Positions 1-64,000 of a stretch of DNA of 64,000 nt are shown here, in pieces. The notes beneath the pieces are model-generated. The model had not been told where the DNA came from, did not search any database, and saw only the letters and a list, made by a program, of their open reading frames with translations. Location of the stretch: the NCBI GenBank assembly GCA_030390025.1, contig CM059432.1, forward strand, positions 52,082,001-52,146,000, given 5' to 3'. The position numbers were made by a program, and so were the translations under genes. Source of the stretch: Squalus acanthias. Lineage: Eukaryota. The first letter of the stretch is position 1. Each line of letters begins with the position of its first letter.

Positions 1-350
1 TGGCAGCGGTCTCGAGGCACTGGAAATTCCGCTCCCACTTGCCGGCCAGCTAGCACTACCCACTGGGAGACTGACGGAGTCCATGCAGATGAGGCCCGGG
101 ATTTAAAATCTCCCATGCAGGGTCGATGGTTTCCCGTCCACCTCAGCTTCCATCCATACAACTCCTGCCAGGAGTTAAAATCCGTGCTTATCTTTCAGAA
201 GAATCAGAGCAATGTTTTTGTTGTGTTATCCTTTTATATATATTTCTTACAAATCATGGTATGCACATTTAGTCCAATGACTTGTGATCTTTCATGTCTG
301 ATTCATGTCACCTTCTTTCTTTTCAGTCAAACAATTGCCACTTAAACCTA

Positions 351-861
351 TGTGAGAAGTCGCACAACACCAGGTTATAGTCCAACAGTTTTATTTGAAA
401 TCACAAGCTTTCGGAGCGCTGCTCCTTCATCAGGTGAAGTGAAGAGATGTATATAGGCACAGTATATATAGTCAGAGAACACTGCCAGATGATTACAGTT
501 AATCTTTCTAACTGCCCTTTATCACACCTCGGCAGAGAGATAATCACGGCAATCAAAGGTGTGGATGGTGTCCAAACAGGTCAGTCAGGAAAACATTACA
601 TCAAAGACAATGAGGTGGGGTCACAAGGGGTCAAATGTGGCAGATGCTGGAGTCTGTATGGAAAACAAAAAACTTTTTTTGCTGGAAATCACAGCAGGTC
701 CGGCCGCATCTTGTAGATAGAACAAGCCAACGACGACTCGAGTCTGGATGACTCTACGTCAGGTGGGGTTACATGTAGCGTGACATGAACCCAAGATCCT
801 GGTTGAGGCCGTCCTCATGGGTGCGGAACTTGGCTATTAGTTTCTGCTCGATGATTTTGCG
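351..861 (-). mobile_element. Penelope-like element (family A), 5'-truncated: end of GIY-YIG ORF, 3' UTR and terminal repeat
   Basis: Homologous to 19333-20080; flanked by direct repeat TTAAACCTA (342-350, 862-870); contains hammerhead motif. Confidence 0.85.
401..437 (-). ncRNA. Minimal hammerhead ribozyme (PLE family A)
   Basis: Minus strand UCAC-CUGAUGA-A-GGAGC-agc-GCUCC-GAAA-GC-UU-GUGA: core, helix II, helix I (UCAC/GUGA), palindromic AAGCUU helix III. Confidence 0.8.
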
Positions 862-2439
862 TTAAACCTAGGCAGTAAGGCTTCAAAACTAAGGTTTGAA
901 CTGACCTTTGACCTCATTTTTTCCATCAAGCCTGACTACTTGTGGCCATTTAGAGCATTAACTGCACAGTCCATACAGAATAGTCAAGACAAATGGTATT
1001 TAGTCACAGTGCTGACTACAGAATTATCACCCAAGACATAATGAGGGAGAAATTTGATTTCTACCTGAAACAGGTGCGGAGTCAGCGAGGCGGCCTCTGC
1101 GCCTGCCCAAGGCCAGCGTTTGGGGTTCTTTTAAATGCTGCCGGCGAGCTGTGGGCACCAAACTGGCGGCGCCACTGCAGCTGGGAGGGCAGGAAATCGT
1201 CCCGTTCCCAGGCTGAGGCGACCAGTAGTTGGTGTGGTGGGGAGACGATTGCGGGAGCAGGGGGCCCTCAAACGGCACACCCTCTGTCCAAAAGTACTTG
1301 AAATTTGCAATTGAGGAGCCAGAATTGCATATTTAAGCAGCCTGATGCCTGTTTCAGGCAGGCGGGCTGCTCAATCATTTACAGGTCCGCCTGAAAATTG
1401 CATAGGGCAAGTGTTGGGTGCCAATGGGGTGGCCGAGGTGCTCCCCAGCCCCAGGCGAGAAACAGGCGGCCGTGAGTTGACAATCTGCTTCAACATTTCT
1501 CCAAATGAGTCTCATACGTTCCTCTGTTAAACTGGATATTGAAATGTGTTATTTACCAAGGCAAACAGTGCGTTGAATTTTAAGACCCAGTTTACCTGAA
1601 TGCATCTTTTGAATAAAACAAAGTGGATGTGCAAAGCTGTATGTTCCTCGATTCTGAATTGAAAAGAAAATACAAAAGTAGTATTTTATCTTTATAGATA
1701 ATCTGATTGTTTTAGTTATTGCAAGTTACTAATCTCTGGAGGTTCTCAAAGGCACCTGGCACCATCTGCATAAATGCCAATGATATCAGTCTCTGCTTGG
1801 AGACTTATGCTTAGCTAACGTGAAAAATGATGATGCAAATCATTGCTTAGAAACATCATGATGTGGTTTCCAATATGTCATCCTTCTCTCTCTAGGCTAA
1901 TAACAGATTTATGCGGATGAAATCACCTCTCTGCTGTAATTGTTTGTAGTGTTGTGCTATTAGTATTCCAGATATATATGTCAGGCAAATATTACAACGT
2001 TGCAGTTATTATCATTTTTAATTTTCCTTTGTCTCTTGTGATTATGCTTTAGATTAACCATGTATGAATGATCCTTCATCAGTCACTGATTAGTGGCAAG
2101 TCATTATACAACCTAGTATTGCATTTCTTGTAAGTGTGACTCCAGATAGATCTAGTTTATTAAGCTATATTTGCTGCACCTGATTAACTCAATGAGTGAT
2201 AAGTGTACTTGTATTTCACTTTTTTTAAGTACTACATGCCTCTCTCTCTTTACGTATAAGATAACACTTGGGTTGGAGTGTGTTATCATTGTACGAGTCG
2301 AGATCATGGCCTAGAAAATCCATGGGGGCGCAACCCTGGCAGTTATGCCTGGATTACACCCACCAAGGAATTCCACTGCTGGTAGAATGCCTTCTAAGAG
2401 GTGAGATGCCAATATATTGTGTGTCATGCTACTTTTCTT

Positions 2440-2865
2440 TAATTCATTCACGGGATGTGGGCGTCGCTGGCAAGGCCAGCATTTATTGCCCATCCCGAAT
2501 TGCCCTCGAGAAGGTGGTGGTGAGCTGCCTTCTTGAACAGCTGCATTCTGTTTGGATTATAGTTTTTCGTAGCGGTTTGATACAACTAAGTGGTTGGGAC
2601 ATTTCAGAGGGCAGTTAAGAGTCAACCACATCGCTGTGGAGAGCAGATTTCCTTCCCTAAAGAACATTTGTGAACCAGTTGGGTTTTATGACAATCTGGT
2701 AGTTTCATGGTCACCATTACTGATACTAGCTTTTTATTCCAGATTTATTTAATTAACTGAATTTAAATTCCCCAGCTGCTGTGATGGGATTTGATCTCAC
2801 GTTTCTGGATTATTAGTCCAGGCCTATTGGATTACTAGTCCAGTAACATAACCACTATGCTACCC
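2440..2865 (-). mobile_element. tRNA-derived SINE with LINE-derived 3' tail
   Basis: Minus strand starts GGTAGCATAGTGG (A-box-like); tail matches 3' end of LINE at 26595-27250 and fragments at ~6460-6540, 36545-36610, 53575-53690. Confidence 0.7.
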
Positions 2866-3330
2866 CACTATTATATAATATTTGCCTCTGTTACTGGGTG
2901 AGAATGTAAATAAAGTTAGCAATTACACAAAAAAGGATAGTTGCTGGATAGTGGCAGCACACTGCCAAACATTCCTTCCAAAACTCCATCATTGCTGAAA
3001 AGCCTATTGCCATCTCCCTCACACTGGGAAATCTCTGCCAGTACGTGCCCATTAGTGGCATTTCTCTGGGAGCACACACACATCACATCCACATGTTAGA
3101 AACTGCCAAAGTATACGGATGGGCTGAAATAGGTCATTGGCAAAAGCACAAAATAAGCAACAGTGAATCGGCAGCCAGCTTTATACTGCGCCCGATTTTA
3201 CTTTCCATTGACTTCAAAATAGGCTGTCGATTCACTATCGCCTGTTTTGCGCTTTTGTCGAAGATCAAATTTAACCTCTGACCAGTCCACATCCCTCCTT
3301 GAGCTTGCAATCCAATACAGCAGGCATGTA

Positions 3331-3896
3331 GGGATGAATTTTAACACCAAAAATGGGTGGGTTTTGGTTGGATCAGATGTTAAAATTTAAAAAAATCTCA
3401 AACCCGATCCGCCCGCCTCCGGGTTTAACAGAGGTTGGACAAGGGGCGGGCAGCCAACCCGCTCCCAGGAGGCGGGTTGGCAATTTGAATATTTTAATGA
3501 GGCTGGCAGCCTCTGATTTAACAGTGGTCGGCCGGGTTTCCCAGATCTCAGGAAACCCGGCAGCTGAAGGGAGGCGAGGACAGCTTCGGGGAGAAGAAGT
3601 TAAGTGCCTTTGCAGCATTGCTTGTGAGCCAGGAGGAGCAGGAGTGCTTACCCTCACCCCCAGTCAGACCCCTCCATACAAAGACCTCCAGGGTCGGGGA
3701 TCGGGCCTACCTGCTCCTGCAGCCTGCTCTGGAGTGCTCCCTGCCCAACTGGAAGCCAAGCCTGTCAATCAGGCTGACTTCCGGGCAAGGAACCTGTCGA
3801 AGATAAAAGATGCATGCTGTGGAGTTAAAACTCCAGGTTCCCCATCTGAAACTCCGCACCTCCTGCCTACGTAACCTGCCCGTTAATATCCAGTCC
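3331..3896. mobile_element. Non-autonomous Harbinger-type element
   Basis: Imperfect TIRs GGGATGAATTTTAAC / GGACTGGATATTAAC; colinear paralogue at 30413-31046. Confidence 0.7.
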
Positions 3897-4119
3897 GTTG
3901 ATTCTGCTGGTAGTGCTGGTTTGTTGCACACCTCTGAATATTTACGTGTCAGCTATTTGTGTGCCCCACAAGAAGTGTATCCTACAGCTTTTCTGTGTAG
4001 AAAAAGTGAAGATTGTCTCCATGCTTTGCATGCTACCTCCTTGAGGGTGCTACAACTTTAGTTTGGCACTGGTGAACTATGTTGCAACAGCAAAATAGTG
4101 TGTGCAAAGTTTGGTAAAT

Positions 4120-4290
4120 TTACTTTGGCACCCCTCCTGAAATCACAAAACTTCTTTCTCATTTGTGCCTGGGTTCTACGGACTCTAGGAACTCCATTTA
4201 GTATCCCTGCTATTTCTATGCAAGCTGCTTTGACCTCTGCTTTGACCAAAGGATGACCTGCTGCTCCAAAGTGGGTGATTCTCCTTTGCT
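4120..4290 (-). pseudogene. Degenerate Harbinger Myb/SANT exon 1
   Basis: ACIEIAGILNGVPRVRRTQAQMRKKFCDFRRGAK resembles WREVAQSVSSRSMVPRTHTQCRKKFNDLTRVVR of the 46 kb gene and ends at a GT at the equivalent position. Confidence 0.6.
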
Positions 4291-4311
4291 CCAACCGCAC
4301 TGCCGCTCCCC

Positions 4312-4342
<31 letters not shown>

Positions 4343-5664
4343 AACCCCCTGCAAGACCTCCAAGGCATTAAATGGGTAAGTTCTCCCCAGATTCCTGCTT
4401 CCAGACATTTTTTGTTGCACGCAGCTCTGGCAACTTTTCCTACAGCTGATTACTATTCTTTATTGGAAACAAACTTTGGCTACTACAACAACTTACTTCC
4501 TTTTAAATGGTGAGCTGCTGGCTTACCAGATTTCACACCTCCCAGGCAATCATGCTGCTGGCCAGACTCCCTGCACCTGGTTTTCATGCACAGGGAGCCT
4601 AGTAAAATGAAGAGGGTGGAGGTGAGGTGGTGGTGGGGAGGGAGTGGGGGGTGCGGGCAGGGGTGTCAGCCATGCAAAATTTATGAGTCCAACCCTCTTT
4701 GCTACTAGCAATGCCGTCCATGTGCCACAACATTCTGCTTGATTCTGCCAACATCACAAAATTGTGTCTGAGTTTTTACCTATTTCAGGATAATTTAAGC
4801 TTGGAGAATGGAGTGACATTGGCCATATGTCAACCACAGAAAATTTTTATTCTTGATTCAAATATATATGCTATGAATTTGCAGGCAGATGCCATTTTAT
4901 TTCTATTATATCTATGATATACAGCTAGTGAAAGGTGACAGATGGTTTGAAACTGCAGTGCACTCATTTTTAGGTACAGAAGAAAAACATGAAAACATAT
5001 TTTAATATACATACTCCTTGATATAGAACATCACACAAACATTCAAATGCAGTCTTCTTGGCACTTTTTAGTTCATTTGGTTTGAATTTTCTAATTATTT
5101 AGTGTACTGACATCTGACAGGTGCCAGCCTGTAACAAGAATATGAATGAATAATGTAACTGAAAAGCTTCCCATGCTATGCCCCATGCATACAAAAGACT
5201 CTATTTAGTTCAGTTATTAAACTTCATGTTCAAGAAACTTTGAGGGAAGAATTGCATCATTAAATTATGTAGAATTAAAGCATAAAATAGCAATCTAGAC
5301 ACTTGTGGGTTCAAAGGAAACACAGTGAGAGCAACATTTTCCTTGCAGGTGCATTCACAATATGCCTGTGGAGAGCGGTGCATATATTTTTTTTGATTTG
5401 GGTATAAGCTACACTCAATTTTCAGAGCTATCATGTACCCATATGGACAGACAATGCAGAAATTGTAAATTAAATATATTTAAGTGGGCATATAATATTG
5501 TGTTGCTTGTGCGCACTTCTTCCCATCAATTGCTGTATATGTTTGCACTTTTAGTCTGGGGTGGGGGGTCTGTGTCCAGCCAGCACATATTGAAATAGGG
5601 CTAAATATTTTTTGAAAATGGGGTATTTGTGGGATAACTGAGTTCCTATTCATCTTGGACTCAT

Positions 5665-6150
5665 TGGGGTAGTATTTGGACCATGTTGCACCCTTTTTAT
5701 GGGAATACAATGAGACCTAATTTCGGGGATCAACGTCCTGTGCTCCAAAGACACCTGGAAGACGTCCAATCCGATATTGGGTTGGGCCATTATTCAGGTG
5801 CCTGGGGCGGCCCCTAAAATAGGCGTTAGGCTTTTTGAATATGCTAATAAGAGACCTGTTTTAGGACCCCTCAGGAAAATTGGACTTCCCTGAGCAGGGC
5901 CGGCTCATGTTTTCTATGCTTGGATGCAGCCTAGAAAGCGACTGCCGCTATAAAGGTCAGTGTTTTTTTAAGTTTGATGTGGAACCAGGAGGTGCAGGAG
6001 ATCACCTCCCAGCTCCACAGCACTCCCAAGGTCTGCTCCTGGCCCACGGTCGGTCCCCTCCTCTTCTCCTGCCTCCCAACGGGAATTACCTTTGGGTTGC
6101 TGCCGTTGACACAAGCGGTCCGACATCGATCTTTTCAAGGAAAGTGTTGT
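5665..6150. mobile_element. Degenerate non-autonomous DNA element (related to 29801-30390)
   Basis: Shared blocks AAAAYAGGYGTTAGGCTTYTTG and TGTTTTAGGAC in both; boundaries approximate. Confidence 0.5.
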
Positions 6151-6914
6151 TCTGTAGGAAAAACTGTCAACAGTGATTTTATTGGTCCTGCCTTATGTTT
6201 TAGGTGTTTTTTTTTATTTTCACTTTTATTCATTTTTTTTTTCTTTTCTGGTCTCTTTTGAAGACATTCTTGCTCAGGGCAAGAGAGCATGACTGCCAGC
6301 AGCCCAAGTGACCATTTTTCATTCATGTGCTGAGACAATGAGTTGACTGTGGAGGGATTCATATGTACAGTACAATTTATTACAAGTTTGAAGAATGACA
6401 CATTTTAGATTAGATGTTTTGCTGATTCACAAAAAATAAATTCATGTTATGAATAAACCTTCTCAAGGGCAATAAGGGATGGCCAATAAATACTGGCCTT
6501 GCCAGCAACGCCCACATCCCACAAACGAATAAAAAAAAATAAACATACAGCCAATCCTGTAATCGCCTGATATCTACACATGCACACTATTCACCAGGCA
6601 TTAATAGATAATGATAATGATTAGCAATGGAACTCCTAACTGACTTACTCCTCCCTCGCTATGTACACACCAACTCCTCCCCTGACTGAAATCTTGGCTG
6701 AGATTGAGCCTGGACCCTTCTTGAGTGACAAGTGTTTTGTTTTGTATTTTGGGAATTGTACTGTTCGAATATTATTGCTGGTGCAATAAGTTAGAAGCAA
6801 TATGCAGCATAAAGCTACAAGTGTTTTGCAACTGACAGCCATTTTAGCGGAAGTGGAAACAATTCCCATCAACATGTACAGATCTCTGCTTCATTGAAAA
6901 ACAAAATTAGTGAA

Positions 6915-7377
6915 ATTCGGCCATCATGCCAAAAGCTATCCAATTATTTTTTCCCCTTCAAGTATTTATTCAATTCCCTTTTGAACGTTATTATTGAATC
7001 TGCTTCCACCACCCTTTAGGCAGTGCATTCCAGATCATAACAACTCGCTGTGTAAAAAAATGTCTCCTCATCTCGCCTCTGGTTCTTTTGCCAATTACCT
7101 TAAATCTGTGCCCTCTGGTTACCAACTCTTCTGCCACTGGAAACAGATTCTCCTTATTTACTCTATCAAAACCCTTCATGAATTTGAACACCTCTATTAA
7201 ATCTCCTCTTAGCCTTTTGCTCTAAGGAGAACAACCCCAATTTCTCTAGTCTCTCCACATAACTGAAGTCCCTCATCCCTGGTATCTTTCTAGTAAATCT
7301 CCTCTGCACCCTCTCTAAGGCCTTGACATCCTTCCTAAAGTGTGGTGCCCAGAATTGGAACACAATACTCCAGCTAG
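6915..7377 (-). mobile_element. CR1 LINE 3' fragment
   Basis: VFQFWAPHFRKDVKALERVQRRFTR and FFTQRVVMIWNALP are CR1 ORF2 C-terminal motifs. Confidence 0.9.
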
Positions 7378-7548
7378 GGTTCGCACAGGTTGCAGGCTTC
7401 CCCCAATTCCAGGGTCTCATTGACTACACCTACGTCACGCTGCAGGCTCCTTCAAATGACCCAAACTGCCTTCAGGAATCACAAGGGTTTCCCCTCCATT
7501 AATCTGCAACTGGTATGTGATCACCAGCAGCACATCATGCAGATCTGG
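7377..7548 (+). pseudogene. Harbinger transposase fragment (frameshifted)
   Basis: GFAQVAGFP..GLIDYTYVTLQAP..FRNHKGFPSINLQLVCDHQQHI aligns by eye with GFARVAGFPMVQGAIDCTHVALRAP..FRNRKGFHSLNVQLVCDHRQVI at 43.7 kb. Confidence 0.8.
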
Positions 7549-7611
7549 GGTGTCAGTGGATCAAAGCAAGCTGGGCTATTTTCTGTTGGTGAACCTCGTT
7601 TTTAACTTCAT

Positions 7612-7878
7612 ATGACAGACAGAAAGAATTCAAAGGTTGTAATCTCTGGATTACTCCCGGTGCCACGTGCTAGTGAATATAGGAATAGGAGGATAGAGCA
7701 GATGAATGCGTGGCTAAAGAGTTGGTGCAGGAGGGAGGGCTTTAGTTCCCTGGATCACTGGGTCTGCTTCTGGGGAAGGTGGGACCTGTACAAGTCGGAC
7801 GGGTTGCACCTGAACCGGAACGGGACCAACATCCTTGCGGGGAGGTTTGCTAGTACTGTTGGGGGGGGTTTAAACTAA
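7612..7878 (+). pseudogene. CR1 ORF1 C-terminus, SGNH esterase domain
   Basis: KVVISGLLPVPR...NAWLKSWC...DGLHLN (DxxH block V). Confidence 0.85.
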
Positions 7879-9557
7879 CTTGGCAGGGGGATGGGATATG
7901 GAGTGGAGCTACAATAGGGGGTGAGGCACAGCCAAATATAGAGGGAAAAACAGGTCAGCCTGGAAGGCAGAGCAAATATGTAACGGCACAAGGGAGTATG
8001 GCAAGGCTGGATGGCATTTATTTTAATGCAAGGAGTCTTGCGAGTAAGGCAGATGAATTGAAGGTGTTGATGAACACATGGGAGTATGATATTGTTGCTC
8101 TCACAGAGACATGGTTGAGGGAGGGACAGGACTGGCAGCTTAATATTCCGGGGTATAGAATCTTCAGGCGAGACAGAGGGGGGTGTAAGAGGGGGTGTCG
8201 CAATATTAATCAAGGAGTCAATTACTGCGGTAAGGAGGGATGATATCTTAACAGGTTCCTCTAATGAGGCCATATGGGTAGAACTTAAAAACAAAAAGGG
8301 GGCAAACACTTTGCTGGGAGTGTACTACAGGCCCCCAAACAGTCAGGGGGAGATAGAGGAACAGATATGTAGGCAAATCTCAGAAGTGTAGAAATAATAG
8401 TAGGGGATTTCAACTTCCCCAATATTAACTGGGATAGTCAGAGTGTGAAAGGCTTAGAGGGTGCGGAATTCTTAAAGTGCATCCAGGAGAGCTTTTTGAG
8501 CCAGCATGTAGAAAGTCCTACAAGAGAGGGGGCGGTACTGGACCTAATTCTAGGGAATGTAGCCGGGCAAGTGGTAGAAGTGTCAGTAGGAGAGCATTTT
8601 GGTGACGGTGACCATAATTCGGTGAGATTTAAGGTAGTCATGGAAAAGGACAAAGATGGATTGGAAATAAAGGTTCTAAATTGGGGGAAGACCGATTTTA
8701 ATATGATAAGGCAGGATCTGGCCAAAATGGACTGGGATCAGCTACTTGTAGGAAAATCAACATCAGAGCAATGGGTGTCTTTCAGAAAGGAAATAGAGAG
8801 AGTACAACGCCAACATGTTCCCGTAAAGGTCAAGGGTGGGACCAACAAGCCCAGGGAACCCTGGATGTCAAGGGAAATACAAGAATGGATTAGGGAAAAA
8901 AAGGGAGGCTTTTGGCAGATACAAAGGACTAAAAACAGTGGAAGCCCTAGAGGAGTATAGAAAGTGCAGGGGGGTACTTAAAAAAGAAATTAGGAGAGCG
9001 AAGAGGGGGCATGAAAAAACACTGGCGGGCAAAATAAAGGAAAATCCCATGGTGTTTTATAAGTATATTAAGGGCAAGAGGATAACCAGGGAATGAGTAG
9101 GGCCCATTAGGGACCAAAGTGGCAATCTGTGTGTAGAGCCGGAAGATGTAGGTGAGGTTTTAAATGAATATTTTGCATCTGTGTTCACTATGGAGAAGGG
9201 TGATGTAGGCATAGAAATCAGGCAGGGGGATTGTGATATACTTGAACAAATTAGTAGAGAGGGAGGAGGTACTAGCGGTTTTGGCGGGCTTAAAAGTGGA
9301 TAAATCCCCAGGCCCTGACGGGATGTATCCCAGGCTGCTGTGTGAGGCAAGGGAGGAGATTGCAGGGGCCCTGACACAAATTTTCAGAACCTCTCTGGCC
9401 ACAGGGGAGGTGCCAGAGGACTGGAGAACAGCTAACGTAGTACCATTGTTCAAGAAGGGTAGTAGGGATAAACCAGGGAATTACAGGCCAGTGAGCCTAA
9501 CATCAGTGGTAGGGAAATTATTAGAAAAAAATTCTGAGGGACAGAATTAGTCTCCAC

Positions 9558-10793
9558 TTGGAGAGGCAGGGAGTAATCAGGGATAGTCAGCATGGCTTTG
9601 TCAGGGGGAGATCATGTCTGACCAATTTAATTGAATTTTTCGAGGGGGTGACTAGGTGTGTGGATGAGGGTAGTGCAGTTGATGTAATCTACATGGACTT
9701 CAGTAAGGCTTTTGACAAAGTCCCACATGGGAGACTGGTCAAGAAGGTAAGAGCCCATGGGATCCAGGGCAATTTGGCACATTGGATCCAAAATTGGCTT
9801 AGTGGCAGGAGGCAGAGGGTGATGGTCGAAGGTTGTTTTTGTGACTGGAAGCCTGTGTCTAGTGGTGTACCGCAGGGATCGGTGCTGGGTCCTTTGCTGT
9901 TCGGAGTGTACATTAATGATTTAGATATGAATGTAGGAGGTATGATCAGTAAGTTCGCAGATGACACGAAAATTGGTGGAGTGGTAAATCGTGAGGAGGA
10001 AAGCCTCAGGCTACAGGACGATATAGACGGGATGGTTAGATGGGCAGAACAGTGGCAAATGGAGTTTAACCCTGAAAAGTGTGAGGTGATGCATTTTGGG
10101 AGGACAAACAAGGCAAGGGAATACACAATGAATGGTAGGATCCTAGGAAGGACAGAGGATCAGAGGGACCTTGGTGTGCATGTACATAGATCCCTGAAGG
10201 CACCAGGACAGGTAGAGAAGGTGGTTAAAAAGGCATATGGGATACTTGCCTTCATTTGCCGAGGCATAGAATATAAGAGCAGGGAAGTTTTGATGGAGCT
10301 GTACAAAACGCTAGTTAGGCCACAGCTGGAATACTGTGTGCAGTTCTGGTCGCCACACTATAGGAAGGATGTGATTGCATTGGAGAGGGTGCAGAGGAGA
10401 TTCACCAGGATGTTACCTGGGCTGGCGTACTTCAGCTATGAAGAGAGACTGGACAGGCTGGAGTTGTTTTCCTTCGAGCAGAGAAGGCTAAGGTGGGACC
10501 TGATTGAGGTGTACAAAATTATGAGGGGCATAGATAGGATAGATAGAAAGGAACTTTTCCCCTTAGTAGAGGGGTCAATAACCAGAGGGCATAGTTTCAA
10601 GGTAAGGGGCAGGAGGTTTAGAGGGGATTTGAGGAAAAACTTTTTCACCCAGAGGGTGGTTGGAATCTGGAACTCACTGCCTGAAAGGGTGGTAGAGGCA
10701 GGAACCCTCACAACATTCAAGAAACATTTAGATGAGCACTTGAAACGCCATAGCATACAAGGCTACGGACCAAGAGCTGTAAAATGGGATTAG
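9558..10793 (+). pseudogene. Open 411-aa C-terminal part of CR1 ORF2 (reverse transcriptase)
   Basis: QHGF..RSCLTNL, YMDFSKAFDKVPH, GVPQGSVLGP, KFADDTK; upstream ORF2 is broken by frameshifts and stops. Confidence 0.92.
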
Positions 10794-10924
10794 AATAGAC
10801 AGGGCTTGATGGCCGGCGTGGACACAATGGGCCGAAGGGCTTCTTTCTGTGCTGTATAACTCTATGACTATGACTCAATTCCATGATACATCATAGACAA
10901 AAATAATTCATTTTTGTCACACCA

Positions 10925-11200
10925 TGCTAAACCATACAGACCAGAAGATTCCAGATTTGATTCCCAGTTTGTGGTTGGGGGTGCTACAATTGACCTCCGT
11001 GCCCCTCTCTAGAGAGGGGAAAAGTCAGCAAGGGTCCCGATCACTATTCGGTGACGCCTCCCAGAAAGTTTGCATCTGTGAATATCAAGTGAAGACAGGA
11101 TTCGGCTCAACTGTAATGCCCTCCATGGTTCAGTGACCTGCTCATTGGCTAGACTCACATATGAAGAGTGGCTACTAGTGCAAGGTACTGGAGGGTCATA
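10925..11200 (+). mobile_element. Old SINE-like interspersed repeat; degenerate copies at ~14510-14820, 33580-33790, 39480-39760, 48900-49090, 57850-58100, 59375-59580
   Basis: Recurring blocks such as GACAGGATTSGGCTCARCTGT and CAGACCAGGAAGGTYCCAGRTT. Confidence 0.55.
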
Positions 11201-12359
11201 ACAGGTTATATTAAGAGGATAATGGGAGAGTATCAGAGGAGCAGAGAACAGAAACACAGCTAATATGCAACTGAAAATAAATCGGCAAAATGAGATGCGT
11301 TGGAACAAAGATAAAATGTAGGCAGGAGAAAGAATAAATTGAGGAGTGGGAGCGTGCAAAGAGAATTGCTATGGAATTCTATGATAAATATACTGAAAAG
11401 ATGAATTCTATTATGAATATGTATTTATTGGCAATTTTCATTACATGCAATATTCTAGACAGTCAAGAGATGGCAGGTAAATTTAGTCTATCAGATGTGG
11501 TTTTGAAGACTTAAAATTTGCATTCTTTTTCTGTAAGAGGAACATACGTCAATACACTTTACAAAGAGTCATAGAGTCATAAAAGAGTCTTCAAAGCAAC
11601 TGTAATATCCCATTTTCTTGAAAAAATAGATTTTAAATGTTATTGCCAGCATTAGCAAAGAGCCAAATATGCTATGTAACTCAAATATCCAGTTTTGCTT
11701 CTGCGATGCTAATTTAGATTATCAACTTAAGTTGCCAAAATGTTTCAAATGCATATATCGCAGGAGCTGAGGGAACTGGACGACTTTATTGAAAATTTAA
11801 ACTTATTTTCCACATTTTACAGTAGCTATAGTAAGAAGGTGGTGTAATTTGTTTTGAATATATGAAAGGTGTTCTCTTACAAATACTCAACGAGATAACC
11901 ACTGCAGGACCTTATCCTGGGCTATTCTTTCAACTCTGAGTACTTTGTACCCCCTTTATTTTTCAGTCGTAGTTCTGTAAAGTGTTGGATCTCTTGGCAC
12001 TGCGGAATCCTTTCAGTTAGTTATTTTGGTCAGGTGGGTGTCAAACAGGCACAAAAATGCATTGCAGTGCTTTTTTTAATTTGTTTCTTGAAACATGGTG
12101 ATTCCAACAAGGCAACATTTATATTCTCATCCCATTGTACTAAGAGCATTAAGATACAAGCATGCAGTGTAGTCTCTTATACGCCAGACTAGATAGAGGC
12201 AGCAGGTTCCCTTCCTGTTGGGTTTTTAAATAAAATCAGAAGCTTTCATGGTAATTTTCTCTGGTGCTAACTCACATATTGCTAAATGTTTGGAATTTAG
12301 TTTTACAACTGGTCATATACTAGATTTTAATGCTTAACCTCTGGGTTTCTAATCTAGTA

Positions 12360-12613
12360 CCATTTAAGACAGAGATGAGGAGAAATTTTTTCTCAGAGGG
12401 TTGTGAGTCTTTGGAACTCTCTTCCTCAGCGGGTGGTAGAAGCAGTCTTTCAATATTTTTAAGGCAGAGGTAGATAGATTCTTGATAAGCAAGGGGGTGA
12501 AAGGTTATCGGGGGTAGGCGGGAATGTGGAGTAATCAGATCAGCCATGATCTTATTGAATGGGGGAGCAGGCTCGAGGGGCCGAGTGGCCTACTCCTGCT
12601 CCTAATTCGTATG
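12360..12613 (+). mobile_element. CR1 3' end inserted in a degenerate copy of the 2.4 kb SINE family
   Basis: FKTEMRRNFFSQRVVSLWNSL and CR1 3' UTR; flanks resemble 2640-2865. Confidence 0.8.
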
Positions 12614-12675
12614 CACCAGAACCAATAGGCTACCATTCTCTTCAGAGCATCCAAACCAAGCTACAGATAATCTAT

Positions 12676-13352
12676 AGCGACGATTTTAAATTTGTACGGA
12701 CAGGGGCCAAAACGGACGGCAAACTCACCTGACCTCAGCGTTGTGAGGCCTGGGAGATTTTAACTCCTTTGCCTCATCTGCATAGGACCTGCCCGAAACC
12801 GCAGAACGCAGCAGCTTCCCAACAGGTGGGAGCAAAATGTCAGGCTACAGGATGCCACCGCCAGGGACCAAACTAATGGTCTCCAGGACTCGAGTAAGTC
12901 ACCGGGAGTAGGTTCGGGAAGGCCTCGCAATTGGAGCTGGAGAAGGGGGGGGGAAAGAGAGGCCTACACGTTCCTTGTGCGGCCTGCACTTGTGTTCCTC
13001 CTGGTCCCACAAGGAAAGTTTAAAAAAAGTAAAACCACGTACCTTTCTGAGCCTCTTCTAGCCCCAACTCCTGTTCCTGCAAGGTTGGCCTGGCGGGAAA
13101 ACCACAATGGCTTCTCCACGCAGACCTCTGGTTAAAATAGCAGTTCGGCTCCCATGATGTCATCGGAACCCGATTTGCATATTTAAAGAAGGACCCTGCT
13201 ATTTCCTATGGGTATCCTTCACGCCTGCTGAGAAGAGCAAGTTAAAATCGGAACCATAGGGAAGAGTGGGACCTCGGCGGATAAGACCCATGGGCGGTTT
13301 TAACTGCCCACCTGCCCAGTTTCTGCCAGGAGGACAAGGTTAAAATCACCCC
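12676..13352. mobile_element. Non-autonomous Harbinger-type element
   Basis: GC/CpG-rich block with ends GCGACGATTTTAA ... TTAAAATCACCCC. Confidence 0.55.
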
Positions 13353-13654
13353 TTATTTCATCGTACCTTACATCCCCATTTACATTGTAGGGCAGATTGC
13401 ACAGTACTGGCTACAACAAACAACTGTGCCTGTTCAGTTGGTTGAAAGTAGTGAATTGCACTTCCTTCAATCACTGGAAAGCAATTGCACAGGTGAGCTG
13501 AAAGGCACATTTTGAATGTTTGGCTGACTGAATAAAAGCAAACATCCTAGTTTAATTAAATATGTACTGTTAAACAAAGTGCTGCTTTGTTTTTCTTTCT
13601 CTCTACATATTCTTTCTGTTGAACAATTAACTTTCCCTTTGCATATAATAAACA

Positions 13655-13905
13655 ACAACAACTTGTATTAATATCGCACCTTTAACGTAGTAAAACGTCC
13701 CAAGGCATTTCACAGGAGTATTATAAGACAAAAAATTTGTCACCGGGCCACATAAGGAGAAATTAGGGCAGGTGACCAAAAGCTTGGTCAAAGAGGTAGG
13801 TTTTAAGGAGCATCTTAAAAGGAGGAAAGAGAGGCAGAGAGGTTTAGGCAGGGAATTCCAGAGCTTAAGGCCTAGGCAGCTGAAGGCACGGCCATCAATG
13901 GTAGC
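13655..13905 (-). mobile_element. L2-type LINE 3' end
   Basis: IDGRAFSCLGLKLWNSLPK; homologous to 21928-22265. Confidence 0.75.
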
Positions 13906-15079
13906 TAGAAGCTGCAGTGCCCTGCTCATTTACTCTACATCACTGCTGTTGAAGCTGTTTGCGATCTGGTGGCAGCACTATAAAATAAAGGGATCATAAA
14001 ATTCTCTTTGTTAATTATGTTACCGTGTATATAACTCCTGCAAGCAAAACAAAAGATAATTTAGTAAATAATACATATCTAATTAAACCAGTGCTGTTTA
14101 TTGTCATCCATCAGCCAAGCATGCAAAGTATACTTGTAATGTTATTTACACATTTATCCCTTTGATTCTGGTGGAAATGCTGGGAGAGATAGCTGATGAA
14201 ATGTGTTCAGATAATGTGACCATTTTTGTGATAACCATGATATATAATTATACTGTCTATAGCATTCATTTTATTAAATAAATAATTCCTCAACTTACTT
14301 TTCTTTGACAGTACATGTTATGGCTTAACTAGAAAATTTCAGTTATAAGACCAATTCAGAATTACAGCCACTTGGGAATGAAACTTATTGCATGTACAGT
14401 AATATAAAGGACAATTTTGTTTATTCAAAAATTACTGCTAGACATGTTCATTCGGATACTGTTCATTAGTTTAAATGTTTAAATATGAACAACCATAAAA
14501 CTGAATCCTAGCTTCCCAGATGGCTCATCGAGTCACACAAACCAGGAAGGTCTCAGACTTGATCCTTGATCTGTGATGTGAGCTGTCCTCAGCCAGAGCA
14601 GCAGGGCTACCACTGCCTTCAGCTTCCCTGGGCAAGGAAGAGGATAAATTAGCTAGCATTAGCTGGTCTTGATTGCTATCCACTGATGCATGCTGGAAAG
14701 TGCATGTGCAGATGTCAAGGGAGGACAGGATGGGACTCAGCTGTGATGCTTTCCGAAGCCTGCCAGCACTCGCTCTCTAGGCTCACACAGAAAGAATGGC
14801 TACTATAGCTAATGTGCTGGTAAGCTGCTGACATGTGTGAAACCATATTCCACCGAGAGTCAGTAGCTTCAGGAAAGAAAGGAGAAAAGCAGGAGAACAA
14901 ACAAAATCTCGTTCAAAGAGGAATTCTCAGCATTAGACTCTTTTTGTTTTATTATTTAAAATGTATTTTCCTTGCCCCAGTTGTGATCTTCCTCCATCAT
15001 AAAGCAATGCCTCACTAAGAGAATGGACTCCTAACTCAATGCTAATGCTACACATCAATCAGATATTAATACATCTGTA

Positions 15080-15935
15080 AATAATAGAAGAAAGCAGAGA
15101 GTTGTATGGTTGTGAAATTTACTTCCAGGGTTAGTGGTTCAGGCAGAAACTATGCCAACATTCAAGATTAGATAGGTGGATGAAGAAAAATTGATAAAGG
15201 GATATGGGAACGGAGCAGGTAAACGTGGTTAGGATTGATTGCTCACGTGGAATGTAAACACCGACACAGACTGATTGGGCCAAATGGCCTGTTCTGTGTT
15301 GTAACTTCTATGTATGTATTTCTATGTAGTTCAATCTTAAATTTCATAAACATGGACACACAGCACAAAAATAAAGAGGTATTGCTCAACCTATACAAAT
15401 CACTGGTTAGGTCACAGTGGAATAAGCTGCCCAGTTTTGGGCACCTTACTTTAGGAACAATGAACAGGGTGAAGAAGAGATTCACTAAAATGATACCAGT
15501 GATGACAGGCTTTAGTTATCAGGAAAGAGTAGAGAAACAAGGACTCTTTTGATTAGAGCAGAGAAGGTTAAGAGGAAATCTAGCAGAGGTGTTTAAAATT
15601 TGAAGGGTTTGATAATGTAAATAGGGAAAAACTATTTACACTGATTGGTGAGTCGGTAACTAGGGGCATAAATTTAGATCAGCATCAAAGAACAGAGGGA
15701 TTAGAAGATTTTTTTATACGCATAGAGTTGTTAGGACATGAAATATCCTACCAGAAACAGTGGAGGAAGCAGAATCCATAATAGCTTTAAAAAGGGAAGT
15801 GGATAAATATTTGAAAAGGAAAAACTTAAAATAGTATGGGGAAAGGGCAGGAAAATGGGACTAAGTGGATAGATCTTCGAGAGCCAACACAGAAACAATG
15901 GACCAAATGGCTTCCTTCTGTACTGTAAAATTCAA
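15080..15935 (+). mobile_element. Two degenerate CR1 3' fragments in tandem
   Basis: KNKEVLLNLYKSLVR, KRFTKMIP; two 3' UTR ends (~15310, ~15930). Confidence 0.75.
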
Positions 15936-16724
15936 TGAATTGTATTTGTCTTCAAAACTTGGAGCGCCGGTGTGTTTGTGCCTTCAGATAACCAAAATGC
16001 CAATTCTAGCAACATTTCACAGCTGGGTTGACTGATAATTGAAGGAAAGAAGAATGCTCTTTTGATAGCTCTGTGGCTAATTGCACCTCCCAATGTAATA
16101 CTCAGATGCACAGAATTAAAAGTTCCCAGCTTTGATCTCTGGTCTATGCTAATCTCATGCTGCATTTGGCTCACATTCGGCTCACTGCTGACAGCCTTGA
16201 TTTTGACAAATGGCCTCCAAAGGAGCAAATACCCGCCTCAAAAGATGTTTTTTTTCCCCCACAGTTAGAGGCAGCTCAGCAGTAGCAGCAGAGTAAATGG
16301 CTGTCAGTACTGAATGCAGAAGGACTCAGCTTGCTTGCCTGTAAGAGCCTTCACCACCCATCAGAAAAGTTCCAGCAGAAATTAAAGTTGCAATTGTGGC
16401 TTTCAAACAATTGTACGTTCCTAGTTGTTTGTGTATTGATGTTAGCACTGTGGAATCACCATACAATGCAAACTGTGTGGATCCCACAGCATGGGGATCC
16501 CAGCATGTAAGAAAACCACTTCAACTAGAAGCAGTTCTGGAATGTAATCTTGACATTAGCTGGTTTTAACTGGGAAGCTACAATTGACATCAATGCCTCT
16601 GGGCTAGAAAGAGAGACAAAAATTGCCAAGATACACACTTCTAATTGCTATCGAGTGACTATGGAATTTGCGTGAGTGCATAGCTTCTGACACAGAGCTG
16701 TCCCAGTATGGAACGCTTTTTTAT

Positions 16725-17200
16725 AGGATTACATAGGATATACAGCTCAGAAACAGGCCATTTGGCCCAACAAGTCCATGCCGGCATTAATGCTCCACTC
16801 GAGTCTCCTCCCGTCTTTCCTCATCTAACTCTATCAGCATAACCCTCCATTCCCTTCTCCTCATATGCTTATCGAGCTTCCCCTTAGATGGATCTATACT
16901 ATTCGCTTCAACCACTCCCTGTGGTAGCGAGTTCCACATTCTCACCACTCTCTGGGTAAAGAAGTTTCTTCTGAATTCCCTATTTGATTTCTTGGTGACT
17001 ATTTTATATTGATGGCTTCTAGTTTAGCACTTGTCACAGAATGTAGTTATGGCTACCTTTAAAGAAAGAGTAAATAACCATTTGAAGCAGGGGAAGGTAC
17101 AGGGCTTTAGGGAGAGTGCGGGACAGTGGGATTACTTCTGGATTGCACCAGGAAAAATAAGGAGGAACAGACAGGGTGGGTTGAACATCAATGGTTCTAT
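16725..17200. mobile_element. CR1 3' end on minus (16725-17030) joined to a plus-strand CR1 3' fragment
   Basis: Reverse complement resembles 21060-21340; plus part has ATFKERVNNHLK and 3' UTR. Confidence 0.7.
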
Positions 17201-17539
17201 GATATATTCCATAGACAAACAGCCTGCCAAGATTTAATCTAGACTCACAAAGAAAAGCTACTTGGCCGGTAGTACCAAAGAGCTGTTGGCATCAGGGAAC
17301 TAACAATACCCGAGCATGTATCAGCAATTTAAGAGAGAGCAAATGGAAGGGAGGAGGGGACAATTAAAGGACAAGAAAGCGAGAAAACAGAAATTAGATT
17401 GACAAAAGGACAGATTCAGAGAGAGCACATATTAAATGGAGTCAGAGACAAAAATTTCCCCTCCCTGTAATTTATACATGAAGCCAATATTCTAGTCCCC
17501 TCCCAAATCAAAAACTTACAGCGGTGTAAAAACCATCTC

Positions 17540-17760
17540 CTGCTCTTCAGCCTCACCACGTTCTGCCTGTCCCGGGAGGCCACGTGACTCCGCCGCGCCG
17601 TTACCTGGCGACAGGCTGTGCGGTCGCTAGGCAGCGCGCTTGTCACCTCCCAGTAGTGCAACGGTGATTGGCTGCAGCGCGAACCGGCGGCAACATTGTC
17701 CCAGCTTGAGCGGCTCGTGTCTCCTCCTATCCCCAGGGTCTGCATGCGTTTGAACCCTCT
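17540..17760. promoter_or_regulatory. CpG-island promoter with E-box, two RFX X-box-like sites and inverted CCAAT
   Basis: High CpG density in non-repeat DNA; CACGTG 17581-17586; GTTACCTGGCGAC 17600-17612; GTCGCTAGGCAGC 17623-17635; ATTGG 17667-17671. Confidence 0.65.
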
Positions 17761-19332
17761 GTGGAGTTGCATCCCCCACCACAAAAAACAGCAGAGAGAG
17801 AAAACACATTGTCCAGTCAGTCACTTTCCTGATGGCAACAGTCACTAATCCAGGTGGGAATCCAGTTTGTCTTGGTATTTTCATTTTATAGTTACGAGTA
17901 GCTATTAATTCAAATGAATTCATTGACTGTGGACATTAAACGTTAAGTAAAATCTACAGACCGTATGTGAACTGATGCTGCCGCGGCACGACGTTGAAAA
18001 GCTGCTGATAGAGGTTGAAAGAAAATGAAAGGTGATGAGAAAAGACACGGGATTGGAATGTGTAAGTACTGGTCCATCTTTGGAAACATACTGAGGAAAA
18101 GGGTTTAGGAACATAAAGTGAAATCCGACGATGAACCAAAACGTTGAGCCGCGATTAGTTTGGGGGCTAAAAAAGAACACAATGAATTATGAATCTAGGC
18201 GCAAGACTGACCATGATGCATACAAAGCTAAGGTCAAAAAGTATGATTGCTGATTACGATCTGTGCATCACATTCCTAGATTAAACATGTAGGGAAAAGG
18301 AATATAATTGGAATAAAGTTTTCTGATGTACATCAGGACGTGAGTAGGCACGTTCCACTGTTTTAATTAATCATTATATAAGCATAATAAGGTTTAAAAT
18401 AATGATTGAGGAATATATAAGACAAAGACAAAAGTAAAAGATTGGAAAAAGCTAATTTTGAGGGGATGAGAATGGAACTAGGGAAGGTAAACTGGAAAAA
18501 AAATGACAAAGGGACAAAACGGCAGTGGGAAATATTTAAAATGGTGATCAACAGAGTTCAGGAGAAATATAGCCCGCTAATAAAACCAAGGACAAACTAG
18601 CCAATCATGAAACATCATGGATGAATAAAGAGATAAGGGTAAAATTGAAACTAAAAAGGCATGCACTAAGTACCTAGGCGATAAAGGAGAGGATAACGAA
18701 AAAGAATACAAAGAGGTTAGGAAAGAAGTCAAAAAACAATTAGGAAAGCAAAGAGGAACTACAGAATTAAGTTAAAGTATTCTACAGACACAACTAACAA
18801 AAGAAAAAGTGAGATATGGATCGGGCCACTAAGGGATGCACAACATAAACTCACAGGTAATGACATCAAACTGGCAGAAATATTGAACAATTACTTTGTC
18901 ACATTATTTAAAAGGAAGATTAATATGGTGGACATGACATTAGAAGACGAATCAAAAAAGATATAAAGACATTTAAGATTAAAGGGGGAAGATAATTGAT
19001 AAACTAATCAAACTTAGAGAAGATAAAACATCTGGTCCAGATGGATTGTATCCACATATTAAAAGAAGTTAGAGAAGAAATAGCAGAGGCACTATTACAT
19101 ATTTATAAAAATTAATTAGAAAAGGGAATAGTGCCAGAGGACTGGCGCCTGGCGAACATGTAATGTTATTCCTATATTTAAAAAGGGAGATAGAACAAGA
19201 GCACGGAACTATAGACCAGTTAGCTTAACATTGGTAGTAGGAAAGAAATGGATCTTTACTCAAAGATGTAATAGAAAAACATCTAGAAACTGAAAATATA
19301 ATAGAGAAGTCAGCACAGCTTTCAAAAGGGAA

Positions 19333-20080
19333 AAAAGTGAGAAGTCGCACAACACCAGGTTATAGTCCAACAGTTTTATTTGAAATCACAAGCTTTCAGA
19401 GCGCTGCTCCTTCGTCAGGTGAAGTAAAGGAATACAAATCGACAAAGCATATATAGATAGAGAACAATGCATGTGTAGCGTACAATGGCAGACGACTACA
19501 GTTAATCCTCCTGACTGCCTTTTGTCACACCTCGGCAGAGAAACAATCAGGTCAGCCAGGAAGGCACCACATCAAAGACATAGCAAGATACAACTGAGAC
19601 AATGAGGTGGGGTTACAGGGGGTCTAATGTGTCAAAAGCTGCAGTCTGTATGGAAAACGATAAACGTTAAAATTTTTACTTTTTTTTACTGGAAATCACA
19701 TCTGTGAACAAGCCAACGACGACTCAAGTCTGGATGACTCTACGTCATGTATCGTGACATGAACCCTAGATCCCGGTTGAGGCCGTCCTCATGAGTGTGG
19801 AACTTGGCTATCAGTTTCTGCTCGATGATTTTGCGTTGTCGTGTGTCTCTAAGGCAGCCTTGGAGAACGCTTACCCGCAGATCCGAGGCTGAATGTCCTT
19901 GACTGCTGAAGTGTTCCCCGACTGGGAGGGAACACTCCTGCCTGGCGATTGTTGCGTGGTGTCCGTTCATACGTTGTCTCAGTGTCTGCATGGTCTCGCC
20001 GATGTACCATGCTCTGGGGCATCCTTTCCTGCAACGTATCAGGTAGTCAACGTTGGCCGAGTCACATGAAAACGCTGAGA
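19333..20080 (-). mobile_element. Penelope-like element (family A) with GIY-YIG endonuclease end
   Basis: NVDYLIRCRKGCPRAWYIGETMQTLRQRMNGH..PVGEHF..EQKLIAKF..GLN; 12-bp TSD TTCAAAAGGGAA (19321-19332, 20081-20092). Confidence 0.92.
19386..19422 (-). ncRNA. Minimal hammerhead ribozyme (PLE family A)
   Basis: UCAC-CUGACGA-A-GGAGC-agc-GCUCU-GAAA-GC-UU-GUGA (one G-U pair in helix II). Confidence 0.75.
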
Positions 20081-21927
20081 TTCAAAAGGGAAGGTCATGC
20101 TTGACCAACGTTATTGAATTATTTGAAGAAGTAGACAAGGGTAATGTAGTAGATGTAATATATTTGGATTTTCAAAAGGCCTTTGCTAAGGTACCGCATA
20201 GTAGACTCATGACTAAGATCAGAGCATGTCGAGTCAGGGGACAAGTAGCAGAATGGATAGCAAGCTGGCTACAAAACAGAAAACAGAAAGTAGGGGTTAA
20301 GGGTAGTTTCTCAGACTGGCAAAAGGTGGGAAGTAGTGTTCCACAGGGATCAGTGCTGGGACCACTGTTATTCACCTGATACGTAAACAATTTGGACTCG
20401 GGAATCGGAAGTACAAGTTCAAAATTTGCGGATGACACCAAATTGCGGGGTATGGTTAATATGGAGGAAGACTGCGACAAAATACAGGAAGACATTAATA
20501 AACCTGCAGAATGGGTATGTAATTAGAAAATTAATTTCAATATAGATAAATGTGAGGTGGTGCATCTTGGTAGGAAGAATAAGGAGGCCACATACTCCTT
20601 GGAAAATAAGAGTCTAAATGAGGTAGAGGAGCAAAGGGATCTAGTGGTACAGATACACAAATCACCAAAATGCAGGTTAATAAGGCCATAAAAATGCAAA
20701 CAAAGCACTGGGGTTCATTTCTAGAGGGATAGAATTGAAAAGCAGAGAAGTTATGTTAAATTTGTATAGAACCTAGGTTAGACTACACTTGGAGTACTGT
20801 GCACAGTTCTGGTGTCCATATTATGAAATGGATACAGAGGCACTGGAGAAGGTGCAAAAAAGATTTACAAGGATTATAGCCGAACTGAGAGGTTATACCT
20901 ATCAGAAAAGATTGAACAGGCTGGGGCTCTTTTCTCTAGGAAAGAGAAGGCTGATGGATGACCTGATAGAGGTCTTTAAGATTATGAAAGGGTTTGATAG
21001 GGTCGACGTAGAGAAGATGTTTCTACGTGTGGGGGAGATCAAAACTAGGGGTCAGAAATATACAATAGTCACTAATAAATCCACTAGGGAATTCAGTAGA
21101 AACTTCTTTACCCAGAGAGTGGTTAGAATGTGTAACTCACTACCACAAGGAGTAGTTGAGGCAAATAGCATAGATACATTTAAGGGGAAGTTTGATAAAC
21201 ACATGAGGGAGAAAGGAATAGAAGGTTATGCTGATAGGGTTAGATGAAGAGGGGTGGGAGGAGGCTTGTGTGGAACATAAACACCGGCATTGACCCTTTG
21301 GAGTGAATGGCCTGTTTCTGTGCCGTACATTCTATGTAATGTAAAACATTTTTTATCTATGCATATAAGTGATAACTGATAAGAAAATGTCATTATACCC
21401 TTTTTTAGTTTCATTGATTGATATTTACAAGCTTTGCACAAAATAGAAAAATACAGGAAAAGTGCAATCTTCCGACTGTGTAGTTCTTTTATTAGGTTCC
21501 AGCTTTCTGACAAATATCGACATATTCTACTTAGACACACTATTGGTTTTCTAACATTCAAACACATGCTTGCCTGTACTGCTGTATATGTTAAACAGTG
21601 GTTAAAGCGAATTTGTTAAGGAGTATGTGTCCCGCATCCTTATTGCCTGTGTACATTTGCCTCCGTCACTTTGCTGATGTTTACATTTGTATGAAAATTG
21701 ACAGTATATTGCTCACCCAGTGACATAGTCCATAAATGCAAGTCCTGGTGTGGGAGTGAGACCTAGAATGTTCAAGGTATAGATCTATCGTCTGCTGATT
21801 TTATCTTATCTTAGTTGGGGCAGGAGTAGAGGTGCTACAATTAGTTTTGGAGTCATGAGAAAGAAAAAGAAAAGAAAGACTTGCATTTATATTGCACCTT
21901 TCACGACCACCGGACGAAAAAAAATTA

Positions 21928-22265
21928 CAGGTTACATTGACTTGCATTTATATAGCGCCTTTAATGTAGTAAAATATCCCAAAGTGCTTCACAGGAGCGT
22001 AATCAGACAAAAATTGGCACTGAGCCAAAGAAGAAAACATTAGGACAGGTGGAGGTAGGTTTTAAGGAGGGTCTTAAAGGAGGAGATAGAAGCGGAGAGG
22101 TTTAGGGAGGGATTTCCAGAGCTTAGGGCCTAGACAGCTGAAGGCACGGCCGTCAATGGTGGGGTGAAGGAAGTGGGGAATGGAGAAGAGGCCGGAGTTG
22201 GAGGAACAGCGGGTTCTCGGAGGGTTGTAGAGCTGGAGGAGGTTACAGAGCACATGGAGGAATTT
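21928..22265 (-). mobile_element. L2-type LINE 3' end
   Basis: LQLYNPPRT..SSNSGL..IDGRAFSCLGPKLWKSLPK. Confidence 0.8.
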
Positions 22266-22304
22266 GAACATCTGCAATAGCAAGTGTGAGGCGCTAACAG
22301 ACCT

Positions 22305-24290
22305 AGGCCTGCAAATTGGATAAGGCCCGAAAACAGGGGGTGCCACCGCAGGGCGAGATTTGCTTGCGCCCGTTAAAAGATCGCAGGCAGCACGTTATTT
22401 TGGTGCTGCCTGCAGATTTGAATGATGTCAGCGCACAGTCCAGCGCCGAACGTACTGCTTCAGGCTGTGTGCTCAGCAGGAGGCCCAATGTCACATCCCT
22501 GGAGCGAGGCTGCCTTTTCTTAAAGCAAGGCATAATTTTAGAAAGCAGCTTCGAGCCCTTAAAGGGGAACTGCCTTCCGGAAAAAAAACATTCAAAAATA
22601 GGCAGTCTCTAGCCCTTATAGCTCAACTGCATTCTGAAAAAAAAATCAAAATCATTCAAACTATGCAGTCTTCAGCTCTTAAAACGAAACTGCATTCTGC
22701 ATGTAATAAATGGTAAAAGTGCTTCAGCACTAACACAAATAGGTCAACAGGCCAGGGAAAGGGCACTCAGGGTTTTGGATGCAGCACTCCAGCTTTGTGC
22801 AGGGGCCAACAGAGGTCCTCTACCCACAGGGGGCCAGGAGGCCCTTCAGAAAGAAGGATGTGGGACCAAATCGCCGAGGCGGTCACTGCCAGCAGTGTCG
22901 CCCCCCCGCAGGACCTGGCTCCAGTGCCCAAAGAAGTTTCATGACCTCAGAGAAGTGGTCAAGGTCAGTGATTGCATCTTCTAAAGCCGCCTACTACCAA
23001 CTACATGATTCGCCTCACACACTGCTGAATGCATGACCCCCCCCCCCATCCCCATCACTCACCTACCAACAATCTGTACCAAACATGAGGCACACCTCCC
23101 ATTCCTAGCCTCACCTCACCCCCTTTTGAGGAGGCGGTGCTGGCCATTCTTGGCAGGAGTGTGGCTGAGCCCTTGGCCAGCGGTGGGGCTGAAAGGCTAC
23201 AAGATGCTGGCATCCTCAAACATTATCCTCCTTCTCGCATGAACCTGTTGCTTTCCCTCCCTTCCCTCACCACAACTCAACCCTTTTGCCTTCCTCATTT
23301 CACACACCCAAGAAATACAGCCTGCCCAGCCAGTGGTTGACCAAGAAGAGGGGGAGGAGAGTGAAGAAGAAGAAGAAGAAGAAACACTGTCACTTGATTT
23401 GACACTCCCAGCCACCAGCTCCTCAAGGTCAACCAGCAAGGCCATTTGCAGTGTCCCCCACTGAAAATCAGCAGCCTTCCAGCATTGGTGCTGCAGCCAC
23501 TTGGGTAGCACTGCGTGACATCAGTAGGATAGGCAAAGGCACATATAAGACAGTCACTAAGGGAATGCATAAGGTGGTGAGTTGATTTCTTGATGTCATA
23601 TTGGATGGATAGATGTATAAAGTTGGTTTGGAATGTTTGCTTTGTGGTGGCTTTTATTTCAGCAGACCAAGAGGATGCTGTGATGGTCAGTAACAGAGGG
23701 AAGGTAAGGTGTGGACAAATGTTGAAAGGGGAATTGGAGTTGTGGTCACTGGTACCGCAGGTGGATGATTCCATCCCGGATATCCCGGCCAGAAAGGGGC
23801 TGTCTGGGTTGCTTCCTCCTCTTCAGCTTCCTCCTCTTCTGCATCTTCCTCTTCCCTCTGCGAGCTGATGCTGTAAATCTGAAATGAAAGCATAAAGGCA
23901 GCATCCGTGGAGAGAAAAACAGAGTTCATGTCTCAGGCCGAGATGTTGCCTGACCTGCTGAGTATTTATCGCACTTTCTGTCTTCTCAGAGGCCTTCCTT
24001 TACCATCTAAGGCCTTGCAAGTGTCCAGCAGCACTCCCTGCACACTTAAAAAACTTTTAACATGTGCTGCACCAAGCCACTACTTCAATAAAATAAAAAA
24101 AATTCCAGTCCAAAGCTTAAATGCAAACTTAACCGAAAGATTTGTGTGTCCCTTTAAGAGGTGTTGGTAGCGTCTCTGTCAGTCTGCTGAACGCTGGGTT
24201 TTCATAGCGAGCTTAGGACTCAGTGCTAAGGTCGAAATTCGCTGAGATGACATTAAGTCAGCGTGATGTCACCCCCTCTTAATTTACATT
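22305..24290. mobile_element. Degenerate internally deleted Harbinger element with Myb exon 1 remnant (+, ~22750-22962)
   Basis: PQGARRP..WDQIAEAVTASSV..RTWLQCPKKFHDLREVVK followed by GTCAGT; acidic remnants; boundaries approximate. Confidence 0.65.
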
Positions 24291-24334
24291 TCCAGGGCCA
24301 GAACTGCTATCAGTGTGCAGAACACCACCCCCCC

Positions 24335-24850
24335 ACCCACCCCCCCACCAGTTCCTGACCTTCTCTCCCCCTCCCCAGTTCCTGACCTTCTCTCCCCGTC
24401 TCAGTTCCTGACCTTCTCTCCGCCACACCCCCCCCCCACCACGCCAGTTCCGAACCTTCTCAGCCCCCCCCCAGTTCCTGACCTTCTCTCCCCTCCCAGT
24501 TCCTGACCTTCACTCCCCCTTCCCCCAGTTCCTGACCTCCCCCCCCAGTTCCTGACATTCTCCGCCCCCCCCAGTTCCTGACCTCTCCTGCCCCCACCCC
24601 CTGTTTCTGACCTTCTCTTCCCCCCAGTTCCTGACCTTCTCTGCCCCCCTCCCCCCAGTTCCTGACCTTCCCTCCCCCCAGTTCCTGACCTTCCCTTCCC
24701 CCAGTTCCTGACCTTCTCTCCCCTCCCAGTTCCTGACCTTCTCTCCCCCCAGATCCTGACCTCCTCTCCCCTCCGATTCCCCCTCTCTCTCCCCCTCCGA
24801 TTCCCTCTCTCTCTCTCTCTCTCTCTCTCTCCCCCTCCGATCCTCTTTTC
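24335..24850. repeat. C-rich minisatellite (core CCCCAGTTCCTGACCTTCTCTCC) grading into CCGATTCCCTCTCT/(CT)n
   Basis: Roughly 20 degenerate tandem copies visible. Confidence 0.9.
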
Positions 24851-25611
24851 CACCCCCGGCCAGCACGGATCCAGTGACGGGCCTTCTCCCACGGAGCTTA
24901 AGGAAAGTGTGGCCCACGCTGCACTGCAGGCCACAACTGTTGGGTACTGCGTGTGCGCGGCCTTGGTAAATAGTGCGCATGCGCAGGAGGGGATCAGTTG
25001 CACAGGAGGGGATCAGTTGCGCAGGAGGGGATCAGTTGTGCATGCGCAGAAGGCCACAAAAATCTTCGTGCAGATAATCACTTTGAATTTATATAGCACC
25101 TTCAATATAGGAAAACGAGCCAAGGTGCTTGGATGCATTGTTATCCCATCATACTACATTAATTTAGAGAGATCTTGTAGAAACATTTGTTCTGTCTTTT
25201 GGAGCTGTTTCTGAAGGTAGAACTATATTTTCCTGTATTGCAAAACTAGTAATCAATGAATCTGAAACGTGACATGTCTCGTGAAAGCATTTACGGACAA
25301 TCACCCTAATTGCACCTTAGTAATGGGCTCTTCGGCACTTATTAATGGGCCCTTCGGCAAAGTACTAGAGGGTAACCTGTGCAACCAAGCCCAGCAAGGA
25401 GTCAACACTTTTAGGAGGAGAGTAGAGAAAATTGCACAAATATGTATCTTCGATTTTTTTCAGTGCCCTTCACTGGCATTGATCAGGATATGGCATCAGT
25501 GTAACAATTAGTTTTGCCCTCAGTCTACCCTTACAGTGAGAAATGTGGTATTCACATTGCTGACTTGTACGGCGCTATCTCCAACATTGGTGGAAAATCT
25601 ATGGTCAGAAG

Positions 25612-25778
25612 CAGTGTTCCTCCTAAGGTGTGCGGCTGCGCAGTAATCTCAAAGGTCCCGCGTAGGCCGATCACCAACTTCTACATTGTAAGTACCGCGC
25701 ATGCACAGAAATTTAAAGGGACCGCACATTAAAAGAAACAGACCGCATAGAACAAAGCGCAGCTTACAGGGAACATTG
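25612..25778. mobile_element. hAT-type MITE
   Basis: TIRs CAGTGTTCC / CAATGTTCC; 8-bp TSD GTCAGAAG/GTCACAAG; related to 41836-41940. Confidence 0.75.
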
Positions 25779-25932
25779 GTCACAAGCACAAAGTCATAAA
25801 TATGATTTAAGAAACTGCATCACATAACATTGCGCAGGTACATTTTTTGAAGTGTTACCACTGGGTTCCGAATATGCTCAGGGCAAATTCAGAATTTTCC
25901 AGTAATATGAATGTAGTATCAGCGAACATTGA

Positions 25933-26566
25933 GGGCTGGATTTTGATACTGGGGCGGGTTGGGGTCGTGTCATCCACTTTTCGTGTTATCCACCCGACTG
26001 CAAATGAATGTGGGAGATTGATGCAATTTTCACCTAATTGGGCAATTGAGTTCCAGTATGTGGGAACCCATGAACCAATTAGTGTTTTCAGTCTGAAAGT
26101 CGCCTCTGATGATGTCATCATTGCTGCTGCATTGAAGGTCTTCAGAGACTGCCTGGCCTTTGCTGTGAGAGGACCTGGATGCAAAATGAGCAGCAGCAGC
26201 CCTAAGTCTGCTCCCAGATATTTTTACACCACCACTCCCAGATATGTCTCCATCCACATAGCCATCCATATATGCATCCCCATAGCCAGCCAGCCAGCCC
26301 GCCCGCCCGCGCTCCGTAGAAAAAGGGTTAAAATCACAAAGGCCTTTCAAAATGGCATTATAGAGGCAATTTAGTGCTTGTTAAGGGCCTAAACAGCCTA
26401 TCCTGCCTCTTAGAAGTGGGACGGAGTCGGGACCAGCAGACACAATTTAATGAAAATTGCATGGAGGCGGGATGGAGGCAGGCTTGTGCCCACCTGCCAG
26501 TTTTCGCTATTTTAACCCCCTACACTCCTCCAAACCCGCCTCCACGGGTCAATGAAAATCCAGCCC
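25933..26566. mobile_element. Non-autonomous Harbinger-type element
   Basis: Perfect 12-bp TIR GGGCTGGATTTT and 3-bp TSD TGA on both sides. Confidence 0.85.
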
Positions 26567-26594
26567 TGAGTGTCTGGGACAGCTGTAATTTATT

Positions 26595-27250
26595 TATTTT
26601 TTATTTGTTCCTGGGATGTGGGCGTCGCTGGCAAGGCCAGCATTTATTGCCCAACCCTAATTGCCCTTGAGAAGGTGGTGGTGAGCCGCCTTCTTGAACC
26701 GCTGCAGTCCGTGTGGTGAAGGTACTCCCATAGTCCTGCTAGGGAGGGAGTTCCAGAATTTTGACCCAGCGACGATGAAGGTACGGCGATATAGTTCGAA
26801 GTCAGGATGGTGTGTAACTTGGAGGGGAAGTTGGAGGTGGTGTTGTTCCCATGCCCCTGCTGCCCTTGTCCTTCTAGGTGGAAGATGTCGCCGGTTTGGG
26901 AGGTGCTGTCGAAGAAGCCTTGGCAAGTTGCTGCAGTGCATCTTGTAGATGGTACATCCTGCAGCCACGGTGTGCTGGTGGTGGAGGGAGTGAATGCTTA
27001 AGGTGGTGGATGGGGTGCCAATCAAGCGGGCTGCTTTGTCCTGGATGGTGTCGAGCTTCTTGAGTGTTGTTGGAGCTGCACTCATCCAGGCAAGTGGAGA
27101 GTATTTCATCACACTCCTTACTTGTGCCTTGTAGGTGGTGGAAAAGCTTTGGGGAGTCAGGAGGTGAGACACTGCTGCAGAATACCCAGCCTCTGACCTG
27201 CTCTTGTTGCCACAGTATTTACAAGGCTGGTCCAGTTAAGTTTCTGGTCA
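26595..27250 (-). mobile_element. LINE 3' end (CR1/L2-group, distinct from the main CR1 families)
   Basis: YKAQVRSVMKYSPLAW..LDTIQDKAARLI..FWNSLP; tail shared with the 2.4 kb SINE. Confidence 0.85.
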
Positions 27251-28390
27251 TAAATTTAGTTGGAATAAGATTTTTCTCCTCCACTTGTGTTGGAACAGAT
27301 ATGACTTTCCATATCTATTTTGTCCTTGTTAATGTAAAGCACTTTTTAATTACCTTTGTGCAAGGGAGGCATGCTATTGAAGTTGAAGTTTTGTTGTATA
27401 CCATTTCAAATTTTTACTACACAAACTTAATGTTTGTACTAGTGCTTTGATTTTCCAAATTGAGCAGATCTTTTAGAAACCATCACCATCTGTAGCCAGT
27501 TTCACCATGAAACTGATTCCTGTAAAGAGAGCTTTTACATTTAGACCGCAGTTAGCAACTTCTTTTTAAATCATATGAACTGTTGGAGAATAAATATCTA
27601 ATCTGTGTGACAGAAATTATAACAAAGCAGCTGCTCATTCTCTGCTCCACTGTCTGTTCTAGCCTACTTTGTGAAAGAGGTTACCACATGCATTTGCTTC
27701 AGGAATTACCTAATTGAAGGTTGACTGGGTTCAATGATGGTACAGTAGAGTTTATTCATAAAAACACTGGAGTGTGGTGGCAGAGGATTCTAGACATGTG
27801 TGCTCTCCAGAACAAGAATTAAAACTATCCCAGTTTAATTTGGGATATGGCTCGTGTTTTATTTTAGCTTTAGAGGAAGGACCAGCACCCACCTTGGGGC
27901 ATAGCACCAAAGTTAAAAACAGTAGGACGGAAGATAAAGTAGATCAAGTAGTAATGATTAGGCGATGCAAAGATTGATTCTTTAAAAGTCTGTAAATTGT
28001 AGGAGCAAAGGTAGACTGATGGAGATGTGCAGTTCCATAGCTTTGAAGTTCTGGAAAAGAATGACTTAGATTAGGAGACAACGGGGTAAACTTTCAGACC
28101 TGACAGAAACAGGAGTGCAGCGCCCCGAAATTAGTCGGCAATAACCTACCACCCTGTCACGGTGGCTGCAGCAATGTTCCCCAGGGTCTACCACTGAGCG
28201 GCCCGAGTCAGGTGGTAGGAAATGCAAATCGGGGTCCTATGTCGTACACAGTCCTATGTGCGCAATGCACACTCTGGCCAGTATTAGCCGGCGTCCCAGC
28301 CAAAGAGGATCCCAAAGGTGAGTTCCTCTTTCTTTTTTAAAAGAAGAAGACATATACCACATATACAAAAGTAAAATACTGTGGTTGCTG

Positions 28391-29057
28391 GAACATAAGA
28401 ACATAAGAAATAGGAGCAGGAATAGGCCACTTGGCCCCTCGAGCCTGCTCCGCCATTCAATAAGATCATGGCTGATCTTGGACTCAAAGCCACTTCCCCG
28501 CCCGCTCCCCATAACCCTTCACTCCCTTATCTTGCAAAAATCTGTCTATCTCCACCTTAAATGTAATTAATGACCCAGCCTCCACAGCTCTCTGGGGCAG
28601 AGAATTCCACAGATTTACGACCCTCTGAGAGAAGAAATTCCTCCTCATCTCAGTTCTAAAAGGGCGACCCTTTATTCTGAAACTATGCCCCCGAGTTCTA
28701 GATTTCCCCACGAGAGGAAACATCCTCTCTGCATCTACCTTGTCGAGCCCCCTCAGTATCTTATATGTTTCAATAAGATCACCTCTCATTCTTCTAAATT
28801 CCAATGCGTATAGGCCCAACCTGCTCAACCTTTCCTCATAAGTCAACCCCCTCATCTCAGGAATCAACCGAGTGAATCGTCTCTGAACTGCCTCCAATGC
28901 AAGTATATCCTTCCTTAAATAAGGAGACCAAAACTGTACGCAGTACTCAAGGTGTGGTCTCATCAATACCCTGTACAGTTGTAGCAGGACTTCCCTGCTT
29001 TTATACTCCAACCCCTTTGAAATAAAGGCCAACATTCCATTTGCCTTTTTGATTACT
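28391..29057 (-). mobile_element. CR1 3' fragment inserted into a PLE family B terminal-repeat remnant
   Basis: CR1 ORF2 C-terminal peptide; flanks CAAAAGTAAAATACTGTGGTTGCTGG and GCTGAAATCTGAAATAAAAACAGAAAAT are adjacent in the copy at 35637. Confidence 0.9.
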
Positions 29058-29800
29058 TGCTGAAATCTGAAATAAAAACAGAAAATAAAACAGAAAAATT
29101 CATGACTCCAGTACAAGATGAGGAACAATATTACAATGTTTCTTTCCAGAAAAATTCAAACTTACATGTTGCATGGCAACAGAAATACATTTACATTTCT
29201 CATTTCATCACATTCTTATCAGCTTTTTCCTCTGCTCCTCCAGATCTGGAATATTTAAATAGCAACTCTGCCTCCTAACTTCAGTCCTGGCTCCTGCTGC
29301 TAATTTTACATCTTCTGTCCCTATATCTATCCTACTGAACTGTCTCCAAATTTAATTCAGTAGTAGGAGTTTGGACAGGAGTTGGATGGGAAATTTATTA
29401 TTTTAGTGTCACAGCACTTGAAGAGTGGAACAAAGCAGTAGTTGATAGGAATACTTACGGGTCCACCATTTTTCATGAGATTGTTTCACAAAGAGGGAAA
29501 CAAGTCAGGAGGGAACAACTAGAGTGAAGACATAACGTGCATATAAGAGGAAGATCTTTTGACCCCAAACATGTGACTTTTTACAGTATAAACCTTTTCA
29601 GTAATCTCTTTGGCCAATAGTGATAATATGACTGTTCTATTCTCATCCTTTTTTTGTAATCTCATTGCCTTCAGCTACTTATATGACCAACTAAGTGATC
29701 TGTGTTTATTTAATGGGTCTCTGGACCAATACTTGTAAAGACAGGCCAGGTTAGGTTGGATGGGCAGTTGCTGTGGTAATCAGTGCTCTTTTTGAGCATT

Positions 29801-30390
29801 GGGGGATAGAAATTGTAGTGCCCGTTTTTCGGATGAAAACAGGGCGGAAATGCACAATTTAGTGCTACAAAGGTGTTTGAAAAATGTATGATGCCATATT
29901 GGCCTCAGCTGATTTTCAGGCATCCAGGGAGGTGCCAAAAACAGGTGTTAGGCTTCTTGCAAATGCTGAAATGGGGACTAACGCCATGTTTTAGGACACC
30001 TTCCTGAAGTTGGGCTGTCCTGAGCGGAGCAAGCATCGTGCCTGCTCCACTCTGGTTTTCCAGGCATGGACGCAGCCTTGCAAGCAGCTTTGCAAGCAGC
30101 CAACAAAAAGGTAAGTAAAAAATGTTTTGTAAGATTAATATGGAGCCAGAAGGAAAAGGAGTGCTGCTCCCGGCTCCACAGCAATTCCTTATTGTCTCCT
30201 TCCTGCTATGCTATCCTCGCTGGCACATGTCTGAGTATGCCCATCATTCGAAATGGGCGAGCTGCCTGTGGTGGCAAATAGGCGTAGCTGTTCGCCTAAA
30301 TTTTTGAAATGAGGCCCGAGGCCTAATTTTGGGCCGGCCTCAGGTCTCCCAGTTCAGGTGCGCACTGCTTGCTCAGCGCCATCTGGGCCT
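29801..30390. mobile_element. Non-autonomous Harbinger-type element
   Basis: Starts GGGGGATAGAAATT; related to 5665-6150. Confidence 0.55.
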
Positions 30391-30412
30391 GTGTTTGGTA
30401 GGTGGGAATAAT

Positions 30413-31046
30413 GGGCTGAAGTTTAGCACACAGAACCAGGTAGGTTGGGTTCGGTTCAGATGTTAACATTTTTTAAATCGGAATCTCGACTCCAACCCGC
30501 CCACTTCCGGGTTTTATGGAGGCGGGACGAAGTGGCGGGCAGCCAACCCGTTCCCAGGAGCTGGGTTGGCAATTCAAACATTTTAATGAGGTTGGTAGCT
30601 TTGCAGGTTTTACAGTGGGCGGCCGGGTTTCCCAGGCCTCGGAAAACCCGGCAGCTGAAGTGAGGCGAGGACAGCTTCGGGGAGAAGATAAGTGCCTTCA
30701 CAGCACTGCTTGCCAGGAGGAGCAGGAGTGTTTCCCCCCAGCCCCCTCAACCCCCCGCCCCCCCCCCCCCCCCCACCCTATACAAAGCCCCCCGGGGTTG
30801 GGGATCGGAACACCCCCCCCCCCCCCCCCCCCTGGTGTTGTGGTTCAGACCTACCTGCTCCAGAGTGCTCCCCGCCTGACTGGAAGCCAAGCCTGTCAAT
30901 CAGGCTGACTTCCTGGTGGATAACCAGTCAGAGCCAAAGGACGCACAATGTGGAGTTAAAACTCCACAGCATGTGGGAATACTGGGTTTGCCGTTCGAAA
31001 CTCTGCTCCTCCGCCTACGTAACCTACCCCTGTTAATATCCAGGCG
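30413..31046. mobile_element. Non-autonomous Harbinger-type element (paralogue of 3331-3896) with poly-C expansions
   Basis: Long near-identical stretches shared with 3331-3896. Confidence 0.75.
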
Positions 31047-34000
31047 ATATATGTGATTGAACATTCTCACCTGTTATTAGCCCGTGGTAGCCATAGCTCA
31101 TTAGTCTCTTGTAACCATGTAACTAACAAAGAATAATATTACAATGACAGTGACATCATGGAGTGATTGAAACAAAAATCAAAAATATGTTGCAGGCACA
31201 ATAGTTTTTTTTAACAGTACATTTGCAATTTTTATTATTACAGGCGTCAAGATTAAAAATTAAGAGGGAGTTCATGTCAGAAATATCTTTTCTATGCTTT
31301 TCTTTCCCCTTTTTTGAGCTCTTTCAGTGTTTTTAGATTGTCTGCTATCACCTCAGCTAATTCATCTTTGTGTGGATGTATCAGTTTATGCAGTAACATC
31401 CTCCACACCTTCGAATCACACCTTATAATGGATCATAACAATCCAGGTGTTCATACAGTAACACTTGCTGATGCACAGCTCTCGAATCAGCTTTGATCTC
31501 AAATCCAATATTCCTGGAATTCACCTGTGCACAATGCCTCTACAGAATTGAGACAAAGTTGACATACTGAACCATCTGTGGATGGCATCGTAATCCAAAC
31601 CGTATTACTCGGCAAACATGAAACACAAAAATGACACTTTTAGTTTATAATATCATTTTCAATTTAAGATTTCAATTTCAAGATACGTATTTGTTTTGAC
31701 ATTTCACTTCAGCAGCTGTTCTTATTTCCGGGGGAAAGGCCTTAACATGCAACAAAAATTGAATATCTTTTCTGAAGTTTGACAGTTTTTTTGACCGGCC
31801 TGGCGTCTGATGCATGCAGAAACCCACCACCAGGCTTAAGTCTCCAAAGCCCTGAGAAATCTACATGAGAGTGAACAATCTTTCCTTGTAGGGACACTTC
31901 CCAACTATCTAAGTACAGAGAATTTTAGCTGAGGTTAGCGTGAGCCAAAGTGTGGGGATCCTCAAGTGAGCATATGGTACTGCTGGGCTAAAACACAACA
32001 GCTTACTGCGACTGAACACCAGGAAGGTTCCACTGCTGGTCTAGGTAGGACCATTCATCCATTAAGGAATTGGCTTGTATGCTGAACTGGAGCTGAGTGG
32101 GAGGAGTTGCAAGATCCACTCCATCACTTGAGCACATACCCCAGGAATTTTCTCCGTAATTTCGGCAGAAGATTGGCGCAAACCCCGTTTACACAGCTTA
32201 CCCAGGATTTTAACTGAAGTTACGAACAAGAGAAACTCTGAGGAAATGTCTGCCGATAATCTACGTTTAGACTTCAGAGCCCTACTGATGGAGTACCAAT
32301 TTGTCAGTCAGCTGAGATATTAAACTAAAGTTTACATTTTGGAATTCATTTAATGGCAACACTGATTAAAAATGTTATTCACCCTACTATAGAATTACTA
32401 CTAAAGAGGATGAGTATTTCTGTTTATTATCTCCCATAATCTTGTTTATAATTTACCATACGCACAACAGAAAAAAAAATAGTTTATCGGTGAAATAGCA
32501 ATTTACTAGCAACCACTTTGTGGTGGTTATTACAAATCGGAAAATAATGGCTGATCCTCGTCAAACTAATCTTTAGTGGTTTTCTCCTTATCCTTTAATT
32601 TCTCACCGTGGGCACTGAGGCATGCCTCATTTTGTGCTGTGTCACCATAATTGTGGGAGCTTGTGTATCATCTGCTGCTGCATGCTGGTGACTGCTACCT
32701 TCTATCTGGTTCTTTAAACACAAGCAGGATTCCTTGATGGGTCAGTGCAGCATGTAGTGTGGTTTGTGGCGCTGAATCATATGGACAAGGAAGGTCCCAA
32801 GTTCAGCCATTGGTCTGCTGAGCTAAATGTTCTCCACTTGGCGGGGGGGGGGGGTGGGGGGCACAGCGCAGCCTGTGGAGGAGCAGTGAATGACAGACCG
32901 CAACTTCTGGATTTCTGCGTTGGGCTGCGCATGCGCTAAATCCTGAAGTTGCGGTCAGTTTTAAAGCTGAAATGACAGCGAACGCTGCCAGTTTGCCATC
33001 CTCAGGATCACAAATTCCGGGCCATTATCTTTAGGACAGGCTGAAAGAAAAGAGGGAAAAAATTAGACGGGAAAAAAACTTACATATCTATTTTATTTTT
33101 AAAACATGTAGCAGTGAGAGATTATGGTGTGCCGTTGAATAAAATGAACCCTATCAAAAGATTGTGGTTTTCTGCTCGCAGCTGCTGCTTCTCAAAGTTA
33201 TTTTACCGAGCACACGTCTAAGACTGCAGCATTCTCTTAAGGATTTAGCAAGTTTATCCAAGGTGTGTCGGAGTCAATGCAGCCTAAAGATCCCAGGTGT
33301 GGACGAGGTAGGAGTAGATGTAGACGTGGTCCTGGTGATGGATGTAATGTGGGGTTTGAAGTTTAGCTCTGGGTCAAACAGGACACCAACATTTTCATTG
33401 TCTAGTTCAATGTGTATGAATGTCCAGCAGGGCGATGGAGTCAGTGGCAAGGGAGCGAAGTTTATGATGGTGGAGGGGAAACAATAGCTTCAATCTTCCC
33501 GATGTTCAGTAGGTGAAATTCTGACTCATCCATGACAGCACAGAGGTGGCCATGAGGATGAGGGAAGTTGTGGAGAGGTGGAACTGAGTCTCAGCAAGAG
33601 TTGCTGAATTTGCAATCAGATGCTGGAACCCTGGCTCATTTAACATTTCCCCTCCCTATTCTCAGGATGCTGAAGCTAATTATAGTATCTTCACCACAGT
33701 CTTGGCTAAGATCAACTAACTCAGCACAGGCCAAGACTAGGATTTTTCTGGTTTGCATGGCTCAGTAACATACCAGGCAGTGCATTTACTTACACTTCCA
33801 TTCAGCCCACCACAGACAACATTTTTCACACCCACCCATCCTCACCCCAGTAACACGGGCTATTATCTAAATCCATACCGATCTACATAAATTCCAGTCC
33901 CATTCCTAACCAGATAATTATTTAATTTCTTTTTGAAAGTGTTAATCAACTCAGCCTCAATTGGCATTCCTAGGAGTTCCGCATTTGATACAGAGCAGTA

Positions 34001-34112
34001 AGGGAGAGCTACTGTGCACATTGGAAGCTGCTCTCTGCTGTTGGTGAAACTTGCATAGATGTTTAATTGAGGGAAGGAAGAAATCATGCTAAGGGCTGTT
34101 TAAATAAATGGC

Positions 34113-34238
34113 CATGATGCGGAGATGCCGGTGTTGGACTGGGGTGGACAAAAGTGAGAAGTCGCACAACACCAGGTTATAGTCCAACAGCTTTATTTGA
34201 AATCACAAGCCTTCGGAGCGTTGCTCCTTCGTCAGGTG
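34113..34238 (-). mobile_element. Solo PLE family A terminal repeat with core-mutated hammerhead (GAAG for GAAA)
   Basis: 11-bp TSD AAATAAATGGC (34102-34112, 34239-34249); matches 55384-55507. Confidence 0.85.
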
Positions 34239-34519
34239 AAATAAATGGCTGCAGCCATGCTGTCTGTCTCTTGCCCTTCCATTTCTATCCAGTCACTGTT
34301 AATGTGAGTTTTTATAAGGCTGTAACTATTTGTAACACCAAAGTTCTGATTGGTCCCTTGAAGGACAAAACACACCCAGCAGTTTGTCTGGAATGTGTAA
34401 TTAGATCCTGCCTGCCTGAGTAATCAAGATCTTTGCAAGGTGTAATTTGATTCATTGACATCCAGCTCCAGAGTTCACACTACTGCTTTCAGAGAACAGA
34501 CAGGCTCACCCTCCCGGGT

Positions 34520-34830
34520 TAGGAGCACTCACACTGCTGAGTTCAGATAGGAAGTGGTGAGGCCATAGAGGGATTTTAACATGAGGATGAGAATTTGAAA
34601 ATCAAGGTGTAGTGGACAATGTTTCCCCTATTTTTTTTTGGGTGCGCAGTCCCTTTAATGGGCTGCACGGGACCTCCAGATAGCTGCGCAGCTTAGTGAG
34701 CACAACAGTGATGGGTGAATGGGACTTGCGGTGTGTTAGGATATGTTGAGCAGAGTTTTGGATGAGCTCAAGTTCACTGAGGGTAGAAGATGAGAGGCTG
34801 GCCAGGAGAACATTGGAATAGTCGAGTCTG
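34520..34830 (-). mobile_element. L2 fragment with a small hAT-type MITE (~34617-34710)
   Basis: RLDYSNVLLASL..LELIQNSAQHILT..HSPITVVL; insert begins CAATGTTTCC. Confidence 0.65.
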
Positions 34831-34834
34831 GCAA

Positions 34835-36497
34835 ATAACACATAAATGTGGATGCATTGGTTGTCATTTTCCAAAATTTCATAGATTCTAGAACGGTTCC
34901 CGCAGATTGGAAGGTAGCAAATGTAACCCCACTATTTAAGAAAGGAGGGAGAGAGAAAACAGGGAACTATAGACCAGTTAGCCTGACATCAGTAGTAGGG
35001 AAAATGCCAGAATCTATTATTAAGGATGTGGTAACAGGGCACTTAGAAAATAATAATAGGATTGGGCAGAGTCAACACGGATTTATGAAAGGGAAATCGT
35101 GTTTGACAAATCTGTTGGAGTTTTTTTGAGGTTGTAACTAGCAGAATAAATAAGGGGGAACCAATGGATGTGGTGTATTTGGATTTTCAGAAGACATTCG
35201 ATAAGGTGCCACACAAGAGGTTATTAAAAAAAATTAGGGCTCATGGGATTGGGGGTAATATACTAGCATGGATTGAGGATTGGTTAACAGAAAGAAAACA
35301 GAGTAGGAATAAACGGGTCATTTTCGGGTTGGCAGGCTGTAACTAGTAGGGTACCGCAAGGATCAGTGCTTGGGCCTCAGCTATTCACAATCTATATCAA
35401 TGATTTGGATGAGGGGACCAAATGTAATATATCCAAGTTTGCTGATGATACAAAGCTGGGTGGGAATGTAAGTTGTGAGGAGGATGCAAGGAGGCTTCAA
35501 GGGGATATAGACAGGCTAAGTGAGTGGGCAAGAACATGGCAAATGGAATATAATGTGGAGAAATGTGAAGTTATCCACTTTGGTAGGAGAGATAGAAAAG
35601 CAGATCATTTTTTAAATGGTGAGATTGGGAAATGTTACAAAAGCAAAATACTGCGGATGCTGGAAATCTGAAATAAAAACAGAAAATGCTGGAAATACTC
35701 AGCAGGTCAGGCAGCATCTGTGGAGAGAGAAACAGAGTTAACGTTTCAGATCGATGACCCTTCGTCAGATTGGAAATGTTGGTGTTCAGAGGGACCTGGG
35801 TATCCTTGTAGACGAATCCCTGAAAGTTGACATGCAGGTACAGCAAGCAATTAGGAAAGCAAATGATATGTTGGCCTTTATTACAAGAGGATTTGAGTAT
35901 AAGAGTAAAGACGTCTTACTACAATTATATAGGGCCCTGGTGAGACCACACCTGGAGTATTGGGTACAGTTTTGGTCTCCTTACCTAAGGAAAGATATAC
36001 TTGCCATAGAGGGAGTGCAACAAAGGTTCACCAGACTGGTTCCTGGGATGGGGGAGATTGTCCTATGAGGAGAGATTGAGTAGACTAGGCCTATATTCTC
36101 TGGAGTTTAGAAGAATGAGAGGTGATCTCATTGAAACATTCAAAATTCTTACAGGGCTTGACAGGGAGGATGTATCCCCTGGCTGGGGAGTCTAGAACCA
36201 GGGTCACAGTCTCAGAATAAAGGGTCAGCCATTTAGGACTGAGATGAGGAGAAATTTCTTCACTCAGAGGGTGGTGAATCTTTGGAATTCTCTACCCCAG
36301 AGGGCTGTGGAGGCTCAGTCATTGAGTATATTCAAGACAGAGATCAATAGATTTTTGAATATTAAGGGAATCAAGGGATATGGGGATAGTGCAGGAAAGT
36401 GAAGATGAGGAGGAAGATCAGCCATGTTCTTAATGAATGGCAGGGCAGGCTCGAAGGGCCAAATGGCCTACTCTTGCTCCTATTTCTTATGTAATGT
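34835..36497 (+). mobile_element. CR1 ORF2 RT fragment with 3' end, interrupted by a PLE repeat
   Basis: DWKVANVTPLFKKG..NYRPVSLTS, DFQKTFDKVPH, KFADDTKL. Confidence 0.93.
35637..35771 (-). mobile_element. PLE family B terminal repeat with minimal hammerhead (35736-35770)
   Basis: Minus strand CUGACGA-A-GGGUC-auc-GAUCU-GAAA-CG-UU-AACU; flanking GGAAATGTT duplication (35628-35636, 35772-35780). Confidence 0.8.
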
Positions 36498-36829
36498 TAT
36501 GCATGTTGTAGGACCAACACAGATACGCTCTCATTTTTTAAAGTTCATTTATTTATTACCCATCCCTAGTTGCCCTTGAGAGGGTAGTGGTGAGCTGCCT
36601 TCTTGAACCTCGGGCGGGGACGGGTACGGGGGGAGGAGAGGAAGAATGTGATACAGGTGTGGTGAGGGTTGAAGAACGGGATCCAGGCCTAATACGGGGC
36701 GGGAGAACGTGATCTATCTTCCCATCTGGATCACGTTCTTGATCTCATTCCTCCCCCCCCACCCCCCTTTAGACCTGGAACACATACTTCCCACACCCCC
36801 CACCCTTCTCACTGTGCTCCGCCCCACCC

Positions 36830-37480
36830 CAACAAATTCCTGACCTTCTCTCCGAGTTCCTGACCTCCCTGCCCCTCCCTCCCGAGCTCCTGACCTGCTT
36901 CACCCACTCTGAGCTCCTCTCCCCCTTCGATCCCCTCTACTCCCCCCGATCCACTCTCCTCTCTCTCCCTTCAATCCCCTCTTCCCTCCCCCTTCGATCC
37001 CCTCGCCTCTCTCCCTTAGATCCCCTCTCTTTCCTCCCCGATCCCCTCTCTTTTCTCTCCCTTTGATTCCCTCCCCCCTTCAATCCCCTCTCCTCTCTCC
37101 CTTCGATCCCTTCTACCCCCTTTTCGATCCCTTCTCTCTCCCGGTCCCCTCTGCTCCTGCTTTGATTCCCTCTCCTCTCTCCCCTTCGATCTCCTCTCTC
37201 CCCTTCGATCTCCTCTCCTCCCTCCCCCTTCGATCCCCACTCCTGTCTCCCCCCCCTTTGATCCCCACTCCTGCCTCCCCCCTTCGTTCCCCTCTCCTCC
37301 CTCCCTTTCAATCCCCTCTCCTCCCTCCCCTTCAATCCCTCCTCTCTCTCCCTCCCCTTCAATCCCCTCTCCTCCCTCCCTTTCAATCCCCCCATCTCCC
37401 TCCCTTTCAATCCCCTCTCCTCCCTCCCCTTCGATCCCCTCTCCTCTCTCCCCCCCCCGCCCCCCAATCCCCTCACCTTC
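36830..37480. repeat. C-rich minisatellite (TTCCTGACC.. then CCCTTCRATCCCCTCTC arrays)
   Basis: Directly visible degenerate tandem array, related to 24335-24850. Confidence 0.9.
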
Positions 37481-37550
37481 TCTGCATGGAGCCGAGGGAA
37501 GCGTGGTGGTGCAGGCCACAGCCACTGCACCATTTGGTACTGTGCATGTG

Positions 37551-37642
37551 CGACCGGATCGAGTGCACATGCGCGACCGGATCGAGTGCACATGCGCGAC
37601 CGGATCGAGTGCACATGAGCGACCGGATCGAGTGCACATGCG
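37551..37642. repeat. 4 x 23-bp tandem repeat CGACCGGATCGAGTGCACATGCG
   Basis: Four near-perfect copies (one substitution). Confidence 0.95.
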
Positions 37643-37867
37643 CAGTACCAAACGGGTGTGCTTGCGCAGAGAGAGTCAAAAATGCGTTGCAAATAATCAC
37701 TCCGTTTTTATAAAGTTTACCTCTGAACTTGTGGGTTGAATTTCCTCAGGGCTTCTGCTCTGCTGCCGTAAACGGGGTTTCCGCCAAAGTTACGAGGATG
37801 AAGCGGAAGAAGCTCCGAGCAAATTAACCCCATCGTGCATGGGTCTAGATAGAGTGAAGAAAACATT

Positions 37868-38477
37868 GGCCCAGAAATTAGACTTCGATGGTTGCCGCGG
37901 GGGTAAGGATCGTGCGTGATCTTACCTACCGCGCCTGCCTTTATGGTTCGGGCCCACACAAACTTCTGGTCCTGGGCCTCTCCCTGGTGCCGGCGCGCAG
38001 TGTGTGCGTGTCCCAGAGGCACAGTTAGTTCGATGTGACCTCTGGGATCACGTGGGCCAGTTAGAGCCAATGGCAGCACACCATCAATTTTTGAAAAAAT
38101 TTAAATTCTTTTTAAAAGTTATAAAAATAAACTTACCTTTCTTTAAAGTCTCTAAAAAAGATAAACCTGTTGAAAAAAAATTAAAATAATACTTAATTAA
38201 CTACTTACCTTGTTAAAAGGGGGTCTTACGCCTCCTTTTTTCATGTGTAAAATCTTCCATACTTACCCTCGCGTTCAAACCTGAAAAAAAACTAAGTGCG
38301 CTGCGTGCGCACAGCCTGTAGTGCGCACGCAGTTCACTTAGGAACCGCCCCCTTCGCAATATCGGAAGTGCCGGTTTCCCGCGCATGCGCAGTGCATGCA
38401 GGAAACCGGCACTTCGGGACCGAATACGGGTGAGTACACAGTGCGTACTCTCCCGTATTCAGCCGAATTTCTGGGCC
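37868..38477. mobile_element. Non-autonomous Harbinger-type element
   Basis: Perfect 12-bp TIR GGCCCAGAAATT; flanks ATT / AAT. Confidence 0.75.
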
Positions 38478-38526
38478 AATAATTGTTGTAACCAATGTAG
38501 ATGCAAGATACATACACAAACGCATA

Positions 38527-38671
38527 GGCCCTGGATTTCCTTGGACTTTCTGCCGCTGCACCACCATAACTTCAATGGAAGTGCAGCGGAAGGTCCGTTT
38601 ACGCGCATAAACGGGGTTTCCGGCAGAGTTACTGTGGCACAGTGGCAGAAAGTGCGAGGAAATTCAGGGCC
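38527..38671. mobile_element. 145-bp Tourist/Harbinger-type MITE
   Basis: ~32-bp imperfect TIRs, TSD ATA; relatives at ~37733-37831 and ~32140-32255. Confidence 0.85.
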
Positions 38672-41464
38672 ATAGCTTATTGGTATGTGCACAGGTTTGT
38701 CATTTTAACTCTACATAAAGCGAGAGAATCCAAGTCATGTAGATCCCACAAAACCGCTTAATGGCAGAAGGCACGTAGGCAAGGCTATATTGATTCACTG
38801 TATAAACTTTTTGTGAAGTCCATACTAATTCATAATGGTTAGAACACTAAGGAATCCTTCAAAAAAATCAGCCAAAGCAAACTTACTCTTTAAAAAAAAG
38901 CAGTGTTATTTATCTTGACACTGGTTATTAGTGAGAAATGGCAGCCAAATTCATTATTGATTATTTTTTGTTGTTGATTTGGTTCCTCTTAACCACTGTA
39001 ATGAGATATTAGACATGACTGTAACTAACTGTACAGGATAGTTTTGTAGTCAAAAGCCTATTGCTATATTGTTTCTGATGGCAGACAGGCACAGCTGACT
39101 TTTTCACTCCAGGGAGACACTGCACTAGAATGGCAGTGACAGCTGGAGGTACATGCAGATGGTATACATTCAGTCCAGGCAGACCACAGTGGAGTACTAG
39201 GTCAGACTTGGTGTCTCCCAAATTAATACTGTAATATAACACAAACTACCAGAAGGGCAGGTCCTTTCAACGCCTGTTATTTACAAATATCTCCAACTTT
39301 AAAAAACCCAATGAAAATTTTCCAAAACAGCTGCATGATAACTCTTTAAAGCAGAATAAAAATTTTACTAATTTTAATTTACCTATTAAAAAAACTCTTG
39401 TGTGAGTTTTAAAAGAATGCATTTTTCTCCCATTGTTTTCCTGTGGCTCAGTGATTCATGCAGCGGTACAGTTCAATGAGCGCCATTGCCCAAGTAATTG
39501 GTCATACTTCAGATATGAACTTAGATGGTGAGTGTCAGTAGGCTATTCAATCATAAGGAGCATCACAGCCTAGCCCAGTCCTGTTCTCACCTAATGTCCA
39601 TACATGTGCACTTGCCAGTGGAGGTCAATGGATATCAGTGGGGAGTGAAAACCTAGGTGACTTTTTTTTTAACCTCAATATTGACTTCCTCTCTGTTTGA
39701 GATCAGCTAAATTAACGCAGGCTAGGTATTGAAGCTGGGACTTTGCTGTGTGGCACAGTAATAGACCAGAGGGTATGTTTACCCATTTTCTGTAAGTTCT
39801 GCCTTCAGTTCTGGGCATCCCACCTTTGGAAGGATATATTGGTCTTGGAGAATATCACTGGGATTATATTTGAGATGAAAGGGCTGGATTATGATGAGAA
39901 ACTGGGTAAACTTGGATTATATTCCCTGGCAATTAGTTTAGGGGTGATGTGATTGAGATGTTTAAAATAATGAAGGGAATTCGCAGGTATAATGATCCTG
40001 AAATACTGAACTGTATAAGGTGGAGTTGTGGCTCCTCGCACCCCTGGGGAAGAGGAGGGAACGTTGAGTATGTAAGGCAAATGGGAAGGTTCAAGATGGA
40101 AGGTGAAGTTCTGTAGCAGTTGCTGACTTGTATTTATTGTTACTGGTTATTATTAAATACTTTCTCTTCTATATACATAACTGGAGCTTTGTCTGGAGAC
40201 ATTGAAAACCTTGTTATATGGTGCTTTTGTTGGTCTTCGCATAGGATAGATAGGGAACCATTCTTTCCTCTCGTAGGGGAATCCTGAACAACATTAATAT
40301 AGAACTGGAGCTAAGTCAATTAAAAGAGAATTCAGGAAAAATGCCTTAGCACAAAGGTATGATCAGCATTATTTTAAAGCTGACCATTACTTCCAATTCA
40401 AACAAAGCCAATCAGAAAATCTAGGCTAAAGGGTTATGATAATGTGGAATACACTGCCCCAAATGCAAAGTCAATTCGAATCATAGAGGATAACAACACA
40501 GAAAGTGGTTGTCGGCCCATCATCTCTGTGTCGTCTTTTTGCTAGAGCAATCCAAAACTAATCTCTGTGCTGCACCCCCTCTAAGGCCAGTATGTCCTTC
40601 CTGAGGTGCCTCTGCCCCAACCACTTCATGATTCCATGCTCTAATAACCCGCTGCGAGTTTAGGTTACTCCTAACCTTTCTCCTCATCCTTTTAGTGTTA
40701 ATTTTAAATTGATTACCCCTTGTCCCTGACTCCCAAACCAGAGGAAATAGTATTTCCCCATTCACCCCAGAAAATACTTAATTTTTTTTTTTAATTGAGT
40801 TGTTTTAAAGTAAGATAGATACTTACTTGGGAAGTAAGGATATTATGGGATATGGAGAATAGAGAGTGAATTTGGGATTTAAAAGAATGAACTGCCGCAG
40901 TTGACAAAATAGCCTACTCCTAATTCTGTGTTCCCTGCAACACACCAAATTGCTGATAACATTTATTGCCTGATCAATAAATGGTCATATTTAAACTCAA
41001 CTTAAATTATCGTTCTGTGTACAGAAGCAACATATCTGTTTTATGTGCCTGGGAAGAATCTAGGCAGTACTTCAAATTTTGATCACTTTAAATGCGTGGG
41101 AGGGATTGTTCAGAGTTTTCTATTTGGATATGGGATGATTTGCAAATTTGGAAAAGTATGAAGACTTGTAGTCCTTCAAGTGTGACTTTCAACAGCAGAG
41201 GGAGCAGTTGTAGCATCTAAATTATCTGATTCAAAACAGGCAATGTGTAGCTGCATGTCTAATGCCCCAGCTATTCTACACAAATCAGTGCCGCATTGGG
41301 CACATTTTACTATGGAAAGGTAGAGCTTCAGCCCATCACTGTTCCAAAGATTGCTAAAAAAGATCCTTTACACTCTGAAATTCTAACAAGTAAAAGTCTG
41401 TTTTTATAAGCAAGATATCCATTACTGGAGCTGTGAGACTAGCTGTTGATCACAGTTGATAGGC

Positions 41465-42330
41465 ATAGATAAGTGAGGTGGTGCATTTTGGTAGGACGAA
41501 TAAGGAGCCACATACTCCTTAGAAAATAAGAATCTAAATGGGGTAGAGGAGCAAAGGGATCGAGGGATACTGATTCACAAATCATTAAAAGTAACAACGT
41601 AGGTTAACAAGGCCATAAAAATGCAAACAAAGGAGTGAGGTTCATTTCTAGAGGAATAGAATTGAAAAGCAGAGAAGTTATGTTAAACTTATATTGAACC
41701 TTGGTTAGATCACACTGTGCACAGTTCTGGTCTCCATATTACAAAAGGGATATAGAGACACTGGAGAAGGTGCAAAACAGAGGAAAAATTGAATAGTCTG
41801 GGGCTCTTTTCTCTAGAAAAAAGAAGGCTGAGGTGCAATATTCCCAGCGGCCGCGCAGCCGGCTTGACAATAGGAACAACCACACATGTGCGGAAATTTG
41901 AATGGGCCGCACATCCAAAAAAAAATTCAATGGAACATTGCTGAGGGGTGATCTAATAGAGATCTTTAAAATTATGAAGGGGCTTGATAGGATAGATGTA
42001 GAGAAGATGTTTCCACTTGTGGGGGAATGCAAAACTAGGGGTCATGCATATAAGACAGTCACTAATAAATCCAATAAGGAAATCAGGAGATACGTCTTTA
42101 CCCAGGGAATGGTTAGAATGTGGAACTTGCTACCACATGGAGCAGTGAGGCGAATAGCATAGATGCATTTAAGGGGAAGCTAGATACGTACATGAGGGAG
42201 AAAGGAAGAGAAGGATATGCTGATGGGGTTAGATGAAGTAGGGTGGGAGGAGGCTCGTGTGGAGCATAAACACTGGCATAGGCCAGTTGGGCCGAATGGC
42301 CTTTCTCTGTGCTGTAAATTCTGTGTAATA
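41465..42330 (+). mobile_element. CR1 3' fragment (same family as 18395-21340)
   Basis: LRGDLIEIFKIMKGLDRIDVEKMFPL; CR1 3' UTR. Confidence 0.85.
41836..41940. mobile_element. hAT-type MITE inside CR1
   Basis: TIRs CAATATTCC / CAATGTTCC; TSD CTGAGGTG/CTGAGGGG. Confidence 0.75.
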
Positions 42331-43189
42331 CCAACCTATGTAATACTGCAATAACAACAGAAAATGCTGGAAACACTCAGCAGGTCAGGCAGCATCCATG
42401 GAGAGAGAAACAGAGTTAATGTTTCAGGTCTGTGACCCGGTCACCTGTCACTTTAATTCTCCGCTCCACTCCCACTCTGACCTCTCTGTCTTCAGCCTCT
42501 TACACTGTTCCAATGAAGCTCAATGTAAGCTCGAGGAACAGCACCTCATCTTTCTATTAGGCACTTTACAGCCTTCTGGACTCAACATCGAGTTCAACAA
42601 TTTCAGACTATAACCCCTGCTCCTATTTTTTCAGGCAGCAGCTGTTGATGATTCTGCCATCCCCATTTGCAACATTTAAGGGTAAAAATTCACTTGGTTG
42701 CGCCTCCCGTTAGCGCCTTAAGAGGGCGCTAATGGGGCGTTAAGCCGCTAACGCCCGGGCGCAGCGATGTTTGCGCCGCTCGAGAACTTAACTTGAGATT
42801 GTGCGGCGGCGCTAAAACTTACCGCTGCGACCACCTGCGCGCGCAGATTATGACGTCATTCCATGGTGCAACGCCCTTGGGGCGCCCCGGAGCGGAAATT
42901 GAGTGGCGCCCCCTGCCTTACCACCTGGCGCTTCCAACGACCGGAAGACTGGAACGCTATCAATCGGTGTGGGGCTGGGGGGGGCGCTATTTAAAGGGGG
43001 CCTCTTCCTGTCTTTTTCTGTGGTCGACATTTATGCACCACTCGTTCTGAGAGAGAGAGAGAGATTCGGAGAGAGAGAGAGAGAGACTTCTACATTGACT
43101 CAACGCTTTGTGAGGTAGTTTTGCCTATTCATCCTAACTTTGTTGCTACTTTAGTTGCTGTACCTCATTACTTTTCTGGCAAAGAAAAT

Positions 43190-44341
43190 ATGGGGGCTGC
43201 AATGATTGGGGGCGTCGTCCTGCTCCAGCTGAATCGGAGGATACAGAGACGCAGACAGAGAGTGGCAATGATGGCCAGACGGAGGAGGGCCATCAGGCGC
43301 ATGTACAGGAGAGCTTACCCTCCCAGGGTATATCGTGAACAGCTCTCCTACATCCATATGTCCGAGGAGCTGTGTTTGCGAAGGCTGCGATTCAGCAAGG
43401 AGGTGGTCACTGAGCTCTGCCACCTGCTGCAGCCAGATCTGCAGCCTCAGCTGAGGTCCAGGACGTCTCTGTCGGTGGCAGTGAAGGTCACAGTGGCTTT
43501 GAACTTCTACGCCACTGGCTCATTCCAAGCTGCTGTTGGGGACCTCACCAATATCTCCCAGTTTGCGGTGCATCGCTGCATCCGGCAGGTCACCAATGCC
43601 CTCTTCAGAAGGAGATGAGACTTCATCTCTTTCCCTATGACCCCAGACAAGCAGCGTGACCGTGCTCTGGGCTTTGCAAGGGTAGCGGGCTTCCCCATGG
43701 TGCAGGGCGCCATTGACTGCACGCATGTGGCCTTGCGTGCTCCGCGAGAGAATGCAGAGGAATTCAGGAACAGAAAGGGGTTCCATTCCTTGAATGTGCA
43801 ATTGGTCTGTGACCACAGACAGGTGATACTCGCTGTCAATGCCCACTATCCGGGCAGCTGCCACGATGCTTTCATCCTGCGCCAGACTACTGTGGCAGAA
43901 GTTTTCGAGGCACCACATCAGCCAGTTGGTTGGCTTCTCGGGGACAAGGGGTACGCATTGAGCACCTGGCTGATGACACCGCTCCGTACGCCAAACACCC
44001 CTGCTGAGCTGCGGTACAATGAAAGCCATCAAGCAACCAGGAACATTATTGAGCGCACAATTGGCGTGCTGAAACAACGGTTCCGCTGTCTGGACCATTC
44101 CGGAGGAGCCCTGCAGTACTCGCCTGAGCAAGTTTCGAACTTCGTAGTCGTGTGCTGCATGTTGCACAACATGGCAATCCTCAGGACCCAGCCAATGCCA
44201 CCAGGCCTTGTAGCACCACCAGAGGAGGAGGAGGAAGAGGACGAGGACGATGATCATCAGCAGCACCAAGGCGGGAGGGCGGCCCACAATGGTCAAACTG
44301 CAAGGGCCGTCCGTCAACGGCTAATAGCAAGCCGCTTCTAG
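43190..44341 (+). pseudogene. Harbinger (HARBI1-like) DDE transposase, 383 codons with one in-frame TGA at 43616-43618
   Basis: ORFs 43121-43618 and 43637-44341 share a frame; motifs LRRLRFSK, ALNFYATGSFQ, GAIDCTHV, YPGSCHDAFIL, LLGDKGY, IERTIGVLKQRFRCL. Confidence 0.93.
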
Positions 44342-44635
44342 GGCCCCTGCCATTGCTACAAACACTAATCAACCCAGCACGCAACCCCTAAGCCGGCCAA
44401 GGCACCAATAATTCCAACCACCAGCCATGTATATTTTGAATACAGAAACTTATTTATTTTACAAACTCTGTGTGTGTCAATTCCTCATGACAAACTCATA
44501 GAAATAAACACAAAAAAACAGTCAATAACATAACTGGTTCTCACAACCTGGAGATAATGTCCAAAACACTAAACAAAAGTTGGACCATGAACCTTGGCCT
44601 TTCATAAAAAAATGACCAGCATTTTGTCACACCTC

Positions 44636-46502
44636 CTACTTTTTGCCCTTCGAGGGTGATCTCCTTCCCTTGCGCACTTCCCCCCTTCTAACCCTACTGC
44701 TCCTCCGTAATGGGACCTCAGTGGCTGCAGCAAGGCTGGTGGAAGGCTGTTGCTCGTCAGACCCTGACACTGCAGATGCCCCTGAAGGACGGCCTCGACC
44801 ACTTCTGGGCCTGGAGGGCCCGGCTGCAGACTGCACCAACTCTGCATGGGCGGCAGCAGTCTGTCCTACAGGCGGTGGCAAGTGCAGTGGAGAAGTGACA
44901 GTGTTGGCAGCAGGAATGCTGTCATCGTGAGAGAGGCCAGCAACTCCCTGCTCGCCCGACACACTGGCACTCCCACGGGGCAGCACTTCAGCATCCGGAG
45001 CAATCTGCCGGAGAACAGATTGCTGGCCTGCTGCGGCGCGGTGACAGCCCCGGGGACATGTGCACGTACCATCGAGGTTGGCAGCAGTCTGTGCTCGCGT
45101 GGCCTCCATCTGAGTCTGTATGAGAGCAGTCAGAGGTGGGATCACGGCAGCCAGTGACTGAATTGCAGCACTAAGCGTTAGTGTGGCATCCGCCTGTGCT
45201 ACAGCGAAGTGCTCCACACTCCTTGCCAGTGACTCAATGCATTCGGGCACCCTTCCCACTGCACCCATGAGCTCAGTGTGCATGCCCACCGCCTGGGTGT
45301 TCATTTCTGCAATCAGCCGCTCCTCCTCTGCGTCCATTGCAGTAGGAGTGTCTGGCATACTCTCCCTCTGGGGAGAAGGCCCCCGTTCTTCCCTACCCCC
45401 CCCCCCCCCCATGGCGTTGCTGCAGCCCGCTGGGTCCTGGAGCTTCACCATCATCAGCCCCTTCCCCCCTGCTCCCCTCCGGGGAAGGCGTGTTCCCAGT
45501 GTGGGCATGGGCTTCCTCGGGAGAGGGTGGCACTGATGCTCTGGCTTCCTCTTCCTCCTCAGCTGCAGCATCACTCCCAGTGGCAGCTTCAGGGCCCGTC
45601 TCCTCAGCTGGTGAATCACCATCTGAAAGCAGGGAGGTACAAGAGTGGCTTTAGCGTGAGGACAGGGTGGCAGTAAGGGAGGAATAAGTGCAGCGAGTTA
45701 GCAAGTTGGATTGAAAGTGTCAAAGGCTGGTGTTGTGAGGGACAAGTGGAAGGACAGAGGACAAAAAGGTGATGACCTTACCATTGCTGTCCACAACGGG
45801 GTCGGCGTCTCCAGTGGCGACGGGACCGATCACCCGGCTTGCCACAATCCTGTGGATGCGCTCCTCCAGATCGCTGAGGGGTTGCAGCTGAAGCCGCCCT
45901 CCACCTGTCCGTTGCTGCTGTCTCCTATTATGAGCCAGCTTAGCCTGCAAGAAAAAGGACAGCATCTGAGTAAATATACAGCCATGGTCTTGCCTGATGT
46001 GCCTCCCATAGGTGAATAGCCCTTACAATATACAGCCATGGTCTTGCCTGATGTGCCTCCCATAGGTGAATAGCCCTTACAATATACAGCCATGGTCTTG
46101 CCTGATGTGCCTCCCATAGGTGAATAGCCCTTACTGTATGCAAAGTGTGGAATGTGTGTGTGTGTTTGATGAAAGGGCCATAGGTGTTGGATGAGTGTTG
46201 TGCATTGTGAGGTGGAGTGAGGTTGAGATGGAGGGATGGAGAGGTATTGAGAAAAAGCCACTCACCCTGACGACCCGAGTGAGGTCGTTGAACTTTTTGC
46301 GGCATTGAGTATGGGTCCTGGGCACCATGCTCCTGGAGGAGACGCTCTGAGCCACCTCCCTCCACACTCTTCTGAACTCGCGTGGCAAAGGCCTCCTGCC
46401 ACTCTCAGGGAACAGCATACATCGTCTGCGCTCCACTGCGCCAACCAGAGCATCCAAGGCCCGCTCGGTGAAGCGATGAGCGCGTTCTCTCACCCTCTCC
46501 AT
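44636..46502 (-). pseudogene. Harbinger Myb/SANT-like gene, 3 exons (46502-46266, 45944-45782, 45622-44636), apparent 1-nt frameshift in a G15 run
   Basis: MERVRERAHRFTERALDAL..WREVAQSVS..RTHTQCRKKFNDL; GT-AG junctions (GTGAGT/TTGCAG, GTAAGG/TTTCAG); exon 2 AKLAHNRRQQQRTGGG. Confidence 0.85.
45973..46134. repeat. 3 x 54-bp perfect tandem repeat in Myb intron 1
   Basis: Identical units at 45973, 46027, 46081. Confidence 0.95.
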
Positions 46503-47304
46503 GCTTGGCAGCAAAATGGATTCACAGGTCTCTCCAGGCTGAGATTCAAGGCTGCAATGAGCAGGGTGTGGCTGGGGAGCAAGTGGCCCCCCCCGCTTTA
46601 AGAAGTGTCCGGCGCCAGTGTGTCTGTGTTCCCTCGCTAACTGGCAGCAGCTGCGCTGCGCTCGCGCGCTGAGTTAGCGCCTCACTCCTTGGCCTTTGCG
46701 CCTTAAGAGAGGTGTGCAGCGCCTGCTTTAGCGCTCCACTCACCTCCCGGGGCGGTAAAAGTGAAGTTTCCTGTCAGTGCCGATAATTAGCGCCAGGCGC
46801 TAATATTTGCGTCTGGACGATATTTGCGCCCCAAATGGGGCGCGACCTAATTTCTACCCCTTAATCTATCCTGCCTTCCACCCTATCACAGACCATCCCT
46901 TTTGTTCTTTTCTCCCCTCCCCACTTTCCCTGCCTCTGCACCTGGTTAAAATCTGTTACATCTCTAACTTTTTCCAGTTCTGACGAAGGGTGCTGAGTGT
47001 TTCCAGCATTTTCTGTTGTTTTTTCAGATTTCCAGCATCCGCAGTATTTTGCTATTGTGTAATACTGCATGTCACCGTGGGTACACCACAGTGTGTGCAT
47101 TTACAAGGATAAAGCACTGTTGTCATTTATGCCTAACGGACCCAGTGTAAACATACCAGTGTGTCTTTTTTAACAAATACAAAAAACTTTTACTTGTTAT
47201 AACTTCAAAATGGATTATTTGTGTTGTGGTTATTAGTACTACTTTGCAATAGTCTACACTTTACAGGTTTCTACAATAAAAATAACAGGGATGAGAAAGT
47301 AACT

Positions 47305-47820
47305 CACAAATGACATCCTTTGTGACTGTGACCATGGTAAGCTATCCCTCCTCGACCAGTCTGCAGCCTTTGACACGGTTGACCACTCCATCCTTCTCCA
47401 ACGCCTCTCCGTCGTCCAGCTGGGTGGGACTGCACTCGCCTGGTTCCATTCTTATCTATCTAATCGTAGCCAGAGAATCACCTGCAACGGCTTCTCTTCC
47501 CGCTCCTGCATCGTTACCTCTGGTGTCCCCCAAGGATTTATCCTTGGACCCCTCCTATTTTTCTTCTACAAGCTGCCCCTTGGCAACAGCATCCAAAAAC
47601 ACAGCGTCAGTTTCCACATGTACGCTGACGACACCCAGCTCTACCTCACCACCACTTCTCTCGACCCCTCCACTGTCTCTAAATTGTCAGACTGCTTGTC
47701 GAACATTCAGTACTGGATGAGCAGAAATTTCCTCCAACTAACTATTGGGAAGACCGAAGCCATTGTCTTTCGGTCCCTGCCACAAACACCATTCCCTCAC
47801 CACCAACTCCATCCCTCTCC
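47305..47820 (+). mobile_element. L2 reverse transcriptase fragment
   Basis: SAAFDTVDH, GVPQGFILGPLLF, MYADDTQLY, WMSRNFLQLTIGKTE. Confidence 0.88.
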
Positions 47821-49164
47821 CAAGCAGCCAAACCAGCACAGATTGGGTTATTGATCCTGGGACCTTCTTTGGTGTATGGCCTTAATATGTAGCCATTATC
47901 TTGAGTCACTGGGATGGCTCACAGTTGAGACTGTTAAAGAGCCAATGTTGCTTCTAAAACTGATTTGAAAACTTGGAGCAAAGCTTTCTTCTCTTGTAAG
48001 GTGCTTTTATGCTAGTGCCGCCAGGTGCCCCAACGCAAACCTAGTGCAGCTGGCTGCATGAGTCCCATCCATGCTTGGGGAACCTGTCAATATAAAAGTG
48101 CCTATAGTTGTATTTGCTGTGTAAATATTTTTAAATTCCCTTGTTTTAGCTGCTAAACAAACAACCTTTCTCAGACGTCTTGTGAGTTAAGAGGAAAGAG
48201 TATTTAAAAAGACAAGTTACAGAATACACAAGCAACAGACATGTTAGAGCAGGGTACTGACTCTAGATGGTTAGATAAAAGAGCTGTTAAAAGCATTTGC
48301 TACTCTGTGATGTGGCTTGACCAAAAGCAAAATACTTGAATGACAGACTCCCAAAAGTATCTAATTAGACTTCCTGGCAGACTACTTAACATTCTTGATT
48401 TTAAAAAAAAGTGTGGCATGTTTACAGTCTTTCTCTGCAGATAGCACTGTAATATACTGCTCTCAGTAATTTGACTATGCTACATTATGGTGAGAATCAG
48501 TTATGTAACCTTATTACAAAATAGCACTCCTACTACAATAATGAAGAGGAACTCACCTTTGGGTCCTCTTCGGCCAGACAGCCACCTGATGCTGTTCGGA
48601 GCATGCACGGCACTTTATCCACCCAGCTCAGTTCAAAAATGGAAATCGGAGCCCTGTGTGCATCAAAGTACCCCAGTTAGCATTTTAAACGGGCATCCCA
48701 TACCGCCTGACTCATGGAGCTGGTGTGGTCGTTCAGCTGTAGGCCCGAGGTGACATTGCCACGGCCACAGTGACAGTGGCAACGGGGTGGTAGATTGTTG
48801 CTCACCATTTTCGGGGTGCTACTGCCCTGTGTCCGCCAGGTGGGAGGCCTGAAATTTCTTCCCACTGTCTTTAGGATGAGATGTTATCTGGGGGAGCTTG
48901 CTGTTTGTGGGGCCTTGCTACGTGCAAAAACTAAGTCAGGCTGTTTGACTGCAAGGGACATCACATTTGAGCCCAATCCCATCCTCACCCGATGTCCATA
49001 CCTGTGTACTTCTGGCAGGAGTACATTGAATAGCAATCTGGAGTGCGACTGCTAGCTTGTAGAATATCTGTTGCCCGTGCTGAGATCCAAACCCCTTTTC
49101 AATACTAGCTGCAGCATTAGAACACCAAAGCAAATTGCACTTTTTAAGCCAAAGGCAGTTTAAG

Positions 49165-49450
49165 AAAAGAAAGACTTGCATTTATATAGCGCCTTGCACG
49201 ACCACCGGACTTCCCAAAGCGCTTTACAGCCAATTAAGTACTTTTTGAAGTGTAGTCACTGTTGTAATTCAGGAAACGCGGCAGCCAATTTGCGCGCAGC
49301 AAGCTCCCACAAACAGCAATATAATAATGACCAGATAATCTGTTTTAGTGATGTTGATTGAGAGATAAATATTGGCCAGGACACCGGGGATAACTCTCCT
49401 ACTCGAAATAGTGCTATGGGATTTTTTTACGTCCACCTGACAGGGCAGAC
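49165..49450 (-). mobile_element. Deu-domain SINE fragment
   Basis: Reverse complement of the 3' part of 57445-57815. Confidence 0.75.
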
Positions 49451-52400
49451 TAAGAAGAATAATTAATTCACAGTTGAATTTGAACAACCTCAAACAGCAA
49501 GATACCTGATGGGAATAATGTGAAACCTCCTTTAATAAAATTGCCTGGCAACATTTTATTTCTCATTAGTTGGTTCATTAAAGTTTTGTATTTTTGAATG
49601 GTTTATTTCAGCTGTCATTGCTGCTGGTGCACAGTGATGTTTTTCCTTTCTTGTGGTTACATCATATCCCCATAAGTGTGCATGCCAGATGCATGACAAG
49701 CCGAAACTCATCACCATATTTACCAGCCTCTCAGCAAAGCTACTGACCAGGTAGAGCTTCTGTCTGCCTGATGTGGAATCCACACTCTCCTTGTAGGGAT
49801 ACACCCTACTTACTTATATCTAGAGAGTTTAGGTACAGCTTTAGCGGAGCCACGGTTTAGGGACTGCCAAGTAGGTACTGATTTATTGCTGGGGTTTAGC
49901 CAACTACGCATTGGTAAATTTGTTGCTGCATGTCTGGCCAGGGCCACCCAATCTATTGGAGGCAATAGCTTGCAGGGTTCTCGGGTGCTGAGTGGAAAGA
50001 ATTCCAGCCCTCAGTGACAGGTCTCCTTCTCCAGTTCTATTACTGAGCCAGGTTGACTAGCCAATCATCAACAATGCCCTGGATTACTCAGGTGTCGATT
50101 GCTGACTTTATTAAAGAAGGTTAACTTGGGTCTGAATTTCCATCACGATGTATGTCCCCTGGGTGCCATATTGACCGCAAAGACACACTGCTTATCTCCT
50201 GACTGGTGACAATTGCAGGTTTGAGCCTGTGCCAGCATCTCCAGGTATCTGGAGCTGCTCATGAATGGCATGGTGCTAACCATAACTCACCATAAAATAT
50301 CTAAAAACATTGTCACAGTTCTCAAACTCGGCCTCCAGGTAATGCCTTCCAGCAACTGTCATCCCAAGTCTGAGTTTCCTAATCAGGAATATGGAGGACA
50401 TCTGCCTTCTTTGTGGTGGAAAGACCCACACAGGACAACTTGCATTGTGCCAACCAACTTCTATAATGTTCTATACATCCAAGTTGCTTATCCAGATCCT
50501 CGTGTGAGGAGCTTTGGCAGAGAGGTGTGCGCACTGTGACTGCACTTCAAAAGTAATTCATCGGCTGTGAAGCACTTTGCAACATCCTGAGGTCATGAAA
50601 GACATGTGTTGCAAGTTTTTTCTCTTTCTATAATGACTTGTTTTAGAAAACTGTTGTTACTAACTTAAATATATAACAGAGCTCCCCTGATCCTAAGTGA
50701 AATGCCAAAAATAAAAAAGCTGAATCATGAATAAATTGATTGCTTATTAGGAACTATCTTGCCAGTTTGTAATAAGTTTTGAATCAGTTCTGTTGTTTGA
50801 TCTACAAAAGCTGCAATTGGGAAAGGGGCAAGCATTTTCAGATGGGTGTTTTGGTTTTTGCCACTGCCCCTTTTTTGCATTGTTGTACCGGACTTTAATT
50901 TGATGTACCATTTTCATCCTTTTAAATTTGCACCAGTTTTTTTCCCCTACTGCAATCCTGTCCTCATCCAATGTTCTGTTTTGTACACTTTCCTGCGGGG
51001 TCAGAATTAGACTCAACTGTGACGTTTTCAAAGATCATATAGCCTACAAGCAATCACTGGCGTGAATTTTCACTTTTACTGCCAGGCAGAAAATGGGTGG
51101 TAGCAATCGGCTAGCTCGTTTTTGTTTCCATTGACTTATTACAAGAATCGTCAGCCAAAGGCTCCATAATGATCAGTGCAGATCAACATAGTTTTCAGTA
51201 CTGGGTACAAAGCTCAAATGCAGAATTTCTAAGCAAATCAGGCATCATTATTAACAAAACTGTTATGACAAGGATTGATAAATTAGCAACAAAATATCAA
51301 ATTATAGCCTATTGGTGTGTATGAGTGTCCATCCCCTTAACCAACAGAACTCATTACCAAGGAATAAGCATATCCCGAGATACCAACAGTATATGGAGTA
51401 TTCAGAGTCTCAATGCCAGCAAAGCTGGAAGAGCACACACTAATGTGATTCCCATTTCCAGCACAGAGCGGAAGCTATCAGCCCCTTTGTTCTGAGACAT
51501 CTGGGAGGAGGGGCATAAAGCTGGAACCTATACTGTTTTTCAAACTTCACATGATTGGTACAGATGAGGAAGGCCATTTTACCCATCTTAGTCTTCCGTC
51601 CAGAACAAAACTAAAGTTTCTCCCCCCTGCCCTCACAGCACCAGGCTGTTTCTTAAATGAATCCAGGATTTTTGCCACTGTCCTGCTCAGAAGCCCATTC
51701 GCTGCATTGATCAGTGTTTCAGAAGTAAACAATGCTGCATAGTAAACCTGCAGCACACGTCTCCTACTGGGAGAAAGCTCGGTATCTAAGTAACTCTCTT
51801 GGAAAAACTGGAAAACTGTTAACTGCTTCCTCGAGGATCCTTAACACCTGGTGTCAGATTTCTCATCAGGTGTATTCCTCCCCAGAGAAGGGATGAAGGG
51901 ACAATAATACCAACATCAGTGATTTTAACTGAATATAATTGAAGTTTTTTTAAATCAATGCCTTATTTTGATTGCAAGTATTACAATCAGGTAAATTTAC
52001 CATCTGGTTAAACCCCATAAGCTAATAAAGCTCAATTCCTTCATTTCTTCCAATTTAAAGTACAGCTAGCATTAAGGAAGAATGCAAGCTTCACCCACAA
52101 TCAATAGAAAGAACTCTCCCTGGTTCCTTACCCTTCTCTAAAAACCTGGCCTGCCAGGTAGACTATTTAGGTAGTCTTTTAAATTTAAACTCATAGTACA
52201 CACAACTAAATCCAAAATTACAATTGTTACTGTTTCTATCTGCAAACATGCATATAACAGGCCTGGTTTGATGAGGTATGGGGAGGGTAGTGAGAGACAG
52301 ATGACTGTCTGGCAAAAGGCACCAACCCAGAGGCCAAAGTTAGTATGTTCAATAATAAAAACAACAAATTAAAATTTTATCAGCCAACAGTATAAAAGAA

Positions 52401-52709
52401 ATGGTGTTAAATATAAAACTTAACTCCCACAAGGATGTTTTTCATTTTTGCTCCCAATTCTCTCCCCTTTTCTCCCGTCTCTCCTGGTGCTGTTTATTGC
52501 AGGGGCTCAGTTCACAATCACCAGCCGCTGTCTGGTTCGTTGCCCAAGTGGTCGTTCTTCACACATTAGTCCAGACAGTATTTGCTTTTGCAGGGTATCA
52601 AATCAAAGCCTGAACATGTCTTCACCCAAACATCCATGAGTGTGCACATTTGCACACATACACTTCCAGCAGATGTCACTGGGTATTATTCAACATTAGG
52701 AACCCTGGA

Positions 52710-53276
52710 CAATTAATGATTTTAACCCCCGCACCCGATGAGAACGGGATGTGCGGGGGGGGAGGGAGTCAAAATATAGGTAGCGTGACACTCACTAAAT
52801 TCACACTGCACAAGTGCCCCCTGCCATTTTAACAGATGAATTTTGAGCAGCATCTGAGGCCCTCACTGAGATTCAAAAGTTGTACTCTGATGATGTCTGT
52901 CGGACTCCGACGATATTTTAAAACTGCTGCAGTGAAGTCGGCCCCTGGTGCCGGCCTGGCCAGGGATACCTGGCGCCGCGGAGCAGCAGGCCCAGAAGAG
53001 GGCCGAAAAGATGAGTTCATTTTATTTTTTAAACATTTCCTTGTGGGCCAAGCGTGCTCCCCGAACCTCACAAGGCCTCCCTTTTGTCCTAGGTTTCCCG
53101 CGATCGCTTCGGACCCTCGCAGAGTTAAGCCTTTGTTGGGGTCCCGGGCAAAAACCTCCTGCCGTGCTCGGCCACTCACGCCTGCAGGCGTCATGTCATT
53201 GACACTGAGTTTGGGCAGGAGCTTATTGAAATGAGGACCAGAACTTAAAATGGGCCAGGCCTCACATCGACAAGCC
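52710..53276. mobile_element. Non-autonomous Harbinger-type element
   Basis: GC-rich block with ends ..GATTTTAAC / CTTAAAATGGGCC. Confidence 0.5.
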
Positions 53277-54154
53277 AGGGCAAGCTTGGGGTTGCCAACT
53301 CCGGCTGCATGTATTCCTGGAAGTTTCATCACATGACCTCCTCCCTCCAACTGTCCCACCATTCCACTCCCCCCATTCATCGCCCAACATGTCCAGTCTC
53401 ATGGCTCAACGCATTGCTTCACCAAATGGAAAGTTTATTACCTGATTGGATGATTCTTGACTGTCAGTCAAACATCCTTTTCTTTCCACTCTAACATTTT
53501 CAGAACTATTAAAAAAAAGTGTTGATCGAAAATGATTTTTATTAATGCCTCTATGATTTTTCTACCTTTGTTTTTATTCATTCACGGGATGCAATGCCAG
53601 CATTTATTGCCTATCTCTAGTTGCCCTTGAAATGGTGGTGGTAAGCCACCTTCTTGAACTGCTGCAGTCCGTGTGGTGAAGGTACTCCCACAATGCTTGA
53701 AAAATGTAATTTTTTTTTAAATGACTGATTGGATAAATAAAGGAAATGCAATAGGTGCAATGTATATAAATTTTCAGACGGCATTTGAAAAGGTGTCTAT
53801 TTGGACATGAGTATAGGGAGCACACTTGGGTATAGGAAAGAAGGAATGGGGGTATACAGTCAATGCAAAGATGCTGAAGGGTGGATGAACAGAGCTATCT
53901 CGGAGTTCAAATACATAATTCACTGGAAGTGCAAGTGCAGATAGATAAAGCCATAAGAAAGGCCAACAGAATTTGGGGTTTTAAAATAGGGGCATAGAGT
54001 ATAAGCGTAAATAAATAATCATGAATTTATACAAGACATTGGTTAGACCGCATTTAGAAAGTACATTAAAGCCATAGAGAGCATCCAGCATACATTCCAC
54101 AGGATGATGTCAAGAATGGGAAACTATAGTTATGAGGAGAGACTTGAAATACTG

Positions 54155-56134
54155 GGGCCGCGATTTCCCCTACCTCGGCGGGTCCGTGGCGGGCGACATT
54201 GGTGGCGGGTCCTGGCCTCGCTGCCGGCTCCAGCCCACTGTCCAAAATGATTTACCCTAATTGGGCTTGTTAAGCCCGCCCAGCGCGTTTGCCAGCCAGT
54301 TGAAGGAAGCAGGTCTGATGACGTCATTTGATGACGCGTCATCAGCCGGTTTTCTTAAAGGGACCATCCGCAAATTTACTTTGACAGTTGTGCTGTCAGT
54401 GATCTACAGCATTGAGGTGCTGCAAACACTGACAAGCACTGTACAGAGGTGCACGGCTGCACCCAAGCTCTCCCATGACTCCCTCCATATGCTTATGGAG
54501 GGAGTCACCGCACGCAGGGAGGTCCTCTTCCCTTCCCATGGGCGGAAGAGACCTCCCCAGGAGACCAACGCAGCCTGGTTGCACATTGCAGAGGAGGGCA
54601 CAAGCAGGGATGTCGTCAGGAGGACCTGGGTGCAGTGGCGCAAACCTTTCAATGATCTCAGTAGATCACGAAACGTTGCTGCAAAGCCACACTCAACCTC
54701 ATCCTGCTGTGCCACTCATCACATCCCCATCACTCTGCCTTCCCTACCCTACTCCTGCACATCCTTACTCACACCACTTACCTTGCACCTCTACCCATCC
54801 CCCTCTATCTACATTATCACTTGCCCATCTCACTAGCCACCCCTCACAATCACCCTCATCCTAGTCCAATCAACATCACACAAGGGTAGGCACTTGAGTG
54901 CTTTATGCAATGTTCATGTAAAGTTTCTGTTAATGTGGTGTCAACCTTTATTTTCAACACTTTGCGTTCTTGGACAGATCTGTGTGCACCTTTGGAAGTG
55001 GCTTTGTAAGTTGCAGTGAATGGTGAGACATAACTGTACCCCCCGCAGTGGTGATGAGTGTGAAAGGAATGGCTTGCACATTGTTGGGATGTTTTATGGT
55101 GTTGGTGTGGGGTGGTGCTAACCTGGCGCATCATGTGGCAGCCAGGGTGTACAGCGTCAAGTGAAGTAAATCTGGCCATGGTGAGGCAATCCCTGGCCTC
55201 CCGGGCAGCAATGTGGTCAGGTGCTGATGCCTTTTGTCCTGTGCAGCATCAGTTGATTGCGGAGAAGGTTGGTGTTGTTGGTGCTGCTGCTGTGCCTGGT
55301 GCTGGTGGTGTTGGGGCTGATCGTGGTGGGATTCTGAGGACCAAGGTGAGATAGTTTCAAGGGCACCGATGCTGATGTCATAGCTGCGGAGATGCCGGTG
55401 TTGGACTGGGCTGGACAAAAGTGAGAAGTCGCACAACACCAGGTTATAGTCCAACAGCTTTATTTGAAATCACAAGCTTTCGGAGCGGCTGCTCCTTCGT
55501 CAGGTGAAGTGAAGAAATACAAATATTTTTTTTTTCTTCACTTCACCTGACGAAGGAGCAGCCGCTCCGAAAGCTTGTGATTTCAAATAAAGCTGTTGGA
55601 CTATAACCTGGTGTTGTGCGACTTCTCACTGATGTCATAGATGGCAGGTGAACTTGAGATGACAGAAGCAATCTGTCAATGGTGAGAGAGGTTGTTCCAA
55701 TGAGGTGACACTGGATAGAGAATTTATTCCAAACACTTGCAACCTGCATAAAGCTCAATTTGTCTTCCAAATGCAGTAAGCAACAGCTTCTGAGCTTGGA
55801 AAGTGAACAGCTGTGAGATGGGAGCTTTTATAGCACATTTGCAGCAGTCAAGTAATGAGATAATTCCACAGTCATACAACTCCCGACCTGTTTACCTGAC
55901 GTGATCCTCGAGCAGCGTGGACCTCGTAAAATGTAAAGGTGTGCTCAAAATACTTCTTAATGGGCTGTTAACAAGGTCATAATGACCTGAATTGCCTCCC
56001 CCACCGCTGCATGTCGGGTCTGTTCAGCACTGACAGACCCGACATCTGGGAAAGGCGCATGGCAGCGGGTTGACAGCGGGGTTCGGGAGGAACGCGCCCA
56101 CTGACCCCCCCCACCCACCCCCGAAAAATTCCCC
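54155..56134. mobile_element. Internally deleted Harbinger element (Myb exon 1 on +, transposase end on -)
   Basis: TSD CTG (54152-54154, 56135-56137); APKLSHDSLHMLMEGV..WLHIAEE..RTWVQWRKPFNDL; minus-strand AAREARDCLTMARF resembles the transposase C-terminus. Confidence 0.8.
55384..55628. mobile_element. Inverted double PLE family A repeat with two hammerheads (55470-55507 minus, 55543-55580 plus)
   Basis: Perfect 98-bp inverted arms 55420-55517 / 55533-55630; TSD CTGATGTCATAG (55372-55383, 55629-55640). Confidence 0.9.
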
Positions 56135-57444
56135 CTGGGATTATTTTCACTGGAGCAGAGAAGGCTAAGAGGAGATTTAAGAAGTTTTTAAAATGAAGAG
56201 TTGTGATTGAGTCGATAGGGAAAGAGTATTTCCTCTGGTTGGAGACTCAGTGACGAGAGATTCAAGTTATATTATTACTAACAGAGTGAGGAGAGAGGTT
56301 GGGAGAAATTTTGTCATACAGTGGGTTGGTGGAATGTTTTCCCACAAGGAGAGGTTGAAACAGAGGCCATTGTATTTTTTAAGGTAAAACTGGATAAATA
56401 TTCAAAACAGAGGAAGATACAGGGCTACGAGAGAGCAGAACAGTGATATTCATTTTGGATTGTTCCCACAAAGAGCCAGCATAGACACAATAGACCAAGT
56501 GGCTTCCTTCTGTGCTGTTAACTTACACGGTTCCTTGGTTCTATCCTCCTGCTGAAGCATATCCTGAGGTGAAAATAAAACCCTACACTCTCCGTTCACT
56601 GCACTAGGTGGCAGTTTATTTCACAAGTTAACGACGCAACATGAGAAGTTATTAATTTGGAAAGCATTTCTCCTTTTCCCACATTCCCAATTTATTTTTC
56701 AAAGAATTTTGCTGGCTTTTACTTTTTATCTGTTTATCTCATGATTTAAAAAAATATCAGCCCTGCCTCCTATTGCTACTTGTTAATTTAGCTGCACTTT
56801 GTTTTGCCTTTATTATCACCAATCTTCTCCCTCTCCTCTACTCTCTTGCAAGTGTGACTCCTTGCTGGATTATGGTTCCAGGGACACCGTGTACCCAAAT
56901 GGTAATTTTTCTGCTTTGAATCTGAACAGTAAGGCCAGATCTTCCTCTTTTGGAGAACTTGGGTATACCTTTGAATGGAGGGTTTTCTGCTTCCGTGAAG
57001 ATGCACCCCTGACCTCATGCAATCTTCGAGCCTTGGGATCATTTTCTTGGGATCCCTGGTGTTTGCCAAAGAGTCTGCCAATAGTGAAGATGGAGATTTG
57101 CTGCTGCAGCTCCAGAGGCTAACCGGTAAAACTTTGAAAACCTTTTTTTTTTAATTGGATCTGGGCTGTGCTGTGCGATCAATAGCACGGGCATTCTGCA
57201 GTTTAAAATTTTAATTCACTCTGACGTCACTGCAATGCTGGATGCCAGAAACAAGTACGCAACCCTTGCATTCAGCTTTGTTTCAGATCAAATAGTGTAA
57301 AATGCGTTGGATGACATTCTTTTATTTGAATGTCATTTCAATATGCCCACTCATATGGGCAGGTAAATTGAATGCCATTCGCCAATTTCACAGGAAGTCT
57401 GATAGGTGTGAAAATGGGTGGGGTCATGGCAGAGCATGTCTCTG

Positions 57445-57815
57445 TCAGGGACTTGAGCATAAAAATCTAGGCTGACACTTCAGTGCAGCACTGAAGGAGA
57501 GCTGCACTGTTGGAGGTGCCGTCTTTCGGATGAGACGTTAAACCGAGGCCCCATCTGCTCTCTCTGGTGAATGTAAACGATCCTATGGCATTATTTCGAA
57601 GAGAAGCAGGGCAGTTATCCCCGGTGTCCTAGCCAATATTTATCCCTCAGTCAACATCACTAAAGCAGTTGATCTGGTCATTATCACATTGCTGTTTGTG
57701 GGAGCTTGCTGTGCGCAAATTGACTGCCGCGTTTCCTACATTAGAACAGTGACTCCACTTCAAAAAGTACTTTCCGGTGGTCGTGAAAGGCACTGTATAA
57801 GTGCAAGTCTTTTTT
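57445..57815 (+). mobile_element. Deu-domain SINE (SacSINE1/AmnSINE1-like)
   Basis: GCTGCACTGTTGGAGGTGCCGTCTTTCGGATGAGACGTTAAACCGAGGCCCC..GGAGCTTGCTGTGCGCAAATTG, recognised from memory as Deu-SINE sequence. Confidence 0.75.
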
Positions 57816-59237
57816 TAAAATCCTGTTTTCCACCCTGAAACTGTTGGACAGTAGGCGGAAAGTCCAAGGTTGAGGGTCAGTCGGCTGTTTAAATGAGGCG
57901 AGATCATCACAACCAAACTCAATTCTGTCATAACCAATGTCCACACATCCAAACTTCCAGCAGGAGCTACTGGATGATCATCAAGAGTTGACATTCCCTT
58001 CCCTAATCCAAGATTGCTGAAGCCAATTATACTGCTGCCACAGGCTTTAGATCAAACCTGGTGCCTACCTAGTCTGAATGGCTCAGTAACTCACTGCTTT
58101 GCTCGACATGTTTTGTGTAATCTGTTCAAAATTACACCTCTTTTAAAAGATCATGTATGTGAAATTGATCTTAGGCGGTTGCACAAAATGGACATAATTG
58201 AATCAGCAGCCAGTTTTACACTCCACTCAATTTTCTTTTCCATTGAAGTCAATGCTTTGTGCTGCTGCCCAAGACCAAGTTAACCCCCCTTAGGTCCATA
58301 AGGAAGAAGACTAGTTTGAATAGAATTTCAAGATAAATATTAATATTTGCCTCTACCAATTACTGATAAGATGTCATGGTCATTACAGGCTACATTGTTT
58401 GAGTGGGAGAAGTCCTGTCTCATGGCCAGTGAACAGTCTGTGAAACTGTAAGACAATCTCCTTTGTTTATCTTCCTGCTGCTGCAGGCTCTCTCAACCTT
58501 CATCTGTCTCACCTCCTGTGTTAATTGCATTTCTTTGAGACAATGTAGTGACTAAAATTTGTGAAGCTAAAGTAGACAATGGGCTACTTACAAGGCTACT
58601 TACAAGGGACAGTATTGGCAGATTGAACTGGTATTTCTATATTTTGAACAATTCTCTGTGAAACATTAACATTTATTTTGGTTCCACAATGTGTAAAGGC
58701 TGCTGATGTGGAATTTATTCGGGTTTGCATTGCAGGTGGATTTCAAAGAATGGGCAGCAACACTGCTTCCAGTTTTTTTTCCAAATCATGCTCACATTGG
58801 GAAAGTCTGTGTTAGACATAAATGTGAACACTGGAATGCTGGCAGATATAAGCAGGCTAAGCACTCTGTCCAGCTGCAGCTACAACTACATGGCAACACG
58901 TGGCATTCAGCAGCACTACCTGTTTATATTTTGGACAGAAATATTTGGCTTTCGGTTGTGCAAGAGGCAAAGAGCCTGAGGTTGATCCTGATACCAGCAG
59001 AGACACTAGCTCAGACTTGCACTGCCGGCAGAATTTTGCTTCTACTTTTACACCTATTTTTTAAAGCTGTATTTTACTAGTGATTTCTTCACAGCAGTCA
59101 AGGTAAACAAAGGTGCAGTAGATGGGAGCCAGATTTTTTTTCTGCCATTTTTCTCTACCCCATTTCCTTGACTATTTTTAGATGCTGTTCCAAGAGTGTC
59201 GATCTCTGGTGTGTTAACCAAGCATCCATTCTTCATG

Positions 59238-59360
59238 CAAAAGCAAAATACTGCGGATGCTGGAAATCTGAAATAAAAACAGAAAATGCTGGAAATACTC
59301 AGCAGGTCAGGCAGGATCAGTGGAAAGAGAAACAGAGTTGACGTTTCAGTTTGATGACCT
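59238..59360 (-). mobile_element. Solo PLE family B repeat truncated inside the hammerhead
   Basis: 13-bp TSD TCCATTCTTCATG (59225-59237, 59361-59373); matches 35637-35760. Confidence 0.88.
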
Positions 59361-60385
59361 TCCATTCTTCATGTGTGACTCTAAACATTTGGCTATTCTA
59401 CCATAGGGGACATCAGATTCGACTCCTATCCTATCTTTGCTTACACAGCTACACTCGTCCACACATAGTAATAGAGAGCAAGAGTGGGAACCCTTCCCAG
59501 CCCATGGGATGTTGAGGGTAATTGTAGAGTCTTTACAGCCTGGCTGTCAGCTAACGCAGCATAGACCAACGTCAAGAACTTGCATTGATATGGCACTTTT
59601 AATGTAGAAAAACATCTCAACTTGCTTCAAAGACTAGAATTAAATCATATTTGTTACACTCTGGTCTGTATCTCTCAGCTGCAGACTGTCTTTACCAATG
59701 GAGCATTAGAAGAGTATCCTATGTGCCTATTCAGTATCAGAGTTCAACTTGGATTGGGTCTCAGATCAAGTTTTGAGGTGGGGCTTGATGTGCTCAGAGT
59801 CCTGGTGGAGTTTGGGAGTTCCGAACACTTGAGGCACTTTTATGTTCAAGTCCTGTGATAGCGAAGCCAGAACTTTCTCCATGTGTCCCTCTCCTGTTTT
59901 TGCATTTTAGTCTGCCACCAGTCTCCTGAATACCCATTGGAGGCCAGTAGGGTAGATCAGTCCTTCTGCACGTCAGCATAGTGCCCTGTCTGTCTGCGCA
60001 TGCACTGGTATCTTGAATTATTTTTAGAAATTTTAGCTAGAATGTTTGGCTGTTAGGATTTAGTCTCTTTTTAACTACGGATAGACTGAGTGAAACTATT
60101 GCGCGAGTGAAACGTATGGAGGAAAATTTGTCGGCTCTCTTTAATGAAGAGATCTCAAGATCGATTAGCCTATTAACACTTGCAGTGAGGCTGAGTATTG
60201 ACCAGAGCCAATTCTATGCATGCAAAAAAGTAGAAGTGCCTTTAGTGTTCCCTATGGCCATTGAAGTTAGCAAATCTTGCTTGGTTGTTTTATGTTATAT
60301 CAGACTAGATATTAGAAAATGGTGTAACATCTTGAATGTGCTCTCCAGGATTCTTAGTAAACCATGAAATGTTACCTAAAAACTA

Positions 60386-60940
60386 GGACCCTGAAATTCC
60401 TGGCTAGATGCTTCACCGGTAGAAGATTGGCAAAGAGGACCCTAGATCCGCTGGAGCACACCCTATCTCCACCCAAGCAGAGAGGCCCAGACCATATCCA
60501 CATTATGGGGACAGGGCTATTTACATACATAGGGCAGGTGCTTTGCATGGGTAGGGGCACTTCAGTGGCTCTCACTGTAAACCACCTGCTGGAATGTTGG
60601 CACCACGTACTTCTGACAGAGCAGAGGAGCCTGGGGAAGAGCCCAACAGAAAGTCAGGTTTTGAACTCTCAAGCTTCTCAGGGATTGGAACAGCAATTTC
60701 TTTCCTGGCATTTCTGTGGAACCAACCCCAGCTCTCAGCCTAGGAACTCCTAGACAAGCCCTCTTTACGTGGGGGGTAGGCAGAAAATGCCCCTATGCTC
60801 CCCCCTCCCTACCACCGGAAAATAGCTAACTTAAAAAATATAGGCGGCGTTCAGGCAGAACCAGGATCCACCTCATTTTCTGAACCCTGTCCAGGAATTT
60901 CACCAGGTTTCCGTCTTTGATCTGATCAGAATTTCAGCGC
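60386..60940. mobile_element. Non-autonomous Harbinger-type element
   Basis: Ends GACCCTGAAATTC ... GAATTTCAGCGCT. Confidence 0.5.
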
Positions 60941-61593
60941 TCAGATGTGTATGAATGTTATTTAAACGTACTTCAGTCTCTGCTGTTTTTACAATGTTTA
61001 TTAGGAGTTACATTTACTTTTGATCTTTGTTCATTAATTGCCTCTGCTAAAGTGAAACTGCTGTTGATTGTTTTGACCAATAAGCTGCAATGACCTTGTT
61101 CAGATAAACAATGCCATTTCCTGTCATAAACCTGTTTGACTCATGTGTAAGCGAGTACTTATTTGTATTCATTGCATAGACTGTCAGCTGAGATTTGTTC
61201 ATGCACTCCCACAGATGAAGCAGCCCTGTTGCAGGCTTGGTTGACAGGCAGACGATTGCAACTGACAAGTTCCTCATCAGTTACAAGACAGTTTATCTGA
61301 ACTCAAACACTATTTAGTTACCCCCAAGTTGCTTCATCTTGTCTCTTGAGGTGTTTTATGTCCAGCTCCTATCAGAGACATTGTACTATGATTCTTTTTT
61401 ACTGTACTGACTCAACAAAGCTCTGAATAAGGTTTCGAATTTCTCATCTCCCATCAAAAGGAACATATTGAATGACACTTAATCATCATTTTCTACCTTG
61501 AGTTGCTTGAGTGCTGCAGTGATAGTTGTCAGATTTTTATTTCTCTCTTACTGCTTACCGATTGTGTTATTGTCAAATATTGGGGAGGGGTCA

Positions 61594-62465
61594 GAACATA
61601 AGAAAGGAGCAGGAGTAGGGCATAGGCCCCTCGAGCCTGCTCCACCATTCACTAAGATCATGGCTGATCTTCGACATCAACTTCACTTTCCCGCCCGATC
61701 TCCATATCCCTTGATTCCCCTAGAGTGCAAAAATCTATCTATCTCAGCCTTGAATATACTCAACGACTCAGCATCCACAGCCCTCTGGGGTAGAGAATTC
61801 CAAAGATTCACAACCCTCTGAGTGAAGAAATTCCTCCTCATCTCAGTCTTAAATGGCCGACCCCTTATCCTGAGACTATGCCCCCTAGTACTAGACTCTC
61901 CAGCCAGGGGAAACAACCTCTCAGCATCTACCCTGTCAATCCCCCTCAGAATCTTGTATGTTTCAATGAGATCACCTCTCATTCTTCTCAACTCCAGAAA
62001 GTATAGGCTCAGTCTACTCAATCTCTCCTCATAAGACAGCCCTCTCATCCCAGGAATCAATCTAGTGAACCTTCATTGCCCTGTCTCTAAGCCAAGTATA
62101 TCCTTCCTCAGATAAGGAGACCAAAACTGTGCACAGTACTCCAGGTGTGATCTCACCAAAGCCCTGTACAATTGTAGCCAGACTTCCTTGCTCTTGTACT
62201 CCAACCCCCTTGCAATAAAGGCCGACATGCCATTTGACTTCCTAATTGCTTGCTGTACCTGCATGCTAACTCTCTGTGTTACCTGTATGAGGACACCTAC
62301 ATCTCTCTGAACACCAACATTTAATAGTTTCTCACCATTTAAAAAATATTCTGTTTTTCTATTCTTCCTACCAAAGTGAATAACCTCACATTTCCCCACA
62401 TTATACTCCATCTGCCACCTTATTGCCTACTCACTTAACCTGTCTCTATCCCTTTGCAGCTTTTT
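61594..62465 (-). mobile_element. CR1 3' fragment
   Basis: MEYNVGKCEVIHFG.., LEYCAQFWSPYLRKD, FFTQRVVNLWNSLP. Confidence 0.92.
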
Positions 62466-62469
62466 TGTG

Positions 62470-64000
62470 TCATAGAGTCATAACGGCACAGAAGGAGGCC
62501 ATTCGGCCCATCGAGTCCGTGCAGGCTCTCTGTAGAGCAATCCAGTCAGTCCCATTCCCCCGCTCTATCCCCGTAGCCCTGCAAGTTTATTTCCCTCAAG
62601 TGCCTATCCAGTCTCCGCTTGAAAAATTTGAGGGGGAGAAATTCAGTATCGCCCCCTTTGGGGCGCAAAGTTTAGCGCCTGCCGCTAATTATCGCCTCCG
62701 ACTGCAAACTTGGCTTCTATCGCTCCTGGAGGTGATTTGAGCGCTAAATCAGGCGCTGCCTCAGAGCACTAGCGAAGCTCATGTGATGTCAGTGAGCAAT
62801 GGAACACAGACACACTGGCGCCGGCCAGTTCTTAAAGGGGAGGGTCGATCTTGCTCTCCAGCCACACCCTGCTCATTGCAGCCTTGAATCTCAACCTGGA
62901 GAGACCTGTACATCAATTCTGCTGGAAAGAACAATGGAGAGGCCCAGGGAAAGAGCTCGGAGTGCAGCCCCCATAGTCTTCTAAATCGACGCAAGGAAGG
63001 TCAAATCAAAATGAACCTGCAAAGTGCTGCTCAGTACCCAAAACTCCTTCACATAGCGTTGTATCTCTCCAGAAGTCTCTCTCTCTCAGAATGCGTGGTG
63101 CAAAAATGTCGCCGACAAAAAAAGGTAGGAAGCGGCCGCCTTTAAATAGCACTCCCCCAGTCCCTTCCCGACTGCAAAATGTTCCCCTCTACCTGTCGTT
63201 GCTAGCGGCAGGCGGAAAGGCAGGGGGCGCCACTCAATATCCGATCCGGGGCACTACTGGGGCGTTGCATGCTCGACTGACGTCATGATCTGCGGGCGCA
63301 GGAGATAGTGGCGGGAGTGTTTAGCAGCGCCGCAAAATGTCTGGTCAATTTCACGAGTGGCGCAAACATCGCCGCGCCTGGGCTAGTTGCTTTGTGCCCT
63401 GTTAGCGCCCGGAGGCGCTAATCAACCGAATTTTTCCCCGAGTGTCTCCGCTTCCACCACTTCCTCGGCAGCAAGTTCCAGGTCCTCACCACTCGCTGCA
63501 TAAAAAAGTCTTTCCTCACGTCCCCCCTGTATCTCTTACCCAATACCTTAAATCTGTGTCCCCTAGTCCTTGTACCATCAACTCGTGGGAACAGCCTTTC
63601 CCCGTCTAGCTATCCAAACCCGTCATAATCTTGTACACCTCTATCAAGTCACCTCTCAACCTCCTTTGCTCTAATGAAAACAAATCCAGCTTCTCCAACC
63701 TGTCCTTGTAGCTAAGATCCCCTTTTCCCGGAACCATTCTGGTAAATCTCCTCTGCACCCTCTCAAGTGCCTTCACATCCTTCCTAAAGTGTGGTGACCA
63801 GAACTGGACGCAATACTCCAGTTGTGGCCTAACCAGCGCTTTATAAAGGTTCAGCATAACTTCTCTACTTTTGTACTCAACACCTCTGTTTATGAAGCCC
63901 AAGATCCCATATGCTTTGCTAACCACTCTCTCAATATGTCCTGCCACCTTCAGGGACCTATGCACATTAACTCCCAGGTCCCTCTGTCCCTGCCTACTCT
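62470..64000 (-). mobile_element. CR1 3' end (runs off window) split by a Harbinger derivative
   Basis: LVRPQLEYCVQFWSPHFRKDVKALERVQRRFTR; 3' UTR at 62470-62600. Confidence 0.9.
62633..63439. mobile_element. Non-autonomous deletion derivative related to the 42679-46860 Harbinger, opposite orientation
   Basis: TIRs GGGGAGAAATTC / GGGGAAAAATTC, TSD GAG; keeps Myb start MERPRERAR; right arm homologous to ~42700-43050. Confidence 0.85.

Follow-up and report, generated by a model that had tools for sequence, protein, structure and literature searches.

The window (the whole 64,000-nucleotide stretch of Squalus acanthias DNA analysed here) contains at 42679-46860 an element of 4,182 bp with complete PIF/Harbinger anatomy: a transposase of the DDE_Tnp_4 type, a second gene of the Myb/SANT type, short termini that begin with A or G, and an AT-rich 3-bp target duplication (Table 1). 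The terminal inverted repeats are identical at 10 of 12 positions, the mismatches being positions 1 and 7. The element sits inside another repeat, and its flanks belong to this high-copy repeat, of which element-free copies have exactly the length predicted by a 3-bp duplication. The joints of such empty sites run from 42679 to 46869 with four letters between and from 42677 to 46864 with one. Their reading as an insertion polymorphism was rejected, as high-copy flanks and other letters at the joints indicate paralogues; the flanks being repetitive, the empty sites carry no information on polymorphism. An alternative with TAA as the target and termini of 11 bp agrees just as well with the length of the empty sites, but it makes the ends asymmetric and was set aside.

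Table 1. Features of the element and of a related derivative in the window
Feature	Position	Strand	Basis or remark
Left target-site duplication, TTA	42676..42678	+	Flank letters; length of empty paralogous sites
Left terminal inverted repeat, 12 bp	42679..42690	+	End-to-end comparison
Left subterminal region, 6 x TWGCGCC	42698..42989	.	Motif count
TATA-like TTTAAA upstream of transposase, putative promoter element	42990..42995	+	Retained in diverged derivative
Intronless DDE transposase gene, 383 codons, D176/D252/E288	43190..44341	+	PF13359 profile match
Premature TGA, codon 143; family form CGA	43616..43618	+	Four sequencing runs compared
Two opposed AATAAA signals	44453..44508	.	Hexamers 44453-44458 (-) and 44503-44508 (+)
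Myb-like gene, exon 3, encoding an acidic linker, a helical C-terminal region and a basic tail	44636..45622	-	Alignment with homologues
15-base homopolymer, 5 bases in family	45396..45410	-	Comparison of X15, X18, X9
Myb-like gene, exon 2	45782..45944	-	Homologue alignment, including P0008 residues 81-116
Tandem array in Myb intron 1 (3 x 54 bp, units 1 and 2 identical); leaves the splice acceptor intact	45973..46142	.	Repeat and exon mapping
Myb-like gene, exon 1: Myb/SANT-like DNA-binding domain	46266..46502	-	PF13873 profile match
TATA-like CTTAAA upstream of Myb gene, putative promoter element	46597..46602	-	Retained in diverged derivative
Right subterminal region, 5 x TWGCGCC	46675..46830	.	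Motif count
Right terminal inverted repeat, 12 bp	46849..46860	-	End-to-end comparison
Right target-site duplication, TTA	46861..46863	+	Flank letters
Non-autonomous internal-deletion derivative, 0.81 kb	62632..63440	-	77-82% identical to both element ends

Two genes and the subterminal repeats

In a Pfam search the transposase matched PF13359 with an E value of 2.5e-39. D176, D252 and E288, whose columns we take to be the catalytic positions, agree with the most frequent residue of the alignment, found in 98, 93 and 77 of 120 homologues, respectively. A search of solved structures with the transposase profile returned 0 matches among 177,635 sequences. The convergent Myb-like gene comprises three exons, an arrangement that agrees with continuous homologues, and its first exon matched PF13873 in the same kind of search (E 4.8e-9); when exon 1 was sought among longer proteins, one of 165 candidates matched. 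The C-terminal region is devoid of about 45 residues that six of seven aligned relatives have, and since X18 piece 23 and X15 piece 13 (assembled pieces of the runs described below) cross this spot ungapped, the shorter region represents the family form. Complex prediction for the N-terminal part of the transposase with the Myb C-terminal helix, carried out in two runs from unaligned sequences, gave a score of 0.00.

The 623 terminal bases hold 11 copies of TWGCGCC against 0.64 expected (maximum of 4 in 2,000 shuffles), with 0 in the 3,313 internal bases. This motif was picked after inspection of the ends; the top counts of 5-, 6- and 7-mers at the ends were matched by just 0, 3 and 2 of 1,000 shuffles. 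By analogy with other elements, the repeats are likely the sites that the Myb-like protein would bind. The 62632-63440 derivative, which has five such sites and does not show a clean target duplication, belongs to a related, older subfamily. The two AATAAA hexamers between the genes are the only ones of the element, and the region is crossed by X15 piece 11 and X9 piece 29; if used, these signals would give overlapping 3' ends of the two transcripts. The observed/expected CpG ratio is 1.01 and 0.75 at the ends, 0.55 over the whole element, and 0.38 and 0.37 in the flanks.

A preliminary description of the locus had proposed a two-component Harbinger with both termini and a TTA duplication, an intact D/D/E triad, TATA-like boxes upstream of convergent genes, and opposed AATAAA signals at about 44.45-44.51 kb. 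Each of these features was recovered: the boundaries, the terminus match and the empty-site lengths agree, both profile matches are present, and the boxes are retained in the diverged derivative, their promoter role being putative. The abundant CpG that it described holds mainly for the ends and is weaker over the element as a whole.

Lesions of this copy against the family form

The family form was inferred from four of the 21 listed sequencing runs (X1, X15, X18 and X9), a comparison that left X20 (share 0.05) and X21 (the one raw-read RNA run listed) outside. The TGA at codon 143 is the sole in-frame stop of the 43190-44341 frame. At 43616, C makes up 174,398 of the 174,475 of summed depth in X1, where T-bearing depth is at most 77.5, and the entire depth in X15, X18 and X9; summed depth was never taken as copy number. 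This stop is a CpG decay of CGA that is private to the present copy and absent from the family form. The spliced Myb frame ends after 209 codons, with a stop just behind a run of 15 C. In three of the four runs (X15, X18 and X9) the run at 45396-45410 is of 5 C, with which the frame is open across 458 codons; X1 yielded no contig with a 10-base gap there. Three continuous homologues, P0123, P0124 and P0126, switch frame at 45397-45427. The frameshift is thus a 10-base homopolymer expansion that belongs to this copy and not to the family form.

Inside the element, at least 35 differences were found (40 of 303 substitution rows), 11 of them near-fixed in all four runs; these 11 include at least four missense changes, and seven are CpG decays in this copy. 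The first base of the left terminus is A, and G is found in the right end, in the 62632-63440 derivative and in two X9 contigs, so that the A is possibly a third, cis-acting change private to this copy; a loose end at 42680 (two contigs, agreement 0.73) is a weak signal. Myb intron 1 has a gap of about 17 bp. The private changes of the copy are therefore the stop, the frameshift, at least four missense changes, probably the first base, and intron indels. Two further candidates for private lesions, H303 and S93, were discarded: codon 303 is covered by X9 piece 28 and X18 piece 22 with a single difference, explained by 44062, and codon 93 by X9 piece 26 with two differences, explained by 43450 and 43547.

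Consequently, neither frame of this copy is uninterrupted; it is unable to make full transposase and is now non-autonomous, although proteins from other copies might move it. The preliminary description had anticipated both the in-frame TGA from CGA decay and the homopolymer frameshift, but had missed that the run exceeds the family form by 10 bases, as well as the additional private substitutions, the tandem array and the gap of Myb intron 1, and the subterminal motif. Its statement that the copy lies one lesion per gene from intact stands for frame-breaking lesions among the differences listed and leaves the missense changes uncounted. Its expectation of easy reconstruction was borne out, as existing data on near-identical copies suffice to read the family form, in which both frames are uninterrupted at the two lesion sites.

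We consider it probable that the element is a full-length, now non-autonomous copy of a shark and ray Harbinger family with the following mechanism and history, an explanation built upon direct observation of the anatomy, the duplicated target, the two lesions relative to the family form, the multiple copies and the enriched motif. In the intact family, the Myb-like protein would bind the TWGCGCC repeats within both ends, and would also bind the transposase and take it into the nucleus; the DDE transposase would cut at the 12-bp termini and insert at TTA/TAA, duplicating the target. These protein roles and the cutting mechanism are modelled on zebrafish and rice elements. The copy would have inserted in another repeat and then undergone methylation and decay, with a CpG transition creating the transposase stop and slippage lengthening the G run and shifting the Myb frame.

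Age, spread and rival readings

Pieces differ from the element at 24 of 2,506 bases in X9, 18 of 1,467 in X15 and 34 of 1,301 in X18, and identity is about 99% for pieces under organism label D and about 97.4% for those under label B. Among the X1 pieces, 9,412 of 58,228 are at least 99% identical (flanking repeat included), which makes a younger subfamily possible. A shark mutation rate of 7e-10 per site per generation (CI 1.4-14.1e-10) has been reported (PMC10587355); with this rate, borrowed from one species, about 1% from the closest relatives would correspond to roughly 10^7 generations. Divergence from the majority form gives no insertion date, since a defective DNA transposon can be mobilised in trans and the decay of CpG sites is faster than average. 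Near-identical sequence occurs under six organism labels (A-F), with 11 studies among the 20 runs that contain it, and at least half of the sampled words are present in 16 of the 21 listed runs. On the borrowed rate, the last large expansion of the family lies about 1%, or millions of generations, back, and it probably took place before the related species in which the family occurs diverged from one another. None of the 20 runs is recorded as RNA; 15 of the 149 joints listed included 0 splice joints, and contigs of X15 and X18, which were guessed to be RNA, cross introns and termini, observations that speak neither for nor against expression.

The preliminary description had suggested a young family that may still be active. 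This reading, in which the family is, or was until very recently, active in living elasmobranchs, with intact masters elsewhere and the present copy a damaged member of a continuing lineage, is not supported and is held to be unlikely. It would account for the family form being open at both lesions with an intact triad, for the CpG-rich ends, for the many X1 pieces at 99% or more, and for the small T-bearing depth at 43616, which points to a family of very large size, with the caveat that summed depth does not give copy number. However, the divergence of about 1% is mostly CpG decay on a very slow clock, and 99% identity need not mean recent in such genomes; the near-identical form under six labels fits an expansion before their split; and in the grey reef shark, the available part of one report attributes recent activity to LINEs and gives DNA transposons 1.58% of the genome (PMC12498223). 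It is equally unlikely that a very large family is still mobile in living sharks or rays, with intact masters and near-identical members across species, possibly through horizontal transfer. If it were, it would represent a vertebrate transposon of the two-component kind that targets TTA and is active in nature, within a lineage for which the loss of such elements was suggested, and a source of new mutations where point-mutation rates rank among the lowest measured.

Long homopolymers are error-prone, and a true C14 run would leave the Myb frame open, so that one or both lesions might be assembly errors and the Myb gene, or the whole copy, intact. This is slightly less probable still: the stop is a typical CpG transition alongside six others, X1 retains a small non-C depth at 43616, and even with C14 the transposase stays truncated. 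As a 10-base excess is implausible as a read error, at most the last homopolymer base is doubtful.

Recent horizontal transfer between species was also weighed as the origin of the near-identity under labels A-F, which extends to the 16 of 21 runs and to the D and B pieces; it has a precedent between salmonids and carp in the consulted part of one paper (PMC9179366). We regard it as improbable, since the labels may be close relatives or samples containing elasmobranch DNA, X9 depth is low and flat, slow clocks yield 1-3% between related species, and no near-identical bony-fish or outgroup protein is found among the 120 matches listed, where bony fish reach 43-51%. A domesticated pair of HARBI1/NAIF1-like genes, as database labels ('putative nuclease HARBI1') and the domesticated look of several relatives could suggest, is a very improbable reading of a locus that has termini and a target duplication, lies within another repeat, is matched by empty paralogous sites and by many near-identical copies, and carries a disabling lesion in each gene.

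Classification and relatives

The preferred reading, in which a multi-copy PIF/Harbinger family of sharks and rays left a full-length copy here, agrees with variant letters in dozens of X1 contigs per site and with the related derivative. In the consulted text of Han et al. (2015), the PIF/Harbinger group of the PHIS superfamily has the same gene pair, termini and duplication and a mean length of about 4,124 bp (PMC4482050); the element differs in nothing of kind. The same text gives NuwaI, NuwaII, Pangu and ISL2EU the targets CWG, C|TNA|G, ANT and A|AT|T, or a YqaJ second gene, and membership was rejected on these group definitions and one insertion, the target here being TTA flanked by T and A and the second gene Myb. 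The superfamily is known; the family is unmatched to any named one in a comparison outside Repbase and Dfam.

Transposase relatives among the 120 matches listed are mostly elasmobranch, the best full-length one at 61% and the best partial one near the top at 70%, and the protein falls within an elasmobranch-only clade of 38 rows in a quick tree of 46 (SH-aLRT 98); conserved groups that extend across species were also noticed among the transposases. The nearest are elasmobranch 'putative nuclease HARBI1' and 'myb-related' proteins (P0001, P0002, P0123, P0126), at 61-70% for the transposase and 55-62% for Myb exon 1; they share the exon and frame layout, but are annotated as host genes, not transposons. 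HARBI1 and NAIF1 are domesticated vertebrate genes of about 500 million years ago, according to the part of the source consulted (PMC9392472); they are of the same two gene kinds, but single-copy host genes, whereas the shark element is a bounded, repeated transposon. The earlier claim that such a pair gave rise to them thus holds for the superfamily and not for this family.

The mechanistic model is zebrafish Harbinger3_DR, likewise a vertebrate two-protein element, whose Myb-like protein, in the excerpts consulted, binds both the transposase and a 9-bp motif in the subterminal region (PMC9710019, PMC9392472), and which, by a title cited in PMC9710019, was reconstructed and transposes in human cells (Sinzelle et al., 2008). 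By these descriptions, the shark element contrasts in its candidate 7-8-bp TWGCGCC repeat and TTA target. Etchegaray and others, in the consulted portion of their paper, found no Harbinger in the elephant shark and held that other cartilaginous fish must be analysed (Etchegaray et al., 2022; PMC9179366), and in the portion available of the grey reef shark repeat annotation Tourist/Harbinger are the commonest DNA transposons (PMC12498223). No account of a full-length elasmobranch Harbinger was seen among the papers listed in literature searches, to which subscription journals, Repbase and Dfam did not belong, and the main text of the Squalomix preprint, whose supplements may list the family, does not mention Harbinger. 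For this reason the element is useful, although it leaves unchanged the knowledge of how Harbingers work: it documents the anatomy in full, offers a candidate motif for binding and gives a family form open in both frames, which makes the two-protein mechanism testable in a second vertebrate family. Several of the transposase relatives look domesticated.

Element anatomy and insertion site

The element is an elasmobranch PIF/Harbinger transposon, full-length but disabled, and its earlier classification as a full-length Harbinger was correct: the copy occupies 4,182 bp (42679-46860), with TTA at either side and 12-bp termini that agree at 10/12 positions. It was inserted within another repeat, and run contigs carrying element-free copies of this host repeat join the flanks with exactly the length predicted from a 3-bp duplication. 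The host repeat, split into 42339-42678 and 46861-47058, is high-copy with 44-bp inverted arms, and may resemble Penelope-associated shark repeats. To the right, frames at 47295-47854 (+) look, by eye, like LINE reverse-transcriptase fragments. The left end begins with A, versus G in the right end and in a 0.81-kb deletion derivative in the window, and G at this position is also weakly indicated by two contigs of the public sequencing run X9. Since PIF/Harbinger termini begin with A or G (PMC4482050), the A may be harmless. Besides the derivative, the window holds three smaller Harbinger fragments.

Genes of the element and other Harbinger sequence in the window
Feature	Position	Strand	Remarks
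Transposase gene	43190-44341	+	PF13359 match, E 2.5e-39
Myb gene exon 1	46502-46266	-	PF13873 match
Myb gene exon 2	45944-45782	-	
Myb gene exon 3	45622-44636	-	
Non-autonomous derivative, related older subfamily	62632-63440	-	both ends, both TATA-like hexamers, 5 TWGCGCC sites
Harbinger remnant	7275-7596		transposase fragment
Harbinger remnant	22815-22987		short Myb or transposase fragment
Harbinger remnant	54453-54668		Myb/SANT exon matching PF13873 at E 1.3e-7; a single TWGCGCC site, at 54637

The putative expression signals of the preliminary description were also recovered: AATAAA occurs just twice in the element, once per strand, in both cases in the intergenic interval, and both TATA-like hexamers are retained in the derivative, which is 77-82% identical; a clean target duplication was not found around the latter. 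The left 322 bp contain 6 copies of the heptamer TWGCGCC and the right 301 bp contain 5, against none within 3,313 internal bases; another 58,418 bases of the window have 9. Dinucleotide shuffles of the ends gave an expectation of 0.64 and a maximum of 4 in 2,000, and the count in the derivative compares with 0.35 expected. As a control for post-hoc motif choice, shuffled sequences attained the highest 5-, 6- and 7-mer counts in 0, 3 and 2 of 1,000 cases, respectively. Because zebrafish Harbinger3_DR has a Myb-like protein that binds a subterminal motif of 9 bp (PMC9710019), these repeats are likely binding sites of the Myb-like protein encoded here. By analogy with rice and zebrafish, this protein would bind to the subterminal sites as well as to the N-terminus of the transposase, which it would carry into the nucleus, and the DDE enzyme would cut the element out and insert it at a 3-bp target (PMC9179366, PMC9392472, PMC9710019).

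Lesions of the copy and the family form

The transposase retains the intact D/D/E motif (D176, D252, E288) but is interrupted by a single TGA, at codon 143; as this stop lies upstream of all three catalytic residues, active transposase is impossible from this copy. The Myb gene has GT-AG introns, and its unrepaired spliced frame stops after 209 codons, so that the predicted product would keep the DNA-binding domain and lose the C-terminal half. The copy could still be movable in trans, since its ends are largely intact.

Sequence of the stretch occurs in 20 of 21 listed sequencing runs (11 studies), and 16 of these, under coded organism labels A-F, contain half or more of its words. Assembled contigs were compared in detail for X1 and X15 (label A), X18 (B) and X9 (D). 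Position 43616 is C in 174,398/174,475 of summed depth in X1 and at 100% of depth in the other three, which makes CGA the family codon and upholds the supposed CGA decay. At 45396, one contig each in X15, X18 and X9 is 10 letters shorter; none with this gap was seen among X1 contigs. A run of 5 leaves the spliced Myb frame open over 458 codons, and the spacing of the database relative P0123 across this spot is, by eye, that of a run of 5. The suspected homopolymer frameshift is thus, judging from contigs, a 10-base expansion over the family run of 5, and the frame would be open if the animal's true run were 14. On the same comparison, both genes of the family form are open at the two lesion sites.

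The substitutions considered were 35 inside the element, from 40/303 rows shown (four in flanks and one beside an indel were dropped). Eleven carry at least 80% of another letter in each of the four runs: four are missense (three in Myb, one at transposase codon 120), four are non-coding, two are silent and one is nonsense. CpG decay in this copy accounts for 7 of the 11. Further disabling changes in the consensus would have told against the preliminary description; no additional stop or frameshift appeared among the 40/303 rows shown. X15, X18 and X9 carry about 17 bases in Myb intron 1 that have no counterpart here (46206-46215), and three tandem 54-bp units occur in this intron at 45973-46142.

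Age of the family and earlier records of Harbingers

The closest listed pieces show 24 differences/2,506 bases in X9 (7/8 pieces, one diverged piece left out), 18/1,467 in X15 (5/8, three diverged pieces left out) and 34/1,301 in X18 (6/8, two flank pieces left out). At a shark mutation rate of 7e-10 per site per generation (CI 1.4-14.1e-10; PMC10587355), 0.96% divergence gives roughly 14 million generations (range 7-69 million), a figure subject to faster decay of CpG sites, a rate from one species and possible later trans movement of a defective copy. The proposal of a young family that may still be active was not borne out, as the divergence suggests an expansion that took place millions of generations back, and speaks against equating 99% identity with recency. 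Occurrence under several labels fits an expansion predating the split of related species, although some labels may be samples that just contain elasmobranch DNA. Among 58,228 X1 pieces, flanks included, 9,412 are at least 99% identical, 18,009 fall at 95-99%, 25,702 at 90-95% and 5,105 lower, a spread that would fit several waves, with room for a younger one.

A shark repeat annotation already records Harbingers (PMC12498223), one vertebrate family was reconstructed before (PMC9710019), and a 2015 catalogue counts 88 potentially active families (PMC4482050); the present family may already be listed in supplementary repeat tables of shark genomes. The value is modest: a complete anatomy from a lineage marked as untested (PMC9179366), a candidate Myb binding motif open to testing, and a warning on dating.

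Protein relatives in sharks and rays

A search of 1.84 billion representative proteins with the Myb frame beyond the C run gave 9 relatives, all sharks by public names, and 3/9 run on across the C run, switching window frame at 45397-45427. Some 45 helical-region residues, kept in 6/7 aligned relatives, are missing from the family's Myb protein near 45205 (-, exon 3); this gap is not private to the copy, as contigs cross the spot without a gap. Four database proteins combine Harbinger sequence with other domains: P0124 joins RING/B-box/PML coiled coil to Myb-gene exons, P0128 joins Ig domains to a Myb C-terminal piece, and P0008 and P0129 carry Myb-gene sequence and DDE on a single chain. These may be exonisation or annotation artefacts.

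The transposase has 404 relatives; the 120 listed are mostly sharks and rays, and the two highest among them reach 70% and 61% identity. Among the 46 rows of a quick tree, built from 45 chosen matches and the window protein, it falls within a 38-row elasmobranch-only clade (SH-aLRT 98), and the host is accordingly taken to be a shark or ray. The same tree contains five short-branched groups of Harbinger-type transposases common to several shark and ray genera (P0007/P0014/P0016/P0020/P0024/P0028; P0022/P0025/P0065; P0039/P0040; P0011/P0012; P0004/P0005), for which a literature search found no paper. Identity inside the groups is 74-92% over the core, and the catalytic E is gone in 13/15 members. 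They look like several elasmobranch-specific domestications in addition to HARBI1, and are possibly of greater interest than the element itself.
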